From sequence record NC_049816.1: a stretch of 51,111 bases of DNA, one strand, 5' to 3'. How positions within the stretch are numbered: the stretch's first letter is position 1; every line of letters begins with the position of its first letter. The DNA comes from Escherichia phage tunus. Positions 1 through 51,111 of the stretch are shown here, piece after piece. The notes beneath the pieces were generated by a model that had not been told where the DNA came from, did not search any database, and saw only the letters and a list, made by a program, of their open reading frames with translations. The translations under genes were made by a program, and so were the position numbers.

Positions 1-395
<395 letters not shown>

Positions 396-467
396 TCATT
401 CTCCCGTTATCTGGTTGGTGAATTATATCACCAACCATTATAAAAGTTTAGCTATTTGTTTAGTTTG

Positions 468-1523
468 TCACAGATACTGCCTGAATTGAGCACGAACCCA
501 ATCAGGAGTATCAAGATCAATTTCTGGTTGTCCGTTTGCATACGAAGGCCATTCATCTAACTGCTGGCAAACGTTGAACTTGTTGATCACGCTCATGTAC
601 TGGATGCGCCCGATCTTCAATTGCTCAATATTCATGCGGAAAGCAAGCGGCAAGTAAGGCTCTTTCTTCTCCTGCGCAAGCAATCTTACAATTACTGGCC
701 TTTCCTCGTCTGGATACGCCTTTTTGAATAAGTCATGTTGCAAAGCCATTTTAAGATAATAGCCGTGATTGTAAGCCAGGCGCTGGAAGTCAACCGGATT
801 TGCGCTAACCGTTGTTTTGTAGTCAGTGATAATCACCGCTTCTGGATAGGTGACTTCTTCATAAATCGGCCTGCCTTTTTCGTCGTAACCGTTAATGATT
901 GTTGCCTTTACATCCTTGTTTACGTCAACGTGATCAAGACGCACTTTTACTTTTACGCCGTTGATGATCCCAAATATTGACATTTCACGCTGCGCGGTTG
1001 GGCTGTTCATGCAAGCGTTATGCTCCGGTATGGCCTCAAGTACGCGCCGCATCGCTACACAGGCATCATAATCTTTAGCGTCTATTAACTGCACTCCGTC
1101 CGCTGCGGCCTGGCATTCTGCCATCATTTCGATAAGCCACCACACATTGAGATCCTCGCCGCACTTGTACAGCATTTCCAGTAATTCAGGGTATTGTTTA
1201 CCCGTCGTACCTTTCAGGCCAAAAGATTTCAGCTTTGATGCTAACGCCGTTTGGCTAGTGATCAGATCTTTAAAATCATCCTGCGACGGTGCGCGGCGAT
1301 ATGTTTTTTCGAATAGCTCCTTGCTTTCAAAGTTGGTATGCGACTGCGTACCGAAAACAAGTGCTTTAGTTTCCTGGCGCGGCTTGTACTTCCAGTACGC
1401 CGGGCAAGTGCTGTAAATCTCCGCCAGGCTGGAACCGCTGACATATTCAGCCGTCCACGCGTTAGGATCATGATAAAGCTCGTTGCTCATTTCTTCGCTA
1501 GTGTAGGCGTTAAAATCACTCAT
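468..1523 (-). CDS. PD-(D/E)XK exonuclease (RecE/YqaJ-like recombination exonuclease)
   Basis: 351-aa ORF, RBS AAGGAG; IITDYKTT-type PD-(D/E)XK motif; sits directly upstream of erf and ssb in one leftward unit. Confidence 0.65.
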   Translation of the reverse strand: MSDFNAYTSEEMSNELYHDPNAWTAEYVSGSSLAEIYSTCPAYWKYKPRQETKALVFGTQSHTNFESKELFEKTYRRAPSQDDFKDLITSQTALASKLKSFGLKGTTGKQYPELLEMLYKCGEDLNVWWLIEMMAECQAAADGVQLIDAKDYDACVAMRRVLEAIPEHNACMNSPTAQREMSIFGIINGVKVKVRLDHVDVNKDVKATIINGYDEKGRPIYEEVTYPEAVIITDYKTTVSANPVDFQRLAYNHGYYLKMALQHDLFKKAYPDEERPVIVRLLAQEKKEPYLPLAFRMNIEQLKIGRIQYMSVINKFNVCQQLDEWPSYANGQPEIDLDTPDWVRAQFRQYL

Positions 1524-1553
1524 CTTTAATGCTCCTTGTTGCTTTATGCGTGC

Positions 1554-1581
1554 ATTGTAGCCATTTGGTTGATTTAGTCAA
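1554..1581 (-). promoter_or_regulatory. sigma70-type promoter TTGACT-N16-TACAAT for the exonuclease-erf-ssb unit
   Basis: Near-consensus -35 and -10 hexamers about 30 nt upstream of the exonuclease RBS. Confidence 0.45.
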
Positions 1582-1948
1582 TAGCTGTTTTGTTTTTTCT
1601 GTTTTCTAAACGTTCTCAGATGGCAAGAAAACAGATTTGACTCATAAGTTAATGATTAATATGTGTTATTTTTCTTGTTCCCCTGTTCTCTCAGATACGC
1701 CGGATTATATACATACACATGAATGATGGCACATACAGATACTCAGAAAGAAAAATCACCACAAACAACCAAAACCACAAGAAACGCAGACAACAAGAAA
1801 AAACAAATATACATACATAAATAAATAAACTATTGATTTTATATGTATATATCTATTTTATTGATTGTTTATTGATCTTATGTTGTATAAAATTTGCGCT
1901 AAATTTACGCCGCCTTAAATTCGATAACACCGGAAAACAAAAAATAAC

Positions 1949-1993
1949 AAATAGCACTTTTTGCTAAACGCGATGCCCAAGATCGTGTATAGT
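1949..1993 (+). promoter_or_regulatory. Phage promoter module (21-bp box, variant GCTAAAC, + 19-bp spacer + TATAGT)
   Basis: Match to AAATAGCACTTTTTGTTAAAA box, 19-bp spacer, -10 TATAGT; about 30 nt upstream of the 2025 start. Confidence 0.5.
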
Positions 1994-2024
1994 TGAAAAC
2001 AACAACAACTAAGGAGATATAAAG

Positions 2025-2294
2025 ATGAAAAAGTTAATCGCAGTTATCGCCACTGTAGCCGCTCTGACAGGATGCGCAGCGTCGCCTACTGGAAACTTCA
2101 AGGAGATCGATTGCACGGCAAAATTTAACGTTAAAACATTCCCTGTTAACGGATTCCATGAAGTCAAAATTAATGCAGTCCGCGAAAACAGATTCAGCCA
2201 AAAGCAATACAGGTTGAGCGTTGACAATAAAGAAGTTAAATTTATCAACCGTTGGCAAAATGAAAGTAAATTTATTGATTTGAGGTGTAATTAA
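2025..2294 (+). CDS. Small lipoprotein, candidate superinfection-exclusion (Cor/Llp-like) protein
   Basis: 89 aa, RBS AAGGAG; signal peptide MKKLIAVIATVAALTGC with lipobox LTGC. Confidence 0.55.
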   Translation: MKKLIAVIATVAALTGCAASPTGNFKEIDCTAKFNVKTFPVNGFHEVKINAVRENRFSQKQYRLSVDNKEVKFINRWQNESKFIDLRCN

Positions 2295-2572
2295 TGGCGC
2301 AATATGGTTATGCAATATATGACGATCGAGGAAGGGAAGTTACAGGACTTTTAACGCCTGTTTTCTTCCTTGATAAATTCACTCAGCCATCAGGTAGCAA
2401 GACTTACCAAAACAGGCCGCCAGGTAAATCATTGAAAGCAATATATGTTGGCATGAATTCCTGGCGTGGTGGCGACCCTGGCGCACCAAACTTAGGGGTG
2501 AGTGGCGACACCGTTACATGGAGTGGGCTTTCTGGATCTGATTCAAGATATATATATACTTTTTGGGGGTGA
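2294..2572 (+). CDS. Hypothetical protein
   Basis: 92-aa ORF; start overlaps upstream stop (TAATG); no recognisable motif. Confidence 0.4.
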   Translation: MAQYGYAIYDDRGREVTGLLTPVFFLDKFTQPSGSKTYQNRPPGKSLKAIYVGMNSWRGGDPGAPNLGVSGDTVTWSGLSGSDSRYIYTFWG

Positions 2573-2574
2573 TA

Positions 2575-3189
2575 ATGTACGGGATGAGTATAAAAAAATC
2601 AGACGGATCGTTATGGTTAAGTCCAGATTTCACTCCAGTTAATCTAATTGATCGGGCCGTAATATCTGCTAATACCGGAACCGTTTTTACTTCGTCAATT
2701 CCTGTTGATAGGGTATGTTTTTTCTTTGTTAGATTGACCGCTAAATCATACATATCATTCACGCAATTTAACAATGGTGGAAGGCACGCAATAAGACTTG
2801 ATAGATCTGATAATCAGGGTGAGGTTATTGTTTATGCTTTTAGTAATATGGTGACTCCCCCAGGTAGTCACGGCATAGCGTTTTATAATGCTCATGGTGA
2901 AATGGTTTATCATGGAAAAATGAGGCCGCTAGATGCAAAGCAAGTAGGAGTAAGCGGGATCGCATTTGATGTTAACATGGGCTATCCTTGCGCCATAATG
3001 CCATCACTGACAGCATTAAACTCTGTTCCTAATCCGGCTTTAGGTGGATTCATGATTTTTGAGTCTCAAGCTGCCGCGTATGGTAACGGGATCTACTCTT
3101 TTTCTAGGCAGGTTGCACAAACTCCTGGACCTGTTGGTATTTACACCGCTTCATCTGTTTTGGTTATAAATGCATCACACTATGATTAA
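2575..3189 (+). CDS. Hypothetical protein
   Basis: ATG at 2575 preceded by GGGGGT; converges on the J-like gene at a shared terminator. Confidence 0.45.
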   Translation: MYGMSIKKSDGSLWLSPDFTPVNLIDRAVISANTGTVFTSSIPVDRVCFFFVRLTAKSYISFTQFNNGGRHAIRLDRSDNQGEVIVYAFSNMVTPPGSHGIAFYNAHGEMVYHGKMRPLDAKQVGVSGIAFDVNMGYPCAIMPSLTALNSVPNPALGGFMIFESQAAAYGNGIYSFSRQVAQTPGPVGIYTASSVLVINASHYD

Positions 3190-3193
3190 AATT

Positions 3194-3218
3194 AAAGGGG
3201 GCTATGCCCCCTTTTTTT
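3194..3218. terminator. Bidirectional intrinsic terminator
   Basis: GC hairpin GGGGGctatgCCCCC flanked by A-run and T-run between convergent genes. Confidence 0.6.
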
Positions 3219-6200
3219 ACCAGCTTCCGGTAATCCTTCCGACTTCAACCCTCAATACTCCGTTTGCATCTTTTACCTTCAATCCCTCATTGGTGAATTT
3301 AGTAGCTCCTTCTCCTGGCGTTGATCCGTAATTCTCAAAGATTCCGTTTTTATCAAGCCTCCATCCTTGCTGGTTTTGAACAAAGTTGTTTGACTGAATC
3401 ACATTACCAATCATCGCATTAGTGATTGAACCGTTCTTAACCAAAAGACTATTAATGAAAACCTGATTATTCTCAACCACGAAAGGCAAAGTAAAAGTCC
3501 CTCCAGTAGAGCTAGTCATAATGGCGAACCTGTTAGCATCAAACAAAATTTGCGAGATAAGGCCGGATGAACCCTGCGAAAGCTGCATCACCATTCCTGC
3601 GCTGTATTGCTGGCCTTTGTAAGTAAGGCCAAGTTTCATAGCGTATTTAGCGCCAACTGAATCAACGCTCGCCCAAGAATCCAACTTTTCAACCAATGCA
3701 GATTCAACGTCGCCAAATCGTGCTGTTAATGCCTGGTCAGCCTGAACCCTTGCCTCTGTCTCATTGGCGATCGCCTGTTTCACTTCTGAGATGTTAGCCT
3801 CGACTTCTGTTTTGATAACTCCGTCAAGGTCGTTTATCTCTTTCGTGAACTTAGCGTCAAGCTGCTGAACGGCCTGAGCGCGCGCTTCTGACTCGTTAGT
3901 GATTGTCTGCCTTACATCGCTAATGCTTGCAGAAGTATCCTTGCGCACGCCGTCGATTTCTTTTGTGAATTTAGAATCAAGCTGCTGAATTTGAGTCGCT
4001 CGCGTCTCTGATTCAGTGGCAATTGCCTCCTGCACTGTCTTGATGCTTGATGTTATCTCGCCATCAATTGATGCCCTTAACTCTTCGATTTGAGTTACGC
4101 GCGCTTCTGTTTCATTGGCGATAAGCTCAAGAGCATGACCATATTCAGCCTTGCGCTTTCCGTTTTGCACTCGCGTCCACTTCACATCTGCATCATTTGC
4201 CAACGCGTTCTGTATGATTGATTGTGCCTGGTCTTTGATTTTATTGGCGCTGTCTATGGCGTTCTCTTTGATTTCTTGACCAGCTTCTGTATCAAAAATC
4301 TTGTCCAGAATGTCGCCCAAAACAGATTCAACATCATCTGACGCCATACCGCGAACAAAGTCAGTCCAACTGGAAACGTTGCCTATTCTGTCAACGCTGC
4401 GGATTCTATACCATACAACTTGCCCCGCTGGTAACGTGCTATGCCAATACTCATATTGAGGATATGGAATCAGCGTAAGCAGACTTGAGTTTTCAACCGT
4501 TCCGTCTGGCGATTGGTGAAGCTCAATGTAAGCCGTATCGCCTGATCCTTCCGGCATACCCCATTTGACACGAATGCCAAAAACTTCATTATCAGAAGCC
4601 GTAAGATTAATCGGCGCTCCTGGCTCGCCAACTTTACCTGTCAGAGTGGCGGTTGCAATCTTTGACCACGGGGAAGCGTTACCGCTTGCAGAAACGGATC
4701 TCACCCTTACTTGGTAGTTGCCTGAATAAATCCCTTCTACCTCTATCTCTTTGTTAGCGGTCTGCGGCGTATTCAGCCAGTTACCATCACCTTTTCGCCA
4801 CTGCATTTCATAAAGCGATGCGTAAGGAACCTTATCCCATGAAACAACCATAGTCTCAACGCTAACGCCCTGCACGACGCGAGAATAAGATGAGATCTTA
4901 ACGTTCTCAGGCGCTGCCATCACGTCAGGCTGAACAATTGAAGTCGGCCTGTCATCAATGTTTACGCCATAATCAATCTCGTCGTATTTGTTCGGATCGT
5001 ACTCCACAGCCGTGATTGAATAGGTAAACTCGTTTTCGTCATCACCCTTGCTGATAGTTGTCACAACGTATTGCTGCAACGCAAGATCAGTACGGTCAAT
5101 CGCAAAAACAGTATCAGGCTTAACATCAAAACCAAATCCAATATTTAACTCTATGGTTTTTCCGTCTGCGCTAACCTTTGAGATCGTGCGCTTAACTGGC
5201 TTGCCGTCCGGCTTGTTGATGATAATAAAATCACCAGGGCGAGCATCAACCTTAAACGGAACGAAAACCTGCAATCCTGAAACTTCCATTACTCGGCCCG
5301 ATAGGTTTAACGTTAGGTTGCTACTCTGAAAATTATCAGCGATAGCAATAACATCACCTATTGATGGAATCATCCCCTCTAGTCCGGTAGCAAAGTTTAC
5401 AGTAGTGCTTCTAAGGTTTGTTTTCAAAACCCACCGACCGCGACGATTCGCTTCGCTCCTGCGTGTGCACCCGATCGCTGTAATGCTTGTTGGATTGTAT
5501 CCAAATCGTAATGCCGCCTCAGTATCAAAAACACCCTCTACGTCCTGCTGATACATGTTTTGTTCGTCGTCAAACGTCACGTTACACTGCGTGTACATGC
5601 TTTTTTCGCTTGCGGTTGTGTACTGAAAATCACCGTTGATGACGTTTTCATTAGTAAACACGTATGATGGATCGCGTGGCTTATCAATCACGATTGATAA
5701 GCTCTCACCATTCCAAAAACTCATTCCGCGAAAGATTGAGCAAATGTCACGGATTAGCTGATAAGCCTCAACTTGATTCTGAATCACCACATCGCATAGG
5801 TAGCGAGGCTCAGTACCGCCCTTACCGTCTGGAACTTTCTGATCACAGTAAACGCCCGCCTCGTATAAGCTCCACTTGTCGATCTGTATTCCTAACTCTC
5901 GCTGATCAAGTCCATAACGCTGATTTGTCACCAGATCATAAAGAACCCAAGCGGGATTATTTGACCACGCTTTTTTAAAAGTCCCATCCCATGACCCGTG
6001 ATATTCTCTTGATATTGGATCATAGTTGCTTGGCACATTAATAATCTTCCATTTCTTTTTTATAGAAATGTTAGGGATTTGCGTAGGAAACAATTCACTG
6101 TCAAATTCTACGAATACAAGGCCAGTCAGAGGATAACGGAATTTTGCATCAACAACCTCAGCGTAACTTTGCAGCTTGATTTTATCAGTTACCTTTGAAG

Positions 6201-6795
6201 ATGTGCTGTCTGGAGTCAGTCGCTTTACTCGGATTAAAACGCGCTCATCAAACTTAGGAAGATCAATCCTTCTGCTGCGGTCGTATCCTGATCTTGTCTT
6301 GCCGTCAATTACATCTCTCATAACCTCGCTATAAGAACCGCCATCAATAGCCATATCTACGGCATACTCAACCCTTACGCCAACAAGATCGCCGTTATCC
6401 TCCTGTTTTATGCCTACTGGCATCAGGATCTTTATTCTTACCGCAGATAGATTTTTATTTGTAACAGAAATAACATAAGGATTGTCTCCGGTAATATCTC
6501 TTGCAACTGTCACCTCACTTGATGTGTCAGTAAAACCCTGGATGTAATCTTGCGTCTGCGTACCCGGTCGATATTCAGCCGTAACTCCCTCGTAGTTAAC
6601 AGTGCCATCGCTGGCAATAACCGGAACATCATCAAGATAAAGATCGCGCAACGTGAAATCTGGATCGCACTCGCCATCAGATACAGCCAGCAAAACTTTA
6701 ATCTTGTTTATCGAGATCAGGTTATCTTCCATCTCTTTTGGCACGTATGGCTTTTTGCTTCCGCCCTTACTGCCGCTTATCATATATTTAGCCAT
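3217..6795 (-). CDS. Central tail fibre / host specificity protein (lambda J-like)
   Basis: About 1190 aa; N-terminus ISGSKGGSKKPYVPKE resembles the lambda J start; fibronectin-like middle; last gene of tail module after I/K/L/M. Confidence 0.85.
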   Translation of the reverse strand: MAKYMISGSKGGSKKPYVPKEMEDNLISINKIKVLLAVSDGECDPDFTLRDLYLDDVPVIASDGTVNYEGVTAEYRPGTQTQDYIQGFTDTSSEVTVARDITGDNPYVISVTNKNLSAVRIKILMPVGIKQEDNGDLVGVRVEYAVDMAIDGGSYSEVMRDVIDGKTRSGYDRSRRIDLPKFDERVLIRVKRLTPDSTSSKVTDKIKLQSYAEVVDAKFRYPLTGLVFVEFDSELFPTQIPNISIKKKWKIINVPSNYDPISREYHGSWDGTFKKAWSNNPAWVLYDLVTNQRYGLDQRELGIQIDKWSLYEAGVYCDQKVPDGKGGTEPRYLCDVVIQNQVEAYQLIRDICSIFRGMSFWNGESLSIVIDKPRDPSYVFTNENVINGDFQYTTASEKSMYTQCNVTFDDEQNMYQQDVEGVFDTEAALRFGYNPTSITAIGCTRRSEANRRGRWVLKTNLRSTTVNFATGLEGMIPSIGDVIAIADNFQSSNLTLNLSGRVMEVSGLQVFVPFKVDARPGDFIIINKPDGKPVKRTISKVSADGKTIELNIGFGFDVKPDTVFAIDRTDLALQQYVVTTISKGDDENEFTYSITAVEYDPNKYDEIDYGVNIDDRPTSIVQPDVMAAPENVKISSYSRVVQGVSVETMVVSWDKVPYASLYEMQWRKGDGNWLNTPQTANKEIEVEGIYSGNYQVRVRSVSASGNASPWSKIATATLTGKVGEPGAPINLTASDNEVFGIRVKWGMPEGSGDTAYIELHQSPDGTVENSSLLTLIPYPQYEYWHSTLPAGQVVWYRIRSVDRIGNVSSWTDFVRGMASDDVESVLGDILDKIFDTEAGQEIKENAIDSANKIKDQAQSIIQNALANDADVKWTRVQNGKRKAEYGHALELIANETEARVTQIEELRASIDGEITSSIKTVQEAIATESETRATQIQQLDSKFTKEIDGVRKDTSASISDVRQTITNESEARAQAVQQLDAKFTKEINDLDGVIKTEVEANISEVKQAIANETEARVQADQALTARFGDVESALVEKLDSWASVDSVGAKYAMKLGLTYKGQQYSAGMVMQLSQGSSGLISQILFDANRFAIMTSSTGGTFTLPFVVENNQVFINSLLVKNGSITNAMIGNVIQSNNFVQNQQGWRLDKNGIFENYGSTPGEGATKFTNEGLKVKDANGVLRVEVGRITGSW

Positions 6796-6843
6796 GACTT
6801 TTAACCTTTTGTGCTGTTTCTTGGTTTGCACATTATAAATGCA

Positions 6844-6877
6844 CAAAAAAACCCGCGCAAGGCGGGTATTTTTTTAT
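6844..6877. terminator. Intrinsic terminator-like hairpin (bidirectional)
   Basis: ACCCGCcttgcGCGGGT hairpin with flanking A and T runs; TTTATAAT -10-like element follows on the minus strand. Confidence 0.5.
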
Positions 6878-7470
6878 GCTTTATCTTCTGCGTAGCTGCC
6901 AGCCGACCAGATTGCGCCGCCTACTGTCCTATATCCATATGGCAAAGGAACCGGATAACCTGCCGCCGTGGTATTTACAGCACCGCCGAAAGCGTAAGAA
7001 GGCTTATTTTCTGCTGATTGGCTTTGCAGTTTCATTCCTCCCTGCTGCGGCGAGATCATTTGCATGACACCGCCAAGCGCGATAGCACCACCCATCATAA
7101 ATGCGGAAGATGCAAAAGCGCCCATAGCAGCAAGACTTGCACCACCAGTAAAGAACGCAGTGGCCATAATTGCAGCGCCAAGAACAACATTAAACAGGCC
7201 GCCGGACTTAGAACCAGTTGGAACGGGAACTATTCGAACCTCTCGCGCGCACTTCCATGATTTTTCATCATGCTGACCAACGTTTTTACCGTCAACGAAT
7301 ACAGCGTACTTCATGCGCGATCCTACTTCGCTTTGCATGTAGTCTTTGAACCCTTCAACCTGGGAAGATAACGCACGTATTGCTTCGGGGTATGAGTCAA
7401 CCGCCATTTTGTGAAAGACGCCAAATCTACGCCCCAGGGAACCAGATAGCTTAATTACTTTCAATGTCAT
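6874..7470 (-). CDS. Tail assembly protein (lambda I-like)
   Basis: 198 aa; C-terminal Gly/Ala-rich hydrophobic segment typical of gpI; position between K and J. Confidence 0.7.
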   Translation of the reverse strand: MTLKVIKLSGSLGRRFGVFHKMAVDSYPEAIRALSSQVEGFKDYMQSEVGSRMKYAVFVDGKNVGQHDEKSWKCAREVRIVPVPTGSKSGGLFNVVLGAAIMATAFFTGGASLAAMGAFASSAFMMGGAIALGGVMQMISPQQGGMKLQSQSAENKPSYAFGGAVNTTAAGYPVPLPYGYRTVGGAIWSAGSYAEDKA

Positions 7471-8182
7471 ATTTCAGATCCTTATGTCGACAAATTTTTA
7501 CAGTGTGCTCCTGATACCATCCAGAATACAAGTCGATGCGAGATAGCTTTCCAAACGCATGATGTAATAGCTGGTTGTTACCCAAATAAATTCCCGCATG
7601 ATTCCAGACTGGTGATGATAGTTGCATAATCACCATATCACCAGGTTTTGGAGGCTCGTTAGTTTCAACAAATCCCTCTTTCAAATAATTATCCTGGTAA
7701 AGATTTTCACCATATTCTGACTTCCACCACTCGTAAGGCTTTCGGAAGTCATTCAATACTACTCCGTGCTGTTTATGCCATGCCATGATAAGACCCCAGC
7801 AATCGAACGACCCCAGCGACCACGGGCGACCGATAAGCGGCCTCTCCTGCGGCTCGACAATTCTCATATCACCTTCGGGCCATGACACTATAATCCACGA
7901 CACACCCATTTCATCGCACATACATGAGTCGTGCGCGCTCGGTATCGTACTAGCACCATCCCCGCAATGGGAATGCACCACCGCGATTAATTCGCCTTTG
8001 TCGAGCGATTCAGCGTATTCTACGGCGTCCATTTCAAAGTGATTTTCTGGATCGTCATGCACGTTGGTTATGCGGTGATATTTCTGTACCCGTGACTTTT
8101 GAGTTATGACGCCGCAAGCCTCTTTAGGGTATTCCTCTTTAACGTGCTGCATTATTTCAAGTTTAATTTTTGCACTAATCAT
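7451..8182 (-). CDS. Tail protein (lambda K-like) with MPN/JAMM and NlpC/P60 domains
   Basis: ATG at 8182 with RBS GGAGGA, overlapping the L stop; JAMM motif HSHCGDGASTIPSAHD; NlpC/P60-like Cys and His residues. Confidence 0.8.
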   Translation of the reverse strand: MISAKIKLEIMQHVKEEYPKEACGVITQKSRVQKYHRITNVHDDPENHFEMDAVEYAESLDKGELIAVVHSHCGDGASTIPSAHDSCMCDEMGVSWIIVSWPEGDMRIVEPQERPLIGRPWSLGSFDCWGLIMAWHKQHGVVLNDFRKPYEWWKSEYGENLYQDNYLKEGFVETNEPPKPGDMVIMQLSSPVWNHAGIYLGNNQLLHHAFGKLSRIDLYSGWYQEHTVKICRHKDLKYDIESN

Positions 8183-8943
8183 TATTGATTCCTCCGTAGC
8201 AGTGACGCCACCGCGCAACCGCCGAAATCCAACTCGTTTTGCTGACCGAATCTCAATTTGCAAGCCGTTACAGTTCCTGCGCAATAGTCTTGTGATGGAT
8301 CTGTTACTGGATTATTGTCTTTATCGAACATTGCCGATCCGTTATAAGAGCAACCCTTTCCGCTCCTGTACCACCCCCTTTGCGCCCAATAGCAAACGCT
8401 TTGAGTGATGCGCGGCGGGATCATTAATCCATCCATATCGTAAGGCGATGTCAGATCAAATTTCGCCACCTCTCTATTATACTGGCTTGGGCGCTCAATG
8501 TAATAAACCAATTTTCTGTAAGCGCCATCTTTGATTGCTCCGCCTTCTCCTATAAATTCCTTTGCCGTGATCCAGAAAGTCACCTTTGCTTGCATCATGC
8601 CATTGTAATTTCTGATCATGGCGCTAACCCTGCTGTCAAGGTTTGACACTATAAGCTGAGGCTTATCTGCCCTGCCGTTACTTGTGAAGTTAATCCCGCT
8701 CACACCGAAAGGCCGCGCTCCGTAAACATCACCCTGAAAAATAATATCTTTCGGCGGCAAGATTCCGGTTTGCTGCGCTTGCATTAATTCCTCGGCAGTA
8801 TAAGAGATGTTCTCATTGTGAAATCGGTAAATATTTGCTCCGAACTTCGTCCCGTCAATCTCTACAAGCGTTATAATTTCGCCTGGGTACAAACTTTGTA
8901 GGCAGTTCTCAAATTCAACTCTACCTGATTCTTTATTAGCCAT
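8182..8943 (-). CDS. Minor tail protein (lambda L-like)
   Basis: 253 aa, RBS AAGGAGG; C-terminal four-Cys cluster as in gpL. Confidence 0.75.
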   Translation of the reverse strand: MANKESGRVEFENCLQSLYPGEIITLVEIDGTKFGANIYRFHNENISYTAEELMQAQQTGILPPKDIIFQGDVYGARPFGVSGINFTSNGRADKPQLIVSNLDSRVSAMIRNYNGMMQAKVTFWITAKEFIGEGGAIKDGAYRKLVYYIERPSQYNREVAKFDLTSPYDMDGLMIPPRITQSVCYWAQRGWYRSGKGCSYNGSAMFDKDNNPVTDPSQDYCAGTVTACKLRFGQQNELDFGGCAVASLLRRNQ

Positions 8944-9005
8944 TTTCTACCTCCTTTTTGCTCATTGTAACATCAAGAAAAAAGCCGCACAAAGGCGGCT
9001 TTAAA

Positions 9006-9356
9006 TTACTGCATTGATGTAAATTGCTCCGTAAAAGTGGCTTTTACTTCCTGAACGGTTGGCGACAATGGAGTAAGGCCGACGCTACCGCTTTTCACTC
9101 TGAACAATCCAGGGCTTCCATCAGGCATGATCCACAAGAAAGGTTTTAGTCTGTGCTCATTTAGGAACTTGACAACATCTCTGTAATCAAGCCCAGCGTA
9201 AACAATGCTAAACTCTCGCCGGATTGTGTTAAAGCCTCCAGATGCTACCTGTGTGTATCCGTTACCGAATGCAATCTCTCGATCGTTATTTGATGACGTC
9301 ATGGACCCGCCACCGTTCTGAACCTGCGTGCACCACTTAAACTGATCCAGCTTCAT
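9006..9356 (-). CDS. Minor tail protein (lambda M-like)
   Basis: ATG at 9356 with RBS GAGG; FGNGYTQVA resembles gpM; directly downstream of tape measure. Confidence 0.65.
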   Translation of the reverse strand: MKLDQFKWCTQVQNGGGSMTSSNNDREIAFGNGYTQVASGGFNTIRREFSIVYAGLDYRDVVKFLNEHRLKPFLWIMPDGSPGLFRVKSGSVGLTPLSPTVQEVKATFTEQFTSMQ

Positions 9357-9358
9357 TA

Positions 9359-12040
9359 TCAACCTCGCTTGCTCATAACAAATTCGTAAACCTCGCCGCC
9401 CTGCATACAGGAACGTTTAATCATATCAGTAAAGATCATCTTAACACCAGTTTCGATGCCCTTCGGATCGTTTCCGTTAGTGATGCTAACATCAATCCCG
9501 CCGATGTTAAATTGAGGTGCTCCACCAGTTACAGCGCCACCGCCAGTATAGCCGGAACTACCAACAACGCCGCCGTTAGCATAGCCTCGCATCATGCGGT
9601 ACAAGTTTCCTACCCCGATACGCTGCGTCGCCTCCTTCGTCATGACAAATTCACCTTTATGGACAATTCCGGCTGGCTCATACTTCCCGCCGTCGCCAGT
9701 GTATCCACCGCCAGCAAATCCGCCAATATTCTTAAGCAAGCTCCCCATCGTCCAGGTTTGACCACCCATCAGGCCAGATAACGCATTAAAGACAACCATT
9801 TTCGTAATCATCTGAATAATCATTTTGATGATAGCCGTCGAGAAGTCTTTAAAGTTTGCCTTGCCAGTAGCGATAAAATTCGCTAATTGGTTTGTAAGGC
9901 CGTTTAACGCCTCGCTTGCGATCTGCTGAACATTGCCATAGGCATTGTTTGCATCTTGCGCGAACATCTCCCATGCGTTTTTTGCTCCTGCCAACCAGTT
10001 GCCTTGAACCTCATCCTGTGTCTGATAATACTGCTTAAGTTTCGCCTCCATTTGCTGAAAAACTTCATCGCTAACGCTTCCGCCTTGCGCCTCGTAGTCG
10101 GTGCGCAGCTTGCGTAACTCTAGCTCACGCTCGATCTGCTTTTCAGTGTAGCCAAGTTGCTTAAGGCCAAGCACATCAATAGCCGCCTGAGTTTCACGGA
10201 TAAACTTAATGCTATCTTGCTCCAGCTTGTTTTTGCGCTCCTGTAAAACAATCTGATCCCCTAGCTCCGCTTTTTGCCTTGCCATTTCAAGAACGGCTTT
10301 TTGCTCGTTTAGTAGCGCCTGTTCCGCTCCGGTCAATTTACGCTTGCTCTGCGCTTCCTCCAGGATCTCGATCTGCTTTTCGATACTCCATAATGATTTA
10401 CGCTGGCGAGAAATAACATCGTTAACAGTGCGATGCTCTTTAAGCATCTCCAGTTGCGCTTTTAAAACGTACAACTCTTTATCAAGCTGCTCAGTCGGGC
10501 CGCGAACTATTCCACCTTTAGCCTCTTTCTTTTTCTGCTCCTGCTTCTTGATTTCCTCAAGCTCTTTGCGCCTAAACTCCACGTTTTCAGCCGCGCGCTT
10601 TTTCAGTTCTTCATCAGCCGAACGCGCCACATTTTTCTGATCCTCAATAGCTTTGTTTAAAGCCTCCTGTGCTGCGCGCACTCTGTTTAAGGCCAGGTTT
10701 TCTTTGTCGATTCGCTCCGCTCGTTCCGCCATGTCCTTATTCGCATCTTTTACGACCTTTCCAATGTCTTCATAAGTGTTAAGTGCAAACTTAAGCATAG
10801 GGTTAACATAGCCAAGCTCCTTACCTAACAGGCCGCCGGACGGGGAAGCGTAATCACGCTTCGCTTTCAAAACCTCATACCACGAATCGCCCAACTCAAG
10901 GACTTTGTTTTTGTGGTTTGCAATTTCGTTATTCAAGCTGACAAAGCTAGACGCGCCCTTGTACTCGTTGACTTTCTTTTTTGCGTCATCATAAGTCATG
11001 CCAACGTCAACCAGTTTTTTAATCGCCTCGCTCGCGCCGTCTTTCGTAGTGATGTAAGCCTTTGCAAGATCTTCGGCGCTTTCGCCTGTCTTGTCGGAAA
11101 GCTCCTGTATTCCGGTAGCAATCTTTTCGGCAAAATCACCAGTCAAGCCAGTTGTTTCCTGAACGGTTTTTTTAATTGCCTCAAACTCTGTCTGTGTTTT
11201 GTAGGCATTATATGCAGCAATTGCCAGCGTACCGGAAAGCAAGCCAAACGCCACGTTTACCGGATTCAGGAAAGATAGCAACGCTTTTAAAGCATTGGAT
11301 GCGCCACCAAAAGAATCCTTAATCTGTCCGCCCTGCTGGATTGCGACCAACCAAACAGGCATTCCAGAAGCAAGTGAAGTCACCACGTCTGTGATCTGCA
11401 TTGGCAATTGCGCCATTGCTTGTTTGTATTGGCCCGTAGAAATTCCAAGTTTTTGGATCTGCTTTTCCTGCTCTTTCAGCCTTGCGATGTAAGGCGCTGC
11501 CTCCTGGCTAACACCAAGCTGTGCCGCTTTCATTTCCAGCAATTCAGACTTGCTTTTTCCGGCTGCTTCTTCCTGCTCACGCAAAGCCTGGACGAATTTT
11601 TTAGCCTCTTCCGCTGCACGCGCTTTGTTCTTTGATTCCTCAAGCGCCGCGCGGCCTTCCTCCGTCATCGCTTTTTTTGTTGCGATCAGCTTGTTTTGCT
11701 GCGTCTCAAGAATTGATCCAAGCTCAAAAAAAGTCTCATCAGGAACAATGCCCTTTTTCCATAGCGCATCAAGCTGTGTCGCTGCCTTTCGCAGCTTATC
11801 CATCTTTGACGCGGTGGGATCAATTGACTCCTGGATTTTCTTAAATTCTGCTTTCTGGCGCGCCAGTTCTTCGGCAAACTGTTTTGCTTGCTGTCGCGCC
11901 ACAACCTCAGAATCAACAAATTCATTAACGCTTTTTTTTGCGTCGTCGTTTGCCTTCTTGAATTGCTGCAATGATTTAACAGCATTGTTGACCTGCGACA
12001 CGTCAACGCCTAGCGTTAGGCCAGCGTATTTTTCAGCCAT
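9359..12040 (-). CDS. Tail tape measure protein
   Basis: 893 aa, long coiled-coil, Gly-rich C-terminus; RBS GGAGG; follows the G/G-T chaperone. Confidence 0.9.
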   Translation of the reverse strand: MAEKYAGLTLGVDVSQVNNAVKSLQQFKKANDDAKKSVNEFVDSEVVARQQAKQFAEELARQKAEFKKIQESIDPTASKMDKLRKAATQLDALWKKGIVPDETFFELGSILETQQNKLIATKKAMTEEGRAALEESKNKARAAEEAKKFVQALREQEEAAGKSKSELLEMKAAQLGVSQEAAPYIARLKEQEKQIQKLGISTGQYKQAMAQLPMQITDVVTSLASGMPVWLVAIQQGGQIKDSFGGASNALKALLSFLNPVNVAFGLLSGTLAIAAYNAYKTQTEFEAIKKTVQETTGLTGDFAEKIATGIQELSDKTGESAEDLAKAYITTKDGASEAIKKLVDVGMTYDDAKKKVNEYKGASSFVSLNNEIANHKNKVLELGDSWYEVLKAKRDYASPSGGLLGKELGYVNPMLKFALNTYEDIGKVVKDANKDMAERAERIDKENLALNRVRAAQEALNKAIEDQKNVARSADEELKKRAAENVEFRRKELEEIKKQEQKKKEAKGGIVRGPTEQLDKELYVLKAQLEMLKEHRTVNDVISRQRKSLWSIEKQIEILEEAQSKRKLTGAEQALLNEQKAVLEMARQKAELGDQIVLQERKNKLEQDSIKFIRETQAAIDVLGLKQLGYTEKQIERELELRKLRTDYEAQGGSVSDEVFQQMEAKLKQYYQTQDEVQGNWLAGAKNAWEMFAQDANNAYGNVQQIASEALNGLTNQLANFIATGKANFKDFSTAIIKMIIQMITKMVVFNALSGLMGGQTWTMGSLLKNIGGFAGGGYTGDGGKYEPAGIVHKGEFVMTKEATQRIGVGNLYRMMRGYANGGVVGSSGYTGGGAVTGGAPQFNIGGIDVSITNGNDPKGIETGVKMIFTDMIKRSCMQGGEVYEFVMSKRG

Positions 12041-12079
12041 TTTAAAACCTCCAGATATTAAAAAAGCGCCTCGCGGCGC

Positions 12080-12714
12080 TTATGTTTTGTTTGAATGAAT
12101 CATTTCTAGCGCCTTTTGTTCCATGATGCGCAAATCATTTAGCGCCATCTCCCGATCCTCAATCTTGTAAATGTCAAAAAGCATAGGCAAAACGTTATAG
12201 TCGAACCCATACACACTGCCGCTAGTCGATCTCCATTGCGTCTGCATAGCGCAAAACAGATCCCAAGATTGAAACATTGATTCATCAAAAATTACCTCCG
12301 GCGGCTCCTCCCCTTCGTAGTCTGAACGGGATAGGCCGACGGCCTCTAATTGTGCGTCAGTTGGCGGCTTGAGGTAAAACAGGTAAACCGCCCGCTTTAG
12401 TTTTTTACCCGCTGCCCCGCAAGTGCTTTCATATAATGACCAGTCAGCGATAATGACGCAGACGGGTAATAATCCAGCAATTTAGCAACGTTTTCCTCGT
12501 TAAATTCATCTTCCAGATCCCAACCGGAAGCAAGGAAGGTGATCATTTCTACGTCGCTCATCGGCTTTTCTGCCGTGTATCGTTCGTGAATTTCGCTTGC
12601 CTTCTTGTGGCGCACGGTAAAAACAATAACTTGCTCATCACCATTTGGAAGCACGAAAGAAACAGGCAGCTTAAAATCAGGCAGTGGGCCTAACGTTAGT
12701 TTCATCTTTGCCAT
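12080..12714 (-). CDS. Tail assembly chaperone frameshift product (G-T-like, -1 frameshift near 12400-12406)
   Basis: The -1 frame is open from the slippery site A_AAA_AAC to stop at 12080 and joins the track ORF 12080..12277. Confidence 0.6.
12397..12714 (-). CDS. Tail assembly chaperone (gpG-like)
   Basis: 105 aa, RBS AAGGAG; slippery heptamer sits at its 3' end. Confidence 0.7.
   Translation of the reverse strand: MAKMKLTLGPLPDFKLPVSFVLPNGDEQVIVFTVRHKKASEIHERYTAEKPMSDVEMITFLASGWDLEDEFNEENVAKLLDYYPSASLSLTGHYMKALAGQRVKN
12400..12406 (-). other. Programmed -1 ribosomal frameshift slippery heptamer A_AAA_AAC
   Basis: Zero-frame codons GTA AAA AAC TAA at the end of the G-like ORF; conserved position in siphovirus tail operons. 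Confidence 0.6.
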
Positions 12715-12785
12715 CTTAAGATCTCCTTATAGCACTTTTTGTTAAAAGTGGAATTAATTTATTTGATAGATTGATTTTACAGGAA

Positions 12786-12815
12786 TGAAAAAAGGGGCGC
12801 AACGCCCCTTGTTTT
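12786..12815. terminator. Intrinsic terminator (bidirectional hairpin)
   Basis: GGGGCGcaaCGCCCC flanked by A8 and T-rich runs, between major tail gene and G gene. Confidence 0.6.
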
Positions 12816-13476
12816 ACTTAACGTCGGAAGGTAAGAACGTGAATCGGCCTTTCAGAGATACAGAAAGGGAAACAGTTTCCATTTCGTTCATAGTGGTTTG
12901 CGGAATGTCATTAAAAGACAATACGCCAGCCCAGCAACGCATCTCTTTAGCTTTCGGCACGTACATACGCAAAGCGGTTACGTCGCCGGATTCCTCAGCC
13001 TCGCGCAAGATCGGATAAATCGGGTTATCATATTCATGAGCGAAAGTGTAGGTAAGAGAAACCGCGCTCTTGTAGGTCGGTAACTGCTGCTCCTGGTCAT
13101 CAGCCAAACACTGATAAGTGTAATACTGTTGCTCGCCGCCGTCCTGCGCAAGATCCTGTACGCAAGGAACCTCTACCCAAGATTTCACTTCTCGGAAAGT
13201 TGCTGTGTTCTGCCCTTCTGGAAATACGTTTGTATCTTTAGTGCTAACACCCTCAAGAGTAACACTTACATTATCTGATACTTCCTTAACTCGAAGCACT
13301 CGACTAACAAGTTTGCCCCAAGAAGATGTTTCAATAAGAACATAAGCGCCTTTTTTGATGCTTTGAGTGTTTTCGGTTGTAAAAACAGGATTATCAGCAT
13401 TGCTGATTTGAGTCGCGCTAATTGGCTCACCCATATTAACGCCGATGAAAATTTGAGAACCATTAGGCAAGTGCAT
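12814..13476 (-). CDS. Major tail protein (tube)
   Basis: 220 aa, strong RBS AAGGAGG; position immediately upstream of the G/G-T chaperone. Confidence 0.65.
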   Translation of the reverse strand: MHLPNGSQIFIGVNMGEPISATQISNADNPVFTTENTQSIKKGAYVLIETSSWGKLVSRVLRVKEVSDNVSVTLEGVSTKDTNVFPEGQNTATFREVKSWVEVPCVQDLAQDGGEQQYYTYQCLADDQEQQLPTYKSAVSLTYTFAHEYDNPIYPILREAEESGDVTALRMYVPKAKEMRCWAGVLSFNDIPQTTMNEMETVSLSVSLKGRFTFLPSDVK

Positions 13477-13478
13477 GA

Positions 13479-13880
13479 TTATTCCTCCTTTGTGTCAAGC
13501 CTAACACTGAAACGGATCGGTAAGAACCAACCTGTTTCACTTTTTAGTAATGCGTGGACGTTTGCCCCCTCGCTAATATAGCCAGTTTCAAACATTCTAC
13601 CATCATAGAAAAATCTCGCAATCTCTTTAGCCAGCAAACGCGCTTTATCAGTGCCGCCGCCAGGAGGCATAACAATTCCAACCTGAACCAATCCGATATA
13701 AGAAACGCATTTTCTATCAAGAGATATGCGATCTGTGTCGGCTTCCATGTAGTCAAATTTTAACCACATCGAACCATCACCAGGCGGAACAAAATCAACG
13801 TTTTCATAGGCGATCTTGAATCGTGATTCATATTCCGCCGACAGCGCCTTTCTTGCCGCTAACATTAAATCATAGTGCAT
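13479..13880 (-). CDS. Tail terminator / tail completion protein (putative)
   Basis: 133-aa ORF with RBS GAGGG; call is by position only. Confidence 0.4.
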   Translation of the reverse strand: MHYDLMLAARKALSAEYESRFKIAYENVDFVPPGDGSMWLKFDYMEADTDRISLDRKCVSYIGLVQVGIVMPPGGGTDKARLLAKEIARFFYDGRMFETGYISEGANVHALLKSETGWFLPIRFSVRLDTKEE

Positions 13881-14313
13881 TTTTTGCCCTCGAATCCTTT
13901 ATTGCCTTAGTCATATAGGATCGCAGCTTTACCGCCACGATTCCCAGCACGCCGGACGGCGCTTGTTTTGAATGCCCGTATTCAAGCGCATTGGCGTAAA
14001 TAAGCATGTTTGAAAAATAGATTGACCGCACCGCGCCACCGCCCCGCATGATTGCATATATTGCTCGCTTGCCTTCTGCAATGGTTTTACTACCATCGCG
14101 ATCGTATTGATTGAGAGCATATAGCGGCGGCTTGTTTGCTGTTACCTGCCAGTTAGCTTTATATCGGCCCGTATCAACTGGCGAACGCTTTACAAGATCC
14201 TCGTGGACGTTTGTCGCGAACATTTCAACGCAATCAACAAGGCCGCTGCTTACTGAATCAATCCACCTGCTTATATCACCGTGAAATTCCCTGATCTTAT
14301 AATTATCCGCCAT
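13870..14313 (-). CDS. Head-tail joining / neck protein (putative)
   Basis: ATG at 14313 with RBS AAGGAGG; call is by position in the neck module. Confidence 0.4.
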   Translation of the reverse strand: MADNYKIREFHGDISRWIDSVSSGLVDCVEMFATNVHEDLVKRSPVDTGRYKANWQVTANKPPLYALNQYDRDGSKTIAEGKRAIYAIMRGGGAVRSIYFSNMLIYANALEYGHSKQAPSGVLGIVAVKLRSYMTKAIKDSRAKNAL

Positions 14314-14677
14314 GCACAGCAATCCTCCTTAATATCGGACGATAAGCTGCCGTGATGTTAGTCTGTCTGACTGGTCTTGCTTCAACGACAACATAACGAT
14401 CGCCATCAATTTCAATCTGATAACCATTTTTGATCTCAGTTTCATTGGTGAATATCCCCAACTTGTCGGTTACTCGGATTGTTTCACCGTCAACCTCTCT
14501 AGTCCTCGGAGATCTAACAAGCCCATTTATCATCACTGAAATCTCAGGCTTGGTAACTTCCTCTCCGCCGATAATCTCAACCCCTCCCTGCTGCGTGATG
14601 CACTTAAACATACCGTTAGCGTCGCTGAAAAAGTTAATCCCAGCAGTAGCCATTCTTGCAATCTCATTGTAATTCAT
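14303..14677 (-). CDS. Head-tail adaptor protein (putative)
   Basis: ATG at 14677 with RBS GGAG and ATGA overlap with upstream stop. Confidence 0.4.
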
Positions 14678-15093
14678 CGGCAACATCTCCGGCGCAATCC
14701 AGTTACAAGTCCAAAGCCGCCACCGTGCTTACGGTTTAACACTTCGTACATTTTGCCCCACGGCGTTTGTCGGATCTGCTTTCCGCTTGTATCGGAAGAA
14801 ATTCGATCAAAAGTCTGACTAAACTCACCAGTCAGAGTGAACGAGGCAACGCGGCGGGAATAGCTTTCTACGCTTTCACCTTCCTGTTTCATTGCCCCGT
14901 CTAAGGTCATAAGGTGAAGAGTGTAAAGCGCAACCGCTTTCGGGTATGAGTTTTTAAACCGTTTTTTGCAAACAAATTCTTTAGCAATCTCAATCCATGC
15001 CACAATTAAATCGGGATCAACCTGCTGCATTGGTGGGGCCAACTTTACGATTTGCTGAACGATTTCAGCGTCTGTGTAAAATTCATCTACCAT
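14674..15093 (-). CDS. Head completion / connector protein (putative)
   Basis: ATG at 15093 with RBS GGAGAAAAAA; the longer track start lies in a terminator hairpin loop. Confidence 0.4.
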
Positions 15094-15137
15094 TTTTTTC
15101 TCCAGATATGACAAGGGGCGCATAAGCGCCCCAATTA

Positions 15138-15404
15138 TTAATATTCGCCGCCATCCTCTAGCTCTTTGCGGCTCTTGCCCTCGGTAGGATCTTTTTTGCG
15201 CTTCTTCTCCGCTTTCTCCTTGATTTGCTCGTTAATTTCGGAATTGTCTTTAACTTCCACATCGCCGCGAGCGATCAGGTATTCAATTGCGGAATCATTA
15301 ATGCGATCTGATTCAATTTCAATTTCATCACCAGGATGATAACGCTTACCGTCCATAATAATCATGCAAACGCCAGTTACTTTAAGTTTTAAAGTTTTGC
15401 TCAT
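15138..15404 (-). CDS. Hypothetical structural-module protein
   Basis: 88 aa, RBS GGAG, Lys/Glu-rich C-terminus; between major capsid and connector genes. Confidence 0.4.
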
Positions 15405-15421
15405 TTTGTGTACTCCATAAA

Positions 15422-15450
15422 TAAAAAAGGGGAACCCTTAAGGCTCCCCA
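15422..15450. terminator. Intrinsic terminator-like hairpin downstream of major capsid gene
   Basis: GGGGAaccCTTaagGGcTCCCC with flanking A/T runs. Confidence 0.5.
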
Positions 15451-15460
15451 TGTTATCTAA

Positions 15461-16432
15461 TTAAACTGACTTTTTCAAGCCAGTAATAAGCACCATCGTA
15501 AACGGACGGTAAATCGTAAGGCCAGTACACTTGGAAGTGCAAGGAACCTTGAAATGAAGGTCTTTTGGCTGCGCCGGAAGCATGTTAAACGCTTCTGGAA
15601 TCTCAATGCTCATATTCATTGGATCTTTTTCGTAAACCAAGCAACCTTTAGTACCTTTGCCGTCAATATCCTCAAGCTCTGCGATAGAGTCGATAGTGAT
15701 GCCGCCGTTTTGCTTCTGGAAGTATTCCAGATAACTTTCAGTGGTATTTTCCATTCGAACCGTCAGGACTTTGCGCATGGACGGCGGGATCAGGATGTTA
15801 GTCGCGCGGTGCTGGCCTTTTGTTACTTCCTCGATCGTTTCGATTGCGGCCTCCAGTTCATCGCTTGCCACATCAGGGAACTTGGTGTTTCCATCCTGGC
15901 TCATCCATCCTTTAGAAACAATTTTCGTAAGGTTAGGGTGATCGAAAACGGAAACGATCTTATGAGGCTTGGAACCTTTGAACACCAGGAAGTTAATCAA
16001 CTGATCATGCGCATTTTGCGCAGCGTTAGCCTTGCGAGTTGACAGGCTCTTGCCAGTTCGCTGACCTGCTTTAATCTCATCAATGGAGATCAGAAAAGCG
16101 TTACCCAGGCGGAACACTTTGCCAAACTCAGAAGTCATCAGCGCGTCCACAGTCGGCAGATCGTCGGTGTAGTCGGCGATAATTTTCGCGTAGCCAACCT
16201 TATCAAAAGTCTGATACTCAAAAGTCTTATCAGTATCAGAAAGCTCGTTTGTTACAGGGAATACGCGAAGTGCGGAACCTGCCGGATACTCTTTCTCGTA
16301 TGCCGTTGAACGGATCTTGTGTAGCTCCTGAGCGGTCCAAATACCCATATCAGAAGCATCACCCTTAACGCCCTGAACCTGTAAATGATTTGCTACAATG
16401 GTAGCATCTAATTCATCGTATTTTTTAGCCAT
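15461..16432 (-). CDS. Major capsid protein
   Basis: 323 aa, RBS GGAGG; flanked by terminator hairpins typical of a highly expressed gene. Confidence 0.85.
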   Translation of the reverse strand: MAKKYDELDATIVANHLQVQGVKGDASDMGIWTAQELHKIRSTAYEKEYPAGSALRVFPVTNELSDTDKTFEYQTFDKVGYAKIIADYTDDLPTVDALMTSEFGKVFRLGNAFLISIDEIKAGQRTGKSLSTRKANAAQNAHDQLINFLVFKGSKPHKIVSVFDHPNLTKIVSKGWMSQDGNTKFPDVASDELEAAIETIEEVTKGQHRATNILIPPSMRKVLTVRMENTTESYLEYFQKQNGGITIDSIAELEDIDGKGTKGCLVYEKDPMNMSIEIPEAFNMLPAQPKDLHFKVPCTSKCTGLTIYRPFTMVLITGLKKSV

Positions 16433-16445
16433 TTTGCTTCCTCCA

Positions 16446-16472
16446 TAAAAAAGGCCGTTAAATGTAACGGCC
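16446..16472. terminator. Intrinsic terminator-like hairpin upstream of major capsid gene
   Basis: GGCCGTTaaatgtAACGGCC followed by T7 on the minus strand. Confidence 0.55.
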
Positions 16473-16522
16473 TAGATGATAGCACTTTTTGTTAAACGTG
16501 CAATGTTTTTTTATGCTATTAG

Positions 16523-17305
16523 TTATTCGCCAGCGGTTTTCGTAAATACAATATCAAACTGGTCAGCAACTCCAGAACCATCATTAGCAGTCCAGTTGAC
16601 GTTAACTCTGCCTCCTACACCAGTAGGAACAACAAGACCTGTACGGCTAACGCTGGCAACCTTTGGATCTTGCTCGTTTGTAATTGTCCACTGACCCGTT
16701 TTGTCATCAGCCCAAGTAGGAACAACCGTTACCTTTAATTGAACGTTATTAATCGTCTCTGTTCCCTCTATGTAGCCATTTTCGGCCTCAATGATCGCAC
16801 CAGTAAGAAGGTATTTTCTATGATGAAGCGGCGTTATTCTGACTCCGACTATGTTCATTGTTTCATCAAACTTGTAGAAGTCACCAGTAAAAATCCAGCC
16901 ATCGACGATTTCATCGCCATCACTTTTTGCTACAAAACCATCATTGTTAACATAAACAAGATCGCCATGTTCAGGCGCAGACTCAATCGTTTGAGTTAAG
17001 CACCATACAACCCCTCTTGTTAAAATATTGATAGAATCTCCTTCCTTATAGTCAGAGTATCCGTCTTCCTCGTTAACCGTTGTCGTGATATTGCTCCTTA
17101 TAGCAACACCAGCAACCACAGCATCATACTCTTTATGATCAACAAATATGTTATAACCTTCCACTCTCTCTTTGAAGAAAACAACTTTGCCAGCAATGAT
17201 CGACTCAGATCCGCAAACGCCAGTTCCATCAATATTGTAGCGAGTAGAATCAACCAAACAACCAGGGCAAGAAAGACCCATAACAGATGAATAATCTTTA
17301 GCCAT
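16523..17305 (-). CDS. Capsid-associated protein with C-terminal Ig-like domain (candidate decoration protein)
   Basis: 260 aa; N-terminus paralogous to the next ORF (RYNIDGTGVC vs AYNIDGACVL); C-terminal bacterial-Ig-like segment. Confidence 0.5.
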   Translation of the reverse strand: MAKDYSSVMGLSCPGCLVDSTRYNIDGTGVCGSESIIAGKVVFFKERVEGYNIFVDHKEYDAVVAGVAIRSNITTTVNEEDGYSDYKEGDSINILTRGVVWCLTQTIESAPEHGDLVYVNNDGFVAKSDGDEIVDGWIFTGDFYKFDETMNIVGVRITPLHHRKYLLTGAIIEAENGYIEGTETINNVQLKVTVVPTWADDKTGQWTITNEQDPKVASVSRTGLVVPTGVGGRVNVNWTANDGSGVADQFDIVFTKTAGE

Positions 17306-17324
17306 TTCATTTCTCCTTACATAA

Positions 17325-17356
17325 TAAAAAAGGCGCTCAAGCGAGCGCCTTAATTT
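17325..17356. terminator. Intrinsic terminator-like hairpin
   Basis: AGGCGCTCaagcGAGCGCCT with flanking A/T runs. Confidence 0.5.
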
Positions 17357-17865
17357 TAGCTTGGGAAGACCTGAACTTCAAACAAAGTCAACACATCATC
17401 GCCAGTTCCAAATGTGGTTTTATCTCCCGTGTAAATCCAGTTGGTATTGATAGTGCCAGCACTTTTCACCTTGCCAGTGTTTTCATCAATTTTTACAGGC
17501 TCACGATACGATGGTTTTTTGCTCTTGTCGGTATCATCGCCAACCATCCAAACGCGGCCCTCTGTCATAACGTTGATTCCGCCGCCAGCCTCATAAACCA
17601 TTCGTCCATTATCAGCCGTAGTTTGAAAGTGCGAACGGATGCCAACGCCATAAGGAACATCACCACTACCAGAAATAGCGTCGATCAGCTTATTACCCAT
17701 TGAGTCAACGCCTTTTAGCTTAACAGCCACGCCAACCAGGATTGGGATGCCGTCTTCCTTGTCAAGAACACAAGCGCCGTCGATGTTATATGCCGAAGTA
17801 TCGGATACCTGACCAGGAAGCGCACGCGCCATAGTGTCAAAATAACTTGCTCCAATTTTAGCCAT
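17356..17865 (-). CDS. Capsid-associated protein, paralog of 16523..17305
   Basis: 169 aa, RBS AAGGAG; shared motifs with downstream paralog. Confidence 0.5.
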   Translation of the reverse strand: MAKIGASYFDTMARALPGQVSDTSAYNIDGACVLDKEDGIPILVGVAVKLKGVDSMGNKLIDAISGSGDVPYGVGIRSHFQTTADNGRMVYEAGGGINVMTEGRVWMVGDDTDKSKKPSYREPVKIDENTGKVKSAGTINTNWIYTGDKTTFGTGDDVLTLFEVQVFPS

Positions 17866-17877
17866 TTTAATTACTCC

Positions 17878-18993
17878 TTATTTCAGTTTCTCAAAACGAG
17901 CGTTAGGATTCAGCTTAGAACCTGCGTCATCCTGCTTTTCATTCGCGAAAGAGTCACCTTTAATGCTCTTACGCTGCGCCGCCATTTTATCAGAGTTTTT
18001 GGCGATGTCGAAAGCTGTTTCGATATAGGCATCAGTTTTATCAGAAACGTCATTGCCCATAACTTCCTTGATGTATGCAACCTTGATTGCTTTCGCATCC
18101 AGGCCGTCGCACTTGATGCCTAACTCTTTAGCGTCTGCCACTAATTGAGCATATTGCTCGGCATCTTCTTTGGCCTTCTTGACTGCGGCATCAATCTGAT
18201 CCTGAATGCCATCTACTTTGGTTTGCAGTGCGTCTCGCTCAGCTTCCAGGCTGTCAGCCTTTTCTTTCTGAGCTTTGGTATCAGCTTTCAGTGATTCAAT
18301 GTGATCCGCAACCGCTTTCGGCACGTCAAACTCTACAGCGCCATCCAGTTTAATTTTTACAGTCATGATTTGATCCTCTTTGTTGTTAATAACGTCGTCA
18401 CTATACGGAAAATCTTGCTGGCTATCAAGGTTTAATTTTGCAATGCCAGCTCGACCTCGGAAAACTAACGCGATGTGGTTTACCTTGATTTCAGTCTGGA
18501 TTGCATCAAACTTAACCCAATCAGGAGAATCAGGTTTCCAGTCTTCGCTAACGTCCTCATCGAAAACGTACTCACCAGTTTTATTATTGCCCCAGCCTGG
18601 TTTATCAATATCAACCGATGTATAACCAACTGAAATTTCAGCCGTGTCTCGCTTCTTTGCGCTTTCGATTGCTCGTTTTGAGTAAATGCTTAACGGAACC
18701 TCTACGCCGATCCCGTTAGGCACACCAGCGCCAGCACAAGAACCAACCACAACCTTTTCGGCATTTTCTGGCGTTACCGTGACGTGACCAACCGTGACCG
18801 GCTTCCCTGCAAAGGTGGCGAGCGAGTCGGCCTTGAATACTTCTGACGCAGGGCGAAATTCTCGGCGCTCACCGAAAGGAGTCTGATAGACTTGTAAACC
18901 AATTCGCGCCACGATAGGGCGATCAACTAAAAACCCGTTATCATCAAAGTGCGCCTTTACTTTGGCGCTATCAAATCTTTGTTTTGCCTTCAT
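17878..18993 (-). CDS. Prohead protease / scaffolding fusion protein (putative)
   Basis: 371 aa; globular N-terminal half, coiled-coil Ala/Lys/Glu/Asp-rich C-terminal half; between minor head and capsid genes. Confidence 0.55.
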   Translation of the reverse strand: MKAKQRFDSAKVKAHFDDNGFLVDRPIVARIGLQVYQTPFGERREFRPASEVFKADSLATFAGKPVTVGHVTVTPENAEKVVVGSCAGAGVPNGIGVEVPLSIYSKRAIESAKKRDTAEISVGYTSVDIDKPGWGNNKTGEYVFDEDVSEDWKPDSPDWVKFDAIQTEIKVNHIALVFRGRAGIAKLNLDSQQDFPYSDDVINNKEDQIMTVKIKLDGAVEFDVPKAVADHIESLKADTKAQKEKADSLEAERDALQTKVDGIQDQIDAAVKKAKEDAEQYAQLVADAKELGIKCDGLDAKAIKVAYIKEVMGNDVSDKTDAYIETAFDIAKNSDKMAAQRKSIKGDSFANEKQDDAGSKLNPNARFEKLK

Positions 18994-19003
18994 TTAATAC
19001 CTC

Positions 19004-19759
19004 TTAACTGTTCCAATCTGGTATGGCCCAACAACGACAACCGAAAGGCTCACCAGGAAAATCATGTTCAGAATCTAGCGCAATGCGCTTACCTTCCCAT
19101 TGTACATGCTGCAATCGCTCTCTGTCATCAAGCATACCATGCCAAAAATAATGAGTTACTTTTGAATCATAAAGACGCTGGCGCATGAGTCTACTATTCC
19201 AAGCGCCTATGATGTTTTCCGCCCTTGTCTTACCCCAAGAGCTATACACTGCGAACCTCTTACCAGCCAATTCATTAACCTGGCTATCTCTCATTCCGCG
19301 AAAGTTTGCCAATCTAATATTGGTTGACCAGTCAGACACGATGTTTCCAAATAGCTTTTGAAGAGATGCGATCGTCATGTCATGCCATTGACCGTATAGC
19401 GTCCTATACCAACTCTCATTCGCATTGGCCCCAATAGCCATAAGGATGATAACGGCTGAATTTGACTTGCCTCCCGTTGATTTGGCTACGTTAATAAATT
19501 GCTTCGAGTTGAATTTATAAACAGCAAGACCGATAGCCGGAAGTGATGCGGCGATGCCAGCTATTAGCTTTAACGCGAAGCTACTAATCTCATCCTCTGC
19601 GGCGTTGATTTCTTCGGTGTCCGCGTCAAATTTCATTTCCTTTGTTTTGCTGCGCATCAGCACAACAAGATCCCTTATCGCCTCCTGAATTGAGCGGCGC
19701 AATTGCCGCTCGCTTGCCTCAGGAAAGCGCCATTGTTTAACGACGCCTTTCACTATCAT
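19004..19759 (-). CDS. Minor head / head morphogenesis protein (Mu F / SPP1 gp7 family)
   Basis: 251 aa; C-terminal HGMLDDRERLQHVQWEG...FPGEPFGCRCW motif; start ATGA-coupled to portal stop. Confidence 0.75.
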   Translation of the reverse strand: MIVKGVVKQWRFPEASERQLRRSIQEAIRDLVVLMRSKTKEMKFDADTEEINAAEDEISSFALKLIAGIAASLPAIGLAVYKFNSKQFINVAKSTGGKSNSAVIILMAIGANANESWYRTLYGQWHDMTIASLQKLFGNIVSDWSTNIRLANFRGMRDSQVNELAGKRFAVYSSWGKTRAENIIGAWNSRLMRQRLYDSKVTHYFWHGMLDDRERLQHVQWEGKRIALDSEHDFPGEPFGCRCWAIPDWNS

Positions 19760-21048
19760 TGATCGTTACCCTCGGTTGTTCCTGGCTCCGGCTCTACGTC
19801 CTGCTCAGGTAATTTAATGTTATTGCCGTCTTTTAGTTTAACGTTAGGCGCAATGGCTCGCAATGTGTCGCGTGCCTCATCTGCATCCATGAATTGACCG
19901 TCAATAGCCTTGCTCAAAGAATCAATATTCTTGTTCAAGATCTCGGCCTGGTCCTTTTCGCTGGGAACGCTTAACGGCGCAAACTGAATACTCCATTCTT
20001 CCTCTTGAATCAGGAACGGGATCAGAAATTCAAGGATTGGTTTGTATTCTTCCTTTCGCTTTCGATCGATCAGCTTGTAGAAGGTTTCAAGCGCCGTGTT
20101 TTGGCTCGCGCTAACACCGCCAACGTTCTTGTTTTTGAGGATGATTTCATGGATGCCGGAAAGAGATACAATGCGATCCATCTTCTTTTCCAGGAATGAA
20201 TCGACGCCGGAAATATCAGAATTTAAAACATCATATTCCTCATCTTCCGCATCAATGCCGATCGCGCGGCCTACGCCACCCTCATCATCAACTTGAGCAA
20301 GGCGCAAACGTGCAGCGTTAACACCATCATCATCATCACAAAGATCAGCAAGACCTTTAGCTTTCCATACCGCCTGTTGCTTACGTCGCAACAATTGAGT
20401 TGCTAAGTTTTCGCAGTAGTTATAATCACAAATGGCCTCAACTAGTCGCTTATTCAGGATCGATTCACCCCACCCATCATTTGATTGACGTCGCTGATTT
20501 GGTAGCCGCTCACCGTCGATAATACAGACTCGCGAATAGTGAACCTGATATTCTGGCAAGTCCGCACCAGGTGAAATGGTGTAAATTAACGGCTCGCCAT
20601 ATCGCACCTTGCGTGGATTAGTTTCGCGCTTTTCTACGCGAACCTGAAAGCGATCGTAAACGCGAACATCTTCAAGGATTGCACCGGGCGCTACAGGTGA
20701 CTTTAACGCCCTGCCATCCTGGACGATTGCCACGATTGCAGCGCCACCAAAAAGACGCGACCAGCAAAGCGCATCAATGATTTTATCGTTTAGTCGCTTC
20801 TCATCCCACAAAGATCTAAAACTTTCCTCATCTTCCACGCCATCAATATTAAATCCAGGCGTCACCATTTCTTCTGGAACAACGTCGATGATTCGTTTTG
20901 CTAGGCCGTCACGAATGTAAAAATCAGCGTGCGTGGTGTATTCGAACCCCTGCATAAAGAAAGGCAACTCTACACGCCCATTGCCCTTACTACCCTTGAA
21001 AATCTCGTTGTATCCATCGGCCTTAACTAGCCTTGTTTTTTCGCTCAT
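19756..21048 (-). CDS. Portal protein
   Basis: About 430 aa, ATG at 21048 with RBS GGAG; position between large terminase and minor head protein. Confidence 0.8.
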   Translation of the reverse strand: MSEKTRLVKADGYNEIFKGSKGNGRVELPFFMQGFEYTTHADFYIRDGLAKRIIDVVPEEMVTPGFNIDGVEDEESFRSLWDEKRLNDKIIDALCWSRLFGGAAIVAIVQDGRALKSPVAPGAILEDVRVYDRFQVRVEKRETNPRKVRYGEPLIYTISPGADLPEYQVHYSRVCIIDGERLPNQRRQSNDGWGESILNKRLVEAICDYNYCENLATQLLRRKQQAVWKAKGLADLCDDDDGVNAARLRLAQVDDEGGVGRAIGIDAEDEEYDVLNSDISGVDSFLEKKMDRIVSLSGIHEIILKNKNVGGVSASQNTALETFYKLIDRKRKEEYKPILEFLIPFLIQEEEWSIQFAPLSVPSEKDQAEILNKNIDSLSKAIDGQFMDADEARDTLRAIAPNVKLKDGNNIKLPEQDVEPEPGTTEGNDQ

Positions 21049-21063
21049 CGTCAAATCTCCATA

Positions 21064-21090
21064 ATAAAAAAGGCTGGAAAAATCCAGCCT
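21064..21090. terminator. Intrinsic terminator-like hairpin between terminase and portal
   Basis: AGGCTGGAtttttCCAGCCT followed by T-run on the minus strand. Confidence 0.5.
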
Positions 21091-21118
21091 TGATTATATA
21101 ACTTTTTAGCAATTAGTG

Positions 21119-22687
21119 CTATTTATTGCGTAGACCAGCCAGCTTTTTCATCCTTGCTACCGGATCATCTGCCAAGTTCATTTCGACGTTAACAGCATCA
21201 ACTATATTATCGACAATATCATCATGGGGATGAGAATCGTCAAAAGTGAACGCTGCAACCTCTGCCAGTATCTCAGGTAACATGGGATGACTTTCTGGCA
21301 GTGCCACACGTCCGGCCCTCATTACTGGCGCGGCGTCCATTGCTCGCGTTACCTTGTCATTGCTTCGCTGAACGGGATTTATATCAATCGGGATCTTCTT
21401 TTTGGCCCCCTGAATCAAACCCGTGCCGCTGGCCTTATCCTCAATGTGGATACGTCGCAAGCTGCCACACTCCTTATTGCGCTTCCAGCACTGATTAACG
21501 AAGGCAATAAAATTTAATTCAAGATCCGGCGCTTCCCACTTTCCGCGAATGCCATCAATGAAGTAAACGCGATTCTTATACATCCCCCAATAACAAAAAA
21601 CTGAATAGTCGTTAAGCTCTCCGGCCTTCTGCGCGGTATCACCAGTAATAAATGTGTATTCAAAGCGATCCGGTTTAGGAAGTGCGCATTTTTCGCCGCT
21701 GCCGTAATACTGGAACCACTCTGTTTTAAACACGTTGCCGCCAAGCGCGATGGGTTGCTGTTGGTACTGACTGGCGAACGTATAAGGATCTGCATTGCGC
21801 AATGCAAGCAATTCCTCCGCGCTTTCCTTCGCAGGCCAAAATGAATAATGAGCAACGCCATCTATCATCACTGGCTTACTTGACAACACATCACGATCAA
21901 ATTCAGGCTTCAACCAATCAGGAAGCGTTTCGCGGTATTCTTTCGTAACCAGCGCCGGAATACTCACAACTTTAAACTCAATACCACCCATCCCGCCATT
22001 AAGCATAAACCAGGTGGAATCATTAACGTGTAGTCGCTGTTGCACCATAACAATCGGCGTAGTGTCTTTCATTCGACGCGATCGCACTGTGTTTTTTAAC
22101 CGCATGTGGATCGCCTCACGCTTGACCTTAGAAAGCATATCATCAGGCTTGTCTGGATCGTCCAGAACCAGCATACCAGTAAAACCATCATCCATATAGC
22201 CGCCACGCAAACCTGTTACCTGTCCGCCAATAGAACGTGAGTTAACTTGCAATTTAACCTTGCCGCCATCCGTAACTATGAGATCTTTTGCGCTCGCCTT
22301 TGCCAGTTTTCCTGGCCATAGCTCTTGCCACTCAGGAGAACCGATAATCTCCTTTATCCTGTTGCTGTTTTGCTGGACAAGTCCATCACTAAACGAAAGG
22401 TTAAGGTTTCTCACCTTCCGACTTTTCAATGACGCGTAGGGTGACATGTGGATCGAGAAAATCTCAGTCTTACCGCTACCTGGCGTAATGTTGAAAATCA
22501 CATTCTGCGACTCTCCATTGATGATCTTCTCTACCTCACTGCACAATAAGCTAAAATGCCAGTTGCTCTGGAATTTTTGCCCCTGCAATAACTGAAACCA
22601 GATTCTGATCATCTTTTCGAATGAATGCTCACTGATTTCTTTAATGGCTCGCTTTTGCGCCGCCGTCAAATCTTCCCATATGATCAT
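21119..22687 (-). CDS. Terminase large subunit
   Basis: 522 aa; Walker A NITPGSGKTE; start overlaps small subunit stop (TAATG). Confidence 0.9.
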   Translation of the reverse strand: MIIWEDLTAAQKRAIKEISEHSFEKMIRIWFQLLQGQKFQSNWHFSLLCSEVEKIINGESQNVIFNITPGSGKTEIFSIHMSPYASLKSRKVRNLNLSFSDGLVQQNSNRIKEIIGSPEWQELWPGKLAKASAKDLIVTDGGKVKLQVNSRSIGGQVTGLRGGYMDDGFTGMLVLDDPDKPDDMLSKVKREAIHMRLKNTVRSRRMKDTTPIVMVQQRLHVNDSTWFMLNGGMGGIEFKVVSIPALVTKEYRETLPDWLKPEFDRDVLSSKPVMIDGVAHYSFWPAKESAEELLALRNADPYTFASQYQQQPIALGGNVFKTEWFQYYGSGEKCALPKPDRFEYTFITGDTAQKAGELNDYSVFCYWGMYKNRVYFIDGIRGKWEAPDLELNFIAFVNQCWKRNKECGSLRRIHIEDKASGTGLIQGAKKKIPIDINPVQRSNDKVTRAMDAAPVMRAGRVALPESHPMLPEILAEVAAFTFDDSHPHDDIVDNIVDAVNVEMNLADDPVARMKKLAGLRNK

Positions 22688-23214
22688 TAAAGTTGCTCCA
22701 GAATATCAATAACAGCCTCTTTCACCTCATCGGCAGTTACTGCGTCAATGCTTGCATTAGTTGCCGCGCTCGCTTCAACGCTCACTGTTGCTGGCTTCTC
22801 TACTCCGATCTCTTTACCGATAAATCCAGCGTTAATCATGTTATTTGCCGCAAGCTGGAATTTTTGCTCGTAAATTACTTTATCAACAAACTCCATCACA
22901 TCGCAGAATCCAGGCTCTTTACGCCATTTGCTTACGGCAGCCTCAGTCACGCCGAGATACAAGCTGAATCCGTTAACCGTGAAAACGCGAGGCTTGTAAA
23001 CTCTGCTCTCGTACACGTCACCCTGAAAGGAAGCAGTTTCAGCCGCCTGAATGTGATTCTCTTCGGCCCAAGTGAAATAGCGGATCGCCATGTCAAAAAC
23101 CTGTTCCGGCGTGTACTTGTGGCGGTTGTTTAGCGTGACAATATCGCCATAAGTTTTATTGTATAACTCTTTGAAATTTAATGCCTTTACAGCAGGCTCA
23201 ACGTTTTTAGCCAT
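22687..23214 (-). CDS. Terminase small subunit (putative)
   Basis: ATG at 23214 (MAKNVEPAV) with RBS AAAGGAGG; immediately upstream of large terminase. Confidence 0.6.
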   Translation of the reverse strand: MAKNVEPAVKALNFKELYNKTYGDIVTLNNRHKYTPEQVFDMAIRYFTWAEENHIQAAETASFQGDVYESRVYKPRVFTVNGFSLYLGVTEAAVSKWRKEPGFCDVMEFVDKVIYEQKFQLAANNMINAGFIGKEIGVEKPATVSVEASAATNASIDAVTADEVKEAVIDILEQL

Positions 23215-23242
23215 TGTTAATCCTCCTTTGGTTAGATGCCTG

Positions 23243-23251
23243 ATTATACCA
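23243..23251 (-). promoter_or_regulatory. Extended -10 promoter element TGgTATAAT upstream of small terminase
   Basis: Perfect TATAAT with TG at -15/-14, just downstream of a terminator hairpin. Confidence 0.35.
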
Positions 23252-23263
23252 GACAACGGGCAA

Positions 23264-23294
23264 TAAAAAACCCGCCGTGCGGCGGGTAATTTTT
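23264..23294. terminator. Intrinsic terminator
   Basis: CCCGCCGtgCGGCGGG with A6 upstream and T-run downstream. Confidence 0.55.
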
Positions 23295-23517
23295 AAGCTG
23301 TATATTTTACTTTTCCATCTTTGGCTCGAATGGAATTTAGGATCTTGCTGCCGATCATCAGGTATTGACCACGCACAAGCCATTTCTTTTGTTTTTCGCT
23401 CCAGATTGCAGAAGCGTACCAGCCTTTATTAATAACGAACTTATAAGCAAAGCGCATGACAACGGAAAAGATAATGATAGCCATGATAAAACCAATGCAG
23501 AAAGATAATGCGATCAT
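23293..23517 (-). CDS. Small membrane protein (hypothetical)
   Basis: 74 aa, RBS GAGGG; hydrophobic N-terminal helix. Confidence 0.4.
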   Translation of the reverse strand: MIALSFCIGFIMAIIIFSVVMRFAYKFVINKGWYASAIWSEKQKKWLVRGQYLMIGSKILNSIRAKDGKVKYTA

Positions 23518-23655
23518 TGTAAAGCCCTCACAAGGTTAATTGAAAATTGATGTGTTTCAGGATTAGCGCCCGATTGCTCTTTTGCTTTTGCTACCGCTTC
23601 CAGTTCATCAAGAGCATCAACTACGCATTCATATTCCTGTTTGCATGATTGGCAA

Positions 23656-23889
23656 TTACGCCCCATTCGCCGGATCGTCATCTTCACTTTGTAATTCATC
23701 AGCGACAACCTCACGCTTAATGCTGGTAATGTTGTGAATCGGGTAAGCAACATTTCCAATAGAAATGCAAGTTTCGTCACCGTCCAACTGATCCTCTGTC
23801 GCTTCTACTGTAAAGCTGTTAACAAAGCTATTGTAGAAAGGGTGAATAACGGTATCACGGAAAGAAACGGTTAATTTGTATTTGATCAT
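23656..23889 (-). CDS. Hypothetical protein
   Basis: 77 aa, RBS GGAG; acidic C-terminus. Confidence 0.4.
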   Translation of the reverse strand: MIKYKLTVSFRDTVIHPFYNSFVNSFTVEATEDQLDGDETCISIGNVAYPIHNITSIKREVVADELQSEDDDPANGA

Positions 23890-23930
23890 TTTGAATCTCC
23901 ATTAAAAAAGGCGATACGTCTTACGGATTA

Positions 23931-23945
23931 TTTTGCATTGCAAAA
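23931..23945. promoter_or_regulatory. Perfect 15-bp palindrome TTTTGCATTGCAAAA (candidate operator)
   Basis: Exact inverted repeat in the leader between a putative promoter (24023-24051) and the 23889 start. Confidence 0.3.
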
Positions 23946-24022
23946 ACCTCCTGCATATCGCCGTTGTTGTGTGACTATCGCGTCACGCGTTCGGACCAAG
24001 CCGCTCTTATGTAAACGACGCC

Positions 24023-24051
24023 ATGCTAACCAATCAGGAAAGAGTTGTCAA
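24023..24051 (-). promoter_or_regulatory. sigma70-type promoter candidate TTGACA-N17-TAGCAT
   Basis: Consensus -35 with plausible -10; lies in one of the few junctions lacking the phage box. Confidence 0.3.
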
Positions 24052-24282
24052 TCATTCCCTGTCGAAAGCGTTCCCCCAGCGTCCGCGCAAGTAACCACAT
24101 AGCCAAATGAATTGAGTGATCGTCAACATTGGCGCGATTGGCTGGTAGTGTTCTGCAATGATGCCCTTCATTACTTCATCAACATACTTCCCGCGCTTTT
24201 CCACATCCGCTTTCATCGCCTCGCCGCACTTTTTAGCCTGGCGTTTAGCTGCGTTGAATTGCGCCTCATTCATGCCGAACAT
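24052..24282 (-). CDS. Hypothetical protein
   Basis: Internal ATG at 24282 preceded by AGGGGAGGGG. Confidence 0.4.
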   Translation of the reverse strand: MFGMNEAQFNAAKRQAKKCGEAMKADVEKRGKYVDEVMKGIIAEHYQPIAPMLTITQFIWLCGYLRGRWGNAFDRE

Positions 24283-24410
24283 CAGTATCCCCTCCCCTTC
24301 CATTCTTCCGCAAGTTTGAAATAGTTCATAGCTTCTTCTACATCTCCGCGCTCAAGTGCTTCCTCCTGCTTCTCTTTGCACCATTGCGAAGGTTGTTTGT
24401 ACTCATCCAT
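24282..24410 (-). CDS. Hypothetical acidic microprotein (42 aa)
   Basis: ATG at 24410 with RBS AAGGTG; stop overlaps next start; below the ORF-track size cut-off. Confidence 0.3.
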   Translation of the reverse strand: MDEYKQPSQWCKEKQEEALERGDVEEAMNYFKLAEEWKGRGY

Positions 24411-24480
24411 TAAATCACCTTACCAGAAAAATAGCTCGTTAGAATGCGATTTAGGCGCTCTAACGGCTATGCGTTTTTAA

Positions 24481-24795
24481 TTAAAAACCGTCGAGAATCT
24501 CTCGGAAGTTGTTTAGCGTCTTAACTTTGGCCTTATCCCACGTTACAGATCCTGCATCTTCCCACGGGGAACCAGGGCCGTGATTTGTCATATCATCAAT
24601 CAAGCAAGAGATCTCATCAATAACAACATCTTTTAAATGCTCGCGGTACTCAATATCTTCTACAGGCTCAAAAGCCTGAATGACACCTCCTAAAACCTGT
24701 TGCTGCGCCTTTGCCTTGTCCAAATCATCATGGATGAAACGATGCTCTTTCTTGTTCTCGTTAGTTCCGATTTGGTAGTAGTGAATGTAAATCAT
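24481..24795 (-). CDS. Hypothetical protein
   Basis: ATG at 24795 with RBS GGAGGA and ATGA overlap. Confidence 0.4.
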   Translation of the reverse strand: MIYIHYYQIGTNENKKEHRFIHDDLDKAKAQQQVLGGVIQAFEPVEDIEYREHLKDVVIDEISCLIDDMTNHGPGSPWEDAGSVTWDKAKVKTLNNFREILDGF

Positions 24796-25055
24796 AAACC
24801 TGATTCCTCCATAGTCTCGTTTATGCGCTTCCAGTTTTCGACTTGCTGATCTCTGTATCCATTCTCTCCGAACCATGCGGCAGCTTCCGCTTGCTCAGTC
24901 CCAGCAGGATCAAATGCGTGTTCTAGCTGGCTGAAAACTTCACGGGCCACTTGCTCAGGAATTTTAACCGTTGCCTGGATGCCGTCATCATCTCGCCAGC
25001 CAAAGGCCGCTAACATAATGCGCGCTTGCTGCTCTGACAGGTTAATCGTGATCAT
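24792..25055 (-). CDS. Hypothetical acidic protein
   Basis: ATG at 25055 overlapping upstream stop; Asp/Glu-rich. Confidence 0.4.
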   Translation of the reverse strand: MITINLSEQQARIMLAAFGWRDDDGIQATVKIPEQVAREVFSQLEHAFDPAGTEQAEAAAWFGENGYRDQQVENWKRINETMEESGL

Positions 25056-25264
25056 TCTTCTACTACCTCGCATTCGTCATGGTTAACACTAATATTGTCG
25101 CCAGCCTTGATAAACTCGCTGTTACGCGGCGCAATAACACAATAAGATCCGTCGCTGAAATGTCCGTCAACTTCCAGCACATCACCAACAACCAGGCCAC
25201 ATTGCTCAAGAGTGATTGATCCGTCGCCGTTGATAGTGTCGATTTTGGTGATTTTGATTTTCAT
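25052..25264 (-). CDS. Hypothetical protein
   Basis: 70 aa, RBS GAGGAAAG, downstream of promoter module 25297-25342. Confidence 0.45.
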   Translation of the reverse strand: MKIKITKIDTINGDGSITLEQCGLVVGDVLEVDGHFSDGSYCVIAPRNSEFIKAGDNISVNHDECEVVEE

Positions 25265-25296
25265 TGCGCTTTCCTCTGTTTCGCTTCAATAAGGGC

Positions 25297-25342
25297 ACTT
25301 TACCAAATGCCCTTGCGGAAGTTTTAACAAAAAGTGCTATTA
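25297..25342 (-). promoter_or_regulatory. Phage promoter module (box + 19-bp hairpin spacer + TAAAGT)
   Basis: Box AAATAGCACTTTTTGTTAAAA read on minus strand; spacer palindrome AAGGGCA...TGCCCTT. Confidence 0.5.
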
Positions 25343-25630
25343 GCTCAGATAGTAAAGCTCATCGCGCGCGAAGTCGTCAAAATCTCGCTGTGTCAGCGGT
25401 CGATCCTCTCGCGCCGCTTCCTCTATCATGTTGATCAAAAAATCGTTCATCAACCCTAGTCCGCCATCCGGCATATAGCAAGCTGCGAAAGCTCGCGCCC
25501 ATGAACGAGCATTTTTGAATCCTGCGCGCTTCATTGTGACTGGCGAGTGTTTAGAGTCGTTCCACTTGTTACACTGCGCGATGTTTTCAAAAGCGTTAAC
25601 CAGTAGTTTGCGGTAAGTTTTGTTTGCCAT
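25340..25630 (-). CDS. Hypothetical protein
   Basis: 96 aa, RBS AAGGGG. Confidence 0.45.
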   Translation of the reverse strand: MANKTYRKLLVNAFENIAQCNKWNDSKHSPVTMKRAGFKNARSWARAFAACYMPDGGLGLMNDFLINMIEEAAREDRPLTQRDFDDFARDELYYLS

Positions 25631-25641
25631 TTCAGATCCCC

Positions 25642-25824
25642 TTATTTTTGTTTAAGCCCCATCAGCATCTTGCGAACGCCATCCTTTTTCCCGTCAGAGT
25701 AGCCAGCAATCGAACCAGCGGCAAACATCATCAAGTTGCCCCAAAATGCCATAATGCCCTCGTAGTTAATGGTTAAATGACTGCCGAAAAGGATCAGGAA
25801 AAGAATAATAATACCAGTTTTCAT
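25642..25824 (-). CDS. Small membrane protein (hypothetical)
   Basis: ATG at 25824 with RBS GAGGT; hydrophobic helix. Confidence 0.4.
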   Translation of the reverse strand: MKTGIIILFLILFGSHLTINYEGIMAFWGNLMMFAAGSIAGYSDGKKDGVRKMLMGLKQK

Positions 25825-25831
25825 TTTAACC

Positions 25832-26080
25832 TCAGTAACAATCATTAACGTGAATCAGCACGGAAAAACGACACTTGCGTAAGCGGTGGCGCTTCTTGAC
25901 GTACATATAAGCATCGCTGTAATACTTAAATTCAGTGGCAATAATGCCGAAAAAGTCGTCTGTAACATAGTGCCAATTGCCGCCTAAGCTGCGTCGCTGC
26001 ACATGATAAGTAGAACAGTCTCGGCAAAATACGATCCGGTATTCCGGCTTAAACAGTCGTTTCAATGCGTTAAAAACCAT
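25832..26080 (-). CDS. Hypothetical Cys-containing protein
   Basis: 82 aa, RBS GAGGG; CRDC...C pattern. Confidence 0.4.
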   Translation of the reverse strand: MVFNALKRLFKPEYRIVFCRDCSTYHVQRRSLGGNWHYVTDDFFGIIATEFKYYSDAYMYVKKRHRLRKCRFSVLIHVNDCY

Positions 26081-26179
26081 AGTAGCGCCCTCATGCTATA
26101 AAGAAAAAGTAGCATTGATAATACCGCAATCATTGCGGAATGAAAATCAAAAGGTGGCTTAGGATTCGTTGCGTTATTG

Positions 26180-26560
26180 TTATTTCCCAGCATTGCGCGC
26201 GATCCTCTTGTAACCATAGTAGAAATCATCGCCTACGCCACGGAATTTTAACGCGTTACGCGCCAGGCGGCGGATTCGACGATTATCCAGTTTGCCGTAA
26301 TTGGTTGGCGCTTTAATCGTCTTGATTGGGCAGCCGCGATGGTTAGTGATTTGCTTGAGGGTAGCAACAATACCATCAAGCGAACGGATAGCGAAGCCGC
26401 CGAATCCAAGATCTTTATTGATTAGATAGCCATTGATGCCAGGGATTCCGAATCTTTTGCTATCAACCTTAACAATCTGGCCCTTCTTCATTCCGCTATC
26501 TGGAATTGCGTAAGTAACTAAGAATTTAGTGCCGACGCGAATTTTTCTGATGTTAACCAT
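26180..26560 (-). CDS. Hypothetical protein
   Basis: ATG at 26560 with RBS GAGAGGG; downstream of promoter module 26591-26636. Confidence 0.45.
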   Translation of the reverse strand: MVNIRKIRVGTKFLVTYAIPDSGMKKGQIVKVDSKRFGIPGINGYLINKDLGFGGFAIRSLDGIVATLKQITNHRGCPIKTIKAPTNYGKLDNRRIRRLARNALKFRGVGDDFYYGYKRIARNAGK

Positions 26561-26590
26561 TGTGATTCCCTCTCTTTGATTGGTGTTTGC

Positions 26591-26636
26591 ATTATAGCGA
26601 GGCATTGTGCCTCGCGTTTAGCAATTCGTGCTATTT
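26591..26636 (-). promoter_or_regulatory. Phage promoter module (variant box + 19-bp hairpin spacer + TATAAT)
   Basis: Box variant AAATAGCACGAATTGCTAAAC; spacer palindrome GCGAGGCacaatGCCTCGC; perfect -10. Confidence 0.5.
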
Positions 26637-27221
26637 AATCTTTGTGTGCTTCCATTTGACAGCATTGACGATCTCGTTTACAGCCAGTTCCGGCTTGCCG
26701 TCCTGCAAGTGGAAGTCATAGTGATGGATTCGATAGTGATAACCGCTCAGGTCAATGTAGCCTCTCGAATCGCCAGCAAACGTGAAGCCGTCGCGATGCA
26801 ATCGGCAAATATGCACCTCATGCCCTGCCTTAACAAGCGGCTTGACTTCTTCTGGGAATCCTCCATCGCTGATCACAACCGCTAAATCTCGGTACATCTC
26901 GTGAATCTCTTCAACCATTCGACGCCCGAAATAGTGATCTCCAAAAACTGGCTTCATTACATCCTCACTAATCCAGATCATGAATTGTCGAGGTGACTTG
27001 CCTCCTAAGATAACTTGAGGCTTTTCTTTTTGCTCTCGGTCGTTGTACAGGTCCATAAATTCATCGTATCGGTACACGCCCAGCATAGAAAAAGCAATAT
27101 CGAACATCGGCTGTTTGAATGACGCCTTGACAGCAGGGTAACGATGGCCCGTTAGGTAAGCTGCAATAGTGTCCTTCCCGCAGCCTGGCGGCCCATTAAG
27201 GATAATAATGTCTCGTTTCAT
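26631..27221 (-). CDS. P-loop nucleotide kinase (dNMP kinase / polynucleotide-kinase-like)
   Basis: 196 aa; Walker A NGPPGCGKDT at N-terminus and Walker-B-like VVISDGG; RBS AAGGGGAG. Confidence 0.65.
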   Translation of the reverse strand: MKRDIIILNGPPGCGKDTIAAYLTGHRYPAVKASFKQPMFDIAFSMLGVYRYDEFMDLYNDREQKEKPQVILGGKSPRQFMIWISEDVMKPVFGDHYFGRRMVEEIHEMYRDLAVVISDGGFPEEVKPLVKAGHEVHICRLHRDGFTFAGDSRGYIDLSGYHYRIHHYDFHLQDGKPELAVNEIVNAVKWKHTKIK

Positions 27222-27223
27222 GA

Positions 27224-27415
27224 TTATTCTCCCCTTGCTTTCAACACAGTAATTTCTGTTGTCTCGCTTAAAACCTTGAAATTTCTATTCTCGCTTTTAA
27301 TCGTCATATTGACAATCATAACCTGACCGCGCTCTATCATGTCGGCAAGCTCTCGAAGGTGACATGCAGTTTTGGCAATCTCTTCGCTTTTTTTGTCAAA
27401 TGGTGGCAATTGCAT
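27224..27415 (-). CDS. Hypothetical protein
   Basis: 63 aa, RBS GGAGGA. Confidence 0.4.
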   Translation of the reverse strand: MQLPPFDKKSEEIAKTACHLRELADMIERGQVMIVNMTIKSENRNFKVLSETTEITVLKARGE

Positions 27416-27568
27416 TTAGTTTCCTCCATAGCGAAAAATCGCATTAAATTTTTTCCCGCGCTTCTTGTCTTCGTTGCGCTTCTTGCGTTGCTTTTTCACA
27501 AGCTCCACATGCTCATCGTACCCGCGACGCTTCTTTTTGGTAATGATTTTTTCAAAGTTACGCATCAT
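27416..27568 (-). CDS. Highly basic microprotein (50 aa, Lys/Arg-rich)
   Basis: ATGATG at 27568 with RBS AGGGGG; stop overlaps next start (TAAATG); below track cut-off. Confidence 0.3.
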   Translation of the reverse strand: MMRNFEKIITKKKRRGYDEHVELVKKQRKKRNEDKKRGKKFNAIFRYGGN

Positions 27569-27624
27569 TTCCCCCTTTAGGTTTTCTCAACATGGCGCAC
27601 TGCATGAATGCGCCATAGCAAGAA

Positions 27625-27810
27625 TCACCACTCAAATTTCTGTTTGTCTCTGATAATCTCGTAAATTGCTAACCACACCCAAACAAACCAGAAAGCGAGA
27701 ACAATTTTATCGTCTTTGTCTGTCGCGTCAGAATATTTCACCAACGCACGGAACGTAAACAAGCCTGAAATGTAAAGAAAAACAACCAAAAAAGCAAGTA
27801 ACCAAATCAT
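27625..27810 (-). CDS. Small membrane protein (hypothetical)
   Basis: 61 aa, RBS GAGGGAG; two hydrophobic segments. Confidence 0.4.
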   Translation of the reverse strand: MIWLLAFLVVFLYISGLFTFRALVKYSDATDKDDKIVLAFWFVWVWLAIYEIIRDKQKFEW

Positions 27811-28070
27811 TTATTTTCTCCCTCTACTACCAGCGTGTAAAGCAATTCAGGATCAATCATGTTGCGGCGGCGTGGCTCTCGTGGCGAATCGGGCCATGCG
27901 CATTTTCCGTTTGACACAATATAGCCTACCAGGTCACTAAGTTTTGAGATTCCATCTCGACGGATAACGTCGTACCCAATATCCTTGCCGTCAATAGAAT
28001 GGATAGCAAAGAAGCTAGGCTCGCCGTCGATAACGTCCACCGCTTTAAAAAACTCAATCTTGTTAGCCAT
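27807..28070 (-). CDS. Hypothetical protein
   Basis: 87 aa, RBS GAGGA. Confidence 0.4.
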   Translation of the reverse strand: MANKIEFFKAVDVIDGEPSFFAIHSIDGKDIGYDVIRRDGISKLSDLVGYIVSNGKCAWPDSPREPRRRNMIDPELLYTLVVEGENK

Positions 28071-28101
28071 GATTTAATCCTCGTTTGTTGTTTATGGGCT
28101 T

Positions 28102-28147
28102 ACTATACCGCAAGCCCGATAATCTGTTTTTGCAAAAAGTGCTATTT
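28102..28147 (-). promoter_or_regulatory. Phage promoter module (box + 19-bp hairpin spacer + TATAGT)
   Basis: Box variant AAATAGCACTTTTTGCAAAAA; spacer palindrome around GGGCTTgcGGtatagtAAGCCC. Confidence 0.5.
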
Positions 28148-28303
28148 ACGAACGCATAACGCTGTTACATCCTTCCCACTATCTGACATGTGGAGAATAA
28201 CTTGCTTTCGCGCCTCCTGGCATCTTGATTCGCCGTGGAACTCCTGCGACTCAATAGCTGCGGAGTTGTAACTTGTGACAAAGATTAAAAGCAACCAAGT
28301 CAT
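28142..28303 (-). CDS. Hypothetical microprotein (53 aa) with hydrophobic N-terminus
   Basis: ATG at 28303 overlaps HAD gene stop (ATGA); 3' end overlaps the promoter box; below track cut-off. Confidence 0.25.
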   Translation of the reverse strand: MTWLLLIFVTSYNSAAIESQEFHGESRCQEARKQVILHMSDSGKDVTALCVRK

Positions 28304-28839
28304 TTTAAACACTCCACGCCGTGAGATTGCAGGTGAGCGTGTGGCTTGTCGTATTCCGTGACCTGATAGGTTGTGATCCCCAGGCTGCGGAAGTGCTTAA
28401 CCACGTTCGGCGAATCGTCAAAGGCGCAAACAATGCTGTCCAGGCCAATGGCGCGCAAGGCTTCTTCTTTAATAACCGTATCCTTTCGGTTGTCCTCCTG
28501 GCGGCGCATGATGATTTCGTCAAACTTCACACCGTTCTCATTCAACCATTTGCAGGTTTTATAGCGAACCTCGTCGCTACGTCCGGTCAAGATGACGATG
28601 GCAAATCCCGACACCCATAAACCGTTAATAACCGCGATAGTGCTTTTAATCGGTGAATCTCCGGCGGCGGCCCTGTTAAACTCGCGCCACGATTCCGTAA
28701 GGTGCAAGTTTTCAGTTGGCAGCAAATGCAAGCGATGCGATCCGTCCGATAATGTGCCGTCCAGGTCAACGATAACAATCGGCTTGCTGGTGATTAATTC
28801 GTACTTTTTGCCCCACAGTTCGAAAGTGTATTTTTTCAT
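28300..28839 (-). CDS. HAD-superfamily phosphatase (polynucleotide 3'-phosphatase / nucleotidase-like)
   Basis: 179 aa; HAD motif I IVDLDGTLSDG; ATGA-coupled to upstream gene. Confidence 0.7.
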   Translation of the reverse strand: MKKYTFELWGKKYELITSKPIVIVDLDGTLSDGSHRLHLLPTENLHLTESWREFNRAAAGDSPIKSTIAVINGLWVSGFAIVILTGRSDEVRYKTCKWLNENGVKFDEIIMRRQEDNRKDTVIKEEALRAIGLDSIVCAFDDSPNVVKHFRSLGITTYQVTEYDKPHAHLQSHGVECLK

Positions 28840-29045
28840 TGCATAGCCTCAATCTTTGCCGCCAGTTTATTTAACACGTTCGCCATGCGCCGTGCGCTCT
28901 CTGCCGAAAGTATTCCCCGAAAGTCTGGCATCCGCCCATATTCGAAAGTGCCATCTATGAAGATCTGATTTCCACGCTGATAAACGTCGATAGTGTCTCC
29001 GTAGTCGTCGGTGAATTTATATTTTGCTGTTTTGTTCTGTTCCAT
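28836..29045 (-). CDS. Hypothetical protein
   Basis: 69 aa, RBS GAGGAAG. Confidence 0.4.
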   Translation of the reverse strand: MEQNKTAKYKFTDDYGDTIDVYQRGNQIFIDGTFEYGRMPDFRGILSAESARRMANVLNKLAAKIEAMQ

Positions 29046-29047
29046 GA

Positions 29048-29275
29048 TTATTTCACTTCCTCAAAGGTTGCGATAAGGTCGGCGTAAGCGCAAATTTCGT
29101 TGCCACTTTGGCCGTTCAGGAACATGCGGAATCCCTGATTATTATTGACGTAAAACGATCCGGTTGATGTTCTCATCTTCTGCGCGGAGTAGATATTTCC
29201 CACCGTGAACATAAAGCCGCAACCTGGCGCTACACTGACGCACTTCATTTTCTTCTGGATGATTAAACTTTCCAT
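29048..29275 (-). CDS. Hypothetical protein
   Basis: ATG at 29275 with RBS GAGAGGGG. Confidence 0.4.
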   Translation of the reverse strand: MESLIIQKKMKCVSVAPGCGFMFTVGNIYSAQKMRTSTGSFYVNNNQGFRMFLNGQSGNEICAYADLIATFEEVK

Positions 29276-29305
29276 CGCGTTTCCCCTCTCGTTGAAAGTG
29301 AGGCC

Positions 29306-29350
29306 ATTATACCTGGCCCCACATTTGAGTTTTAACAATTCGTGCTATTT
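29306..29350 (-). promoter_or_regulatory. Phage promoter module (variant box + 18-bp spacer + TATAAT)
   Basis: Box variant AAATAGCACGAATTGTTAAAA; perfect -10. Confidence 0.5.
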
Positions 29351-30242
29351 ACACTTTGACCTTCCACTTAACCATCGTTCCGCGCTTGATGCTGATCTCA
29401 CCTGCAACGGTGCGGTTTTTTGCGCCGCCGTAGTGAAGCAGAAGAATAACAACGTCATCATGAATCTCGATCGTCTTTGGTGTAGCCGTTACTTCAAACC
29501 ACACACCATCATCAAGCCGGACTCCTTTTAGCGTGGCTGCAACTGGCATATCTTCAATTGCGCCCTGCGTTACGATTTCTTGATTTGCAAAGGCGCTCTT
29601 GTCAATACGCCAGCCTCCAGGCGCTTTCATTTCGGCAGCCGCTTTGTGGATCTCATCGCCAATGATTTTCTGAATTGACGTCTTACCGCCGCCGAATGGA
29701 GTTTCTCCAAATAAGTGTTTTGTAATGTCTTCCACGTAGTACACTTTATCTTTTTCGTTGTGCGGATTGAAATCGTTGTGAGCATTGACAAAGAAATCAA
29801 CTTTCAACCCTGATTTCTGACCATCGCTATAAACGCCATTGTCGCGTGATGTGAAGCGAATCGTTGAGTTACCAGTTGTGTGGAACGTGATCGGATACTT
29901 GATATTGTCCACACTTAAGCACCACAGCTTTTTGTAGTCGCAGGTTTTCATATTGACCATCGGAATCTCTGCGCGTTCCGGTGAGCGAACTGGTAACACC
30001 TGGCCCTTGTATGGCTTGTAGTGGAAGCTGGTATATCCTGGCATTGCGTAGCCATAGTCTTTAAGTGCGTTGTAGTGCTTGTTATGTGCATCAATGAAGT
30101 GTTCAATCTCCATGCTTGATGGCTCACGCTTGTAGCTATACAAATCAACCTTATGGCATGTTTTTTCATCGGTAAAAATGTAATGACCAATGCCGCGAGA
30201 TTCGAAGGTGATCGGGAATTTAATGTCAGCAAGTTTTAACAT
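29349..30242 (-). CDS. Hypothetical protein with internal N-terminal tandem duplication
   Basis: 297 aa, strong RBS AGGAGG; two homologous about 50-aa segments (IKFPITFESRG...IEHFIDAHN vs IKYPITFHTTG...VDFFVNAHN). Confidence 0.5.
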   Translation of the reverse strand: MLKLADIKFPITFESRGIGHYIFTDEKTCHKVDLYSYKREPSSMEIEHFIDAHNKHYNALKDYGYAMPGYTSFHYKPYKGQVLPVRSPERAEIPMVNMKTCDYKKLWCLSVDNIKYPITFHTTGNSTIRFTSRDNGVYSDGQKSGLKVDFFVNAHNDFNPHNEKDKVYYVEDITKHLFGETPFGGGKTSIQKIIGDEIHKAAAEMKAPGGWRIDKSAFANQEIVTQGAIEDMPVAATLKGVRLDDGVWFEVTATPKTIEIHDDVVILLLHYGGAKNRTVAGEISIKRGTMVKWKVKV

Positions 30243-30257
30243 TGTGTTTCCTCCTAA

Positions 30258-30440
30258 TTACTTAATTCTAACTTCAACGTCAATATCTGAGCTAGGGGCG
30301 AATAGCTGCGCCTTGCCATTTACACGAATGGTAAGAATGTTCTCTTTGCGGCAGTTATCCAGCACTAGGCGATATTTGCCAGCAAACTTAACCATCATTC
30401 CCGGCTTGACTTCGCTCATTTTGATGATCTTATCCATCAT
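30258..30440 (-). CDS. Hypothetical protein
   Basis: 60 aa, ATGATG start with RBS AAAGGGG; preceded by the 200-nt leader. Confidence 0.45.
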   Translation of the reverse strand: MMDKIIKMSEVKPGMMVKFAGKYRLVLDNCRKENILTIRVNGKAQLFAPSSDIDVEVRIK

Positions 30441-30636
30441 TAACCCCTTTCACATAAATAACCGTTTAATCTTTGGTGACGGGCTTCACTTCGTCGGTAG
30501 CCTCAGCTCAGTGACCTATCTAGCGTTCTGCCTGGTGGCGAGTGTGATAGTTCTGGCCTCACGGTTGGGAATCCTGACACTTCGATCAAGCCCCTGCGTT
30601 ACTCCTCTCCCGCAGCAATCCTTGCCGCCCGTCTAT
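30441..30636 (-). ncRNA. Candidate structured RNA / cis-regulatory leader (about 195 nt, GC-rich, no ORF)
   Basis: Lies between a promoter module and the 30440 start; no start-codon-initiated ORF on the transcribed strand; possible closing helix GACGGGC...GCCCGUC and internal hairpins. Confidence 0.3.
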
Positions 30637-30642
30637 GTGTGT

Positions 30643-30688
30643 ATTATGCCTGGTTATCGCTTTTGAGTTTTAACAAAAAGTGCTATTT
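30643..30688 (-). promoter_or_regulatory. Phage promoter module (box + 19-bp spacer + CATAAT)
   Basis: Exact box AAATAGCACTTTTTGTTAAAA on minus strand. Confidence 0.5.
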
Positions 30689-30872
30689 AGAATTTTACCT
30701 CTTCCACAAGCTCAACCATCTTGTAACCAAGACGATAAGAGTCACCGAACAACAAGATCCCCATAAATTCATCGTGGCTTATTGACTCTTTGCCAACCGT
30801 TCTAAGCTCGCCGTTGTGAATCACAGTATCGCCGATCTTGATTTCTGATTTATGGACTAATTTCGTTTTCAT
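30687..30872 (-). CDS. Hypothetical protein
   Basis: 61-aa ORF with weak Shine-Dalgarno GGGTGA. Confidence 0.4.
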   Translation of the reverse strand: MKTKLVHKSEIKIGDTVIHNGELRTVGKESISHDEFMGILLFGDSYRLGYKMVELVEEVKF

Positions 30873-30887
30873 TTATTCACCCGCTAA

Positions 30888-31073
30888 TTAAAAGAACGCT
30901 ACATAGTTTGCAATGCCTTTGGCGTCGTCGTTTGGCATTGCTTTTACAGCCAGGTCATAACCTGCCTCTACCTTCTGCTTTGCTGTTTCTTCGTTGTAGC
31001 CCCAGATAACCAGGATTTTAACTACGTTTTCTTTGTTCAGGACTTTAAGGTCTTTGGTGATGCGACGTGCCAT
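30888..31073 (-). CDS. Hypothetical protein
   Basis: 61 aa, RBS GAGGAAAC. Confidence 0.4.
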   Translation of the reverse strand: MARRITKDLKVLNKENVVKILVIWGYNEETAKQKVEAGYDLAVKAMPNDDAKGIANYVAFF

Positions 31074-31104
31074 TTTTGTTTCCTCAATCTCGTTTCGATG
31101 AGGC

Positions 31105-31150
31105 TATTATGCCAGGCTTCGCGCCTGGCGTTTTAACAAAAAGTGCTATT
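31105..31150 (-). promoter_or_regulatory. Phage promoter module (box + 19-bp hairpin spacer + CATAAT)
   Basis: Exact box; spacer palindrome CGCCAGGCgcgaaGCCTGGC; transcript would begin near CATCGAAACGAG. Confidence 0.5.
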
Positions 31151-31418
31151 TTGTCTCGACGGTCATATGTTCTGTCTTCGTGCCTTTGCCATTGCTTTTC
31201 GACACTTCCCAGCTAGTAGCGCCCTTGCAGTTGGTGAAGTAAACAGTGCGATCGTCATAGAATCGGTAAACGGTGCAACCGTCAGCGGTGAATAGCTCCC
31301 TTACGCTGTAGTCATCGCCAGGGTTAGCCATCTGCACATTGCCAACATGCGCGCCATCTTCTTTGCATCCGGTCAGGAATGCCATTGCCGCCAAAACGCT
31401 GATTAATGCCTTTTTCAT
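31146..31418 (-). CDS. Small lipoprotein, second candidate exclusion / surface lipoprotein
   Basis: 90 aa, RBS AAGAGGAAG; signal peptide MKKALISVLAAMAFLTGC with lipobox. Confidence 0.55.
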   Translation of the reverse strand: MKKALISVLAAMAFLTGCKEDGAHVGNVQMANPGDDYSVRELFTADGCTVYRFYDDRTVYFTNCKGATSWEVSKSNGKGTKTEHMTVETK

Positions 31419-31879
31419 TGCTCTTCCTCTTTGATGATTTCGCGGATCATATCCTGGTAGCGGCTTACGCCCTCACAAGCTCCAGCCAGTTTATCCCCTT
31501 CCAGGTCAACGATATTCGGGATTGCTGCCAGTATGCGATCGGCAAACTTTTTGATCGCCCTTGCCTTGATGGCTGGCAATTCTTCGGGTGTGATGATTTT
31601 CCTTTTCGATTCGCGGACCATGCGGAAAACGTAAAATTTATCATCTTCCGTTTCCTCTACCTTGATGCTTACCCGACCTGCGGCCCTTACTTCTGGAACG
31701 CGGTTGATAATGGTCCGGCTGTAGGATGAACTGCGCGTGATCTTGTAGCAGTCGTCACCGCTTAACATTCCGGCCAGGTCAATTAGTGACATTTTATACT
31801 CTTCAATATCGCCACTAGCCAGGCGGCGACCAAGCTCGCGAAGCCAATCGCAATAGTCCTTAGTGGTCTTCTGTTCCAT
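31415..31879 (-). CDS. Hypothetical early protein (first gene of leftward early unit)
   Basis: ATG at 31879 with RBS GGAGGAAAGG; the track's upstream ATG overlaps the promoter -10. Confidence 0.5.
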   Translation of the reverse strand: MEQKTTKDYCDWLRELGRRLASGDIEEYKMSLIDLAGMLSGDDCYKITRSSSYSRTIINRVPEVRAAGRVSIKVEETEDDKFYVFRMVRESKRKIITPEELPAIKARAIKKFADRILAAIPNIVDLEGDKLAGACEGVSRYQDMIREIIKEEEQ

Positions 31880-31910
31880 TTCCTTTCCTCCAGTTGTTGA
31901 CTGTTGGCGC

Positions 31911-31939
31911 ATTATAAAAGCTATTTGGTGCGTGTCAAT
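31911..31939 (-). promoter_or_regulatory. sigma70-type early promoter TTGACA-N17-TATAAT (leftward)
   Basis: Consensus hexamers; resembles the promoter at 1554-1581. Confidence 0.55.
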
Positions 31940-32374
31940 GTTTTTGTTGTATTCAAAACGTTACCAATATCGAAAAACTACAAAATCATGCGCAAGTTAT
32001 TGATTTCGCGGCTGTTATTTTTCTGTTCACTCTGTTAACGCAATCCGCCGGAAAAAGTATATATACATATGCAATCCGCCGCGCGCGCAACTATCCATAT
32101 ATACCCACACACAACCACACCATAACCAACAAAAAGCACTGTAACAGTGAGAACAAAAAGAAAACATTATAGATATATATAAATAAATAATCTTTATTTT
32201 CAATGTATTATAGAGGATTTTCTTTGTTTTTTCCGTTTTCGCTACACCGGAAAACCGCGCGGAAACACGCCGCCTGAAATCGGTAACAGGGGTGAACAAA
32301 AGACAACAACCACTGACAGCCAGGCGGAAAAGTGAGGCAAGAGGGGAAGGTTTCACTATCTCCCCTGCAACCAA

Positions 32375-32463
32375 TGATTAAACGTGATTACTTTTCTCAT
32401 CAAATTTGCAAAGGCAATCATCATTTTGACGTGATTTGATTACGAATGATTACTTTTGATTAT
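32375..32463. repeat. Phased GATTA(C) direct repeats (iteron-like)
   Basis: Five TGATTA/GATTAC copies at about 32376, 32386, 32438, 32448, 32458, the last three exactly 10 bp apart, just upstream of the rightward promoter module. Confidence 0.45.
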
Positions 32464-32491
32464 TTCGATCGCAATCCTGGCGATAACCGTC

Positions 32492-32537
32492 AAATAGCAC
32501 TTTTTGTTAAAACTCAGGCCACCTGATCGGGTACATT
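32492..32537 (+). promoter_or_regulatory. Phage promoter module (box + 19-bp spacer + TACATT)
   Basis: Exact box; transcript would start near the conserved CATCGAAACGAACC. Confidence 0.5.
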
Positions 32538-32577
32538 ACACACATCGAAACGAACCGCACTTACTGAGGACCAAACA

Positions 32578-32880
32578 ATGATTAACATGAACCTGTTCAC
32601 CGCTAAAGACCACGAGAATATGGCAGCACTGGCTGACCTGTTCGAAACAGCAGAAATGGCTGAACTGTTCATGACTGAGCATGAATTCCAGGACGGCATC
32701 AGCAATGCCATTGAAACAAATTTTGGCGACGCTCGCGTTACTGGTGCAATGTTTGCAAATATCGCGCGTAAATTCTTCCAGGCTTACCGCGACGCTCGCC
32801 ATGTAAAGGGCACGTTTGGATCTGCGAAAGACACCGCTGAAACTATCCGCGCTTACATTGAGCGCCACGCAAAACAATAA
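32578..32880 (+). CDS. Hypothetical acidic early protein (first gene of rightward early unit)
   Basis: 100-aa ORF with weak Shine-Dalgarno GAGGAC; Asp/Glu-rich N-terminal half. Confidence 0.5.
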   Translation: MINMNLFTAKDHENMAALADLFETAEMAELFMTEHEFQDGISNAIETNFGDARVTGAMFANIARKFFQAYRDARHVKGTFGSAKDTAETIRAYIERHAKQ

Positions 32881-32924
32881 ATAGCACTTTTTGTTAAAAG
32901 CTGATCGGGATAACCTGGTATAGT
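32879..32924 (+). promoter_or_regulatory. Phage promoter module (box + 19-bp hairpin spacer + TATAGT)
   Basis: Exact box; spacer palindrome GGGATAAC...GTTATCCC; followed by CATCGAAACGAACC. Confidence 0.5.
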
Positions 32925-32959
32925 TATCCCATCGAAACGAACCGCTCAGGAGATAGTAA

Positions 32960-33232
32960 ATGAACATCAGCAAAACCACTTTCAATTTCGCTAAGCGTCA
33001 CGGTCTTGATCTGACTGTTGAAGATTTTGGCGATGTTCTGCAACTCTGCATTTGGGAAGCAGATAACGATTGCGAGTGGCTTTGCTCTTATCGTATTAAC
33101 TACGATTGCTTGACCTGGCACGGCAATATCTATCTGCCGCAAGAAGTGAAAGAAGAATTGCCAGCGACTATCAACAACGAAGTTTTCTTGCGCCAGGTGC
33201 TGAAATTTATCAGTAAGGAGATCAAAAAGTAA
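32960..33232 (+). CDS. Hypothetical protein
   Basis: 90-aa ORF with weak Shine-Dalgarno AGGAGA close to ATG. Confidence 0.45.
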   Translation: MNISKTTFNFAKRHGLDLTVEDFGDVLQLCIWEADNDCEWLCSYRINYDCLTWHGNIYLPQEVKEELPATINNEVFLRQVLKFISKEIKK

Positions 33233-33498
33233 TGGCGGTGATTACCGAAAATGATTTGGATCTGGCGGAGGCGTTTTGCAGGGCCGCCAGGGCCAACCTG
33301 GATGTGGCTACTAAATTTCTTCCGGCGCGACCACTCTTTTCGTGTGCGCCCGTGAATAAACCGACTCGCGTAATGATCGTGATTGAAGGTGATGGCCTGT
33401 ACGCTGAAAAGACGTTCCACATCAGCAACATTAAGGGCCGTGCTGATTTTATCAATGATGTTTGCTTATTGCAGGAGAAGAAAAAATGTTGGATGTGA
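33232..33498 (+). CDS. Hypothetical protein
   Basis: 88 aa, RBS AAGGAG, TAATG overlap with upstream stop. Confidence 0.45.
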   Translation: MAVITENDLDLAEAFCRAARANLDVATKFLPARPLFSCAPVNKPTRVMIVIEGDGLYAEKTFHISNIKGRADFINDVCLLQEKKKCWM

Positions 33499-33695
33499 TC
33501 AAGAAAGCCCGTGAGATGGGTATGGATGTTTCAATCTGCGACGCTTCCGCGCGTCACCCGTCAGCACCTGAAAATATGGTTGTTGTCATCGTGCATAATC
33601 ACCGCTATGAGTGCCGTGCGATGTTTGAGAAGCAGGATAAAGAGTCTCAACGCTGCTTTATCAATGAAGTTTGCGATCTGTATGGTCGGATCTGA
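33486..33695 (+). CDS. Hypothetical protein
   Basis: ATG at 33486 with RBS AGGAGA. Confidence 0.4.
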   Translation: MLDVIKKAREMGMDVSICDASARHPSAPENMVVVIVHNHRYECRAMFEKQDKESQRCFINEVCDLYGRI

Positions 33696-33921
33696 AATGT
33701 TCAAGAAATTGTTATGGCTGTACCGCTCCAGGCGCAACAAGGGATATTGCAGGGGCACGGAAAGGAATCTTGACCGCGCTTATAAATACTGTCTGTTGTT
33801 GCTCGCCAGTCTGCCGGAAAACAGGAAGGAATATATTGCGCTGCGAGAAATAACAATGCGGATATATAGTTACAGAAATAAACTATACGTCTTTAAATCT
33901 TTACGATAAGGAGTAATAACC

Positions 33922-34185
33922 ATGAAAATTAATGCACCTATTCCAGTTAAGCGCAAAGCACGTTTGCTCAATAACGGATGTTACGCCCTGCGGCCTGCAT
34001 TTAAGGCTCGCACATTTCCGGTTATCGTTAACGTGTCTCACGTAAGCCGTAGCGGAAACCTGGTATTCGTTAAAGGTGAAGATCTGGCGGCGCTTGGATT
34101 CTATGGCGGTGCTCACGGAGAACCGCTCGGATTCTGGCTTGTAGATCCGTTAACTGGAGAGCGTGAAATCGAATTTCTGGACTAA
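33922..34185 (+). CDS. Hypothetical protein
   Basis: 87 aa, RBS AAGGAG; about 225 bp of low-coding-potential sequence upstream. Confidence 0.45.
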   Translation: MKINAPIPVKRKARLLNNGCYALRPAFKARTFPVIVNVSHVSRSGNLVFVKGEDLAALGFYGGAHGEPLGFWLVDPLTGEREIEFLD

Positions 34186-34229
34186 ATAGCACTTTTTGTT
34201 AAAAACGATGCGCTGCTGATTGGTATAGT
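34184..34229 (+). promoter_or_regulatory. Phage promoter module (box + 19-bp hairpin spacer + TATAGT)
   Basis: Exact box; spacer palindrome GATGCGCT...AGCGCATC. Confidence 0.5.
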
Positions 34230-34260
34230 AAGCGCATCGACAACAAACGAGGATTTAAAG

Positions 34261-34458
34261 ATGGAAAATCAGGTTGATGTTAAAGTTGTTAAGCGCGACA
34301 AGTCTCACGAAAAAGGTTTGTTTAAGAAAGGTGCTGAAATCACCATTGACCTTGATGATATGGAGGCGTATCACTCAGGGCTAACTTGGAACGTTCGCAA
34401 ATGTGAAAACGGCCTGTTCAAGTTAAATGGCTTTGAAACATACATGGAGATCATTTAA
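34261..34458 (+). CDS. Hypothetical protein
   Basis: 65 aa, RBS GAGGA. Confidence 0.45.
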   Translation: MENQVDVKVVKRDKSHEKGLFKKGAEITIDLDDMEAYHSGLTWNVRKCENGLFKLNGFETYMEII

Positions 34459-34670
34459 TGGCAAAGCAATTAAAACTTAAATGCGTAGAAACTTATAACT
34501 CAATTTGGAAATTCACGCGCGAAAAAGAATATCCACTAATGGGAAATCTCAAAGAAGATCCTCATGTAATTTCAGATAATGGTCTTCACCTTTATTTGAT
34601 GGAATACAACGATGGCTATATTGGTGCTGGTGTTCCTGGACATAAATTTAAGCTGAAAAATAAGAAATGA
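34458..34670 (+). CDS. Hypothetical protein
   Basis: 70 aa, TAATG overlap with upstream stop. Confidence 0.45.
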   Translation: MAKQLKLKCVETYNSIWKFTREKEYPLMGNLKEDPHVISDNGLHLYLMEYNDGYIGAGVPGHKFKLKNKK

Positions 34671-34778
34671 GGCTATTTATTTTCAAAAACGCTTGGATGG
34701 TTGCGGTTGCAAATGACCATTACGGCGGCGACGGAAAAAGAGCACGACGCCATTCATATTTCAATTGAGGATATTTAA

Positions 34779-35006
34779 ATGAAAGCAAAAGTTTTAAACA
34801 TTGTGTCAACTATTGACGCCCATCACCGCGTGGCTGTAAAACTTGATAAGTCTTGTGGAATTAGCCAAATCACTATCACCGAGGGTAAAGGCGGCTATCT
34901 TATTGGTATCCATCCAGGCGGTAAGGTGCGCAAATACAATAAAGATCAGTTAAAAGAATTACTGGAAGAAAACGCTTTCTATATTCAAAGTTGGCGTGCT
35001 CTTTAA
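34779..35006 (+). CDS. Hypothetical protein
   Basis: 75 aa, RBS GAGGA. Confidence 0.45.
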   Translation: MKAKVLNIVSTIDAHHRVAVKLDKSCGISQITITEGKGGYLIGIHPGGKVRKYNKDQLKELLEENAFYIQSWRAL

Positions 35007-35048
35007 TTAATATGGCGGCGTTTTGCCGCCTTTTAAATGAGGTGGAAA

Positions 35049-35165
35049 ATGATAGATAAGGCTATTGATTTCTTTTTTTATTCGATTATTGGCGCGGTTG
35101 GCTTTTTGGTTACTGCTGCTGGCCTGGCTATTATCTTGGCTGTTATTAAGGGGATTATGCGATGA
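35049..35165 (+). CDS. Small hydrophobic peptide (38 aa, single transmembrane helix)
   Basis: ATG at 35049 with RBS GAGGTGG; ATGA overlap with next gene; below track cut-off. Confidence 0.3.
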   Translation: MIDKAIDFFFYSIIGAVGFLVTAAGLAIILAVIKGIMR

Positions 35166-35386
35166 GTCAAGACGGATTTTTTGAGCGCCTTCAAATGGCA
35201 GAAGATGCCGGACTAAATAAAGAGGCGGCGCTTGAAGTGGCATATAAAATTAAGACTCTTGATGAGGCTTTAGGTGATATGGATATGGATCTTGAATCAA
35301 GCGCAATATTTGCAGATCCCACTATGATTGTTAATGATTGTGGATGCGATTTCGATCCTGGTTGTCCGCGCTGTTTTCCGTTTTGA
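35162..35386 (+). CDS. Acidic protein with C-terminal Cys4 zinc-ribbon-like motif
   Basis: 74 aa, Asp/Glu-rich; C-terminal CGCDFDPGCPRC. Confidence 0.45.
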   Translation: MSQDGFFERLQMAEDAGLNKEAALEVAYKIKTLDEALGDMDMDLESSAIFADPTMIVNDCGCDFDPGCPRCFPF

Positions 35387-35396
35387 GGTAATGACG

Positions 35397-36107
35397 ATGT
35401 ATAAAGGTTTAATATTCTCCCTATTTGATGGATCTGGTAAAGCCGTTAAAGATTGGGCTGATAATGGCTATAAGTGCATTTGCTTTAATGCTGACGGCGG
35501 CGATCACGGTGATTACCAGTCAGTGCGCATACAGCATGAGAATATCGAATACGTTAACGTCTGGATTGATGATGCTTTTTATGTTAAGGCAATCAATAAT
35601 GAGTGGGGCAATCCTGATTTTATTATGGCCTTCCCACCATGCACCGACCTTGCAAATAGCGGATCTCGCCATTGGGCTAAAAAGCGCCTTAAAAATCCAT
35701 CTTTCCAGGATGAGGCCGCCGACACTTGCAGAATCGCGGCTGATATAGCTGATTATTTCGGTGTTCCATACATGATCGAAAATCCGGTTGGCAAGTTGTC
35801 AACGTTATGGCGAAAGCCTGATTATACGTTCCATCCGTGCGATTACGCTAGCTATCTGCCGGAAGATGATAAACATCCCGACTTCCCTGATATTATTCCG
35901 GCGCGGGATCGCTATTTTAAGAAAACATGCCTCTGGACTGGCAACGGCTTTGTTATTCCTCCACGCGCTTTAATCCTGCCGAAAGAGAAAGACAAAGATA
36001 ATCCAGGCTGGGCCAAAACTGGCGGCAATTCATCGCGCACAAAGATGATCCGCTCCCTCACTCCGCGCGGCTTTGCTCGCGCCGTCTTTGAGTCAAACTC
36101 AAAATAG
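35397..36107 (+). CDS. DNA cytosine-C5 methyltransferase-like protein (short, core motifs only)
   Basis: ATG at 35397 with RBS GAGGT; motif I-like FSLFDGSG, motif IV-like FPPC, motif VI-like ENPVGKL in canonical order and spacing; no obvious target-recognition domain. Confidence 0.55.
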   Translation: MYKGLIFSLFDGSGKAVKDWADNGYKCICFNADGGDHGDYQSVRIQHENIEYVNVWIDDAFYVKAINNEWGNPDFIMAFPPCTDLANSGSRHWAKKRLKNPSFQDEAADTCRIAADIADYFGVPYMIENPVGKLSTLWRKPDYTFHPCDYASYLPEDDKHPDFPDIIPARDRYFKKTCLWTGNGFVIPPRALILPKEKDKDNPGWAKTGGNSSRTKMIRSLTPRGFARAVFESNSK

Positions 36108-36147
36108 CACTTTTTGTTAAAAGCCAGGTGTAAAAACCTGGCATAAT
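36102..36147 (+). promoter_or_regulatory. Phage promoter module (box + 19-bp hairpin spacer + CATAAT)
   Basis: Exact box; spacer palindrome CCAGGtgtaaaaaCCTGG. Confidence 0.5.
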
Positions 36148-36176
36148 CACATCAAACAAACAAAGGAGATCTGATC

Positions 36177-36563
36177 ATGAATGTTATCTGTAATGAAACC
36201 AACGTATTGATGAAAGGCCGATTTAAAACGGTTTATCAGAAGATTGCAGGAAGTAATGATGTGATCGAGGTGGAAGAATTCCAGGTTAAGACGCTTGTTA
36301 AGGGTAGCCGCTGGCTTCCAGCAAACCGAGATGATTACCGCGTCATTAACACAAAAACCGTTCTTTGCACGTTTGTAGATCATAACATGCCGTGCAAAAA
36401 GCACTTTAAGCAGGGAAAGCGATACCAGATCGAGAAAGGGCGACCGCTTGGAAGCGTTGCGGGTTATGTTTTTGATGAGTGCGGCGACCGCTGGAACCTG
36501 TACCGTGAAGAGGTCGGATTCTCTGCTGGCGGCTGTTATCTTTTTGAGGGTAAATATCTGTGA
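36177..36563 (+). CDS. Hypothetical protein
   Basis: 128 aa, RBS AAGGAG. Confidence 0.45.
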   Translation: MNVICNETNVLMKGRFKTVYQKIAGSNDVIEVEEFQVKTLVKGSRWLPANRDDYRVINTKTVLCTFVDHNMPCKKHFKQGKRYQIEKGRPLGSVAGYVFDECGDRWNLYREEVGFSAGGCYLFEGKYL

Positions 36564-36781
36564 TAAACAGTGAAAACCGTTACAAAGTAACGAATTCTAC
36601 CACAAAGACTTTCAAGCCTGGCGATATAGTCAGGCCCATCAAAAAAACGGCGGTAGGTTGGCTGATTGGTTTTTCATATCATAAGGCTCTTTACTTTACG
36701 TTTAAGGATGGGATCATGGGGGAATGCTATAGCGACCGCCATCCTGATCGACTTCTGGTTGCAATAGAGCGGATCAAATAG
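36560..36781 (+). CDS. Hypothetical protein
   Basis: 73 aa, start overlaps upstream stop. Confidence 0.4.
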   Translation: MINSENRYKVTNSTTKTFKPGDIVRPIKKTAVGWLIGFSYHKALYFTFKDGIMGECYSDRHPDRLLVAIERIK

Positions 36782-36821
36782 CACTTTTTGACAAAACGGG
36801 GTAGTATTGGGCCGTTAAAAT
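36776..36821 (+). promoter_or_regulatory. Phage promoter module (variant box TTGACAAAA + 19-bp spacer + TAAAAT)
   Basis: Box variant AAATAGCACTTTTTGACAAAA; hairpin GGGCCGttaaaatttaCGGCCC. Confidence 0.45.
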
Positions 36822-36849
36822 TTACGGCCCACAAAGGAGAAGCTAACGA

Positions 36850-38430
36850 ATGTTTTCATTAGAAACGAACAAATTAACTCCACAGCAAATAATCGCTATG
36901 GCTGAAAGCCAGAACCTTTCACCAGTTCGCGTATCAATTCAGGCTAACGGCTATCGCCAGTCGTCCAGCTTTTGGGGCGACGTAAAGGATGTGAATAGCG
37001 GTCACGATCGCTACCCCGTTATTTCTCTTGGTAATGATATTGATGTTGTCGGCAAGTTATCACGCAGCATTGCGCGATCCGTTCAATTCCCTGAATCATC
37101 GGCTTACATGCACTTTATCGGCTGCATTTCTGCCGCTATGCTTGGACGCTTTACGGTTGACTATCACGGAACCGATCAGCCGACTGCGCTTTACGTCGTT
37201 ACAAGCCAGCCGCCGTCAACTGGTAAATCTGCGATCAACAGCATGGCTATTGCTCCGATGATTGCGGAAGTTGAGAAGATCAACGAGAAACGCCGCAAGG
37301 AAAGAAAGAAAATACAGGCAAAGCTGGCAGGTCTTGCAAAGGAGATGAAAAGCGAAAGATCCGGCGCTGATATGGAATCTCTATACCAGGAAAAAGAGGA
37401 TCTGGAGGAAAAGCTGGAAAAAATGTGTGATATAACTTTTCCTGTTTCAGATACAACTCCAGAAGGCTTGGCGAAAATCAACAACAAGCAAGGTAACTTT
37501 GCCGTAATTTCTGATGAAGCAACAAGTATTAACAGTCTGTTAGGTTTGACCTATGCAAATAGCGAAAGGAAGACTAACAGTGAGTTAGTGCTTAAGGCGT
37601 GGGATAATGGTCACGTATCAATTGCCCGTGCTAATGCTGACAATAATATGAGTTTTCGCGCGCTTGGATGTATGAGCGTTATAGCCCAGGATGAAACGAT
37701 AAGCGGAATCATGGACGCTGGATCGCGAGGCATCGGTGTTAGTGAGCGTTTTTTGTTGGTCCGCGAGGAATCATTCTTAGGCCGTCGCTCATTCATTGAT
37801 GAAAATGGTGATTCTACCTATGAGGCGGTGGATTCTGAATTGAAAGCCCAATATTATCAATTGGTGCATAACATCATGAGCGAATCAAATATATCGCTGA
37901 AAATAAGCCGTTCAGCTATGCGAGTGCTCAACATTGCTCGCCAGGATATGGAGCCGCATCTTGCAGACGGAGGAAAGTATTCTCATACAATGTTACGCGG
38001 TGCGCTGGGTAAAATGGATAAACAGGTGATCAGGCTTGCTTCCGTCCTGCATGTTATCCGTAACTGGTTTAATCCTGCCGGATACCCGCAGAAGTCGAAA
38101 GAGATCGACGTGGAAACAATGCAAGAGGCGTTGATCATGTTTCAGGAATTGAGCAAAACATACATTAGCGCCGCCAATGCTTCTGGTTATGCTGGTGATG
38201 ATGCTGAAATGGGTAAATTGATTGAATTGATCACGAGGCACGGCAAGGCTAACAAAGGGATCCTGAATATTCGCGCCCTGTACGAATCAGCGAGAAAGGT
38301 AAAACCTTTCGTTGGTCAGGCTGGCGTAATGAAAAGGATAGAAGGGCACTTACTGCCAATGCTGGAAGAAAGAAATTATGTTTGTGTGATTAATGGTGTT
38401 ATTTTTGTCAATCCAATACTGCTGGGATGA
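36850..38430 (+). CDS. P-loop NTPase with SF3-helicase/AAA-like Walker motifs (function unknown)
   Basis: 526 aa, RBS AAAGGAGA; Walker A VTSQPPSTGKSA and Walker B FAVISDEATS about 110 aa apart; Lys/Glu-rich coiled segment between them. Confidence 0.6.
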   Translation: MFSLETNKLTPQQIIAMAESQNLSPVRVSIQANGYRQSSSFWGDVKDVNSGHDRYPVISLGNDIDVVGKLSRSIARSVQFPESSAYMHFIGCISAAMLGRFTVDYHGTDQPTALYVVTSQPPSTGKSAINSMAIAPMIAEVEKINEKRRKERKKIQAKLAGLAKEMKSERSGADMESLYQEKEDLEEKLEKMCDITFPVSDTTPEGLAKINNKQGNFAVISDEATSINSLLGLTYANSERKTNSELVLKAWDNGHVSIARANADNNMSFRALGCMSVIAQDETISGIMDAGSRGIGVSERFLLVREESFLGRRSFIDENGDSTYEAVDSELKAQYYQLVHNIMSESNISLKISRSAMRVLNIARQDMEPHLADGGKYSHTMLRGALGKMDKQVIRLASVLHVIRNWFNPAGYPQKSKEIDVETMQEALIMFQELSKTYISAANASGYAGDDAEMGKLIELITRHGKANKGILNIRALYESARKVKPFVGQAGVMKRIEGHLLPMLEERNYVCVINGVIFVNPILLG

Positions 38431-38822
38431 TTATGTTTTTGCTTGATCTGTATAAATGGTGTGAGTCATACGATTGGTTTAACAGGCAGCACATAGCCAA
38501 ATTTATCTATCAGCATAGAGAATGTGAGCGGCTCGCACGGGCCGCCGGACTTACGCCGCGAATGTTCGCCAGCCTTGCATCTAAGGAATTTTGCGCAAGA
38601 ATGATGACGGCTGGTTATATAGATGGAGTCTGCGGAAAATACTGGTCCAAAGGATCGTCAAAGCGGCCTTTCGGATTCGAATTGTATAGCCTGGATGGTA
38701 TGCGCAACGACTGGATCAGGGATATGGCTAGAATAGGGGAGATGGGCGATGATGAATTGTTCCAGGCAAAAGCTAATAGACAAGATCTTGAAGCACTGCG
38801 CCGTAAATTCAATATCACATGA
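38427..38822 (+). CDS. Hypothetical protein
   Basis: 131 aa, ATGA-coupled to the NTPase gene. Confidence 0.45.
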   Translation: MIMFLLDLYKWCESYDWFNRQHIAKFIYQHRECERLARAAGLTPRMFASLASKEFCARMMTAGYIDGVCGKYWSKGSSKRPFGFELYSLDGMRNDWIRDMARIGEMGDDELFQAKANRQDLEALRRKFNIT

Positions 38823-38833
38823 GGATTTTATTC

Positions 38834-38929
38834 ATGCGTTACTTACGCTGCTTTATTCAGATATGCGCGCTTTTGGCACCAATGAACACGTTTTATGCAA
38901 TGATGATGGTGTGTTATTGGTTACAGTAA
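38834..38929 (+). CDS. Small hydrophobic peptide (31 aa)
   Basis: ATG at 38834 with RBS GAGGA; alternative to the overlapping track ORF 38749..38943, which lacks an RBS. Confidence 0.25.
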   Translation: MRYLRCFIQICALLAPMNTFYAMMMVCYWLQ

Positions 38930-38937
38930 AGCGTATG

Positions 38938-38983
38938 GAATAGCATTTTTTGTTAAAACTCCCGACCTTGTGTCGGGTATATT
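38938..38983 (+). promoter_or_regulatory. Phage promoter module (box + 19-bp hairpin spacer + TATATT)
   Basis: Box variant gAATAGCATTTTTTGTTAAAA; spacer palindrome CCCGACcttgtgTCGGG; followed by CATCGAAACGAACC. Confidence 0.5.
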
Positions 38984-39020
38984 TGTTTCATCGAAACGAA
39001 CCAACCAAAAAGGAAAAATT

Positions 39021-39245
39021 ATGTCCAGCAAGTTTTTAGTAGTTCGCGTATACAATCATGCAAATGGATCTTCTTCTGAAATCCCGACAGTTTACGATAA
39101 GGATTCAGGCTGGAGTGAGCAATCGGCGGTTGAAAATGAGCGCAAGATTGCAGGACTATACGGCGACACTTGCAGCATTGAAGTAAGGCAGTACGACGAA
39201 TATAACAAACCAACAAACGAAAGCCATACGTGGCCCGACGCATAA
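39021..39245 (+). CDS. Hypothetical protein
   Basis: ATG at 39021 (MSSKFLVV) with purine-rich RBS. Confidence 0.4.
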   Translation: MSSKFLVVRVYNHANGSSSEIPTVYDKDSGWSEQSAVENERKIAGLYGDTCSIEVRQYDEYNKPTNESHTWPDA

Positions 39246-39280
39246 AAATAAAGGAGGCATTAAGCCTCCTTTTTCTTTTC
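39244..39280. terminator. Bidirectional intrinsic terminator between convergent units
   Basis: AGGAGGCattaaGCCTCCT with A-run upstream and T-run downstream; overlaps the spanin 3' end. Confidence 0.6.
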
Positions 39281-39655
39281 TATCCAGTAAAGACAAATCA
39301 GCACAAGAAACACAACCACGCATATGATTACTGGATCGTACCATCTGCCGTTATTACCCTGCACGACCTGAATTTTGTCTGCCTTGATGGTATTGGCCTG
39401 AATGGTTGATGTTGTGAAATCCTTCTTGCTGGACGTGTCCACCTTGTCAACCGCAGATTCCTTTATTGTGGTTTCCTGTTTTGTGCTGGCGTCCTGCTTT
39501 GCTGTAATGCCAACTGTCTGCTTCACGTTCTCCGCTCCAGCCTGTGCTGTGATTTCCGGCTTACTGCCGATTAATCCGGTCAGTGGCGTAACGCTTGAAC
39601 ATCCAGACAAGATCACCGCCATTGCGATTGGTGTAAGTAAAAAATTCTTCATCAT
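39260..39655 (-). CDS. Unimolecular spanin (lipoprotein with C-terminal transmembrane anchor)
   Basis: Signal peptide with lipobox LSGC, periplasmic Lys/Thr-rich region, C-terminal TMD; last gene of lysis cassette. Confidence 0.7.
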
Positions 39656-40143
39656 TTCAGATCCATTGTGCAATATTTGTATTCGACCTTGCGCCTGTTA
39701 AGTAAGCCTTTAGACTTCTCGCGCTTTCCTGTTTTTGGGTTATGGTAATAAGTCCAACGATAAAGCTGATCGCAAGCCTCGTTTAATTTCCCCTGGTTTA
39801 TGAGTTTCAGCATTGTTGAATTTCTGAAAGCTCCCACACCTGCATTGTAAGTGAATGAGTACATTGCTGCACGCATACTATCAGGAATGTAAACCTTAAC
39901 TTGCTTGTCAACTTCCTTTTTAGCAACCTGGATATGCTTAGCCAACAAAGCATCACACTCTTTTTTAGTGTACGTTTTCCCCAGGATAACATCTGGTCCG
40001 GTGATTCCTGCGCAAACCGTCCATACTCCCGCAATATCTTTGTATGGCTTGTATCTTACCCCTTCGATCTCTTCAAGAAGTGGAGAAGTCAAGGCAACCG
40101 CAACGCCAAAGGCCGCAGCCGCTACCCTGTTCTTTATGCTCAT
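39652..40143 (-). CDS. SAR endolysin (GH24 / T4-lysozyme-type muramidase with signal-arrest-release N-terminus)
   Basis: 163 aa; weakly hydrophobic Ala/Gly-rich N-terminus followed by catalytic E-x8-D/C-x5-T-like lysozyme motif. Confidence 0.75.
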
Positions 40144-40358
40144 TACTTGCCCCTGATTTCAATAGCTTTTTGAATATCACCTTTTTCGATCGCTTCGTGG
40201 AATTTTTTACTATCACGCCAGCGAAGGTAAGCGCCCCATGCACCGAATGCAGCCATTAAAACAAAGCTGGCAATAGCAATGGTTAACTGCCCTGTAGCGG
40301 CGCTTGCGATAGATGAACCGCCAGATCCAGCGGTAGCTGCGTTAATAAAATCTTTCAT
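40143..40358 (-). CDS. Pinholin-type holin
   Basis: 71 aa with two TMDs, the first Gly/Ala/Ser-rich; basic C-terminus; immediately upstream of SAR endolysin. Confidence 0.65.
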
Positions 40359-40381
40359 TTTTATTCTCCATATTAATTAAA

Positions 40382-40395
40382 GTCAATATATTGAC
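40382..40395. promoter_or_regulatory. 14-bp perfect palindrome GTCAATATATTGAC upstream of holin (candidate operator)
   Basis: Exact inverted repeat about 25 nt upstream of the holin start. Confidence 0.3.
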
Positions 40396-40504
40396 CGCAT
40401 GATAAACGTACATGGTAAAAAAATTAAACAAAAAAAAGAGGCGACAAACGCCGCCCCCTTGCAAGTTTTTGATTTAATTTGTCATTGATTTAAATAAAAA
40501 TTCA

Positions 40505-41620
40505 TCAATTCATCATTTCTGGATAGTGAACAAATCGCCCAACCTCTCCATGCTCTTTGTCGTAAATGATAACCGCCGCGCGGCGTCGAGATCGCCAGCC
40601 ACCGCGCGCTGCGTATGCGTCTTTTGCCGCCAGGGTGCTATGTACTTCCACGATGCCAAGCGACGTTTCCGTTACGGTCTGGTGATGCCAATGCCCTACG
40701 TGCGCATACATCGTTTTTGAGTTTCCGAAGTCCTCCCGCCAATCGGACGCGCACATCATTAGCAACGTTTCAGGCTTTCGCACTGTGTGCCCGTGATGGT
40801 ACGCAAGGAAAGTTTTTCCGTATTGCGTGTGGTGCACAACGCGAGGGGAAACATCAACGTAAACGCGCGGCTCGTTTTCATATGCTGCCGCCATTGCTGC
40901 GCGTAGCCAAATCATTCCTGATTGGTCATGATTGCCCTCTACGATCTGGACTTCAACATGTTTATGCTTTAACAACATTTTATTGATTGCGCGTCGCATT
41001 GCACGGATGGCAACGTAAACCAATTTTGCATATCGACTATCTTGATCCAGTACGTGACCGCTTGCAGGTGTAACCGCCTCCAGGCCGTCGCTATGCAGCA
41101 TATCGCCACCAATCAGGATGACAGCCTTTTCGCTATCCGGTGCGCACATTAAAGCATAGTCGATAAAGTTATTCATAACGCGCTCTGCCGTGGCAGTATC
41201 CCAATTTTCGCCGCATTCGTGCTTATGGGCCATAGCGCCTAAGTGCATGTCAAAGATCGGATACAAGGAAAGCGTTTCGTTATAGTCGCGCTCCTGTAAT
41301 GGGACCGGATCTAATCGCGGAACTTCCTCGCTAAATGCCTCCATTGCTGCGCGCATTAATGCTTCTAATTGCTCTTTATCCTTGCTGGTTTTAGTCCACT
41401 TTAGGATTATGTTGCCTTCTTTGTCAGTCATTACTGACTCACCATGAACGCCAAAACCAGGCGCTCCAATGGTGGATACCTGGCCTTGCTTTGCAAGACG
41501 CGCCGCGCGACGCTCGACGCTTCTCACATTCATTCCGTACTCTTGAGCGATCTGTTTATATGTCTTACCAGCCGCCCGTTCGATCTTGAATTGCTCATCT
41601 GTAATTTTTACATTTTTCAT
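40505..41620 (-). CDS. HTH domain - calcineurin-like metallophosphoesterase fusion protein
   Basis: ATG at 41620; N-terminal HTH (TYKQIAQEYGMNVRSVERRAARL); metallophosphatase motifs DMH, GDMLH, GNHD, GHWH. Confidence 0.6.
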   Translation of the reverse strand: MKNVKITDEQFKIERAAGKTYKQIAQEYGMNVRSVERRAARLAKQGQVSTIGAPGFGVHGESVMTDKEGNIILKWTKTSKDKEQLEALMRAAMEAFSEEVPRLDPVPLQERDYNETLSLYPIFDMHLGAMAHKHECGENWDTATAERVMNNFIDYALMCAPDSEKAVILIGGDMLHSDGLEAVTPASGHVLDQDSRYAKLVYVAIRAMRRAINKMLLKHKHVEVQIVEGNHDQSGMIWLRAAMAAAYENEPRVYVDVSPRVVHHTQYGKTFLAYHHGHTVRKPETLLMMCASDWREDFGNSKTMYAHVGHWHHQTVTETSLGIVEVHSTLAAKDAYAARGGWRSRRRAAVIIYDKEHGEVGRFVHYPEMMN

Positions 41621-41714
41621 TCTGCTACCTATCTCATCACTATATGGTACATAACTGTAACAGCGATGATAACGGGTAACGGTAGAACAAACAAGCGCCA
41701 CATGATAACTATCC

Positions 41715-41957
41715 TCATTTATAATATTTGCGAGGCTCTCGGATTTTAGCCATTGCCTCTTTGAAATCAATTTTTGTTGGAACTGCTGGAACTCTTACCA
41801 TTTTTCGCGGCCTTTCCTTGAGGAAAGTCATCTTGTCGCCGCTAATTATGCTCACATCTGCAATATCAAAGTATTGCGCGATCTTCTTTATGTCGTCGGC
41901 AATACCGCATTCTTTAGCGTGATTCCATACCGCATCTCTTCCTTGCTCAACCTTCAT
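41715..41957 (-). CDS. Hypothetical protein
   Basis: ATG at 41957 overlapping stop of upstream microprotein. Confidence 0.4.
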   Translation of the reverse strand: MKVEQGRDAVWNHAKECGIADDIKKIAQYFDIADVSIISGDKMTFLKERPRKMVRVPAVPTKIDFKEAMAKIREPRKYYK

Positions 41958-42126
41958 GCTTATAATATGCCTCCGCTTGTTCAATTGGTGCGTGACCGTA
42001 TGCAACTTTCAGTAAAAACATTGCGATCTCCCAATCAAACTGGAATCCTTCCTTTGAACCGCCATCCACTGAACCTTTTGCCACCTCTTGAGCAAGATTA
42101 AAAGCGCGTTTATCGAATACTACCAT
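41947..42126 (-). CDS. Hypothetical microprotein (59 aa)
   Basis: ATG at 42126 with RBS GAGGAAAT; below track cut-off. Confidence 0.35.
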   Translation of the reverse strand: MVVFDKRAFNLAQEVAKGSVDGGSKEGFQFDWEIAMFLLKVAYGHAPIEQAEAYYKHEG

Positions 42127-42158
42127 TTTTATTTCCTCATGTTTGTTTCGTTGAAATA

Positions 42159-42204
42159 ATTATGCCCGACACTAGGCCGGGCGTTTTAACAAAAAGTGCT
42201 ATTT
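42159..42204 (-). promoter_or_regulatory. Phage promoter module (box + 19-bp hairpin spacer + CATAAT)
   Basis: Exact box; spacer palindrome CCCGGCctagtgtCGGG. Confidence 0.5.
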
Positions 42205-42438
42205 GATCGCTGAATCGTAAAATTCTTGCAGGTCTTTAGCAATTATTTCATGCCATTTTTCAAGAGGATGTTTTCTAGTTTCCTCAAAACTCATATCCAG
42301 GCAGCCGGAAAACTCCCACAAATCGCAATCAATATATGGCTTAACGAACGAATTTTTTTCCATACAGTCGCACACCATAGCGCGATATAAAAGAAATTCG
42401 CCATCCTCATTAAGTAAAACGCTTCTCTCTTTTTCCAT
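42199..42438 (-). CDS. Hypothetical Cys-rich protein
   Basis: ATG at 42438 with RBS GGAG; multiple Cys. Confidence 0.4.
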   Translation of the reverse strand: MEKERSVLLNEDGEFLLYRAMVCDCMEKNSFVKPYIDCDLWEFSGCLDMSFEETRKHPLEKWHEIIAKDLQEFYDSAIK

Positions 42439-42442
42439 CGTA

Positions 42443-43168
42443 TTAACTCCGTTTGCGTGCTCGGCGTTCGGTAACAGAAGGACAAATATCGCTGATCTTA
42501 ACGTATCGCGTTTTCTGCTCTTCGCCTTCTTTAAGTTTACGCATGACAAAAATCACGCTCCCCTTATTGTTGCCCTGTACAGGCTCGCCAGTCAATCCAG
42601 ACACAAAGGCGATTCTTCCGGTGCGGGAATATTCCACTCCCCCCTCTTCGTAAACCTCGCCAGTGATCCAGATGATTTCAGCCGCGTTTTTCTGCGCCTC
42701 ATAAAACCATGCTGTAGAGTTGTCGGATGGCAACAAAACATCAATTTGGTTGTTGTGCTCCATTTGCTCAATTGCTTTCTTGATAAATGGAGTTGGGTTG
42801 CTGTACGGCGGGTTAAGCCATACGTGCTTGTTGCTACCCCACCAACGCTTTAAGCAGTTTGTTTCCTTGCTATAGAACTTCTCGCAAACTGCGTTTTCCT
42901 GGCTTGCTGCCGCGTCGAGATCGTATTCGCCAAATTCTGATTCCATCCACTCCACGATCTCTTGAGGTGTGCTCCACATATCGCGCACAACGTCCGGCGT
43001 AGTGCTTCCAGCGTATCGGTTGCCGCTTACCTTATAATATTGATTTGGCTTTACTGCCTGGTAATGGCCTCCAGTTGCAAGGGCATTCCCTATAAATGTT
43101 TCTCTCTCCAACTGCTCAAAGCTAACGAATGCGTCATGGGTGTCTTTATCTAAAATATCTTTAGCCAT
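42443..43168 (-). CDS. dam: DNA N6-adenine methyltransferase (phage Dam-like)
   Basis: 241 aa, RBS GGAGAAA; motifs DLDAAAS and NPPYS. Confidence 0.75.
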   Translation of the reverse strand: MAKDILDKDTHDAFVSFEQLERETFIGNALATGGHYQAVKPNQYYKVSGNRYAGSTTPDVVRDMWSTPQEIVEWMESEFGEYDLDAAASQENAVCEKFYSKETNCLKRWWGSNKHVWLNPPYSNPTPFIKKAIEQMEHNNQIDVLLPSDNSTAWFYEAQKNAAEIIWITGEVYEEGGVEYSRTGRIAFVSGLTGEPVQGNNKGSVIFVMRKLKEGEEQKTRYVKISDICPSVTERRARKRS

Positions 43169-43207
43169 TTCATTTCTCCGCTATTAAAAGCTATCTTGTG
43201 TTATTGA

Positions 43208-43253
43208 ATTATGGCGCAATCCATCGCGCCAGTTTTAACAAAAAGTGCTATTT
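43208..43253 (-). promoter_or_regulatory. Phage promoter module (box + 19-bp hairpin spacer + CATAAT)
   Basis: Exact box; spacer palindrome GGCGCGATggattGCGCC. Confidence 0.5.
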
Positions 43254-43667
43254 AAGCATGTATTCAATAGCCAACTTAAACTGATTAAATCCGTAGGCGA
43301 CCGCAGCGAATCCTCCTAAGCTGCGAACTCGACGCAAAAAAGCCTTTTGTTCATCGCTGACTGGTGATGCTTTACCCTTGCCTGATTTATTCACTCGTTT
43401 GATCTCAATCGCTGCAAATGGGTATTTTCCGTTTAAACCAATCAGGATGATGAAATCGCTTACACCCTTAACCAAGCCGGACTGCTGATCAATCATCGCC
43501 GTTGCTTTAGACTTCTCATTCTCGTTTACCGTATGCCACGCCAGCAAGTAAGGATGAGTATAAGTCAACCACTGAAAGCTATCTATCTGGTGATTAACTT
43601 CCTTTCTAGTGTCGGTTGGATCTCTTTCGTAAAACTCAAGATAATCTCCTTTATCAGTTATAGCCAT
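43248..43667 (-). CDS. VRR-NUC-type PD-(D/E)XK nuclease (putative)
   Basis: 139 aa; DFIIL...AIEIK-type motif; translationally coupled to the helicase. Confidence 0.55.
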   Translation of the reverse strand: MAITDKGDYLEFYERDPTDTRKEVNHQIDSFQWLTYTHPYLLAWHTVNENEKSKATAMIDQQSGLVKGVSDFIILIGLNGKYPFAAIEIKRVNKSGKGKASPVSDEQKAFLRRVRSLGGFAAVAYGFNQFKLAIEYMLK

Positions 43668-45664
43668 TAAACAAACTCCCGTTTTGCAATGTTATCCTCA
43701 CCTTTGCCGTTTTTGCGATGCGTTACGCGTACAGGCGGCATGATGTGATGAGCGTATGACATTATTTTACGCGCATTTCTATAGCTCGCCACCATACCAG
43801 CAATCTTGCGATCCGGTATGTGCTGCAATGCTATTTTTCTCCATATCGTCCTGCAAATGTTGCTTTCTGACTCAGGGAAAAATCTTTCGTATGCCTTGAA
43901 CGTGTCGCCGTTGGCCTCAAGCTCATAGCAAAAAATAATTCCTTTCTGGTTTTTCGTCATATCAACGCGGAAAGATTTAACGTTGCACCAATCGTTTTTG
44001 GTGTAGTGCTTACCGCTTAACTTCTCGTTAGGATCGACAAGAGAAATATCGCAACAACGGCATACTCTCGCCACTACGTCGTTTTTTGTTCCGCAACCGC
44101 GCTTGATTATCTTTTTCGTTCTCGGATCTACCTGGTCCTCGCAAATTCTGTAAGTCCAAAAATGCTCGCATCTCTTCCCGTTATCGTCTACGTGCATACA
44201 TCGGCGAGCGTAAAAGCTGTTTAGCGTTCCACATATCGGACAAGTCTTAGGCTCTTTCCCGTTTGTAAATCTCTTTTGGAATTGCGCTTGCTCAAGGATT
44301 GGATCGAAATACAAATCCCCTAACTCATCCATAGTACCTGCAAAATCCAATACAAGATGATCTTTTTTCTTGAATCCCTGATCAATGTGCCATTGCTTAA
44401 GCAGTCGCATGCCGCGCCCCAAAAGCTGGATAAGCAATGTTAGAGATCCTATCTTTCTCAGTATTACCGAAGTATCCCAAAACGGAACGTTAACGCCAGT
44501 GGTAAGCGCCTGTACCTGGAAGATGTATTTTACTTTTCCCTCGTATGCCTCCCTCAGCCACTCTTTACGCTGATTATCTCCAGTCTTGCCAGTTATGATC
44601 CTGTATTCAACGCCTGGCGGCAGTGCGGCGGCGGCCTCCTTGCAGTGCCTTTCCCCTGCGCATGTAACTAAAACTCCGTTCCTGTCTTTGCATATCTCAT
44701 GGACTTTAGCCATGATTTTCTGTGTCATTGTTGCGTCTTGATGGATCTTTTCTTCCATCTTGCGCAATGTTTTAGCGTCAAAGTCTGAAACGCCATCCTC
44801 GCTACTGGCTTCGAACTCTGAAAGGTCATAACCCAGGTCGCCTACGTCGCCGAAGTTTGTTGGCACTACCGAACCGAATTTGATTAAGTAGTTTGTGTCT
44901 ATGTTAGTCACCTGCTCACGCCAGAATCCCTTTTTGTTCTTATCTTCAACCAGTATTGGAACCACGCCGCGAAATTCAGATCCAGTCATACCGAATATTC
45001 GCAATTCGTGCCCGTATGCCTCGCGACACCTGCGCATCATTTCCATGATTATTACGGTGTACTGTGTGCGTCCTGTTCCGAACATTGGATCGCCATTGGA
45101 ATCAAATTGCTGTTCTTCTCCAATCAGTACTGGCAAATCCTTCTTAGTGGTCATCTGCTGGTAAGATTCATTATTTTCTATCGCGTCCGCGAGATCCTCC
45201 CAATCCACCTGGTGACATTCATCAATACCGATAACGTGCGGAACATAATCACCTAACGACTTAAACAATCCGTTTACTACAGTGCCCTCAGAACCGACCA
45301 CGATCGGAAAGTATGCGCTTTTTGTTTTCAGTCCGGCGCAATAGATTGAGTTTGGCACTCCAAGATTGCTGATCTCTTCCGAATCCTGATCAACAATTTC
45401 AGCCTGGCGAGCAAGGACCATCATTTTCAATCCCATTTTTCGGCATTGCGCCGCAACCATCGCAAACATCAATGTTTTGCCAGCCGACACAGAAGCCTTA
45501 ACAAAGAAAGGATGCTCATAGTTTTTCATGCGCTTTGCGATCTCGGCATACGCAACGCACTGATAAGGATAAGGCACTATATTGCCAACCGTGAATCGCT
45601 CTTGGATGCTTTTTATTACTGCCTCGCCTAACGCTGATATTTGTTTTTCGATATTTGGAATCAT
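43667..45664 (-). CDS. SF2 DNA helicase with C-terminal zinc-finger region
   Basis: 665 aa; motif I VSAGKTL, motif II IDECH; several CxxC pairs in C-terminal third. Confidence 0.8.
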   Translation of the reverse strand: MIPNIEKQISALGEAVIKSIQERFTVGNIVPYPYQCVAYAEIAKRMKNYEHPFFVKASVSAGKTLMFAMVAAQCRKMGLKMMVLARQAEIVDQDSEEISNLGVPNSIYCAGLKTKSAYFPIVVGSEGTVVNGLFKSLGDYVPHVIGIDECHQVDWEDLADAIENNESYQQMTTKKDLPVLIGEEQQFDSNGDPMFGTGRTQYTVIIMEMMRRCREAYGHELRIFGMTGSEFRGVVPILVEDKNKKGFWREQVTNIDTNYLIKFGSVVPTNFGDVGDLGYDLSEFEASSEDGVSDFDAKTLRKMEEKIHQDATMTQKIMAKVHEICKDRNGVLVTCAGERHCKEAAAALPPGVEYRIITGKTGDNQRKEWLREAYEGKVKYIFQVQALTTGVNVPFWDTSVILRKIGSLTLLIQLLGRGMRLLKQWHIDQGFKKKDHLVLDFAGTMDELGDLYFDPILEQAQFQKRFTNGKEPKTCPICGTLNSFYARRCMHVDDNGKRCEHFWTYRICEDQVDPRTKKIIKRGCGTKNDVVARVCRCCDISLVDPNEKLSGKHYTKNDWCNVKSFRVDMTKNQKGIIFCYELEANGDTFKAYERFFPESESNICRTIWRKIALQHIPDRKIAGMVASYRNARKIMSYAHHIMPPVRVTHRKNGKGEDNIAKREFV

Positions 45665-45696
45665 CTTAAACCTTTAAAAAATGCCATTTGGAGTAT

Positions 45697-45742
45697 ATAA
45701 TAGACTCATTACAATAAACTGTTTTAACAAAAAATGCTATGA
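45697..45742 (-). promoter_or_regulatory. Phage promoter module for helicase unit (box + 19-bp spacer + TATTAT)
   Basis: Box variant on minus strand in the divergent region between helicase and HTH gene. Confidence 0.45.
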
Positions 45743-45751
45743 GGTGACTAG

Positions 45752-46228
45752 ATGAAAGATGCACGAATTGCGGTGTCTACGGGTGAGATCGACAAGCGCA
45801 CTATTAACGGTAACAACGGAACGCGACGAGGTAAAGACAAAAAGCCACGAAAACACCGAACCGGATTTCTTATCCTGCGAGATGAGGTAAAAGCAAGCCT
45901 GAAATCTCGCTTGGATATTCTGATCGAGTATTATGGCGGTGTTCCTGCTATGGCTCGACGTCTACGCGTATCTCAGCAAGTCGTTAACCAATGGCGAAAG
46001 CGTGGTATGATTTCAGCCGCTGGAGCACAAAAGGTGCATAACGACTACAAATATAATGGATGCAAAGGATACCGCGCATCATTTTGTCGTCCAGATCTGC
46101 GGTTTGATTCTAACGGTAAGCCTCTTACTACCCGTTGCGACAAATACGAGATGTTGCGCGTAGTCAAAAATTCAGACTACGAACCAGGCGGACGATTCTA
46201 CAAAGGTGATAACAGCACAAATAGCTAA
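45752..46228 (+). CDS. HTH DNA-binding protein (Cro/CI-like helix-turn-helix)
   Basis: 158 aa, RBS GAGGTG; HTH segment MARRLRVSQQVVNQWRKRGMIS; basic N-terminus. Confidence 0.55.
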   Translation: MKDARIAVSTGEIDKRTINGNNGTRRGKDKKPRKHRTGFLILRDEVKASLKSRLDILIEYYGGVPAMARRLRVSQQVVNQWRKRGMISAAGAQKVHNDYKYNGCKGYRASFCRPDLRFDSNGKPLTTRCDKYEMLRVVKNSDYEPGGRFYKGDNSTNS

Positions 46229-46283
46229 TGATAAGGCTCAGCGAAATGATAATATTTGCTGGGCTTTTTTATTGAGGTTTGCC

Positions 46284-47213
46284 ATGAATACTGAAAACTT
46301 TATGACCTATCAGAAAGAAGATGTTTTGCCATATATGAAGGGGTTATGGCGTGAAGCACTACAAAGCATTTGCGGACTGCATAGCGATGTTTTCAACAAA
46401 AAGCATCAACCTTGCCCACACTGCGGCGGTAAGGATCGTTTTAGATGGACTGATAAGCTAAATGAAGAGGGCGACGGCGGCGCGATCTGCAACGTATGCG
46501 GCAACGACACGGGGATCGGTTGGTTAATGAAATTAACTGGCGAACCTTACAGCGAGGCCATCAACATTTTGGGCCGCTTCCTCGGAAAAGTGCCACAAGA
46601 TTACAGGATCAGAGCAAACAAACGCGCTTCGCGTTCTTCTGGTTACTCGTTCGGGAAACAGGCAAGTCATGAATGTTGCGAAAAAGTGATGGCAAAAACA
46701 TTAAAATTCGATCGCACACCTTTAAGCGTTTATGAGGGGATATATCCGCCGGAAGATTGTCATTATGATTGCGGCGTCAAGGATGGTCGATACATTCACG
46801 CGCTACCTTGTCACCTGGTGCATGATGACGGGCTGGATGATGAAATGTGTAACGTGCTTTTCATTGATGAGGATGGAAAGGATTGGTTTTTAGCTCGCGA
46901 CTACACGCGCGGATCTGTTGTTAAAACAGGTAGCACAGATAAGACGATCTATTTGTGCCTTGATTGGGTTGATTCTCAGCATGTTCATTTATCAACTGGT
47001 CAAGAGGTGTGGGCCTGTTTTACTCCTTCAAATCTTGAAATGGTTGCGCATAGATATAAAGGAGAAAGAAGAATGCGCGTAGTCTGCCGGAAAGATGATC
47101 GTGATGTGATAATCGCGGCAGAGGAAAGAGGGCTTGACATAATTATGCCTGTTAACGATAATTTTAAACAGGGCGTAGAAAGAAAACTCTACAAGCCTGA
47201 ATCACTGCTATAA
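46284..47213 (+). CDS. DNA primase (zinc-ribbon + TOPRIM-like)
   Basis: ATG at 46284 with RBS GAGG; N-terminal CPHCGG...CNVCG zinc ribbon; hairpin with T-run between HTH gene and this start. Confidence 0.65.
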   Translation: MNTENFMTYQKEDVLPYMKGLWREALQSICGLHSDVFNKKHQPCPHCGGKDRFRWTDKLNEEGDGGAICNVCGNDTGIGWLMKLTGEPYSEAINILGRFLGKVPQDYRIRANKRASRSSGYSFGKQASHECCEKVMAKTLKFDRTPLSVYEGIYPPEDCHYDCGVKDGRYIHALPCHLVHDDGLDDEMCNVLFIDEDGKDWFLARDYTRGSVVKTGSTDKTIYLCLDWVDSQHVHLSTGQEVWACFTPSNLEMVAHRYKGERRMRVVCRKDDRDVIIAAEERGLDIIMPVNDNFKQGVERKLYKPESLL

Positions 47214-47227
47214 AACTCCGCTAGTAT

Positions 47228-47255
47228 TGCCCCGCTTATGCGGGGTTTTTTTTTG
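47228..47255 (+). terminator. Intrinsic terminator after primase
   Basis: CCCCGCttatGCGGGG followed by T9. Confidence 0.65.
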
Positions 47256-47319
47256 CACTTGAAAATGCTATTATCTGCATTGTCATTAGCAAAAAGTGCT
47301 ATTTAGGAGGATTTTACAA

Positions 47320-49293
47320 ATGGCGATTTACAGACAAGGCCAAGCGTCTATGGACGCGCAAGGTTATGTAACTGGTTACGGTACAAAATGGCGTGAGCAA
47401 TTAACCTTGATTCGCCCAGGTGCAACTATTTTCTTTCTTGCTCAACCTTTGCAAGCTGCTGTGATTACAGAAGTGATTAGCGATACAAGCATTCGCGCAA
47501 TTACTACTGGCGGCGCGGTAGTACAGAAGACAAATTACCTGATCTTGCTTCATGACTCGTTAACGGTTGACGGTCTTGCGCAAGACGTAGCGGAAACGTT
47601 GCGTTATTACCAGGGGAAGGAATCGGAGTTTGCTGGATTTATTGAGATCATCAAGGATTTTGATTGGGATAAGCTACAGAAGATCCAGGAAGACGTAAAG
47701 ACAAATGCTGACGCAGCCGCAGCAAGCCAGAAGGCAGCTAAAACTAGCGAGAATAACGCAAAGACAAGCGCAACAAATGCAGAGAATAGCAAGAAAGGTG
47801 CTGACACTGCAAAGGCTGCCGCTGAATCCGCGCGCGACGCTGCAAACACTGCAAAGACTGGCGCTGAAGCAGCAAAGTCTGGCGCTGAATCCGCGCGTGA
47901 CGCTGCGAACACTGCAAAGGCAGGAGCTGAAAGTGCGCGAGATCAAGCGGAGGAATACGCAAAGCAGGCCGCAGAACCTTACAAGGACTTATTGCAACCG
48001 TTGCCGGACGTGTGGATACCATTTAATGATTCCCTGGATATGATTACCGGATTCTCGCCGTCATACAAAAAGATTGTCATAGGTGACGATGAGATCACGA
48101 TGCCAGGCGACAAGATTGTCAAATTTAAACGTGCATCAACCGCTACTTACATTAATAAGTCTGGAATGTTTACCGTTGCTGATATTGATGAACCACGTTT
48201 TGAACGTGATGGCCTGCTTATTGAGGGGCAAAGAACGAACTACATGCTCAATTCGGAAAGCCCTGCCAGTTGGGGGCGATCGTCAAATATGGATGTTCCC
48301 GAAACCGGGAAGGATAGTTTTGGTTTTACCTATGGAAAGTTTGTCTGTAACGATTCTCTGATTGGGCAAACCTCAGCCATTAATATGGCATCAATTGCTG
48401 CAACAAAGTCAGTTGATGTCTCAGGCGATAATAAATACGTGACAACCTCATGTCGTTTTAAAACAGAACTGCAGGTAAGGTTGCGTATCCGATTTGATAA
48501 ATATGACGGTAGCGCAACAACTTTTCTTGGTGATGCGTATATTGATACACAAACGCTTGAAATTAATATTACAGGCGGTGCTGCATCAAGGATTACCGCA
48601 AGAGCTAAAAGAGATGATGTTACTGGCTGGGTTTTTGCGGAAGCTACAATACAGGCTGTTGATGGTGAGATAAAAATAGGATCTCAAATACAATATGCAC
48701 CACAGGAAGGTGGTGCAACTGTATCTGGTGATCACATATATCTTGCAACTCCACAGGTAGAGAATGGGTCTTGTGTTTCTTCATTTATTATTTCTGGGGT
48801 GAATGCAACTACAAGGGCAAGCGATATGGTTACAGTGCCAATAAAAAACAACCTTTACAATTTGCCGTTTACAGTTCTTGTGGAGGCTCACAAAAACTGG
48901 AGTAGGACTCCAAATGCTGCGCCTCGTGTTTTTGATACTGGAGGTCATCAATATGGTGCGGCAATTATTCTTGCTTTCGGATCTGCCGAGGGCGATAATG
49001 ATGGATTCCCTTATTGCGATATAGGTGGATCAAACAGAAGGGTTTACGAGAATGCAAAACTAAAAAAGATGATCATGGGAATGAGAGTAAAGAGTGATTA
49101 CAATAATTGCTGTGTAAGTAATGCCAGAATATCAAGCGAAACAAAAACGGAATGGAGATATATAGTATCAACGGCTAATATAAGGATTGGCGGACAAACA
49201 AGTACAGGCGAACGCCATCTTTTCGGGCACGTTAGAAACTTCCGTATATGGCACAAGGCACTAACAGATCATCAATTGGGGGAAATTGTATAA
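47320..49293 (+). CDS. Tail fibre protein (side / L-shaped fibre candidate)
   Basis: About 657 aa, RBS AGGAGG; Ala-rich repeats then beta-rich C-terminal domain. Confidence 0.7.
   Translation: MAIYRQGQASMDAQGYVTGYGTKWREQLTLIRPGATIFFLAQPLQAAVITEVISDTSIRAITTGGAVVQKTNYLILLHDSLTVDGLAQDVAETLRYYQGKESEFAGFIEIIKDFDWDKLQKIQEDVKTNADAAAASQKAAKTSENNAKTSATNAENSKKGADTAKAAAESARDAANTAKTGAEAAKSGAESARDAANTAKAGAESARDQAEEYAKQAAEPYKDLLQPLPDVWIPFNDSLDMITGFSPSYKKIVIGDDEITMPGDKIVKFKRASTATYINKSGMFTVADIDEPRFERDGLLIEGQRTNYMLNSESPASWGRSSNMDVPETGKDSFGFTYGKFVCNDSLIGQTSAINMASIAATKSVDVSGDNKYVTTSCRFKTELQVRLRIRFDKYDGSATTFLGDAYIDTQTLEINITGGAASRITARAKRDDVTGWVFAEATIQAVDGEIKIGSQIQYAPQEGGATVSGDHIYLATPQVENGSCVSSFIISGVNATTRASDMVTVPIKNNLYNLPFTVLVEAHKNWSRTPNAAPRVFDTGGHQYGAAIILAFGSAEGDNDGFPYCDIGGSNRRVYENAKLKKMIMGMRVKSDYNNCCVSNARISSETKTEWRYIVSTANIRIGGQTSTGERHLFGHVRNFRIWHKALTDHQLGEIV
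47815..47945 (+). repeat. In-frame 63-bp tandem repeat inside tail fibre gene
   Basis: Two near-identical 36-bp cores GCTGAATCCGCGCG(C/T)GACGCTGC(A/G)AACACTGCAAAG at 47821 and 47884. Confidence 0.5.
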
Positions 49294-49571
49294 TGCGTGA
49301 TTTAACACTGAAATTTGTAGACAAGGCGGAGTTTTCCGCCTTTCTGGAAGAAATTGAATGGAACGAAAACGAATCCATTCAGGATGCAATCCTGCTCGAT
49401 GTAATCGGCAATACTTACACAGTAATTGCACGATCTGACGATGGCGATGAGATTGCGCGAAAGAACGACGGCTATTTCGTCAATGTGCGAATCATTGATG
49501 ATAAGTTTGATGCCGTAATTTTTAATGGATACGTGGTTGAGTTAGATCAGCCTATTAGAGAATGGGCTTAA
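49293..49571 (+). CDS. Hypothetical protein (possible tail fibre accessory)
   Basis: ATG at 49293 overlapping tail fibre stop (TAATG). Confidence 0.4.
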   Translation: MRDLTLKFVDKAEFSAFLEEIEWNENESIQDAILLDVIGNTYTVIARSDDGDEIARKNDGYFVNVRIIDDKFDAVIFNGYVVELDQPIREWA

Positions 49572-49583
49572 GGAGTTAGGAAA

Positions 49584-50321
49584 ATGGCTACAGTCACTGT
49601 TATACCTAGTGATATAACGAAGCTGAAAAATGACGTTTCAACACTAAAACAGGATGTTGCTACTATTCCTGGTGATATAACGAAGCTGAAAAGTGATGTT
49701 TCGACACTAAAACAGGATGTTGCAGGAAAAGCATCAACTGCTGATGTTGACAATAAGTTGAAACCGTATCTAAAACAAACTGATCTATCATCCGAGTTGG
49801 GTAGCGGAAGGTATAGTGGGAGTTTTTACCCCCTAACTGGTAACGATGCATTTTATTTATTTAATATTAACACAACCGCTCAATCAGCAAACTTATGGCT
49901 TGATCCAAATGCTGGAGTGTCGCAAGTTTTACGCTCAACTTCCTCTTCTCGTTATAAGCGCAGCGTAGAATCGGTTATTGATGAATATGCGGATCTGATG
50001 CTTGAAATGCGTCCTGTGTGGTATCGGTCAACTTGTGAAAGCGACCGTAAAGATTGGGGATGGTACGGACTGATTGCAGAGGAAGTTGGAGAGGTTGCGC
50101 CGGAGTACGTTCACTGGCGACCTCTGCAAGAAGGAGAAGATCCTGCCATTGCTTCAAGTAATGGCATGGTGGCGGAAGGCGTTATGTATGACCGCCTCAC
50201 TGTTCCACTGATTCACCACGTTAAGAAACTGAAAGCGGAAAACGATGAGATGAGAAAAGAAATTGACGAGCTAAAAGCGGTTGTAGAGGCACTGGTAAAC
50301 AAACCAACCACGTTAGACTAA
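49584..50321 (+). CDS. Tail fibre/spike protein with C-terminal intramolecular chaperone-like domain
   Basis: 245 aa, RBS AAGGAG; N-terminal 21-aa tandem repeat; C-terminus (DWGWYGLIAEEVGEVAPEYV...) resembles self-cleaving chaperone domains of fibre proteins. Confidence 0.6.
   Translation: MATVTVIPSDITKLKNDVSTLKQDVATIPGDITKLKSDVSTLKQDVAGKASTADVDNKLKPYLKQTDLSSELGSGRYSGSFYPLTGNDAFYLFNINTTAQSANLWLDPNAGVSQVLRSTSSSRYKRSVESVIDEYADLMLEMRPVWYRSTCESDRKDWGWYGLIAEEVGEVAPEYVHWRPLQEGEDPAIASSNGMVAEGVMYDRLTVPLIHHVKKLKAENDEMRKEIDELKAVVEALVNKPTTLD
49605..49730 (+). repeat. In-frame 63-bp tandem repeat (2 copies) inside fibre gene
   Basis: Direct repeat about 90 percent identical, period 63 bp, encoding IPxDITKLKxDVSTLKQDVA twice. 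Confidence 0.6.
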
Positions 50322-50350
50322 AAAATGCCCCGCATATGCGGGGCTTTTTG
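50322..50350. terminator. Bidirectional intrinsic terminator between fibre gene and ssb
   Basis: GCCCCGCAtaTGCGGGGC with A5 upstream and T5 downstream. Confidence 0.65.
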
Positions 50351-50353
50351 TTA

Positions 50354-50806
50354 TCAGAATGGTATATCGTCGTCAAAGTCAATCGGCGGCTGATTGCTTT
50401 GCTGCGGCTGCTGTTGAGTATTTTGTTGCTGTTGCTGTTGTGGTTGCCCCCATCCTCCTTGCGTTCGCTGCTGATATTGTTGCTGGCTTTCACCTCTCTG
50501 GCTAAATAGCAAGTTTGCAAATCCGCCAGGTTGCACGGTGCTGTAAATCTTTCCGTTGTATTCTCGCGTTTCAACCCGCAAGGTATCGCAGGAAACAGAA
50601 ATAACCTTGCCTACCTGGAATGCCTCAGCATACCAACCATTCAGGCCGTCTGTTTTCGCGTTAAAGAAAAACACATAGTTTGTATACTGCCAATTTCCTT
50701 CACGATCTTTATATCGTTCGGAAAGCTCAACAACATATAGCGTACTGCCGTTAGGCATTTGCTTTACTTTTGGCTCTTTTCGGATCTCACCGGTAATAAC
50801 GTGCAT
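50354..50806 (-). CDS. ssb: Single-stranded DNA-binding protein
   Basis: ATG at 50806 with RBS AGGAGAAAA; Gln/Gly-rich linker and acidic tail ending DDDIPF. Confidence 0.85.
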   Translation of the reverse strand: MHVITGEIRKEPKVKQMPNGSTLYVVELSERYKDREGNWQYTNYVFFFNAKTDGLNGWYAEAFQVGKVISVSCDTLRVETREYNGKIYSTVQPGGFANLLFSQRGESQQQYQQRTQGGWGQPQQQQQQNTQQQPQQSNQPPIDFDDDIPF

Positions 50807-50828
50807 TTTGTTTTCTCCTATGACAAAA

Positions 50829-50849
50829 GGGGCGCAAGCGCCCCGTTTA
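50829..50849 (-). terminator. Terminator/attenuator-like hairpin between erf and ssb
   Basis: GGGGCGCttGCGCCCC followed by U-rich stretch on minus strand. Confidence 0.4.

Positions 50850-51111
<262 letters not shown>

What the first reader, a model, noticed from the sequence alone, without database searches (positions are those of the whole stretch)
30441..30640. About 200-nt GC-rich leader with no ORF: candidate structured RNA
Other promoter modules are 25-35 nt from their gene, but the module at 30643-30688 is followed by about 195 nt before the 60-aa gene at 30440. The segment is visibly more GC-rich than its flanks and has no start-codon-initiated ORF on the transcribed strand. It has complementary ends (GACGGGC near the 5' end, GCCCGUC near the 3' end) that could close a multi-hairpin domain. 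I found no tRNA-like D or T arm.
Basis: partly seen in the sequence, partly recalled or inferred. Interest (0 to 1): 0.65.

Follow-up and report, generated by a model that had tools for sequence, protein, structure and literature searches.

The report
New structured phage leader RNA
The GC-rich gap is a real, previously uncatalogued folded RNA of about 155 nt that unrelated enterobacterial phage groups carry at the very start of an early transcript; what it does is not yet known.

Summary
Window 30476-30637 (- strand) encodes a ~155-nt structured RNA. It starts 1-4 nt after the predicted transcription start of one of about 20 repeated promoter modules. It ends about 37 nt before the 60-aa gene, and that last stretch is an ordinary CA-rich leader.

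Homologues occur once per genome in 170 of 50,697 phage records. They fall into three lineages: Warwickvirus and other Tempevirinae, Jilinvirus and Dhillonvirus. In each lineage the element directly follows a promoter and precedes unrelated genes.

A 52-nt core is nearly invariant, while five helices change by compensatory substitutions. In the fitted alignment 89% of cells pair, against 31-47% in slid controls. 26 pairs change on both sides, against 5-9.

There is no Rfam match, no tRNA, no conserved ORF and no E. coli homologue. Single-sequence folding energy is unremarkable, so the evidence is comparative.

Close relatives (SECphi27, ECOO78, KLPN1) have the same promoter and leader without the element. 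It is therefore a portable insertion.

Function is inferred only. I favour a cis-acting, promoter-proximal RNA that acts on host RNA polymerase, like HK022 put, at about 0.35. A trans-acting RNA, a host-factor-controlled leader and a ribozyme remain open.

The parts
30669..30684 (-). Upstream box AGCACTTTTTGTTAAA of the repeated promoter module that drives the element
   Evidence: One of about 20 copies in the window. The same box type precedes the element in other Tempevirinae and in one Jilinvirus contig.
30643..30648 (-). -10-like hexamer CATAAT. The predicted transcription start is about 6-8 nt downstream (~30637), so the RNA begins 1-4 nt before P1. This is an inference.
   Evidence: In Dhillonvirus and Jilinvirus canonical TTGACx-N16/17-TAnnnT promoters sit at the same distance from P1.
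30476..30637 (-). The structured RNA domain (whole element)
   Evidence: Covariance model R1: 144.4 bits, E 3.9e-40, full-length match, and the only copy in the 51-kb window.
30627..30633 (-). P1 5' strand, GACGGGC
   Evidence: Pairs with 30478-30484. All 8 model pairs of P1 show changes on both sides. P1 is recovered by constrained folding in most lineages.
30614..30626 (-). P2 hairpin GGCAA-GGA-UUGCU. The stem varies and the (A)GGA loop is kept in all lineages shown.
   Evidence: Stems seen: GGCAA/UUGCU, GCA/UGC, UGC/GCA, AGCUAUA/UAUAGCU.
30601..30613 (-). 5' strand of the P3 arm: 2-bp P3-lower (GC, 30613-30612), purine-rich loop GGGAGA (30611-30606) and P3 GGAGU (30605-30601)
   Evidence: P3: 100% of cells paired, with A-U (17 sequences) and G-C (19) alternating at one pair. 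P3-lower: C-G invariant, and its neighbour is A-U x12, G-C x11, G-U x3.
30561..30599 (-). P3a arm: ACG/CGU, a CA/AAC internal loop, GGGG/UCCC, an AU bulge, CUUGAU/GUCAGG and the loop CGAAGU. This is the nearly invariant core.
   Evidence: 95.6-100% of cells paired. Rare changes are compensatory: C-G to U-A in L029, U-A to G-U in L035, U-G to U-A in L027.
30505..30558 (-). Long arm: P6 (30558-30553 with 30511-30505), P4 (30550-30546 with 30520-30516), a conserved internal loop (ACA / AACGCUA) and the P5 hairpin (30542-30528)
   Evidence: P4: 6 of 6 pairs change on both sides, 95.8% paired. P5: 3 of 5 pairs change on both sides, 100% paired. P6: 3 of 6 pairs change on both sides, 78.7% paired; its register differs between lineages.
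30488..30502 (-). 3' strand of the P3 arm: GGCUACC (P3, with bulged A at 30498), loop GACGAA (30495-30490) and GU (P3-lower, 30489-30488)
   Evidence: AGGCYAYCGACGAAG is nearly invariant in all 36 sequences. Together with GGAGA on the other strand it fits a kink-turn-like signature. That reading is an inference from memory of the Kt-7 kink-turn consensus, not a test.
30478..30484 (-). P1 3' strand, GCCCGUC
30441..30477 (-). Ordinary CA-rich unstructured leader (ACCAAAGAUUAAAC...) with the Shine-Dalgarno sequence AAAGGGG (30450-30444). It is not part of the fold.
   Evidence: It resembles the short leaders of the other promoter modules. The Shine-Dalgarno region is predicted mostly unpaired (mean P(unpaired) 0.70). 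Tails in other lineages are comparable.
30258..30440 (-). The 60-aa gene (phrog_8121, unknown function), first gene downstream. It is not functionally tied to the element.
   Evidence: An 86%-identical homologue in Klebsiella phage KLPN1 sits behind an ordinary promoter and short leader with no element.

Best explanation
SHOWN (confidence at least 0.95). Window 30476-30637 (- strand) encodes a member of a conserved family of structured non-coding RNA domains of about 155 nt.

The fold is as follows.
- P1 is a closing helix joining the 5' and 3' ends.
- A first three-way junction carries P2, a short hairpin with a conserved (A)GGA loop, and the P3 arm.
- The P3 arm is a 2-bp helix, then a 6x6 purine-rich internal loop (GGGAGA/GACGAA, kink-turn-like), then a 5-bp helix.
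- A second three-way junction carries the nearly invariant P3a arm and a long, variable P6-P4-P5 arm.

The domain is a portable module. It always lies between a sigma-70-type promoter (the RNA starts 1-4 nt before P1) and an otherwise ordinary CA-rich leader with a Shine-Dalgarno sequence. It occurs once per genome, upstream of unrelated genes, in three phage lineages that share no other specific gene.

INFERRED (about 0.35). The domain acts in cis and without any phage protein. As the first RNA to leave the polymerase, it folds and binds a conserved host machine. RNA polymerase itself is the most likely partner, which would make elongation resistant to pausing and termination, as the put RNAs of phage HK022 do.

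This would explain four observations:
- it is always promoter-proximal;
- it is never a stand-alone gene with its own terminator;
- it is indifferent to which genes follow;
- its core sequence is frozen across phages of Escherichia, Salmonella, Klebsiella, Enterobacter and Serratia.

In Dhillonviruses it heads the 12-kb replication and recombination operon. That operon contains three strong intrinsic terminators, each abutting the next gene's ribosome-binding site with no room for a promoter.
For: Family and fold.
- 170 phage records carry the element.
- 36 distinct sequences were collected from IMG/VR, metagenomes and GenBank.
- Independent RNAalifold helices are. Constrained folds recover the remaining helices in most lineages.
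- G-U pairs outnumber A-C cells 141 to 57, as expected for an RNA read from this strand.

Position.
- A promoter lies directly upstream in every lineage.
- There is one copy per genome in the window, HK578 and Arya.

Portability.
- SECphi27 keeps the promoter and the first 17 nt, followed by a mini-hairpin.
- Jilinvirus ECOO78 and Webervirus KLPN1 have the promoter and an ordinary leader only.

Downstream genes and partners.
- The downstream proteins are unrelated.
- No phage protein is shared by the window, HK578 and Arya except an endolysin.

Operon context in HK578.
- Terminators lie at 34731-34712, about 31990-31970 and 28656-28640. Each ends 25 nt or less before the next ATG.
- The first two are conserved in all seven Dhillonvirus loci examined.
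- About 135 of about 157 Dhillonvirus records carry the element.

Against: - There is no experimental evidence of any kind.
- The element is unrelated to put in size and fold: about 155 nt with about 8 helices, against about 70 nt with two stem-loops.
- In the window itself no intrinsic terminator is predicted within 6 kb downstream. Each few genes there have their own promoter module, so antitermination would have little to act on.
- In Jilinviruses the unit the element heads is a short cassette. It ends in a terminator that is followed by a new promoter.
- The element is dispensable in Warwickvirus and Jilinvirus relatives.
- Internal promoters in the HK578 operon cannot be excluded. One weak candidate lies at 32822-32794.
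Confidence: 0.35

Rival explanations
1. Trans-acting stable RNA, an RNA 'moron'. The domain is released from the 5' end of the mRNA, for instance by RNase E cleavage in the CA/AU-rich tail just after P1. It then binds or sequesters a conserved host factor such as a defence, RNA-decay or translation component. The promoter is merely borrowed and the downstream gene is irrelevant.
For: - One copy per genome.
- Presence/absence polymorphism among close relatives, as for accessory genes.
- It transfers between unrelated phages independently of flanking genes.
- The 5' and 3' ends are paired in a terminal helix, as in many stable RNAs.
- P1 is often followed by ACCA or ACCU.
- The P2 loop (A)GGA in a short hairpin resembles CsrA-type binding sites. 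This last point rests on my own knowledge and was not tested.
Against: - In none of about 13 independent contexts does the element have its own terminator or stand alone. It is always read straight into an ORF.
- Dhillonviruses do build a tiny promoter-terminator unit right next to it, so that architecture is available to them.
- No complementary target or partner was identified.
Confidence: 0.25
2. Cis-regulatory leader of the riboswitch or protein-operator type. The junction core binds a small ligand or a host protein. Occupancy sets translation or stability of the first gene or genes of the early accessory cassette.
For: - It lies in a 5' UTR.
- It has multi-way junctions with invariant junction and loop nucleotides and covarying peripheral stems closed by a P1 helix.
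- The start codon lies 27-32 nt after P1 in 12 of 17 lineage variants.
Against: - No known aptamer matches, even at E up to 10.
- No conserved alternative pairing was found. The Shine-Dalgarno region is predicted mostly open (mean P(unpaired) 0.5-0.8 in 14 of 16 variants).
- The tail after P1 looks like the ordinary leader found behind element-less promoters, so there is no dedicated expression platform.
- The downstream genes are functionally unrelated.
Confidence: 0.2
3. A new self-cleaving ribozyme that processes the 5' end of the early mRNA.
For: - Invariant junction and loop nucleotides with freely covarying stems.
- A modular, mobile distribution in phage intergenic regions with no link to gene function. 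From my own knowledge this is typical of twister, hatchet, pistol and hammerhead ribozymes.
Against: - No known ribozyme family matches.
- It is larger than most small ribozymes.
- Being fixed at the extreme 5' end is not needed for a ribozyme.
- The prior for a new ribozyme class is low.
Confidence: 0.08
4. Not an RNA element at all: a small protein gene (sense strand, or the antisense ORF annotated in some GenBank records) or a DNA-level site.
For: - An antisense frame is stop-free across the element in 12 of the 13 representatives, L008 being the exception.
- It is annotated as a hypothetical protein in ExeQuayColi and PT1.
- Dhillonvirus and Jilinvirus copies have one open sense frame.
Against: - The same invariant nucleotides are read in different frames in different lineages (SRLGILTLRS against TVGNPDTSIR).
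- 1-2-nt indels separate the lineages.
- A 52-nt run has no third-position variation, while variable positions are paired and compensatory.
- The window copy has stops in all three sense frames.
- There is an excess of G-U over A-C.
Confidence: 0.03

Closest known systems
HK022 put RNAs (putL, putR): protein-independent processive antiterminator and anti-pausing RNAs
   Same: Both are phage-encoded RNA. putL also lies immediately downstream of an early sigma-70 promoter. It acts on whatever follows and needs no phage protein. The sequence is strongly conserved, as expected for a contact with host RNA polymerase. In Dhillonviruses the element heads an operon interrupted by intrinsic terminators.
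   Different: put is about 70 nt, two stem-loops in a V shape with a minor-groove triplex (PMC9378689). This element is about 155 nt with two three-way junctions and about 8 helices. No sequence relationship was established. HK022 has two put copies, whereas these phages have one. The copy in the window has no downstream terminator.
Lambda nut / rrn boxB-boxA leader antitermination sites
   Same: Promoter-proximal RNA signals at the head of early operons. The layout promoter - RNA site - first small gene - terminator - recombination genes in HK578 parallels lambda pL-nutL-N-tL1-exo/bet (the lambda map is from my own knowledge).
   Different: nut sites are short (boxA plus a 15-nt boxB hairpin) and need N and the Nus factors. 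No conserved boxA is present. The tail motif UUAAC/UUAAAC only loosely resembles one. The adjacent gene is not conserved, so it cannot be a dedicated partner.
Riboswitch aptamers and other Rfam 5'-leader elements
   Same: A 5' UTR location, a closing P1 helix, multi-way junctions with invariant cores, and covarying peripheral helices.
   Different: No match to any of 4227 Rfam 15 models. No expression platform. No coherent downstream gene function.
Candidate structured RNAs from large viral screens (Fremin, Bhatt and Kyrpides 2023, PMC10690425)
   Same: That screen mined IMG/VR intergenic regions, where 22 copies of this element are found. It reports cis-regulatory candidates consistently upstream of genes.
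   Different: The paper names no such motif in its text. Its supplementary lists were not readable here, so I could not check whether the element is among the 10,006 unnamed candidates.

Membership tests
Any described RNA family (Rfam 15, 4227 covariance models) | Score at or above the family's gathering threshold, or at least a suggestive E-value | tested here: not met
   0 matches at gathering thresholds in the whole window. With permissive filters on 30200-30900 the only hit is a plant microRNA at E = 7.1 on the opposite strand.
HK022 put RNA | About 70 nt, two stem-loops in a V shape, 5' triplex (PMC9378689) | tested here: not met
   The element is about 155 nt with two three-way junctions.
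HK022 put RNA | Located just downstream of an early promoter, in cis to the operon it serves | tested here: met
   P1 starts 7-10 nt after the -10 hexamer in all lineages. It is always followed by same-strand genes.
HK022 put RNA | Terminators downstream that must be read through | tested here: inconclusive
   Met in Dhillonvirus: three terminators abut the next genes. Not met in the window or in L031 and L027, where none lies within 5-6 kb. In Jilinvirus the terminator is followed by a new promoter.
HK022 put RNA | Binds the RNA polymerase beta' zinc-binding domain and suppresses pausing and termination without protein factors | not testable with these tools
   Needs in vitro transcription or genetics with rpoC mutants.
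Riboswitch | Expression platform: conserved alternative pairing that hides the Shine-Dalgarno sequence or forms a terminator | tested here: not met
   The Shine-Dalgarno region is mostly unpaired in partition-function folds of 16 variants. No terminator lies between P1 and the ATG. The tail looks like the ordinary leader of element-less promoters.
Riboswitch | Association with genes of one pathway | tested here: not met
   The first downstream proteins are unrelated: acidic proteins, a lipoprotein and various 49-313-aa unknowns. The window's neighbours have no known function.
tRNA / tmRNA / tRNA-like structure | Cloverleaf or tRNA-like domain with a T arm | tested here: not met
   ARAGORN finds nothing in the window. 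No hairpin abuts the 3' strand of P1.
tRNA / tmRNA / tRNA-like structure | 7-bp acceptor-like stem followed by NCCA | tested here: inconclusive
   In the window P1 is 7 bp, starts with G and is followed by ACCA. ACCA or GCCA follows P1 in about 6 of 16 variants and ACCU in 2. The rest differ.
Protein-coding small ORF | The same reading frame kept open and conserved across relatives | tested here: not met
   The frames differ between lineages, and the window has stops in all sense frames.
Kink-turn motif (as a sub-structure) | A C-stem, a 3-nt bulge, tandem sheared G.A/A.G pairs, then an NC stem | tested here: inconclusive
   The sequence fits on the P3 side...ACC-GAC-GA... opposite ...GA-GGRGY. 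The other side has three extra nucleotides before the 2-bp helix. There are no 3D data, and the consensus was recalled from memory.

The most novel reading that the evidence does not exclude
The element is a horizontally mobile RNA 'moron'. It is a stable trans-acting RNA, or a new ribozyme or sensor, that unrelated virulent enterobacterial phages acquire by slipping it between a promoter and an existing leader. It neutralises or hijacks a conserved host factor such as an immune sensor, an RNA-decay enzyme or a global regulator. That would make it an RNA-only counter-defence or takeover gene of a kind not yet described for these phages.
Probability: 0.25. Interest if true: 0.9.

Novelty: new variant of a known kind. 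Interest (0 to 1): 0.72.

Why it matters
Only a handful of structured RNAs with known roles are known in virulent coliphages. This one has a frozen 52-nt core and textbook covariation. It is exchanged between three phage groups as a self-contained module, which points to a strong, general and host-directed function that needs no phage protein.

If it modifies RNA polymerase, it would be the second known class of protein-independent antiterminator RNA after put. It would also explain how Dhillonviruses express a replication operon that is interrupted by terminators. If it acts in trans or is catalytic, it would be a new class altogether.

The hypotheses are directly testable, because carriers include model and collection phages: HK578 and several BASEL phages, such as HeidiAbel (Bas97) and JohannBuxtorf (Bas84). 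Natural element-less controls also exist (SECphi27, ECOO78).

Tried and rejected
- Rfam at gathering and permissive thresholds, and ARAGORN: nothing.
- Single-sequence thermodynamics: z = +0.69, uninformative. Unconstrained minimum-free-energy folds recover only part of the comparative structure.
- Host origin: no blastn match in 5,426 E. coli genomes. One scan of 185,579 species' genomes found a single hit, a phage-sized 42.7-kb contig binned as a Cereibacter metagenome-assembled genome.
- Literature: no paper holds the core sequence. The ACCGACGAAG hits were chance, for example an IscB guide against umuDC. Keyword searches for Dhillonvirus or Drexlerviridae RNA and transcriptomes found nothing relevant.
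- Remote homologues: degenerate pattern scans of IMG/VR and metagenomes found only the same three lineages plus chance hits. Relatives of the Jilinvirus primase region in Pseudomonas, Ralstonia and Xanthomonas phages have no element.
- A phage-encoded partner protein: none is shared by the carriers.
- Linkage to the 60-aa gene: rejected, because 144 Klebsiella phage records have the gene and KLPN1, the one examined, has no element upstream.
- Paralogy of the flanking 60-aa and 61-aa genes: none.
- Shine-Dalgarno sequestration by the P1 3' strand or the 5' end: only 4-bp complementarities, not conserved.
- Replication origin or primer RNA: rejected, because the element is dispensable in relatives and G-U pairs mark an RNA-level fold.
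- Resemblances judged to be chance, from memory: ops (GGCGGCAGGATG against GGCGGTAGnnTG, lacking the essential T6), rrn boxA, sarcin-ricin GAGAGGA, the 5S GAAGUGAA, the type I-F CRISPR repeat, and putL's 5' AGACG. None is conserved across lineages.

Full report
What the window is.
The window is a T1-like siphovirus genome. It is 99.9% identical over the region to Escherichia phage ExeQuayColi, genus Warwickvirus, family Drexlerviridae. It carries about 20 copies of a promoter module, aATAGCAC(T/G)wwTTGyTAAA-N19-yATAAT (28 matches against 7.1 expected). Each gene-proximal copy is followed by a short CA-rich leader and a gene. The module at 30684-30643 is the only one followed by a long gap.

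Checking the observation.
The gap is real. It is richer in GC than its flanks (0.56-0.57 against 0.37-0.44). It has no ATG- or GTG-initiated ORF on the transcribed strand; the only ORF there is a 28-aa TTG ORF. The complementary ends GACGGGC and GCCCGUC are at 30633-30627 and 30484-30478. ARAGORN finds no tRNA or tmRNA. Rfam 15 has no match at gathering thresholds in the whole window, nor at E up to 10 on this strand. The minimum free energy of the 200 nt is ordinary (-51.9 kcal/mol, z = +0.69). Thermodynamics alone therefore says nothing.

Relatives.
The 205-nt segment alone matches 170 of 50,697 phage records by blastn. It matches none of 5,426 E. coli genomes. The matches fall into three unrelated groups:
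- Warwickvirus and other Tempevirinae (about 20 records);
- Jilinvirus (PT1, Arya, IME279, Lumpael, MQ-4, HeidiAbel and others);
- Dhillonvirus (HK578-like, about 135 records).

In most of these records nothing is annotated there. Pattern scans of IMG/VR, metagenomes and 185,579 species' genomes added contigs of the same three kinds only. Together they give 36 distinct sequences. A covariance model built from them finds exactly one copy in the window (30476-30637, 144 bits), one in the whole HK578 genome and one in the whole Arya genome.

Structure.
A 52-nt stretch, GGAGAGGRGYAACGCAGGGGCYKGAUCGWAGUGUCAGGAUUCCCAACCGUGA, is almost invariant. So are CACU, AGAACGC and AGGCYAYCGACGAAG. Between these blocks the sequence differs freely, but always in pairs:
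- P4 reads CUAUC/GAUAG, CGCAC/GUGCG, CAUUGG/CCAAUG, CCAGGU/ACCUGG, CCUGGU/ACCAGG, CCCGGU/ACCGGG, CAUGAU/AUCAUG and UUGAUC/AUCAAG.
- P5, P1, P2, P6 and one pair of P3 behave the same way.

On the model-fitted alignment 89.1% of cells form standard pairs, against 31-47% when the 3' partners are slid by 1-3 columns. 26 pairs change on both sides, against 5-9. The covariation score is 0.369 against at most 0.062, and no shuffle of 500 reaches the observed values.

That alignment leans towards the model. RNAalifold on the plain MAFFT alignment is an independent check, and it returns P3, P3a, P5 and a further 2-bp helix whose outer pair covaries (A-U 12, G-C 11, G-U 3). When only P3 and P3a are forced, minimum-free-energy folding recovers P1, P2, P4, P5 and P6 in most lineages. 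G-U cells outnumber A-C cells 141 to 57, as expected for an RNA read from this strand.

The resulting model has these parts:
- P1 closes the domain.
- A tight three-way junction carries P2, whose stem varies and whose (A)GGA loop is constant.
- The P3 arm contains a 6x6 purine-rich loop, GGGAGA/GACGAA. Its P3-proximal half fits a kink-turn signature. That is an inference from memory, not a test.
- A second three-way junction carries the frozen P3a arm and the variable P6-P4-P5 rod.

Not coding.
The window copy has stops in all three sense frames. Where a frame is open, the invariant core is read in different frames in different lineages. Lineages also differ by 1-2-nt indels. The antisense 'hypothetical proteins' annotated over the element in some records are therefore most likely artefacts.

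Anatomy of the locus.
In every lineage P1 begins 7-10 nt after the -10 hexamer of a promoter. The promoters are the T1-type module, or canonical TTGACx-N16/17-TAnnnT promoters in Dhillonvirus and Jilinvirus. The RNA's 5' end is therefore essentially the start of P1.

After P1 comes a 27-32-nt CA-rich, mostly unpaired stretch with a Shine-Dalgarno sequence and the start codon of a gene. That stretch looks like the ordinary leader found behind promoters that lack the element. The first downstream proteins are unrelated to one another.

Close relatives show the element to be an optional insertion:
- SECphi27 keeps the promoter and the first 17 nt, followed by a mini-hairpin, and lacks both the element and the 60-aa gene.
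- Jilinvirus ECOO78 has the same terminator and promoter as PT1, but an ordinary leader.
- Klebsiella phage KLPN1 has an 86%-identical 60-aa gene behind an ordinary module.

No phage protein other than an endolysin is common to the window, HK578 and Arya.

The element is thus a self-contained, horizontally exchanged RNA module. It needs only a promoter, and its partner, if it has one, must be supplied by the host.

How it may work.
None of this is shown. A modular element with no dedicated expression platform argues against a classical riboswitch. The frozen core argues against a mere 5' stabilising hairpin.

Three features fit a cis-acting signal for the transcription complex of the put type. 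The element is always promoter-proximal. It is always read into genes. It never has its own terminator, even though Dhillonviruses place a tiny promoter-terminator unit right beside it.

The best contextual support comes from HK578. There the element heads the 12-kb leftward operon: gp44, gp43, gp42, exonuclease, single-strand annealing protein, DNA polymerase, helicase and methylases. The operon contains three strong intrinsic terminators. Each U-tract runs straight into the next gene's ribosome-binding site. The first two are conserved in all seven Dhillonvirus loci examined. The element is near-universal in that genus.

Against this reading:
- The copy in the window has no predicted terminator within 6 kb.
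- In Jilinviruses the cassette ends in a terminator that is followed by a new promoter.
- The fold is unrelated to put.

I therefore put the put-like mechanism at about 0.35. The other readings are a released trans-acting RNA at 0.25, a host-factor- or ligand-controlled leader at 0.2, a new ribozyme at 0.08, and 'not an RNA element' at 0.03.

Novelty.
The element is not in Rfam 15. The text of 8 million papers and preprints does not hold its core sequence. A 2023 screen of IMG/VR lists 10,006 unnamed candidate RNAs, and I could not inspect those lists. An anonymous prior listing therefore cannot be excluded.

As a kind of thing, a structured phage leader RNA has precedents. As a family and a fold it appears to be new.

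Noticed in passing
window, about 20 sites, e.g. 31147, 42200, 43249 (- strand); 36106, 32496, 34188 (+ strand): The repeated promoter module aATAGCACTTTTTGTTAAAA-N19-yATAAT has non-canonical spacing: 22 nt from TTGTTA to the -10, or 19 nt from TTAAAA. Many copies hold a GC-rich inverted repeat inside the spacer (CCAGGCgcgaaGCCTGG, CCCGGCctagtGTCGGG, GGCGCgatggattGCGCC). These could be operators or terminator-promoter hybrids. The module at 30684 lacks the repeat.
   Followed up: partly
L002 (SECphi27) 1714-1815, aligned to window 30220-30720: The element-less relative keeps CATAGACGGGCGGC and then reads GCGGTGTCGCCCACTAAACC. This is a mini-hairpin GGGCG/CGCCC with a Jilinvirus-like tail. It looks like an internal deletion of the element together with the 60-aa gene.
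   Followed up: partly
L007 (HK578) 1336-1430: Just upstream of the element's promoter, Dhillonviruses have a second promoter (TTGAAA-17-AATAAT). About 60 nt later comes an intrinsic terminator (GCGCCG-N13-CGGCGC-U9). This is a possible ~65-nt small RNA or attenuator.
   Followed up: no
L053 (HK578) 34731-34712, ~31990-31970, 28656-28640: There are three strong intrinsic terminators inside the leftward replication operon. Each U-tract merges into the Shine-Dalgarno sequence of the next gene (UCUUUUUAGAGGA, UUUUUAAUAGGA, AUUUUUGGGAGA). This implies regulated or leaky read-through.
   Followed up: partly
window 30424-30666 (+); L001 1735-1977; L004 1490-1696: GenBank records annotate a 'hypothetical protein' antisense to the element (ExeQuayColi CDS0077, PT1 QIG65642). 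Its frame is not conserved between lineages, so it is probably a gene-calling artefact caused by the C-rich antisense strand.
   Followed up: yes
window 30687-30872 (-): The 61-aa gene just upstream of the element is 73% identical in protein sequence to HK578 gp48, which lies elsewhere in that genome. This is another sign of gene exchange between T1-like phages and Dhillonviruses.
   Followed up: no
window 30474-30477 and the equivalent positions in other lineages: The P1 3' strand is followed by ACCA in the window, L031, L004 and L013, by GCCA in L050, and by ACCU in Dhillonvirus and L036. In the window P1 is 7 bp and starts with G. This looks like a tRNA acceptor end and is unexplained.
   Followed up: partly
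L054 (Arya) ~39400-39470 (L020, about 1850 nt after the element): After the terminator that ends the element's cassette there are four spaced GTCACC repeats (TTGTCACCTGGTCACCACTTAGTCACCTACTTGGTCACC). They lie upstream of the 'late transcriptional activator' gene and are a probable operator array.
   Followed up: no
window 31913-32495: This is an ORF-poor divergent control region of about 580 nt. A perfect-consensus promoter (TTGACA-16-TATAAT, 31938-31911, - strand) faces the first rightward module (32496). The region contains a very AT-rich stretch (GC 0.23-0.27 at 32100-32250) and a terminator-like hairpin (32149-32137).
   Followed up: no

What the first reader, a model, noticed from the sequence alone, without database searches (positions are those of the whole stretch)
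31940..32520. Control region R2 with helically phased GATTA(C) repeats: candidate origin or regulator-binding array
R2 repeats the R1 architecture (sigma70 TTGACA-N17-TATAAT leftward, CA-rich tract, ATAAATAAATAA, CCGGAAAAC, rightward promoter module). It adds two GCAATCCGCCG copies and five GATTA(C) direct repeats, three of them spaced exactly 10 bp apart (32438, 32448, 32458). Such phased repeats are typical of iterons or cooperative regulator-binding sites.
Basis: partly seen in the sequence, partly recalled or inferred. Interest (0 to 1): 0.6.

Follow-up and report, generated by a model that had tools for sequence, protein, structure and literature searches.

The report
Probable packaging start site of T1-like phage
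The phased GATTA(C) repeats are real and lie where relatives of this T1-like phage start filling their heads with DNA, so they are more likely the docking site of the packaging enzyme (pac site) than a replication origin or a gene switch.

Summary
The window is a T1-like coliphage (Drexlerviridae, Warwickvirus, 99.9% to vB_Eco_SLUR29). R2 (31880-32577) is its 698-bp divergent non-coding region. Five same-strand TGATTA hexamers in 88 bp never arose in simulations (maximum 3), and their helical phasing has P = 0.006. It is the densest such cluster in the genome. The densest TGATT/AATCA cluster also falls in the same sub-segment in T1, TLS and Stevie.

The half-site is conserved but its arrangement is not: direct repeats here, TTAATCA-NN-TGATTAA in Hanrivervirus-like phages, TGATTAATCA in WaterSpirit. 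The array sits between a family-wide AT-rich core and the rightward early promoter. That is where T1 and TLS are numbered from their mapped pac end, where PhageTerm places the ends of MSK and SU57, and where PHB17, Pocis76 and YSP2 are opened within 11 nt of a conserved GGTTTCAC|TATCTCCCC motif (window 32356/32357). The small terminase is P22-gp3-type.

Best reading (about 0.55): pac recognition array with the cut about 18 bp to its left and packaging leftward. Rivals: early-promoter operator (0.25), origin iterons (0.07). A separate R1/R2-shared module (AT core flanked by inverted TGTTCAC words, identical to P4 origin repeats) is the better origin candidate.

The parts
31911..31938 (-). Leftward early promoter, TTGACA-16-TATAAT, about 32 nt upstream of the leftward gene start (ATG at 31879).
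   Evidence: Consensus scan gives 12 of 12. The -35 TTGACA and a (T/G)ATAAT -10 are kept in orkinos, atuna, WaterSpirit and pSf-1.
31993..32005 (-). Match to the IHF core consensus (AATCAATAACTTG), inside an AATCA...TGATT inverted pair.
   Evidence: There are only 6 matches in the genome, and one each falls in R1 and R2. Function is inferred only.
32023..32039 (+). CTGTTCAC-TCTGTTAAC: two direct 7-mers 9 bp apart, identical to or one base off the core of the P4 'ori type 1 repeat'. Part of the module shared with R1.
   Evidence: (family D14). TLS and Stevie carry TGTTCAC at the same distance (-145 to -180) from the AT core in R1 and/or R2.
32040..32081 (+). Two GCAATCCGCCG copies 31 bp apart.
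   Evidence: Kept in orkinos, partly in WaterSpirit, absent from atuna and pSf-1. No function is assigned.
32104..32139 (+). CA-rich, G-poor tract.
   Evidence: Read directly. An equivalent tract is present in R1 and in relatives.
32140..32245 (.). AT-rich (TA)n core, 88% A+T, including ATAAATAAATAA. It is the family-wide conserved centre of both R1 and R2.
   Evidence: It matches 193 phage records of several genera, some at more than one place per record (227 places in all). TATATA words occur 52 times against 2.3 expected in ten R1/R2 regions.
32283..32307 (-). GTAACAG / GTGAACA / GACAACA words at 8-10 bp spacing. GTGAACA (32292-32298) is the inverted partner of TGTTCAC at 32024.
   Evidence: (family D2).
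32346..32368 (.). Conserved motif AAGGTTTCAC|TATCTCCCCTG. The series-initiating pac cut is predicted at 32356/32357, so the packaged end would read GTGAAACCTTCC... on the minus strand.
   Evidence: PHB17 and Pocis76 begin at the homologous point, and YSP2 ends 11 nt from it. T1 has GGTAACAC|TAGATCCCCCC 66 bp from its position 1.
32370..32393 (+). Array unit 1: ACCAATGATTAAACGTGATTACTT, with two TGATTA sites 10 bp apart.
32415..32421 (-). Inverted word GCAATCA (TGATTGC on the minus strand) between the two units.
32430..32465 (+). Array unit 2: a partial GTGATT followed by three TGATTA(C/T) sites at exact 10-bp spacing.
   Evidence: The partial site varies in orkinos and L015, whereas the five full sites show one change in 25 instances.
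32492..32512 (+). R2 copy of the Drexlerviridae 21-nt repeat (aaATAGCACTTTTTGTTAAAA), the upstream element of the rightward early promoter.
   Evidence: Published for TLS with unknown function (PMC11447400).
32532..32577 (+). -10-like TACATT (32532-32537) and the conserved leader CATCGAAACGAAC... ahead of the ATG at 32578.
   Evidence: Alignment of the 19 modules. This stretch is invariant in five relatives.

Best explanation
The TGATTA array (32370-32465) is the recognition part of the phage's pac site. Several DNA-binding domains of the ring-shaped small terminase (P22 gp3 family, gene 22687-23256) would contact the hexamers, which all face one side of the helix. The large terminase would then make the series-initiating cut about 18 bp to the left, in the conserved GGTTTCAC|TATCTCCCC motif (about 32356/32357). 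Headful packaging would proceed leftward in window coordinates, through the AT core and the leftward early genes. Shown here: the array's statistics, its uniqueness in the genome, family-wide conservation of the half-site, the terminase family, and the coincidence with the pac ends or record ends of seven relatives. Inferred: that the terminase binds these hexamers, and the exact cut point in this phage.
For: 1. Statistics. Five same-strand TGATTA in 88 bp is beyond every simulation, and the sites are helically phased. It is the densest GATTA and TGATT/AATCA cluster in the 51-kb window.
2. Same sub-segment in relatives. In T1, TLS and Stevie the genome-wide densest TGATT/AATCA cluster falls in the same part of the R2-equivalent. 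In T1 and TLS it spans record position 1.
3. Mapped ends. T1 is numbered so that its terminal redundancy is 1..2800. TLS is numbered from a restriction-mapped pac and starts AGATTTTGTGATTGAAATTGATTTGATTTGATTAGATTTG.
4. Sequencing-based ends. PhageTerm places the MSK start at 36,862 (PMC8421802). SU57 position 1 came from PhageTerm plus a coverage step (PMC7718038). The two points are 18 alignment columns apart, 150-170 bp from the early-promoter repeat.
5. Record boundaries. PHB17, Pocis76 and YSP2, from three genera, are opened within 11 nt of one conserved motif that aligns to window 32346-32357, just left of the array.
6. Half-site conservation. The half-site is kept while its arrangement changes. 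The palindrome TTAATCA-NN-TGATTAA has invariant arms and four different centres.
7. Uniqueness. A pac site must be unique in the genome. The array occurs once: there are 7 words upstream of the R2 promoter copy against 0-2 for the 18 others, and R1 has no array.
8. Terminase family. The small terminase matches PF16677 GP3_package and is about 30% identical to P22-like gp3.
Against: No virion-end or read data exist for this phage or for any close (class A) relative. Why PHB17, Pocis76 and YSP2 are opened where they are is not documented in anything I could read. Position 1 of T1 and of TLS rests on physical maps of limited resolution, and the TLS authors chose AGATTT by analogy with P22. In P22-like phages pac lies inside the small-terminase gene (annotated in phage L), whereas here it would be about 9 kb away. 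T1 also has a GTTAATC x3 array on the other side of the AT core, just upstream of the leftward promoter, which fits a promoter-linked role better. Pocis76 has few TGATT words near its start, and Braunvirinae (SU57, MSK) use partly different words. The 16-bp palindrome in Hanrivervirus-like phages looks like a classical dimer operator.
Confidence: 0.55

Rival explanations
1. The array is an operator or upstream activating array for the early promoters. A phage DNA-binding protein (for example the Cro/YdaS-like HTH protein, 45752-46228) or a host factor would bind the TGATTA sites cooperatively and switch the rightward, and perhaps the leftward, early promoter.
For: The array ends 28 bp upstream of the 21-nt promoter repeat. 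T1 has GTTAATC x3 about 25-55 bp upstream of its leftward -35, and TAATCGTAATCG abutting an ATAGCAC repeat. The window has an AATCA...TGATT pair upstream of the leftward promoter. Class B relatives carry TTAATCA-NN-TGATTAA with invariant arms and a variable centre, the signature of a dimeric HTH site. A Cro-like HTH protein is encoded.
Against: None of the other 18 promoters of the same type has the array, and the regulator's own promoter region has none in the window and SU57 and one word each in T1 and TLS. A dimeric regulator would not normally tolerate a change from 10-bp direct repeats to tail-to-tail or head-to-head inverted sites between close relatives. This reading does not explain why the record ends and PhageTerm ends fall here.
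Confidence: 0.25
2. The GATTA(C) repeats are iterons of a replication origin, bound by a phage initiator that opens the nearby AT-rich core.
For: The direct repeats are phased at 10 bp. An 88% A+T core lies 130-230 bp away. R2 is a divergence point of transcription and a local GC-skew minimum. The phage encodes a primase and two helicases.
Against: The repeat core is 6 bp, against the usual 17-22 bp. The arrangement is not conserved. R1 has the same AT core but no array. The Pfam scans of the primase, both helicases, the HTH protein and the R2-flanking genes found no Rep/O-type initiator, and the TLS authors found no iteron-type origin either. There are no DnaA boxes in the interior of R2. The GC skew simply follows gene orientation.
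Confidence: 0.07
3. The array has no function of its own. It would be a chance cluster, or relics of decayed gene starts: ATGATTA codes Met-Ile, as at the real start ATGATTAAC at 32578.
For: Two of the five sites read ATGATTA. Short unterminated-looking frames of 16-35 codons cross the array. TGATTA is mildly over-represented genome-wide and biased to the coding strand.
Against: The cluster is never reached in simulations. No Shine-Dalgarno sequence precedes any of the short frames. TGATT arrays without ATG recur at the same place in TLS, Stevie, YSP2, PHB17 and T1. R2 is 97-99% identical across the genus, more conserved than the gene to its right.
Confidence: 0.03

Closest known systems
pac region of coliphage T1, TLS and Rtp-like phages (Drexlerviridae)
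   Same: Same genomic place: the roughly 700-bp untranslated region between the two divergent early gene blocks. The architecture is shared (sigma-70 promoter, AT core, TGATT-word array, 21-nt-repeat promoter) and so is the gp3-type small terminase.
   Different: In none of these phages has the recognised sequence been defined. The TLS authors proposed AGATTT by analogy with P22. Earlier authors are reported to have pointed to ATATA repeats. The window's version, five TGATTA at exact 10-bp spacing, is specific to its own group of Warwickviruses.
P22 / Sf6-type pac recognised by gp3-family small terminase
   Same: Homologous small terminase (PF16677; about 30% identity) and headful packaging from a pac site.
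   Different: From my own knowledge, P22 pac is a single asymmetric 22-bp site. It lies inside the small-terminase gene, as annotated in phage L. Here the candidate is a repeated hexamer array about 9 kb from that gene. Apart from GATTT there is no sequence similarity to GAAGATTTATCTGAAGTCGTTA (by eye).
P1 pac (TGATCA/G hexamers) and SPP1 pacL/pacC/pacR
   Same: From my own knowledge, not tested here. These are short repeated boxes in two groups next to the cleavage point, with helical phasing and bending, and with recognition on the non-packaged side (SPP1 pacL). The P1 hexamer TGATCA differs from TGATTA by one base.
   Different: P1 PacA and SPP1 G1P are not gp3-family proteins. P1 pac depends on Dam methylation of the GATC inside each hexamer, whereas TGATTA has no GATC and only one GATC lies near the array (32469).
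Satellite phage P4 ori / crr (type 1 repeats TGTTCACC bound by the alpha primase-helicase). This relates to the R1/R2-shared module, not to the GATTA array.
   Same: The P4 record annotates 16 'ori type 1 repeats', mostly TGTTCACC, in two separate cis regions. crr contains CTGTTCACACTGTTCACC, close to the window's CTGTTCACTCTGTTAACG. The window primase is homologous to the alpha N-terminal primase domain (E = 2e-14).
   Different: There are only 2-3 copies per region here. No homologue of the alpha C-terminal origin-binding domain (Pox_D5) was found. T1 and SU57 use other words (TGTTACAC; TTTACGC).
Drexlerviridae 21-nt intergenic repeat (aaATAGCACnnnTTGnTAAAA)
   Same: The R2 'rightward promoter module' is one of 19 copies in this genome and matches the published TLS consensus.
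   Different: The R2 copy is the only one preceded by the TGATTA array.

Membership tests
pac site of a headful-packaging phage | Lies at the physical start of the packaging series (the virion DNA end, or the read-start peak). | tested here: inconclusive
   This is met at region level by homology. T1 and TLS position 1, the MSK and SU57 PhageTerm ends, and the PHB17, Pocis76 and YSP2 record boundaries all fall between the AT core and the early promoter. No end data exist for this phage.
pac site of a headful-packaging phage | Occurs only once in the genome. | tested here: met
   It is the densest cluster genome-wide and the only one of its kind.
pac site of a headful-packaging phage | A headful-type terminase with a DNA-recognising small subunit is encoded. 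| tested here: met
   The small terminase matches PF16677 GP3_package (43.4 bits, cutoff 29.4). The large terminase matches Terminase_6C.
pac site of a headful-packaging phage | The small terminase binds the site specifically, and the large terminase cuts nearby. | not testable with these tools
   Needs EMSA or footprinting and end mapping.
Replication-origin iterons | Several direct repeats of about 17-22 bp with conserved sequence and spacing. | tested here: not met
   The conserved core is 6 bp. The arrangement changes between close relatives (direct, tail-to-tail, head-to-head).
Replication-origin iterons | A cognate initiator (Rep/O-type) gene, usually adjacent. | tested here: not met
   The flanking genes are DUF7174 and small unknown proteins. 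No Rep/O family was found in the proteins scanned. The TLS authors also report none.
Replication-origin iterons | An adjacent AT-rich unwinding element. | tested here: inconclusive
   An 88% A+T core lies 130-230 bp away, but R1 has the same core without the array.
Operator array of a phage transcription regulator | The sites overlap or abut the core promoter they control. | tested here: inconclusive
   The nearest site ends 28 bp upstream of the 21-nt repeat and 66 bp upstream of the -10.
Operator array of a phage transcription regulator | The same sites recur at other co-regulated promoters, or at the regulator's own promoter. | tested here: not met
   There are 0-2 words upstream of the other 18 modules. 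The regulator-helicase intergenic region has 0 words in the window and SU57, and 1 each in T1 and TLS.
P4-type ori/crr (for the R1/R2-shared module) | Multiple copies of the octamer TGTTCACC in two cis regions. | tested here: inconclusive
   R2 has TGTTCAC (32024), TGTTAAC (32033) and an inverted TGTTCAC (32292). R1 has only the degenerate TGTTCCC and TGTTCTC. TLS and Stevie have exact copies in both R1 and R2. The genome-wide count is not above chance (5 against 5.9).
P4-type ori/crr (for the R1/R2-shared module) | An alpha-type protein with a C-terminal origin-binding domain. | tested here: not met
   Only the primase part is homologous (alpha residues 20-263). No Pox_D5 or C-terminal match was found. 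A winged-helix-like C-terminus is predicted on the DUF3987 helicase, whose fold is MCM-like.
Drexlerviridae 21-nt intergenic repeat | Matches aaATAGCACnnnTTGnTAAAA, is intergenic, points with transcription, and lies about 76 nt upstream of a start codon. | tested here: met
   32492-32512 matches exactly, and the ATG is at 32578.

The most novel reading that the evidence does not exclude
R2 would be a two-in-one element. The first part is an origin-like module duplicated in R1: a (TA)n unwinding core flanked by lineage-specific inverted iterons. These are TGTTCAC in Tempevirinae, identical to the P4 ori/crr type 1 repeat, and TGTTACAC in T1. They would be read by a split P4-alpha-like machinery, namely the primase plus an MCM-like DUF3987 helicase with a winged-helix tail. 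The second part, directly abutting it, is a hexamer-array pac site. T1-like phages would then start replication and packaging from one about 400-bp control block, with R1 acting as a crr-like second cis site.
Probability: 0.15. Interest if true: 0.7.

Novelty: new member of a known kind. Interest (0 to 1): 0.42.

Why it matters
T1-like phages are very common coliphages, notorious laboratory contaminants, generalized transducers and therapy candidates. Even so, neither their pac sequence nor their origin has been defined; a 2024 re-annotation of TLS still assigns pac by analogy with P22 and reports no origin. This analysis narrows pac to a concrete, testable pair of elements: a conserved cut motif at about 32357 and a phased TGATTA array. 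If confirmed, it would be the first defined recognition site for a gp3-family small terminase that lies far from its own gene and is built of phased hexamers. It would also give a rational point at which to open and compare Drexlerviridae genomes, to predict transduction hot spots, and to build packageable plasmids.

Tried and rejected
- **RNA genes:** Rfam at gathering thresholds and ARAGORN found no RNA gene in the window.
- **Hairpin:** the apparent hairpin at 32333-32366 folds no better than shuffled sequence (z = 0.17). I dropped it as a structure and kept it as a conserved sequence motif.
- **Small ORFs:** frames of 16-35 codons cross the array, but none has a ribosome-binding site.
- **Terminator:** a small terminator-like hairpin on the minus strand (32149-32137) is not conserved in atuna or pSf-1.
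- **GC skew:** it only mirrors gene orientation.
- **Host-factor sites:** there are no DnaA boxes in the interior of R2. The IHF core consensus does not occur in the array and occurs once in the left part of R2.
- **P22 pac:** apart from GATTT there is no similarity to the published sequence (by eye).
- **Origin-binding domain:** I looked for a homologue of the P4 alpha origin-binding domain by tblastn, Pfam and PDB sequence search and found none.
- **Literature:** searches for the 21-nt repeat as a string, for old T1 pac papers, for TGTTCACC and for PHB17, YSP2 or Pocis76 gave nothing usable. The T1 genome paper is not held.
- **Terminase covariation:** I considered testing whether the small terminase covaries with the array class. 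I did not pursue it, because all classes keep the same half-site and the test could not discriminate.
- **IMG/VR:** the scan gave only five extra loci.
Full report
**Identity and setting.** The window is a T1-like siphovirus (Drexlerviridae, Tempevirinae, Warwickvirus). Bases 31400-33000 are 99.9% identical to Escherichia phage vB_Eco_SLUR29. R2 is the 698-bp gap between a leftward gene (ATG at 31879, a DUF7174 protein) and a rightward gene (ATG at 32578). SLUR29 annotates nothing in this gap. In about 40 Warwickvirus records the gap is 97-99% identical over 679 of 698 bases, while the gene to its right is replaced. The non-coding DNA is therefore at least as constrained as its neighbours.

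**Checking the observation.**
- The leftward promoter is a perfect TTGACA/TATAAT pair, but with a 16-nt spacer rather than 17 (31938-31911, minus strand).
- GCAATCCGCCG occurs twice, at 32040 and 32071.
- ATAAATAAATAA and CCGGAAAAC occur in both R2 and R1.
- R1 (1524-2025) shares about 75% identity with R2 over the CA-rich tract and AT core.
- TGATTA occurs at 32375, 32385, 32437, 32447 and 32457, all on the + strand. These form two copies of a 24-nt double-site unit.
- In 150 genome-composition and 8000 R2-composition Markov simulations, the largest same-strand cluster within 90 bp was 3, against 5 observed.
- The five sites lie within 69 degrees of one face of a 10.5-bp helix (resultant 0.913, P = 0.006).
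- It is the densest GATTA or TGATT/AATCA cluster in the 51-kb window.

**What else is in R2.** The 'rightward promoter module' is one of 19 copies of ATAGCACTTTTTGTTAAA (0.13 expected).
- Each copy follows a stop codon.
- Each lies 20 nt upstream of a -10-like hexamer, with no -35, often with a hairpin around the -10.
- Each is followed by a conserved leader, CATCGAAACGAAC.

This is the 21-nt repeat published for TLS, whose function its authors list as an open question (PMC11447400).

The centre of R2 (32140-32245) is an 88% A+T, (TA)n-rich core. It matches 193 phage records from Escherichia, Klebsiella, Salmonella, Citrobacter, Hafnia and other hosts; some records match at more than one place (227 places in all), consistent with copies in both R1 and R2. 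TATATA occurs 52 times against 2.3 expected in ten R1/R2 regions from five genomes.

**Conservation of the array.** Five relatives carry the same array (atuna, orkinos and two IMG/VR contigs among them).
- The five full TGATTA sites show one change in 25 instances.
- The partial sixth site (GTGATT) and a spacer base do vary.
- Hanrivervirus-like phages (pSf-1 and three IMG/VR contigs) instead carry TTAATCA-NN-TGATTAA. Its arms are invariant and its centres are CT, CC, AC or TC. A further TGATTA(A/G)TGG follows.
- WaterSpirit carries TGATTAATCA.
- TLS, Stevie and YSP2 carry runs of AATCA at 5-6-bp spacing. T1 carries CAATCA/TGATTA words, including CGATTACGATTACG.

In the window, T1, TLS and Stevie, the genome-wide densest TGATT/AATCA cluster lies in the same sub-segment of the R2-equivalent, between the AT core and the rightward early promoter. 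So the half-site is conserved across the family and its arrangement is not. This points to a protein with several loosely coupled DNA-binding modules rather than a rigid dimer.

**The lead that changes the interpretation: pac ends in relatives.**
- T1's GenBank record is opened inside its R2-equivalent, and its terminal redundancy is annotated as 1..2800.
- TLS is also opened there. Its authors mapped pac by restriction analysis and numbered the genome from AGATTT. The record begins AGATTTTGTGATTGAAATTGATTTGATTTGATTAGATTTG, which is inside the TGATT array.
- T1 position 1 splits a GATGTGATT|GTTGC repeat.
- The SU57 paper chose position 1 from PhageTerm plus an abrupt coverage change. It states that pac lies in the corresponding untranslated region in T1-like phages (PMC7718038).
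- The MSK paper reports a PhageTerm start at 36,862 (P = 1.6e-9; PMC8421802).
- In my alignment of MSK, Rtp and SU57, the two PhageTerm-derived points are 18 columns apart. Both lie 150-170 bp from the early-promoter repeat, next to a TGATT/GCAAT word array.
- The records of PHB17 (Changchunvirus, China) and Pocis76 (Hafnia phage, Latvia) begin at exactly homologous points (GTGAAACCTGG... and GTGACGTGTAG...). YSP2 (Tlsvirus), deposited in the opposite orientation, ends 11 nt away.
- The window sequence homologous to these boundaries is AAGGTTTCAC|TATCTCCCCTG (32347-32367). It holds most of the invariant columns of my five-genome alignment in that stretch.
- T1 has GGTAACAC|TAGATCCCCCC 66 bp from its position 1. 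TLS has AAAGTTTTCAC about 80 nt from its position 1.

I could not find out how the three depositors chose their starts. Independent choice of the same 11-nt window in a 50-kb circle, in two orientations, is hard to explain except by a real DNA end.

**Mechanism proposed.**
- The small terminase (22687-23256) belongs to the P22 gp3 family: PF16677 at 43 bits, and about 30% identity to ST64T and phage L gp3.
- From established knowledge of small terminases, these proteins form 8-11-mer rings whose DNA-binding domains can contact successive, helically phased sites on wrapped DNA. Known pac and cos recognition regions (SPP1 pacL/pacR, P1 pac, lambda cosB) are built of short repeated boxes beside the cut.
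- The window has that anatomy. A conserved cut motif lies at about 32357. Two TGATTA sites follow 18 and 28 bp to its right, and a group of three (plus a partial fourth) follows 80-100 bp to its right, all on one helical face.
- The window is in the reverse orientation relative to T1. The first headful would therefore run leftward, and the array would sit on the non-packaged side of the initiating cut, as SPP1 pacL does.
- The array is unique in the genome, as a pac site must be. There are 7 TGATT/AATCA words in the 130 nt upstream of the R2 promoter copy, against 0-2 for the other 18 copies.

I put this reading at about 0.55. The binding partner and the exact cut are inferred, not shown.

**Rival 1: an early-promoter operator (about 0.25).**
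- For: the array is close to the promoter. T1 has a GTTAATC x3 array just upstream of its leftward promoter. The class B palindrome looks like an operator. A Cro/YdaS-like HTH protein is encoded next to the primase.
- Against: the array is absent from all other promoters of this type and from the regulator's own promoter. The site arrangement is plastic. This reading does not explain the DNA ends.

The two roles are not mutually exclusive.

**Rival 2: origin iterons (about 0.07).** The core is 6 bp, the arrangement is not conserved, and R1 lacks the array. The Pfam scans of the proteins I examined found no Rep/O-type initiator, and there are no DnaA boxes.

**Rival 3: chance or decayed gene starts (about 0.03).** The simulations and the cross-family recurrence argue against it.

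**A better origin candidate, found on the way.**
- In TLS and Stevie (R1 and/or R2) and in the window's R2, TGTTCAC lies about 145-180 bp left of the AT-core centre. Its reverse complement, GTGAACA, lies about 80-110 bp right of it. An unbiased 7-mer scan ranks it first in TLS and second in Stevie.
- T1 uses TGTTACAC instead, with about eight copies in its R1 and R2. pSf-1 pairs TGTTATC with GATAACA. The word therefore changes by lineage on both sides together.
- TGTTCACC is annotated 16 times, with minor variants, as the 'ori type 1 repeat' in the ori and crr of satellite phage P4. P4 crr contains CTGTTCACACTGTTCACC, against CTGTTCACTCTGTTAACG in the window.
- The window's primase is homologous to the primase part of P4 alpha (24% identity over 253 residues, E = 2e-14). 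No homologue of alpha's C-terminal origin-binding domain was found.
- The DUF3987 'helicase' (36850-38430) gives a confident model (pLDDT 87). Its best structural matches are MCM2-7 subunits (E = 4e-6 to 1e-4, TM about 0.35). Its last 80 residues form a winged-helix-like helix-strand-helix-helix-strand-strand unit.

Within this window alone the evidence is thin: two exact TGTTCAC sites in R2, degenerate ones in R1, and a genome-wide count at chance. I report it as a lead, not a finding.

**Comparison with what is known, and novelty.** That T1-like pac lies in this untranslated region is already in the literature. What the recognised sequence is has not been established. The proposals I found are a P22-like AGATTT (TLS) and, reportedly, ATATA repeats (T1 and Rtp authors, as quoted). 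Linking a conserved cut motif with a phased TGATTA half-site array is, as far as the library I could search shows, new. It remains a new member of a known kind of element (a pac site), not a new kind. It differs from the P22 paradigm for this terminase family in two ways: it lies about 9 kb from the terminase gene, and it is repetitive.

**Verdict.** The best explanation is a pac recognition array, with moderate confidence. Interest is moderate (0.42): the finding is ordinary in kind, but it makes a long-open practical question about T1-like phages directly testable.

Noticed in passing
window 1951, 12729, 16479, 21105, 25323, 28128, 29331, 30669, 31132, 32494, 32881, 34186, 36104, 36778, 38940, 42185, 43234, 45723, 47285: There are 19 copies of the Drexlerviridae 21-nt repeat ATAGCACTTTTTGTTAAA. 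Each lies 20 nt upstream of a -10-like hexamer with no -35, often with a G+C hairpin enclosing or abutting the -10, and is followed by a conserved CA-rich leader (CATCGAAACGAAC). The repeat looks like a promoter class that depends on an upstream element. Its function is an open question in the literature (PMC11447400).
   Followed up: partly
window 12729-12746 (+) and 16479-16496 (+); T1 (L006) 15087-15069 and 18850-18832: Two copies of the 21-nt repeat point against the late genes. One points antisense into the 3' end of the major-tail-protein gene; the other points into the gene upstream of the major capsid gene. The same two antisense copies exist in T1. The TLS paper says all its copies point with transcription.
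   Followed up: no
window 32578-32880 with promoter copies at 32494 and 32881: The window and SLUR29 carry an extra 100-aa gene with no Pfam match, plus a duplicated promoter module. In relatives the R2 promoter drives the 90-aa gene that lies at 32960 here. This looks like a moron-type insertion by recombination between promoter repeats.
   Followed up: partly
window 32140-32245 and 1790-1870 (R1): A (TA)n-rich, 88% A+T core (ATATATAAATAAATAATCTTTATTTTCAATGTATTATAG) is conserved in 193 phage records of many genera, some with more than one match per record. Its function is unknown. A TATAAT on the minus strand inside it (32214-32209) is kept in 4 of 5 aligned relatives.
   Followed up: partly
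window 32024-32039 (+) and 32292-32298 (-); TLS, Stevie and T1 R1/R2 equivalents: Inverted TGTTCAC words flank the AT core at conserved distances. They are identical to the P4 'ori type 1 repeat' core, and the word changes by lineage (TGTTACAC in T1, TGTTATC/GATAACA in pSf-1). R1 and R2 may be a pair of origin-like cis sites.
   Followed up: partly
window 36850-38430 (+): The DUF3987 'DNA helicase' gives a confident AlphaFold model (pLDDT 87). Its best PDB matches are MCM2-7 subunits, and it ends in a winged-helix-like domain (residues about 450-520).
   Followed up: partly
window 1826-1838 (-) and 31993-32005 (-): Only six matches to the IHF core consensus WATCAANNNNTTR exist in the genome, and two of them lie in R1 and R2.
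   Followed up: no
GenBank records MG0656xx (for example MG065643, MG065657, MG065685): Seventeen or more records named 'Campylobacter phage', with host Campylobacter jejuni, match this E. coli Drexlerviridae control region and its small terminase closely. The host assignment looks doubtful.
   Followed up: no
window 32040-32050 and 32071-32081: The two GCAATCCGCCG copies flank GTATATATACATAT. They are kept only in the nearest relatives. The word GCAAT also recurs in the pac-side arrays of SU57, MSK and Rtp, and at 32415 and 32472 here.
   Followed up: no
MN850582 (phage ityhuna) record end, equivalent to window about 32166: One relative's record is broken inside the (TA)n core. This is probably an assembly break at low-complexity sequence rather than a physical end.
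   Followed up: no

Follow-up and report, generated by a model that had tools for sequence, protein, structure and literature searches.

Four cassettes with a common leader

The DNA analysed here, a window of 51,111 nt (NC_049816.1, Escherichia phage tunus), comes from a Warwickvirus coliphage (Drexlerviridae, T1-like). Four of its small genes, all in PHROG families of unknown function, stand behind intergenic modules of one design, which we call cassettes A to D (Table 1). Each opens with a 19-nt box, ATAGCA(C/T)TTTTTGTTAAAA, present in 19 copies in the window at ≤3 mismatches versus 0.06 expected. The -10-like hexamer begins exactly 38 nt past the start of the box, and the ATG follows at a box-to-ATG distance of 76–84 nt. 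The motif under study lies exactly 5 nt 3′ of the hexamer of each of these four ATAGCACTTTTTGTTAAAA modules. Across the whole window, the 14-mer CATCGAAACGAACC has three exact plus-strand copies and no fourth match at ≤2 mismatches (0.44 expected at that tolerance), while its minus-strand counterpart, CATCGAAACGAG, occurs once, with CATCGAAACGA(G) at 31089–31100. The motif shows a 5-mer periodicity, CGAAA-CGAAA.

Table 1 Coordinates of the cassettes and their parts in the window
Feature	Position	Strand	Remarks
Cassette B box ATAGCACTTTTTGTTAAAA	32494–32512	+	~-50 to -32 from predicted start; same as TLS 21-nt repeat aaATAGCACnnnTTGnTAAAA (PMC11447400)
Cassette B -10-like hexamer TACATT	32532–32537	+	38 nt past box start
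Cassette B leader CATCGAAACGAACC	32543–32556	+	predicted start A 32544; SD GAGG 32566; ATG 32578
Cassette B gene	32578–32880	+	100-aa ORFan, phrog_12926
Body of 387-bp unit (gene 32578–32880 plus one cassette)	32559–32878	+	absent from swan01, tonijn, G3B1
16-nt direct repeat CATCGAAACGAACCGC flanking 387-bp unit	32543–32558 and 32930–32945	+	
Cassette C box	32881–32899	+	
Cassette C -10 TATAGT	32919–32924	+	TGG before (extended -10); within hairpin GGGATAAC...GTTATCCC
Cassette C leader CATCGAAACGAACC	32930–32943	+	predicted start A 32931; SD AGGAG 32948; ATG 32960
Cassette C gene	32960–33232	+	90-aa ORFan, phrog_6147; 64% identity to Phi1 ORF194
Cassette D box ATAGCATTTTTTGTTAAAA	38940–38958	+	
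Cassette D -10 TATATT	38978–38983	+	spacer hairpin CCCGACcttgtGTCGGG (38961–38977) just before
Cassette D leader CATCGAAACGAACC	38989–39002	+	predicted start A 38990; SD 39010; ATG 39021
Cassette D gene	39021–39245	+	74-aa ORFan, phrog_27210
Cassette A box	31131–31149	-	
Cassette A -10 CATAAT	31106–31111	-	spacer hairpin GCCAGGCgcgaaGCCTGGC before
Cassette A leader CATCGAAACGAGAT	31087–31100	-	predicted start A 31099; ATG 31073
Cassette A gene	30888–31073	-	61-aa ORFan, phrog_7717
Degenerate leader CATCGACAACAAAC of 34186 cassette	34235–34248	+	
Degenerate leader CAACGAAACAAACA of 42202(-) cassette	42140–42153	-	
Degenerate leader CATAAACAACAAAC of 28145(-) cassette	28083–28096	-	

The original prediction placed one repeated sequence straight after the -10 of the modules at 32492, 32879, 38938 and 31105 (minus strand), and this holds at all four, with exact copies at the three plus-strand modules and the same 5-nt spacing throughout. 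The position 31105 is the first base past the -10 of the minus-strand module. The claim that the sequence belongs to several module promoters is right as to the copies but too narrow, as the motif is the 3′ consensus end of an entire cassette family. Weaker kin of the leader follow five more modules, three of them in Table 1 and the others at 25291 (minus strand, TATTGAAGCGAAAC) and 36153 (CAAACAAACAAAGG), and 11 of the 19 window cassettes deviate from the leader consensus at 5 or more of the 14 positions. The counterpart of the 42202(-) cassette in swan01 and G3B1, which has the same box and a similar spacer hairpin and gene start, carries the leader CATCGAAACGAACG.

Anatomy of the cassette family

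A consensus was derived from 159 unique cassettes of many T1-like genomes, picked by the upstream box alone. The sequence 3′ of the -10 reads CAtCgAaACgAAaC, is strongly T-poor and continues into the Shine-Dalgarno (SD) sequence. Its most frequent bases are C-1 (0.74), A+1 (0.81), T+2 (0.52), C+3 (0.48), G+4 (0.51), A+5 to A+7 (~0.68), C+8 (0.49) and A+10 to A+11 (~0.68), and T makes up ~10% of positions +3 to +17 versus a background of 25%, a depletion that reaches past the motif. Of 192 cassettes, 126 show the 38-nt spacing between box start and -10. A sigma-70-type -10 is present in the intergenic repeat, with G-14 in 81% of cassettes; A-11 and T-7 belonged to the selection rule and are therefore not independent evidence for this element. 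A standard scan for TTGACA-16..18-TATAAT, that is, for a canonical -35 at 16–18 nt before the -10, calls no cassette. Conserved instead are TTGnTA at 22 nt and (C/T)TAAAA at 19 nt before the -10, and given the former distance it is possible that the cassettes depend on an activator. Stems of at least 6 bp (G-T pairs allowed) occur between -32 and +2 in 78% of the 159 cassettes versus 29% of shuffles, and a terminator role for these hairpins is doubtful because many have no T-run. At taaATAGCAC junctions in the window, the box directly adjoins the upstream gene's stop codon.

Within 11 clusters of cassettes that have a downstream gene in common, the pairwise difference at +2 to +13 of the initial transcribed sequence (ITS) is 0.146, compared with 0.29 in the spacer, 0.24 in the discriminator, 0.20 at third codon positions, 0.10 in the box and 0.07 in the -10, values drawn from phylogenetically non-independent samples, where conversion among cassettes might look like purifying selection. 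Matching copies in close relatives carry point changes.

Position of the leader and properties of its RNA

Since the searchable literature holds no mapped transcription start for any T1-like phage, we infer +1 by analogy with annotated promoters. The ITS comparison uses T7 A1, T7 A3 and T5 N25, strong phage promoters that E. coli RNA polymerase transcribes (PMC5961368, PMC12464699). The CAT of the motif agrees with the annotated starts of T7 A1 (ccAtcga) and A3 (cAtgaaacga), where +1 is the A of ccAtcgagagg and of cAtgaaacgacag, respectively. A1 begins AUCGAGAGGGACACGGCGAA and A3 AUGAAACGACAG, each with CAT at the start, a long U-free stretch, and AUCGA or GAAACGA in common with the motif. Comparison with related phages, as the original prediction proposed, finds the motif kept in swan01, tonijn, G3B1, T1, Rtp and many IMG/VR T1-like contigs. 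With its fixed distance after the -10, the T7-like CAT and this conservation, it is reasonable to read the motif as an initial transcribed sequence; the further proposal of a separate 5′ leader RNA element does not stand, as the motif is tied to the -10, its RNA is essentially unstructured and it matches no Rfam family.

In 40 of 51 cassettes the core CGAAACGA lies at +3 (sd 1.8 nt), whereas its distance to the SD or ATG has an sd of 4.0 nt. What fixes the place of the motif is thus the -10 with the predicted start, and not the ribosome-binding site. This bears on the reading of the leader as an RNA-level translational enhancer or ribosome standby site, in which an A/C-rich, open leader would be conserved for ribosome loading on the adjacent SD. 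An SD and a start codon are found in 142 of the 159 cassettes, the 5′UTR has a median of 26 nt with the leader abutting the SD, and the composition from +3 to the SD is A 0.48, C 0.26, G 0.14 and T 0.12. The leader variants ACAACAACAAC and CAAACAAACAAAG resemble CA-repeat enhancers. The leaders also fold much more weakly than random genomic segments (folding energy of -0.044 versus -0.149 kcal/mol/nt, p = 7e-44), but shuffled leaders are nearly as open (-0.054 kcal/mol/nt), which argues that composition rather than exact order explains the open 5′UTR and that accessibility does not need the specific sequence. The identical 14–19 nt also open the phi80-type pL transcript, ~400 nt before the N start codon. 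We regard the enhancer reading as unlikely.

A structured cis-regulatory RNA at the 5′ end (riboswitch, thermometer or attenuator) would follow from the broad suggestion in the original prediction that the promoters have a leader element in common, and nothing else speaks for it. It is effectively refuted: the window and the lambdoid loci contain no Rfam family at gathering score, the four window leaders have MFEs of -1.1 to -3.5 kcal/mol, and just ~13 nt of leader precede the SD.

Gain and loss of genes with their cassettes

Three close relatives, swan01, tonijn and G3B1, lack a 387-bp unit of one gene and one cassette. All three carry a single chimeric cassette in its place, with the box, spacer and -10 of the 32494 cassette joined through the leader to the SD and gene of the 32881 cassette. 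The junction lies within the 16-nt shared leader, and the difference is therefore a 387-bp indel flanked by that leader. A second unit, 30689–31129, is wholly absent from swan01, with its junction in the box, while tonijn and G3B1 hold an extra unit of ~0.5 kb between two copies of the 34186 cassette; together with the body of the 387-bp unit, cassette-bounded indels between close relatives comprise 30689–31129 and 34185–34264. By manual recount, the alignments have 27 distinct breakpoints, ~10 of them inside cassettes, whose spans make up 3.7% of the window; this enrichment is weak by itself because most breakpoints are expected in intergenic DNA anyway. The structure of the chimeric cassette is the real evidence for a role in recombination, and comparison of these genomes shows the leader acting at the DNA level as a junction where small genes come and go.

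The same observations could mean that the leader has no function of its own and is simply carried along while duplication, recombination and gene conversion copy the cassettes and keep them alike. Crossovers do fall inside the box and leader, the three window copies end in ...GAACC where most other phages have ...GAAAC, which fits shared descent or conversion, and the motif is missing from many cassettes. However, spacer and discriminator diverge freely while the leader stays, T-depletion continues past the motif, and the same sequence recurs with 5-nt spacing behind otherwise unrelated promoters (52 distinct lambdoid operator regions, TTGACA-type PeSLs and Vibrio phage promoters). A leader that is purely a passenger is accordingly a doubtful account, and we give it little weight.

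Relation to known phage elements

The 21-nt direct repeats of TLS, T1, Rtp and Rogue1 have the consensus aaATAGCACnnnTTGnTAAAA, identical to the window box (PMC11447400). In TLS they are intergenic, oriented with transcription and ~76 nt before start codons, and as of 2024 their function was an open question, with three sigma-70-like promoters only in the TLS genome (PMC11447400). That study covers the 21-mer only and does not describe the hairpin, the -10 kept at 38 nt, a conserved start with its leader, or any part in recombination. If the repeat is taken to open a promoter cassette of fixed geometry, T1-like phages gain a testable promoter map.

The order of parts matches that of the PeSL (promoter-early stem-loop) elements of RB49 and Phi1 (Arbiol, Comeau, Krisch 2010, PMC2839356; Comeau 2014, PMC4122927). 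In both, an A/T-rich stretch with the upstream stop codon comes first, then a sigma-70-type promoter whose hexamers flank or overlap a GC-rich stem-loop, and last the SD and start of a small ORFan. Phi1 PeSLs read TTGACA-hairpin-TATAAT-acaca-CATCAAAACGAAAC or CATCGAAACGAGA, and the half from -10 to leader is nearly identical (Phi1 TATAATacacaCATCAAAACGAAAC and CATAATacaccCATCGAAACGAGA; window TACATTacacaCATCGAAACGAACC). The window cassettes likewise bound indels between close relatives, and they link T1-like phages to the PeSL gene-shuffling mechanism of T4-like phages; Phi1 ORF194 and the cassette C gene each stand directly behind such an element, so that one small ORFan is found behind these cassettes in both groups. 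Unlike the PeSLs, which belong to T4-like myoviruses, those described here lie in a T1-like siphovirus, have the ATAGCAC...TTGnTAAAA box at a fixed 38 nt in place of TTGACA at 16–18 nt, and include many hairpins without a T-run. For PeSLs, promoter strength, terminator activity of the stem-loop and mini-circle formation were approached by reporter assays and inverse PCR, and one Phi1 PeSL drove ~13,000 Miller units of lacZ (PMC2839356); the word "leader" has 0 occurrences in the text of that paper.

Proposed role of the leader

We favour, as the probable explanation, that the 14-mer, at -1 to +13, comprises the start site and ITS of a family of PeSL-like promoter cassettes and also serves as a recombination patch. 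Cassettes of this kind stand before many T1-like genes, mostly small and of unknown function, and would be the T1-like counterpart of the T4-type PeSL, with the -10-to-leader half common to both. Each begins with the 21-nt A/T-rich box (~-52 to -32), often starting with the upstream stop codon, and continues through a variable GC-rich hairpin to a -10, often extended (TGn), at the fixed 38-nt distance; 5 nt further comes CAT, whose A is the predicted start, ahead of ~13 nt of A/C-rich, T-poor leader, the SD and the ATG. Host sigma-70 RNA polymerase would initiate at this A. Slow-escaping ITSs have two or three T among the first 7 nt and TG pauses near +5/+6, and escape is favoured by stable RNA/DNA hybrids and good base stacking (PMC5961368). 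The T-free, purine-rich ITS may avoid such pauses and weak rU:dA hybrids, for which reason polymerase would clear these strong promoters fast, and the short unstructured leader would leave the ribosome site open; the leader thus probably favours both promoter clearance and an open 5′UTR. Because it recurs at many genes in many phages, it is also, as the genome comparison shows, a patch of homology for insertion, deletion or swapping of gene-plus-cassette units.

One start behind different promoters

The leader is found at the same spacing in Phi1 PeSL promoters, other promoters of T4-like Enterobacterales phages, two Vibrio phage promoters, and phi80 pL with many lambdoid prophages. It could be that CATCGAAACGAAAC is a dedicated early-transcript start signal, common to phage families and read sequence-specifically, a broader possibility that we hold only tentatively. 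The reader would be RNA polymerase/sigma-70 within the first 10–13 nt, or else some factor, from host or phage, that acts on the 5′ end of the RNA; selection would have kept the motif in Drexlerviridae, several Straboviridae genera, phi80/Stx-type lambdoid pL and Vibrio phages, and promoter-leader-ORFan cassettes would carry genes between these families. An operator over +1 is a different possibility, in which a phage or host DNA- or RNA-binding regulator would recognise CGAAACGAAAC and shut off or time early genes. Sequence-specific conservation at a fixed place relative to the start, the direct repeat CGAAA-CGAAA, the annotated transcriptional regulator encoded by T1-like phages, and the stoperator-like or enhancer-binding roles that the TLS authors raised for the upstream repeat (PMC11447400) all fit such a site. 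The motif, however, has no dyad symmetry, its 5-nt repeat period would place half-sites on opposite faces of the helix, and the phage families that carry it are not known to have a regulator in common; an operator is improbable.

ITS sequence changes promoter output by orders of magnitude (PMC5961368), and Heyduk and Heyduk noted that earlier work had picked out no obvious conserved patterns among ITSs (PMC5961368). Unlike described ITSs, which have no common consensus across promoters, a specific 14-mer recurs here across phage families. One 14-nt start behind very different promoters amounts to a natural experiment on how the ITS affects output, and offers a practical marker for early-promoter annotation and for the design of strong, compact expression cassettes. 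At phi80 pL as annotated, the -10 TTTAAT is followed by tactc and CATCGAAACGAAAC, and the first 19 nt of phi80-type pL transcripts, CATCGAAACGAAACATCGA, begin 5 nt past the annotated -10, as in the window. This promoter is repressor-controlled and, unlike those of the window, has no ATAGCAC box and has a ~400-nt leader with nutL before the N gene. The phi80-type start is common to 78 IMG/VR loci with 52 different operator regions, and thus marks a mosaic boundary at pL as well.

A conserved start sequence in a fixed promoter cassette

The window matches the Escherichia phages SLUR29, tunus, tonn and swan01 at 96–99% identity over 31000–40000; these relatives belong to the genus Warwickvirus (Drexlerviridae, subfamily Tempevirinae), and the window is therefore that of a T1-like coliphage. 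The original prediction held that several module −10 elements are followed by the same start sequence, and this is borne out: three exact plus-strand copies of CATCGAAACGAACC and one minus-strand copy, CATCGAAACGA followed by G, each begin 5 nt after a −10-like hexamer (4/4). In all four motif-bearing cassettes this hexamer starts 38 nt from the start of an A/T-rich box, ATAGCACTTTTTGTTAAAA, giving a fixed cassette geometry. The minus-strand copy is real; position 31105, where it had been placed, is the first base past the minus-strand −10. No further copy of the 14-mer occurs in the window at up to two mismatches (0.44 expected), while the box is present in 19 copies at up to three mismatches, compared with 0.06 expected. 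Weaker versions of the leader (CATCGACAACAAAC, CAACGAAACAAACA, CATAAACAACAAAC, TATTGAAGCGAAAC, CAAACAAACAAAGG) lie behind other window modules, and three box copies lack a canonical −10 or leader (see table).

When the box was the sole criterion for gathering cassettes (120 IMG/VR loci, T1 and the window), a good −10 was found at 192 of 246 unique box sites, and 126 of these 192 have the 38-nt spacing from box start to −10. The consensus of 159 canonically spaced cassettes, aligned on the −10, reads ...TGGTATAAT-tacCt-CATcGAAAcgAAac-GGAG and equals the motif first noticed in the window. Base frequencies are C−3 0.64, C−1 0.74, A+1 0.81, T+2 0.52, C+3 0.48, G+4 0.51, A+5–7 about 0.68, C+8 0.49, G+9 0.38 and A+10–11 about 0.68, with T depleted to about 10% over +3 to +17 compared with 25% overall. 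This leader represents the consensus of the entire cassette family, and the four window copies are the cassettes nearest to it. G−14, as in an extended −10, is found in 81% of the 159 cassettes. A conserved −35 at 17 nt is absent from this alignment, in which TTGnTA lies 22 nt and (C/T)TAAAA 19 nt upstream of the −10; a standard σ70 scan (TTGACA-16..18-TATAAT) therefore misses all cassettes and called none.

Both the upstream repeat and the PeSLs (promoter-early stem-loop cassettes) are already known. In phage TLS, 18 intergenic 21-nt direct repeats with the consensus aaATAGCACnnnTTGnTAAAA are oriented along transcription about 76 nt ahead of start codons, and the same repeats occur in T1, Rtp and Rogue1 (PMC11447400). 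Roles as stoperator, enhancer-site or UP-element have been floated, with function listed as an open question, and only three σ70-like promoters were found in TLS (PMC11447400) because such scans miss these cassettes. That study gives no account of the sequence 3′ of the repeat, whereas here the −10, start and leader follow. The layout of the window cassettes is that of the T4-type PeSLs, in which an upstream stop codon within an A/T-rich stretch precedes −35/−10 hexamers, a stem-loop that covers the −10 or lies between the two hexamers, an SD and a start codon; one such stem-loop has terminator activity and one PeSL promoter reaches about 13,000 Miller units (PMC2839356). The link between repeat and PeSL, the conserved 14-nt start and its spread across phage families were not found in the searchable literature, which likewise yielded nothing relevant on the motif string or on Drexlerviridae start-site or RNA-seq data. 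The idea of a shared 5′ leader element thus survives in part: the motif is the conserved start, with a predicted +1, and initial transcribed sequence (ITS) of a PeSL-like promoter cassette, not an RNA leader in its own right, and it also serves as a patch for recombination.

Anchoring, structure and constraint of the leader

The core CGAAACGA (up to one mismatch) starts at +3 in 40 of 51 cassettes with a standard deviation of 1.8 nt, and its distance to the SD/ATG has a standard deviation of 4.0 nt; the leader is anchored to the promoter, not to the ribosome site. The 5′ UTR has a median length of 26 nt, and base fractions in the leader are A 0.48, C 0.26, G 0.14 and T 0.12. Folded with 15 nt of coding sequence, the leader is almost unstructured (−0.044 kcal/mol/nt versus −0.149 for random segments from the same loci, p = 7e-44). 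Leader-only shuffles are nearly as open (−0.054 kcal/mol/nt), so that composition, not exact order, explains the openness; these shuffles rule out an unstructured leader as the reason for the exact sequence. Rfam scans of the window and five lambdoid loci matched no family.

Across 11 clusters of cassettes with a shared downstream gene, the mean pairwise difference falls from 0.40 in the upstream flank to 0.29 in the spacer, 0.24 in the discriminator, 0.20 at third codon positions, 0.146 in the ITS (+2..+13), 0.11 at −1/+1, 0.10 in the box and 0.07 in the −10. The leader is thus moderately constrained, evolving slower than its nearly neutral neighbours and faster than the core promoter elements, and gene conversion could contribute to its low divergence.

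The same start in other phage families

The leader recurs across phage families. The T4-like Cronobacter phages leE and Banach have the box, a terminator-like hairpin and a −10 followed by CATCGAAACGAAAC. In Phi1, where PeSLs were first defined (PMC2839356), intergenic cassettes of the hyperplastic region read TTGACA-GC hairpin-TATAAT/CATAAT-acaca/acacc and continue into leader variants CATCAAAACGAAAC, CATCGAAACGAGATACC and CATACCGAAACGAAC, after each of which come GGAG and ATG. A 40-nt query covering both −10 and leader matched 531 phage records. T4-like Klebsiella, Cronobacter and Citrobacter phages have up to seven matches per genome, and the matches extend to T1-like, lambdoid, Vibrio, Pectobacterium and Aeromonas phages. 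The motif lies 5–6 nt past the −10 in both Vibrio phage examples inspected. One Vibrio phage, 1.216.O, has the arrangement GATACT-tattc-CATCGAAACGAAAC...GGAATCAAAACTATG, and the annotated start of its gene NVP1216O_49 is probably wrong. The annotated starts of T7 A1 (ccAtcgagagggacacggcgaat) and A3 (cAtgaaacgacag) have in common with the motif the CAT start, AUCGA or GAAACGA and an extended run without U.

An IMG/VR scan for T-N5-CATCGAAACGAAMC gave at least 123 matches. Among the matches listed (n = 123), 78 lie behind operator-rich promoters and continue ...ATCGACAGCTGAGCG..., with 52 distinct upstream 45-mers; 11 have an ATAGCAC box, 9 other promoter, SD and start contexts, 10 a −10-like hexamer only, and 15 are chance-like. 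The 78 are pL promoters of the phi80/Stx type; phi80 itself has an annotated pL −10, TTTAAT, after which come tactc and CATCGAAACGAAACATCGA and, further downstream, nutL and N. A put-like RNA as in HK022 was rejected for the lambdoid matches, which are of the phi80/Stx type, with pL and an N leader carrying an annotated nutL. In the lambdoid loci (L007–L122 and phi80, L124), at least 52 different operator/promoter regions, or immunity types, are joined to the one pL start, so that in lambdoid prophages, too, a mosaic boundary lies at this sequence.

As a background control, 185,579 bacterial and archaeal genomes, one per species, gave mostly chance matches without promoter context; only the Enterobacterales and Vibrio matches had a promoter or pL context (9/9), and nothing in the scan pointed to a family of host chromosomal promoters with the motif. 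Some 12–20 records named 'Campylobacter phage', with C. jejuni as host, show matches to the DNA of this T1-like coliphage and look like mislabelled or contaminating Drexlerviridae.

Recombination at leader and box

Where the window has two cassettes (32494 and 32881), swan01, tonijn and G3B1 have one, in which the box, spacer and −10 of 32494 are joined through CATCGAAACGAACCGC to the SD and gene of 32881. The difference is 387 bp, comprising gene 32578–32880 and one cassette. The single cassette is chimeric, and the 387-bp unit is therefore flanked by a 16-nt leader direct repeat with the crossover inside the leader. Two further junctions fall in the box: swan01 lacks unit 30689–31129, which includes the gene downstream of the minus-strand motif, and in tonijn and G3B1 two copies of the 34186 cassette enclose an additional unit of about 0.5 kb. 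Cassette spans make up 3.7% of the window and, by manual recount, contain about 10 of the 27 distinct alignment breakpoints (16 of 38 counted per genome). Breakpoints would be expected in intergenic DNA in any case; the strong evidence is the chimeric cassette.

Each motif copy precedes a gene; the four products are 61–100 aa long and fall in PHROG families of unknown function. ORF 32960–33232 is 64% identical to Phi1 ORF194 (E = 6e-42), which likewise follows immediately on a cassette with this leader. A tie between the leader and this ORF was rejected: the Stephanstirmvirinae homologue lies behind another cassette type, and the leader is therefore not tied to the gene. That other cassette reads TTGACA-17-TATATT with a CATAG start and a GC hairpin within the leader.

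Possible function of the start sequence

We propose that host σ70 polymerase would start at the A of CAT via the extended −10 and the upstream A/T-rich box, that the T-free, purine-rich ITS may speed promoter clearance, and that the short open leader may aid ribosome loading. Faster clearance would be consistent with large-scale ITS data, in which escape is slow with 2–3 T among the first seven nucleotides and TG around +5/+6 and is favoured by hybrid stability and base stacking (PMC5961368). The simplest answer to why the exact order CGAAA-CGAAA is kept is shared descent with horizontal spread of the cassette. Sequence-specific recognition of CGAAA-CGAAA is possible. Among host-factor motifs, the leader is not known to fit IHF, Hfq (ARN)n, CsrA, NAD-capping or 16S rRNA complementarity.

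Neighbouring elements

The long non-coding region between the early gene arms could be a pac/terminal-redundancy region or an origin.

Coordinates of the motif copies and accompanying features
Feature	Position	Strand	Remarks
Motif copy	32543–32556	+	exact
Motif copy	32930–32943	+	exact
Motif copy	38989–39002	+	exact
Motif copy	31090–31100	−	
Box copy	12729–12747	+	then hairpin flanked by A- or T-runs (GGGGCGCAACGCCCC)
Box copy	16479–16497	+	coincides with alignment breakpoint versus swan01
Box copy	47284–47302	−	then hairpin flanked by A- or T-runs (CCCCGCATAAGCGGGG)
ORFan phrog_6147	32960–33232		common to T1-like phages, Krischvirus, Stephanstirmvirinae
ORFan phrog_6147, Phi1 (L240)	5899–6168		also Paula (L241), REC (L242)
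NVP1216O_49, Vibrio phage 1.216.O (L244)	8–266		annotated CDS covers terminator, promoter, leader, SD, ATG
Perfect σ70 consensus promoter	31911–31938	−	TTGACA-16-TATAAT, 12/12; leftward into gene 31415–31912; without ATAGCAC box; leader AACAGTCAACAACTGGAGG
Non-coding region	31913–32490		about 570 bp between two divergent early gene arms; A/T-rich in places; GCAATCCGCCG twice, 31 nt apart; TATATATA blocks; TGATTA-type repeats
Terminator-like hairpin	39250–39272	both	bidirectional, AAAGGAGGCattaaGCCTCCTTT, T-runs on both strands; directly 3′ of ORFan 39021–39245, closing a one-gene cassette unit

What the first reader, a model, noticed from the sequence alone, without database searches (positions are those of the whole stretch)
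35162..36107. Minimal m5C-methyltransferase-like protein preceded by an acidic zinc-ribbon protein
The 35397..36107 ORF has motif I-like FSLFDGSG, motif IV-like FPPC and motif VI-like ENPVGKL in canonical order and spacing, but at about 236 aa it is too short for a normal target-recognition domain. Together with the Dam-like enzyme at 42443..43168 the phage would carry two DNA-methylation functions, consistent with anti-restriction. The short enzyme could be noncanonical.
Basis: partly seen in the sequence, partly recalled or inferred. Interest (0 to 1): 0.55.

Follow-up and report, generated by a model that had tools for sequence, protein, structure and literature searches.

The report
Compact phage Dcm-like cytosine methyltransferase
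The ORF is a real but already known short DNA cytosine-C5 methyltransferase of T1-like coliphages, whose 89%-identical counterpart in a related phage has been shown to make 5-methylcytosine and to trigger the bacterial retron Ec86 defence; the small acidic four-cysteine protein in front of it is still uncharacterised.

The parts
35014..35030 (+). Terminator-like GC-rich hairpin followed by TTTT. It marks the upstream boundary of the small-gene cassette.
   Evidence: Consensus scan found GGCGGCGTTTTGCCGCC followed by TTTTAAATGA. This is a pattern match only.
35037..35165 (+). 42-aa hydrophobic (single transmembrane-like) peptide gene. Its TGA stop overlaps the ATG of the next gene (ATGA).
   Evidence: ORF list and sequence. 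pI 9.99 with a hydrophobic core. 58% identical over 31 aa to bas06_0057, which sits at the same position in phage KarlJaspers.
35162..35386 (+). 74-aa acidic protein with three predicted N-terminal helices and a C-terminal invariant Cys4 cluster (C60-x-C62-x5-C68-x2-C71-F-P-F). Function unknown.
   Evidence: phrog_9323 (unknown function) at E 3.8e-37; no Pfam or NCBIfam hit. pI 4.05. All four Cys are invariant in 12 homologues down to 42% identity, and also in the 32%-identical AAS23 gp53. Found in 448 phage records; every one of the 40 listed with a determinable taxonomy is a Drexlerviridae-type phage. In all six loci inspected it lies directly upstream of the methyltransferase or one ORF away. 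The AF2 model is weak (pLDDT 68, pTM 0.37) and shows helices 4-15, 20-27 and 33-37 with no strands.
35385..35388 (+). GAGG Shine-Dalgarno of the methyltransferase gene. It overlaps the TGA stop of the 74-aa gene, which suggests translational coupling.
   Evidence: Sequence. The same arrangement is present in KarlJaspers. In phage K42, two retron-escape mutants carry a single base change 9 bp upstream of the dcm start codon. That position falls in this GAGG in the KarlJaspers sequence. The mapping is my inference.
35397..36107 (+). Compact (236 aa) SAM-dependent DNA cytosine-C5 methyltransferase, known as 'Dcm-like' or PHROG 757. Motif I is F10-D-G-S-G14. The catalytic Cys is C82 (motif IV, PPC). 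Motif VI is E128-N-P. K175/K176 precede strand beta-7. The recognition region is reduced to about 30 residues (roughly 183-212).
   Evidence: 89% identity with no gaps to bas06_0055. Experimental data on the phage K42 orthologue.
36122..36141 (+). Conserved intergenic hairpin GCCAGGT-GTAAAA-ACCTGGC directly after the methyltransferase stop codon. Its stem holds two CCWGG sites. It lies between TTGTTA and CATAAT hexamers.
   Evidence: Nearly identical in swan01 and KarlJaspers. RNA fold gives -15.3 kcal/mol, z = -3.8. In other Drexlerviridae genera the same position holds a different hairpin, CCCGC..GCGGG, mostly followed by a T-run, so the structure is conserved but the CCWGG sites are not.
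42443..43168 (-). Dam-type N6-adenine DNA methyltransferase, the phage's second methyltransferase.
   Evidence: TIGR01712 at E 1.9e-53 and 180 bits, against a cut-off of 97. Annotated dam in swan01 and 'Dam-like' in KarlJaspers.

Best explanation
ORF 35397..36107 encodes an active, orphan (no cognate nuclease) SAM-dependent DNA cytosine-C5 methyltransferase. It belongs to the compact 'Dcm-like' family that is widespread in enterobacterial phages.

Mechanism, inferred from the family chemistry and from the orthologue's mutant:
- The Rossmann-like core binds SAM through the F-D-G-S-G loop.
- The target cytosine is flipped out.
- Cys82 of the P-P-C loop attacks C6, and Glu128 of E-N-P protonates N3.
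- The methyl group is transferred to C5.
- K175/K176, next to strand beta-7, take the place of the usual motif VIII arginines.

The enzyme has no large target-recognition domain. It has only short loops, about residues 183-212 plus an insertion at 146-176. This resembles the DNMT3 catalytic domain, which is its best structural match.

The most likely target is the inner C of CCWGG, as for host Dcm. That would pre-empt EcoRII-type restriction and stay invisible to McrBC, but the specificity is inferred, not shown.

The same activity is a liability. By methylating retron Ec86 (Eco1) msDNA it switches on that abortive-infection system, so this phage is predicted to be Ec86-sensitive.

The gene is the last of a translationally coupled trio: a 42-aa membrane peptide, a 74-aa acidic Cys4 protein, and the methyltransferase. 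The Cys4 protein is not needed for methyltransferase activity.
For: Family and fold:
- phrog_757 'DNA methyltransferase' at E 5.7e-84.
- The AF2 model is confident (pLDDT 86.5, pTM 0.86). Only the catalytic loop, residues 86-89, is disordered.
- The only recurrent Pfam signal across 79 divergent relatives is PF00145.
- C82 and E128 are invariant in those 79 relatives.

Orthology to a studied enzyme:
- 89% identity, 236 of 236 residues aligned without gaps, same synteny, to KarlJaspers bas06_0055, annotated 'Dcm-like C5 cytosine methyltransferase'.
- The K42 enzyme comes from a phage whose genome is reported as 95.4% identical to KarlJaspers. Its gene has the same 711-bp length and the same residue numbers.
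- K42 Dcm triggers retron Ec86 and raises 5mC on msDNA by LC-MS. The C82A/E128A/K175A/K176A mutant does neither. All four escape phages have lesions in or just upstream of dcm. The published version is cited.

Specificity:
- AAS23 gp52 is 60% identical. After restriction analysis with a panel that included EcoRII, the authors report its virion DNA as Dam- and Dcm-methylated.
- The window has 135 CCWGG sites against 53-80 expected from lower-order composition, so there is no avoidance. Other palindromes are depleted.
- These phages plate on K-12, which carries McrBC, McrA and Mrr. That argues for a Dcm-compatible motif (established knowledge plus host fields).

Independence from the 74-aa protein:
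- The K42 enzyme works when expressed alone from pBAD.
- The methyltransferase occurs in 1497 phage records against 448 for the small protein.
Against: - No Pfam or NCBIfam model matches, even at E <= 1.
- Sequence-only searches of PDB give only E 0.24-0.8 to DNMT3B and M.HaeIII. A broader profile loses even those hits.
- hhalign against E. coli Dcm aligns only 25 columns around motif IV, at 1.3% probability. The enzyme is therefore not an orthologue of host Dcm, and its CCWGG specificity cannot be inherited by homology.
- CCWGG specificity in the retron study was assumed from E. coli Dcm and tested only by mutating the msDNA site. Those experiments were done in dcm+ MG1655, where host Dcm did not activate the retron. 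That leaves room for a different or broader specificity.
- EcoRII resistance of AAS23 DNA could be due to the host's own methylase.
- BASEL found no simple correlation between methyltransferase genes and restriction resistance.
- Nothing was measured on this particular phage.
Confidence: 0.88

Rival explanations
1. It is an active C5 DNA methyltransferase, but its specificity is not CCWGG. With such a small recognition region it may read a shorter or degenerate motif, or prefer hairpin or single-stranded DNA such as msDNA and replication intermediates.
For: - The recognition region is only about 30 residues, and the best structural match is DNMT3, which reads just CpG.
- There is no detectable homology to the recognition domain of E. 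coli Dcm.
- Host Dcm in MG1655 did not methylate msDNA or trigger the retron, whereas the phage enzyme did.
- The segment equivalent to the recognition loop comes in at least two sequence types across the family, D-N-P-G-W-A-K and G-Y-S-x-Q-H-x-K. This suggests that specificities differ between members.
Against: - Mutating either C of the msDNA CCTGG abolished defence.
- DNA of a phage with a 60%-identical, same-loop-type enzyme is reported Dcm-methylated after restriction analysis that included EcoRII.
- A promiscuous RmC-generating activity would expose the phage to McrBC in its K-12 hosts (established knowledge).
- CCWGG is abundant in the genome.
Confidence: 0.25
2. It transfers a group other than methyl, for example carboxymethyl from carboxy-SAM made by host CmoA, giving a hypermodified cytosine.
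Confidence: 0.03
3. It is an RNA (tRNA) m5C methyltransferase of the Dnmt2 type, or a catalytically inert DNMT3L-like regulator, rather than a DNA methyltransferase.
Against: Dnmt2 scores lower than the DNA enzymes. The catalytic Cys and Glu are invariant. The orthologue methylates the DNA part of msDNA, and its active-site mutant is inactive.
Confidence: 0.03
4. The 74-aa acidic Cys4 protein is a functional partner of the methyltransferase (a regulator, specificity factor or stabiliser), or an independent DNA-mimic anti-restriction protein. On this reading the pair forms one anti-restriction module.
For: - The gene pair is adjacent in six Drexlerviridae genera (Warwick-, Hanriver-, Weber-, Ecluna-, Vilnius- and Sauletekiovirus) while the small protein diverges to 32% identity.
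- Its stop codon overlaps the methyltransferase Shine-Dalgarno.
- It is strongly acidic, pI 4.05.
- The four Cys are invariant.
Against: - The methyltransferase works alone.
- The methyltransferase occurs in many phage groups without the small protein: 1497 against 448 records.
- Synteny within one virus family can be simple vertical inheritance.
- The small protein has no family or structural match.
- No interaction was tested.
Confidence: 0.15

Closest known systems
Dcm-like C5 cytosine methyltransferase of Drexlerviridae phages (KarlJaspers bas06_0055; phage K42 Dcm, Wang et al. 2024 Cell Rep 43:114857 and bioRxiv 10.1101/2023.08.16.553469); PHROG 757
   Same: 89% identical over all 236 residues with no gaps. 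Same 711-bp gene and same neighbours: the 74-aa gene upstream, and a 128-aa ORF, a 73-aa ORF and the helicase downstream. Same catalytic residue numbers C82, E128, K175 and K176.
   Different: 27 substitutions, none in the conserved motifs. The window phage is a Warwickvirus and KarlJaspers is a Hanrivervirus. No experiment has been done on this allele.
DNMT3A/DNMT3B catalytic domain (eukaryotic de novo C5 DNA methyltransferases)
   Different: Only 16-18% identity. The phage protein has no PWWP or ADD domains and no DNMT3L partner. It is about 50 residues shorter than the DNMT3 catalytic domain. Whether it oligomerises is unknown.
E. coli Dcm / M.EcoRII (CCWGG-specific, PF00145)
   Same: Same chemistry, and the specificity presumed from the literature is the same.
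   Different: 472 aa against 236 aa. Profile alignment covers only 25 columns around the PC motif at 1.3% probability. PF00145 does not detect the window protein. There is no adjacent vsr gene. The name 'Dcm' is an analogy, not orthology.
Classical bacterial type II m5C methyltransferases (M.HhaI, M.HaeIII)
   Different: The recognition domain of about 80-100 residues between motifs VIII and IX is replaced by about 30 residues. The Q-x-R-x-R and G-N motifs are not recognisable in the sequence. There is no partner endonuclease.

Membership tests
Cytosine-C5 DNA methyltransferase superfamily (PF00145 type) | Motif I SAM-binding loop F-x-G-x-G after strand beta-1 | tested here: met
   F10-D-G-S-G14 follows predicted strand 5-9. 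It is invariant in 23 close homologues. The wider family has F-D-x-T-G.
Cytosine-C5 DNA methyltransferase superfamily (PF00145 type) | Motif IV Pro-Cys catalytic dipeptide after strand beta-4 | tested here: met
   P81-C82 follows strand 75-78. C82 is invariant in 79 divergent representatives. It aligns to the DNMT3B SPC motif.
Cytosine-C5 DNA methyltransferase superfamily (PF00145 type) | Motif VI E-N-V | tested here: met
   E128-N129-P130 sits at the end of strand 125-129. E128 is invariant, and N129 and P130 are at least 90% conserved.
Cytosine-C5 DNA methyltransferase superfamily (PF00145 type) | Motif VIII Q-x-R-x-R and motif X G-N | tested here: inconclusive
   These strings are absent. 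The equivalent positions carry D171-x-Y173-x-K175-K176-T177 before strand 177-182, and T222-P223-R224-G225 before the last helix. I could not superpose coordinates residue by residue.
Cytosine-C5 DNA methyltransferase superfamily (PF00145 type) | Sizeable target-recognition domain between motifs VIII and IX | tested here: not met
   Only about 30 residues (183-212), mostly loop, lie between strand beta-7 and the C-terminal helices. The whole family is 210-260 aa long.
Cytosine-C5 DNA methyltransferase superfamily (PF00145 type) | Match to the Pfam PF00145 model above its gathering score | tested here: not met
   No hit at E <= 1 for the window protein. Only 5 of 79 relatives give sub-threshold hits, best E 0.0039. 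NCBIfam gives nothing either.
Cytosine-C5 DNA methyltransferase superfamily (PF00145 type) | C5-methyltransferase three-dimensional fold | tested here: met
   [not shown]
Cytosine-C5 DNA methyltransferase superfamily (PF00145 type) | Formation of 5-methylcytosine in DNA | not testable with these tools
   Shown for the phage K42 orthologue by LC-MS, with an inactive active-site mutant as control. Not measured for this phage.
PHROG 757 / Drexlerviridae 'Dcm-like' methyltransferases | Full-length profile match and orthologous synteny | tested here: met
   E 5.7e-84 over residues 2-235. 89% identity to bas06_0055, with conserved flanking genes.
E. coli Dcm / M.EcoRII orthologues | Homology extending through the CCWGG recognition domain | tested here: not met
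   hhalign of the family profile against E. coli K-12 Dcm aligns 25 columns around motif IV at 1.3% probability.
E. coli Dcm / M.EcoRII orthologues | Methylation of the inner cytosine of CCWGG | not testable with these tools
   The evidence is indirect and from the literature. The msDNA CCTGG site is needed for retron triggering. DNA of a phage with a 60%-identical enzyme is reported Dcm-methylated. CCWGG is not avoided in the window.
Zinc-ribbon proteins (for the 74-aa ORF) | Two Cys-x2-Cys (or His) knuckles carried on beta-hairpins, or a match to a zinc-ribbon family model | tested here: not met
   The pattern is C-x-C-x5-C-x2-C within 12 residues. There is no Pfam or NCBIfam hit. The AF2 model has no strands and is weak, pLDDT 68. 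Metal binding by the invariant Cys4 cluster remains plausible but untested.

The most novel reading that the evidence does not exclude
The 236-aa enzyme may not copy host Dcm specificity. It could read its target with a minimal loop set, possibly as an oligomer like DNMT3 or with help from the conserved, translationally coupled acidic Cys4 protein. Its true motif or substrate preference (hairpin or single-stranded DNA) may differ from CCWGG. In that case the cassette of membrane peptide, Cys4 protein and methyltransferase would be a distinct anti-defence module of Drexlerviridae.
Probability: 0.15. Interest if true: 0.5.

Novelty: already known. Interest (0 to 1): 0.17.

Why it matters
The gene predicts two phenotypes for this phage. 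Its DNA should carry 5mC as well as Dam 6mA, which matters for restriction-based typing, nanopore basecalling and host-range engineering. The phage should also be sensitive to retron Ec86/Eco1, which is present in E. coli BL21. More generally, about 3% of deposited phage genomes carry this compact enzyme (1497 of 50,697 records), yet Pfam and NCBIfam do not detect it, and many records label it 'hypothetical protein'. How a C5-methyltransferase of about 230 residues selects its site, and what the conserved upstream Cys4 protein does, remain open but modest questions.

Tried and rejected
- Pfam and NCBIfam scans of both ORFs gave nothing.
- phmmer and profile searches of PDB sequences gave only marginal DNMT3B and M.HaeIII hits, E 0.24-0.8. 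A broader 79-sequence profile lost them altogether.
- hhalign of the family profile against single-sequence E. coli Dcm was uninformative at 1.3% probability. A proper PF00145 profile was not available to me.
- The afdb50 fold library was unavailable.
- The published Cell Reports paper is not held, so I relied on its preprint.
- I considered that homologues in T4-like phages might imply a non-DNA target, because hydroxymethyl-C genomes cannot be C5-methylated. The example inspected is a Krischvirus of the RB49 group. From memory, that group uses unmodified cytosine, so I dropped the argument.
- I considered that the CCWGG-containing hairpin after the gene might be a methylation-sensing regulatory site. 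In other genera the hairpin is conserved but has no CCWGG and looks like a terminator, so I do not claim this.
- Literature searches for a direct methylome of a Drexlerviridae phage found none.

Full report
**What the window is.** The 4-kb stretch around the finding is 98-99% identical to Escherichia phages tunus, XY3 and swan01. These are Drexlerviridae, Tempevirinae, genus Warwickvirus. The window length of 51,111 bp matches their complete genomes. In those records the ORF in question is already annotated 'dcm', 'DNA-cytosine methylase' or 'DNA methyltransferase'.

**Checking the observation.** ORF 35397..36107 (+, 711 bp, 236 aa) and ORF 35162..35386 (+, 74 aa) are present as described.
- The three motif strings occur at residues 7-14 (FSLFDGSG), 79-82 (FPPC) and 128-134 (ENPVGKL).
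- They are not chance matches. D11-G14, P81-C82 and E128-N-P130 are invariant in 23 homologues. C82 and E128 remain invariant in 79 cluster representatives that share only 33-58% identity with the window protein.
- The 74-aa product is acidic, with pI 4.05 and 16 D/E against 5 K/R, and has four cysteines.
- The Dam gene lies at the stated coordinates but on the minus strand.
- ATG 35397 is the real start of the methyltransferase. A GAGG sequence lies 9-12 nt upstream and overlaps the TGA of the 74-aa gene. Homologues begin at this Met. BASEL annotates a 711-bp gene. The 257-259-aa versions in some records start inside the upstream gene.

**What the 236-aa protein is.**
- Curated libraries miss it. 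There is no Pfam or NCBIfam hit even at E <= 1.
- Sequence searches of PDB give only marginal hits, although all of them are C5-methyltransferases: DNMT3B at E 0.24 and M.HaeIII at E 0.8.
- PHROGs places it in phrog_757 'DNA methyltransferase' at E 5.7e-84.
- The family is large and uniformly short. There are 2980 clusters at 90% identity, and 2038 representatives at 50% identity, mostly 210-260 aa, with no precomputed Pfam domain among the 120 listed.
- Among 79 divergent members, the only recurrent Pfam signal is a sub-threshold PF00145 match in five of them.
- An AlphaFold2 model is confident (pLDDT 86.5, pTM 0.86). Only residues 86-89 are disordered, where C5-methyltransferases have their mobile catalytic loop.
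- The top 35 Foldseek hits are all DNMT3A/B.
- In the model, the strand and helix order places FDGSG after beta-1, PPC after beta-4 and ENP at the end of beta-5. K175/K176 sit just before beta-7.
- Only about 30 mostly loop residues (183-212) separate beta-7 from the C-terminal helices. Classical enzymes have a recognition domain of 80-100 residues there.

**It is already characterised.**
- The KarlJaspers (Bas06) gene bas06_0055, annotated 'Dcm-like C5 cytosine methyltransferase', is also 711 bp. Its product is 89% identical to the window protein with no gaps. The neighbouring genes are the same.
- Wang et al. worked with phage K42, whose genome is 95.4% identical to KarlJaspers (bioRxiv 10.1101/2023.08.16.553469; published as Cell Rep 2024, 43:114857, cited).
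- All four escapers from retron Ec86 had lesions in or just upstream of this 711-bp gene.
- Expressing the gene alone is toxic only in Ec86+ cells.
- It raises 5mC on msDNA as measured by LC-MS.
- A C82A/E128A/K175A/K176A mutant is inactive. Those residue numbers are exactly the invariant positions in my alignments.
[quoted passage not shown] In the KarlJaspers sequence this falls in the GAGG Shine-Dalgarno (my mapping).
- Pantoea phage AAS23 gp52 is 60% identical to the window protein. It was assigned by HHpred to C5-methyltransferases at 99.7% probability. After restriction analysis with a panel that included EcoRII, the authors report its virion DNA as Dam- and Dcm-methylated.
- By tblastn the family is present in 1497 of 50,697 phage records. 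These include Drexlerviridae, Dhillonvirus, Kagunavirus, Vequintavirinae, RB49-like Krischvirus and phi92-like phages.

**How it most likely works.** What is shown is the fold, the conserved catalytic residues, and an orthologue that makes 5mC in DNA and depends on those residues.

What is inferred is the standard C5 mechanism. Cys82 attacks C6 of a flipped cytosine, Glu128 protonates N3, and the methyl group passes from SAM bound at the FDGSG loop.

Target choice is the weak point.
- The retron paper assumed CCWGG by analogy with E. coli Dcm. It showed only that changing either C of the msDNA CCTGG abolishes defence.
- That work was done in dcm+ MG1655, where host Dcm neither methylated msDNA appreciably nor triggered the retron.
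- The family profile shows no homology to E. coli Dcm beyond the PC motif. The specificity therefore cannot be transferred by homology.

Indirect support for CCWGG comes from three observations.
- AAS23 DNA, from a phage with a 60%-identical enzyme, is reported Dcm-methylated.
- CCWGG is not avoided in the window: 135 sites against 53 (first-order) or 80 (second-order) expected. By contrast RCCGGY (2 against 33-40), CCSGG (6 against 21-46) and GGWCC are depleted.
- These phages grow on K-12, which has McrBC, McrA and Mrr. A Dcm-like pattern escapes these enzymes, but many other 5mC patterns would not (established knowledge).

I put about 0.9 on 'active DNA C5-methyltransferase' and about 0.65 on 'CCWGG'.

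**Biological role.** Self-methylation against EcoRII-type nucleases is the intuitive role, but it is unproven. BASEL found no simple relation between Drexlerviridae methyltransferase genes and restriction resistance, although no CCWGG enzyme was in their panel as far as I know. The documented consequence runs the other way: the enzyme betrays the phage to retron Ec86.

**The upstream genes.**
- A terminator-like hairpin at 35014-35030 is followed by three tightly packed genes.
- The first is a 42-aa hydrophobic peptide gene (35037-35165), conserved in KarlJaspers. Its stop overlaps the next start as ATGA.
- The second is the 74-aa gene. The third is the methyltransferase.
- The 74-aa protein matches only PHROGs of unknown function.
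- Homologues occur in 448 phage records; every one of the 40 listed with a determinable taxonomy is Drexlerviridae-like. In all six loci inspected (six genera, identity down to 32%) the gene lies directly upstream of the methyltransferase or one ORF away.
- Its four cysteines are invariant (C-x-C-x5-C-x2-C, followed by F/I/V-P-F). So is an N-terminal A-G-L-N...A-L-G-x-M-D helical segment.
- A metal-binding Cys4 knuckle is plausible. 'Zinc ribbon' is not supported: no family model matches, and the weak AF2 model (pLDDT 68) shows three helices and no beta-hairpins.
- It is not required for methyltransferase activity. The methyltransferase occurs widely without it.
- A role as partner or regulator, or as an acidic DNA mimic, is speculation. 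I give it about 0.15.

**Verdict.** However, the gene is an annotated and experimentally studied member of a known phage family. The residual novelty is small: the basis of specificity for a near-minimal C5-methyltransferase, the gap in Pfam and NCBIfam coverage, and the unknown Cys4 protein. Interest is low.

Noticed in passing
whole window (1-51111): Oligonucleotide biases. CCWGG (135 observed against 53-80 expected) and GATC (315 against 188 under a first-order model) are abundant. RCCGGY (2 against 33-40), CCSGG (6 against 21-46), GGWCC (15 against 42) and CTAG (38 against 66-109) are depleted. This pattern fits protection of Dam and Dcm sites by methylation together with avoidance of other restriction sites.
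   Followed up: partly
window 36108-36150, and the equivalent spacer in L004, L001, L005-L008: A conserved element lies right after the methyltransferase stop: TAGCAC-TTTTTGTTAAA, a hairpin, then a -10-like hexamer. The hairpin sequence differs between genera but the pairing is kept (GCCAGGT/ACCTGGC here; CCCGC/GCGGG elsewhere, mostly followed by a T-run). It is probably a terminator overlapping the next promoter. Only the Warwickvirus and Hanrivervirus version carries two CCWGG sites in the stem.
   Followed up: partly
window 35037-35165: A 42-aa hydrophobic peptide gene is translationally coupled (ATGA) to the 74-aa gene and is conserved in KarlJaspers as bas06_0057. Function unknown.
   Followed up: partly
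GenBank records of relatives: Annotation is inconsistent. The methyltransferase is given a 774-bp ORF starting inside the upstream gene in swan01. It is called 'hypothetical protein' in several records (for example EC195, ityhuna, G3B1). In some records the only label over the 74-aa ORF is 'putative cytosine DNA methylase' (for example U136B), or an unrelated name such as 'translocation/assembly module TamB' appears there.
   Followed up: no
phage database hits: Fifteen to thirty-nine records named 'Campylobacter phage' with host C. jejuni (A139, A16a, A134 and others) carry this T1-like region at high identity. This suggests coliphage contaminants or mis-assigned hosts.
   Followed up: no
P0246, P0255; BFVD A0A6J5SE15: The compact C5-methyltransferase domain also occurs fused to other modules. 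One fusion is to a D12-class N6-adenine methyltransferase (563 aa). Another is to an HNH nuclease (348 aa). It also sits inside a 1397-aa phage protein annotated Helicase/UvrB N-terminal.
   Followed up: no
window protein residues 196-207 (alignment A1 columns ~205-220): The segment at the recognition-loop position comes in two clearly different sequence types within the family: D-N-P-G-W-A-K (window, KarlJaspers, AAS23) and G-Y-S-x-Q-H-x-K. This may reflect different target specificities.
   Followed up: no
window protein residue N31: The motif II acidic residue that normally contacts the SAM ribose is Asp in over 90% of the wider family. In the Drexlerviridae subgroup, including this protein, it is an invariant Asn.
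   Followed up: no
[not shown]
   Followed up: no
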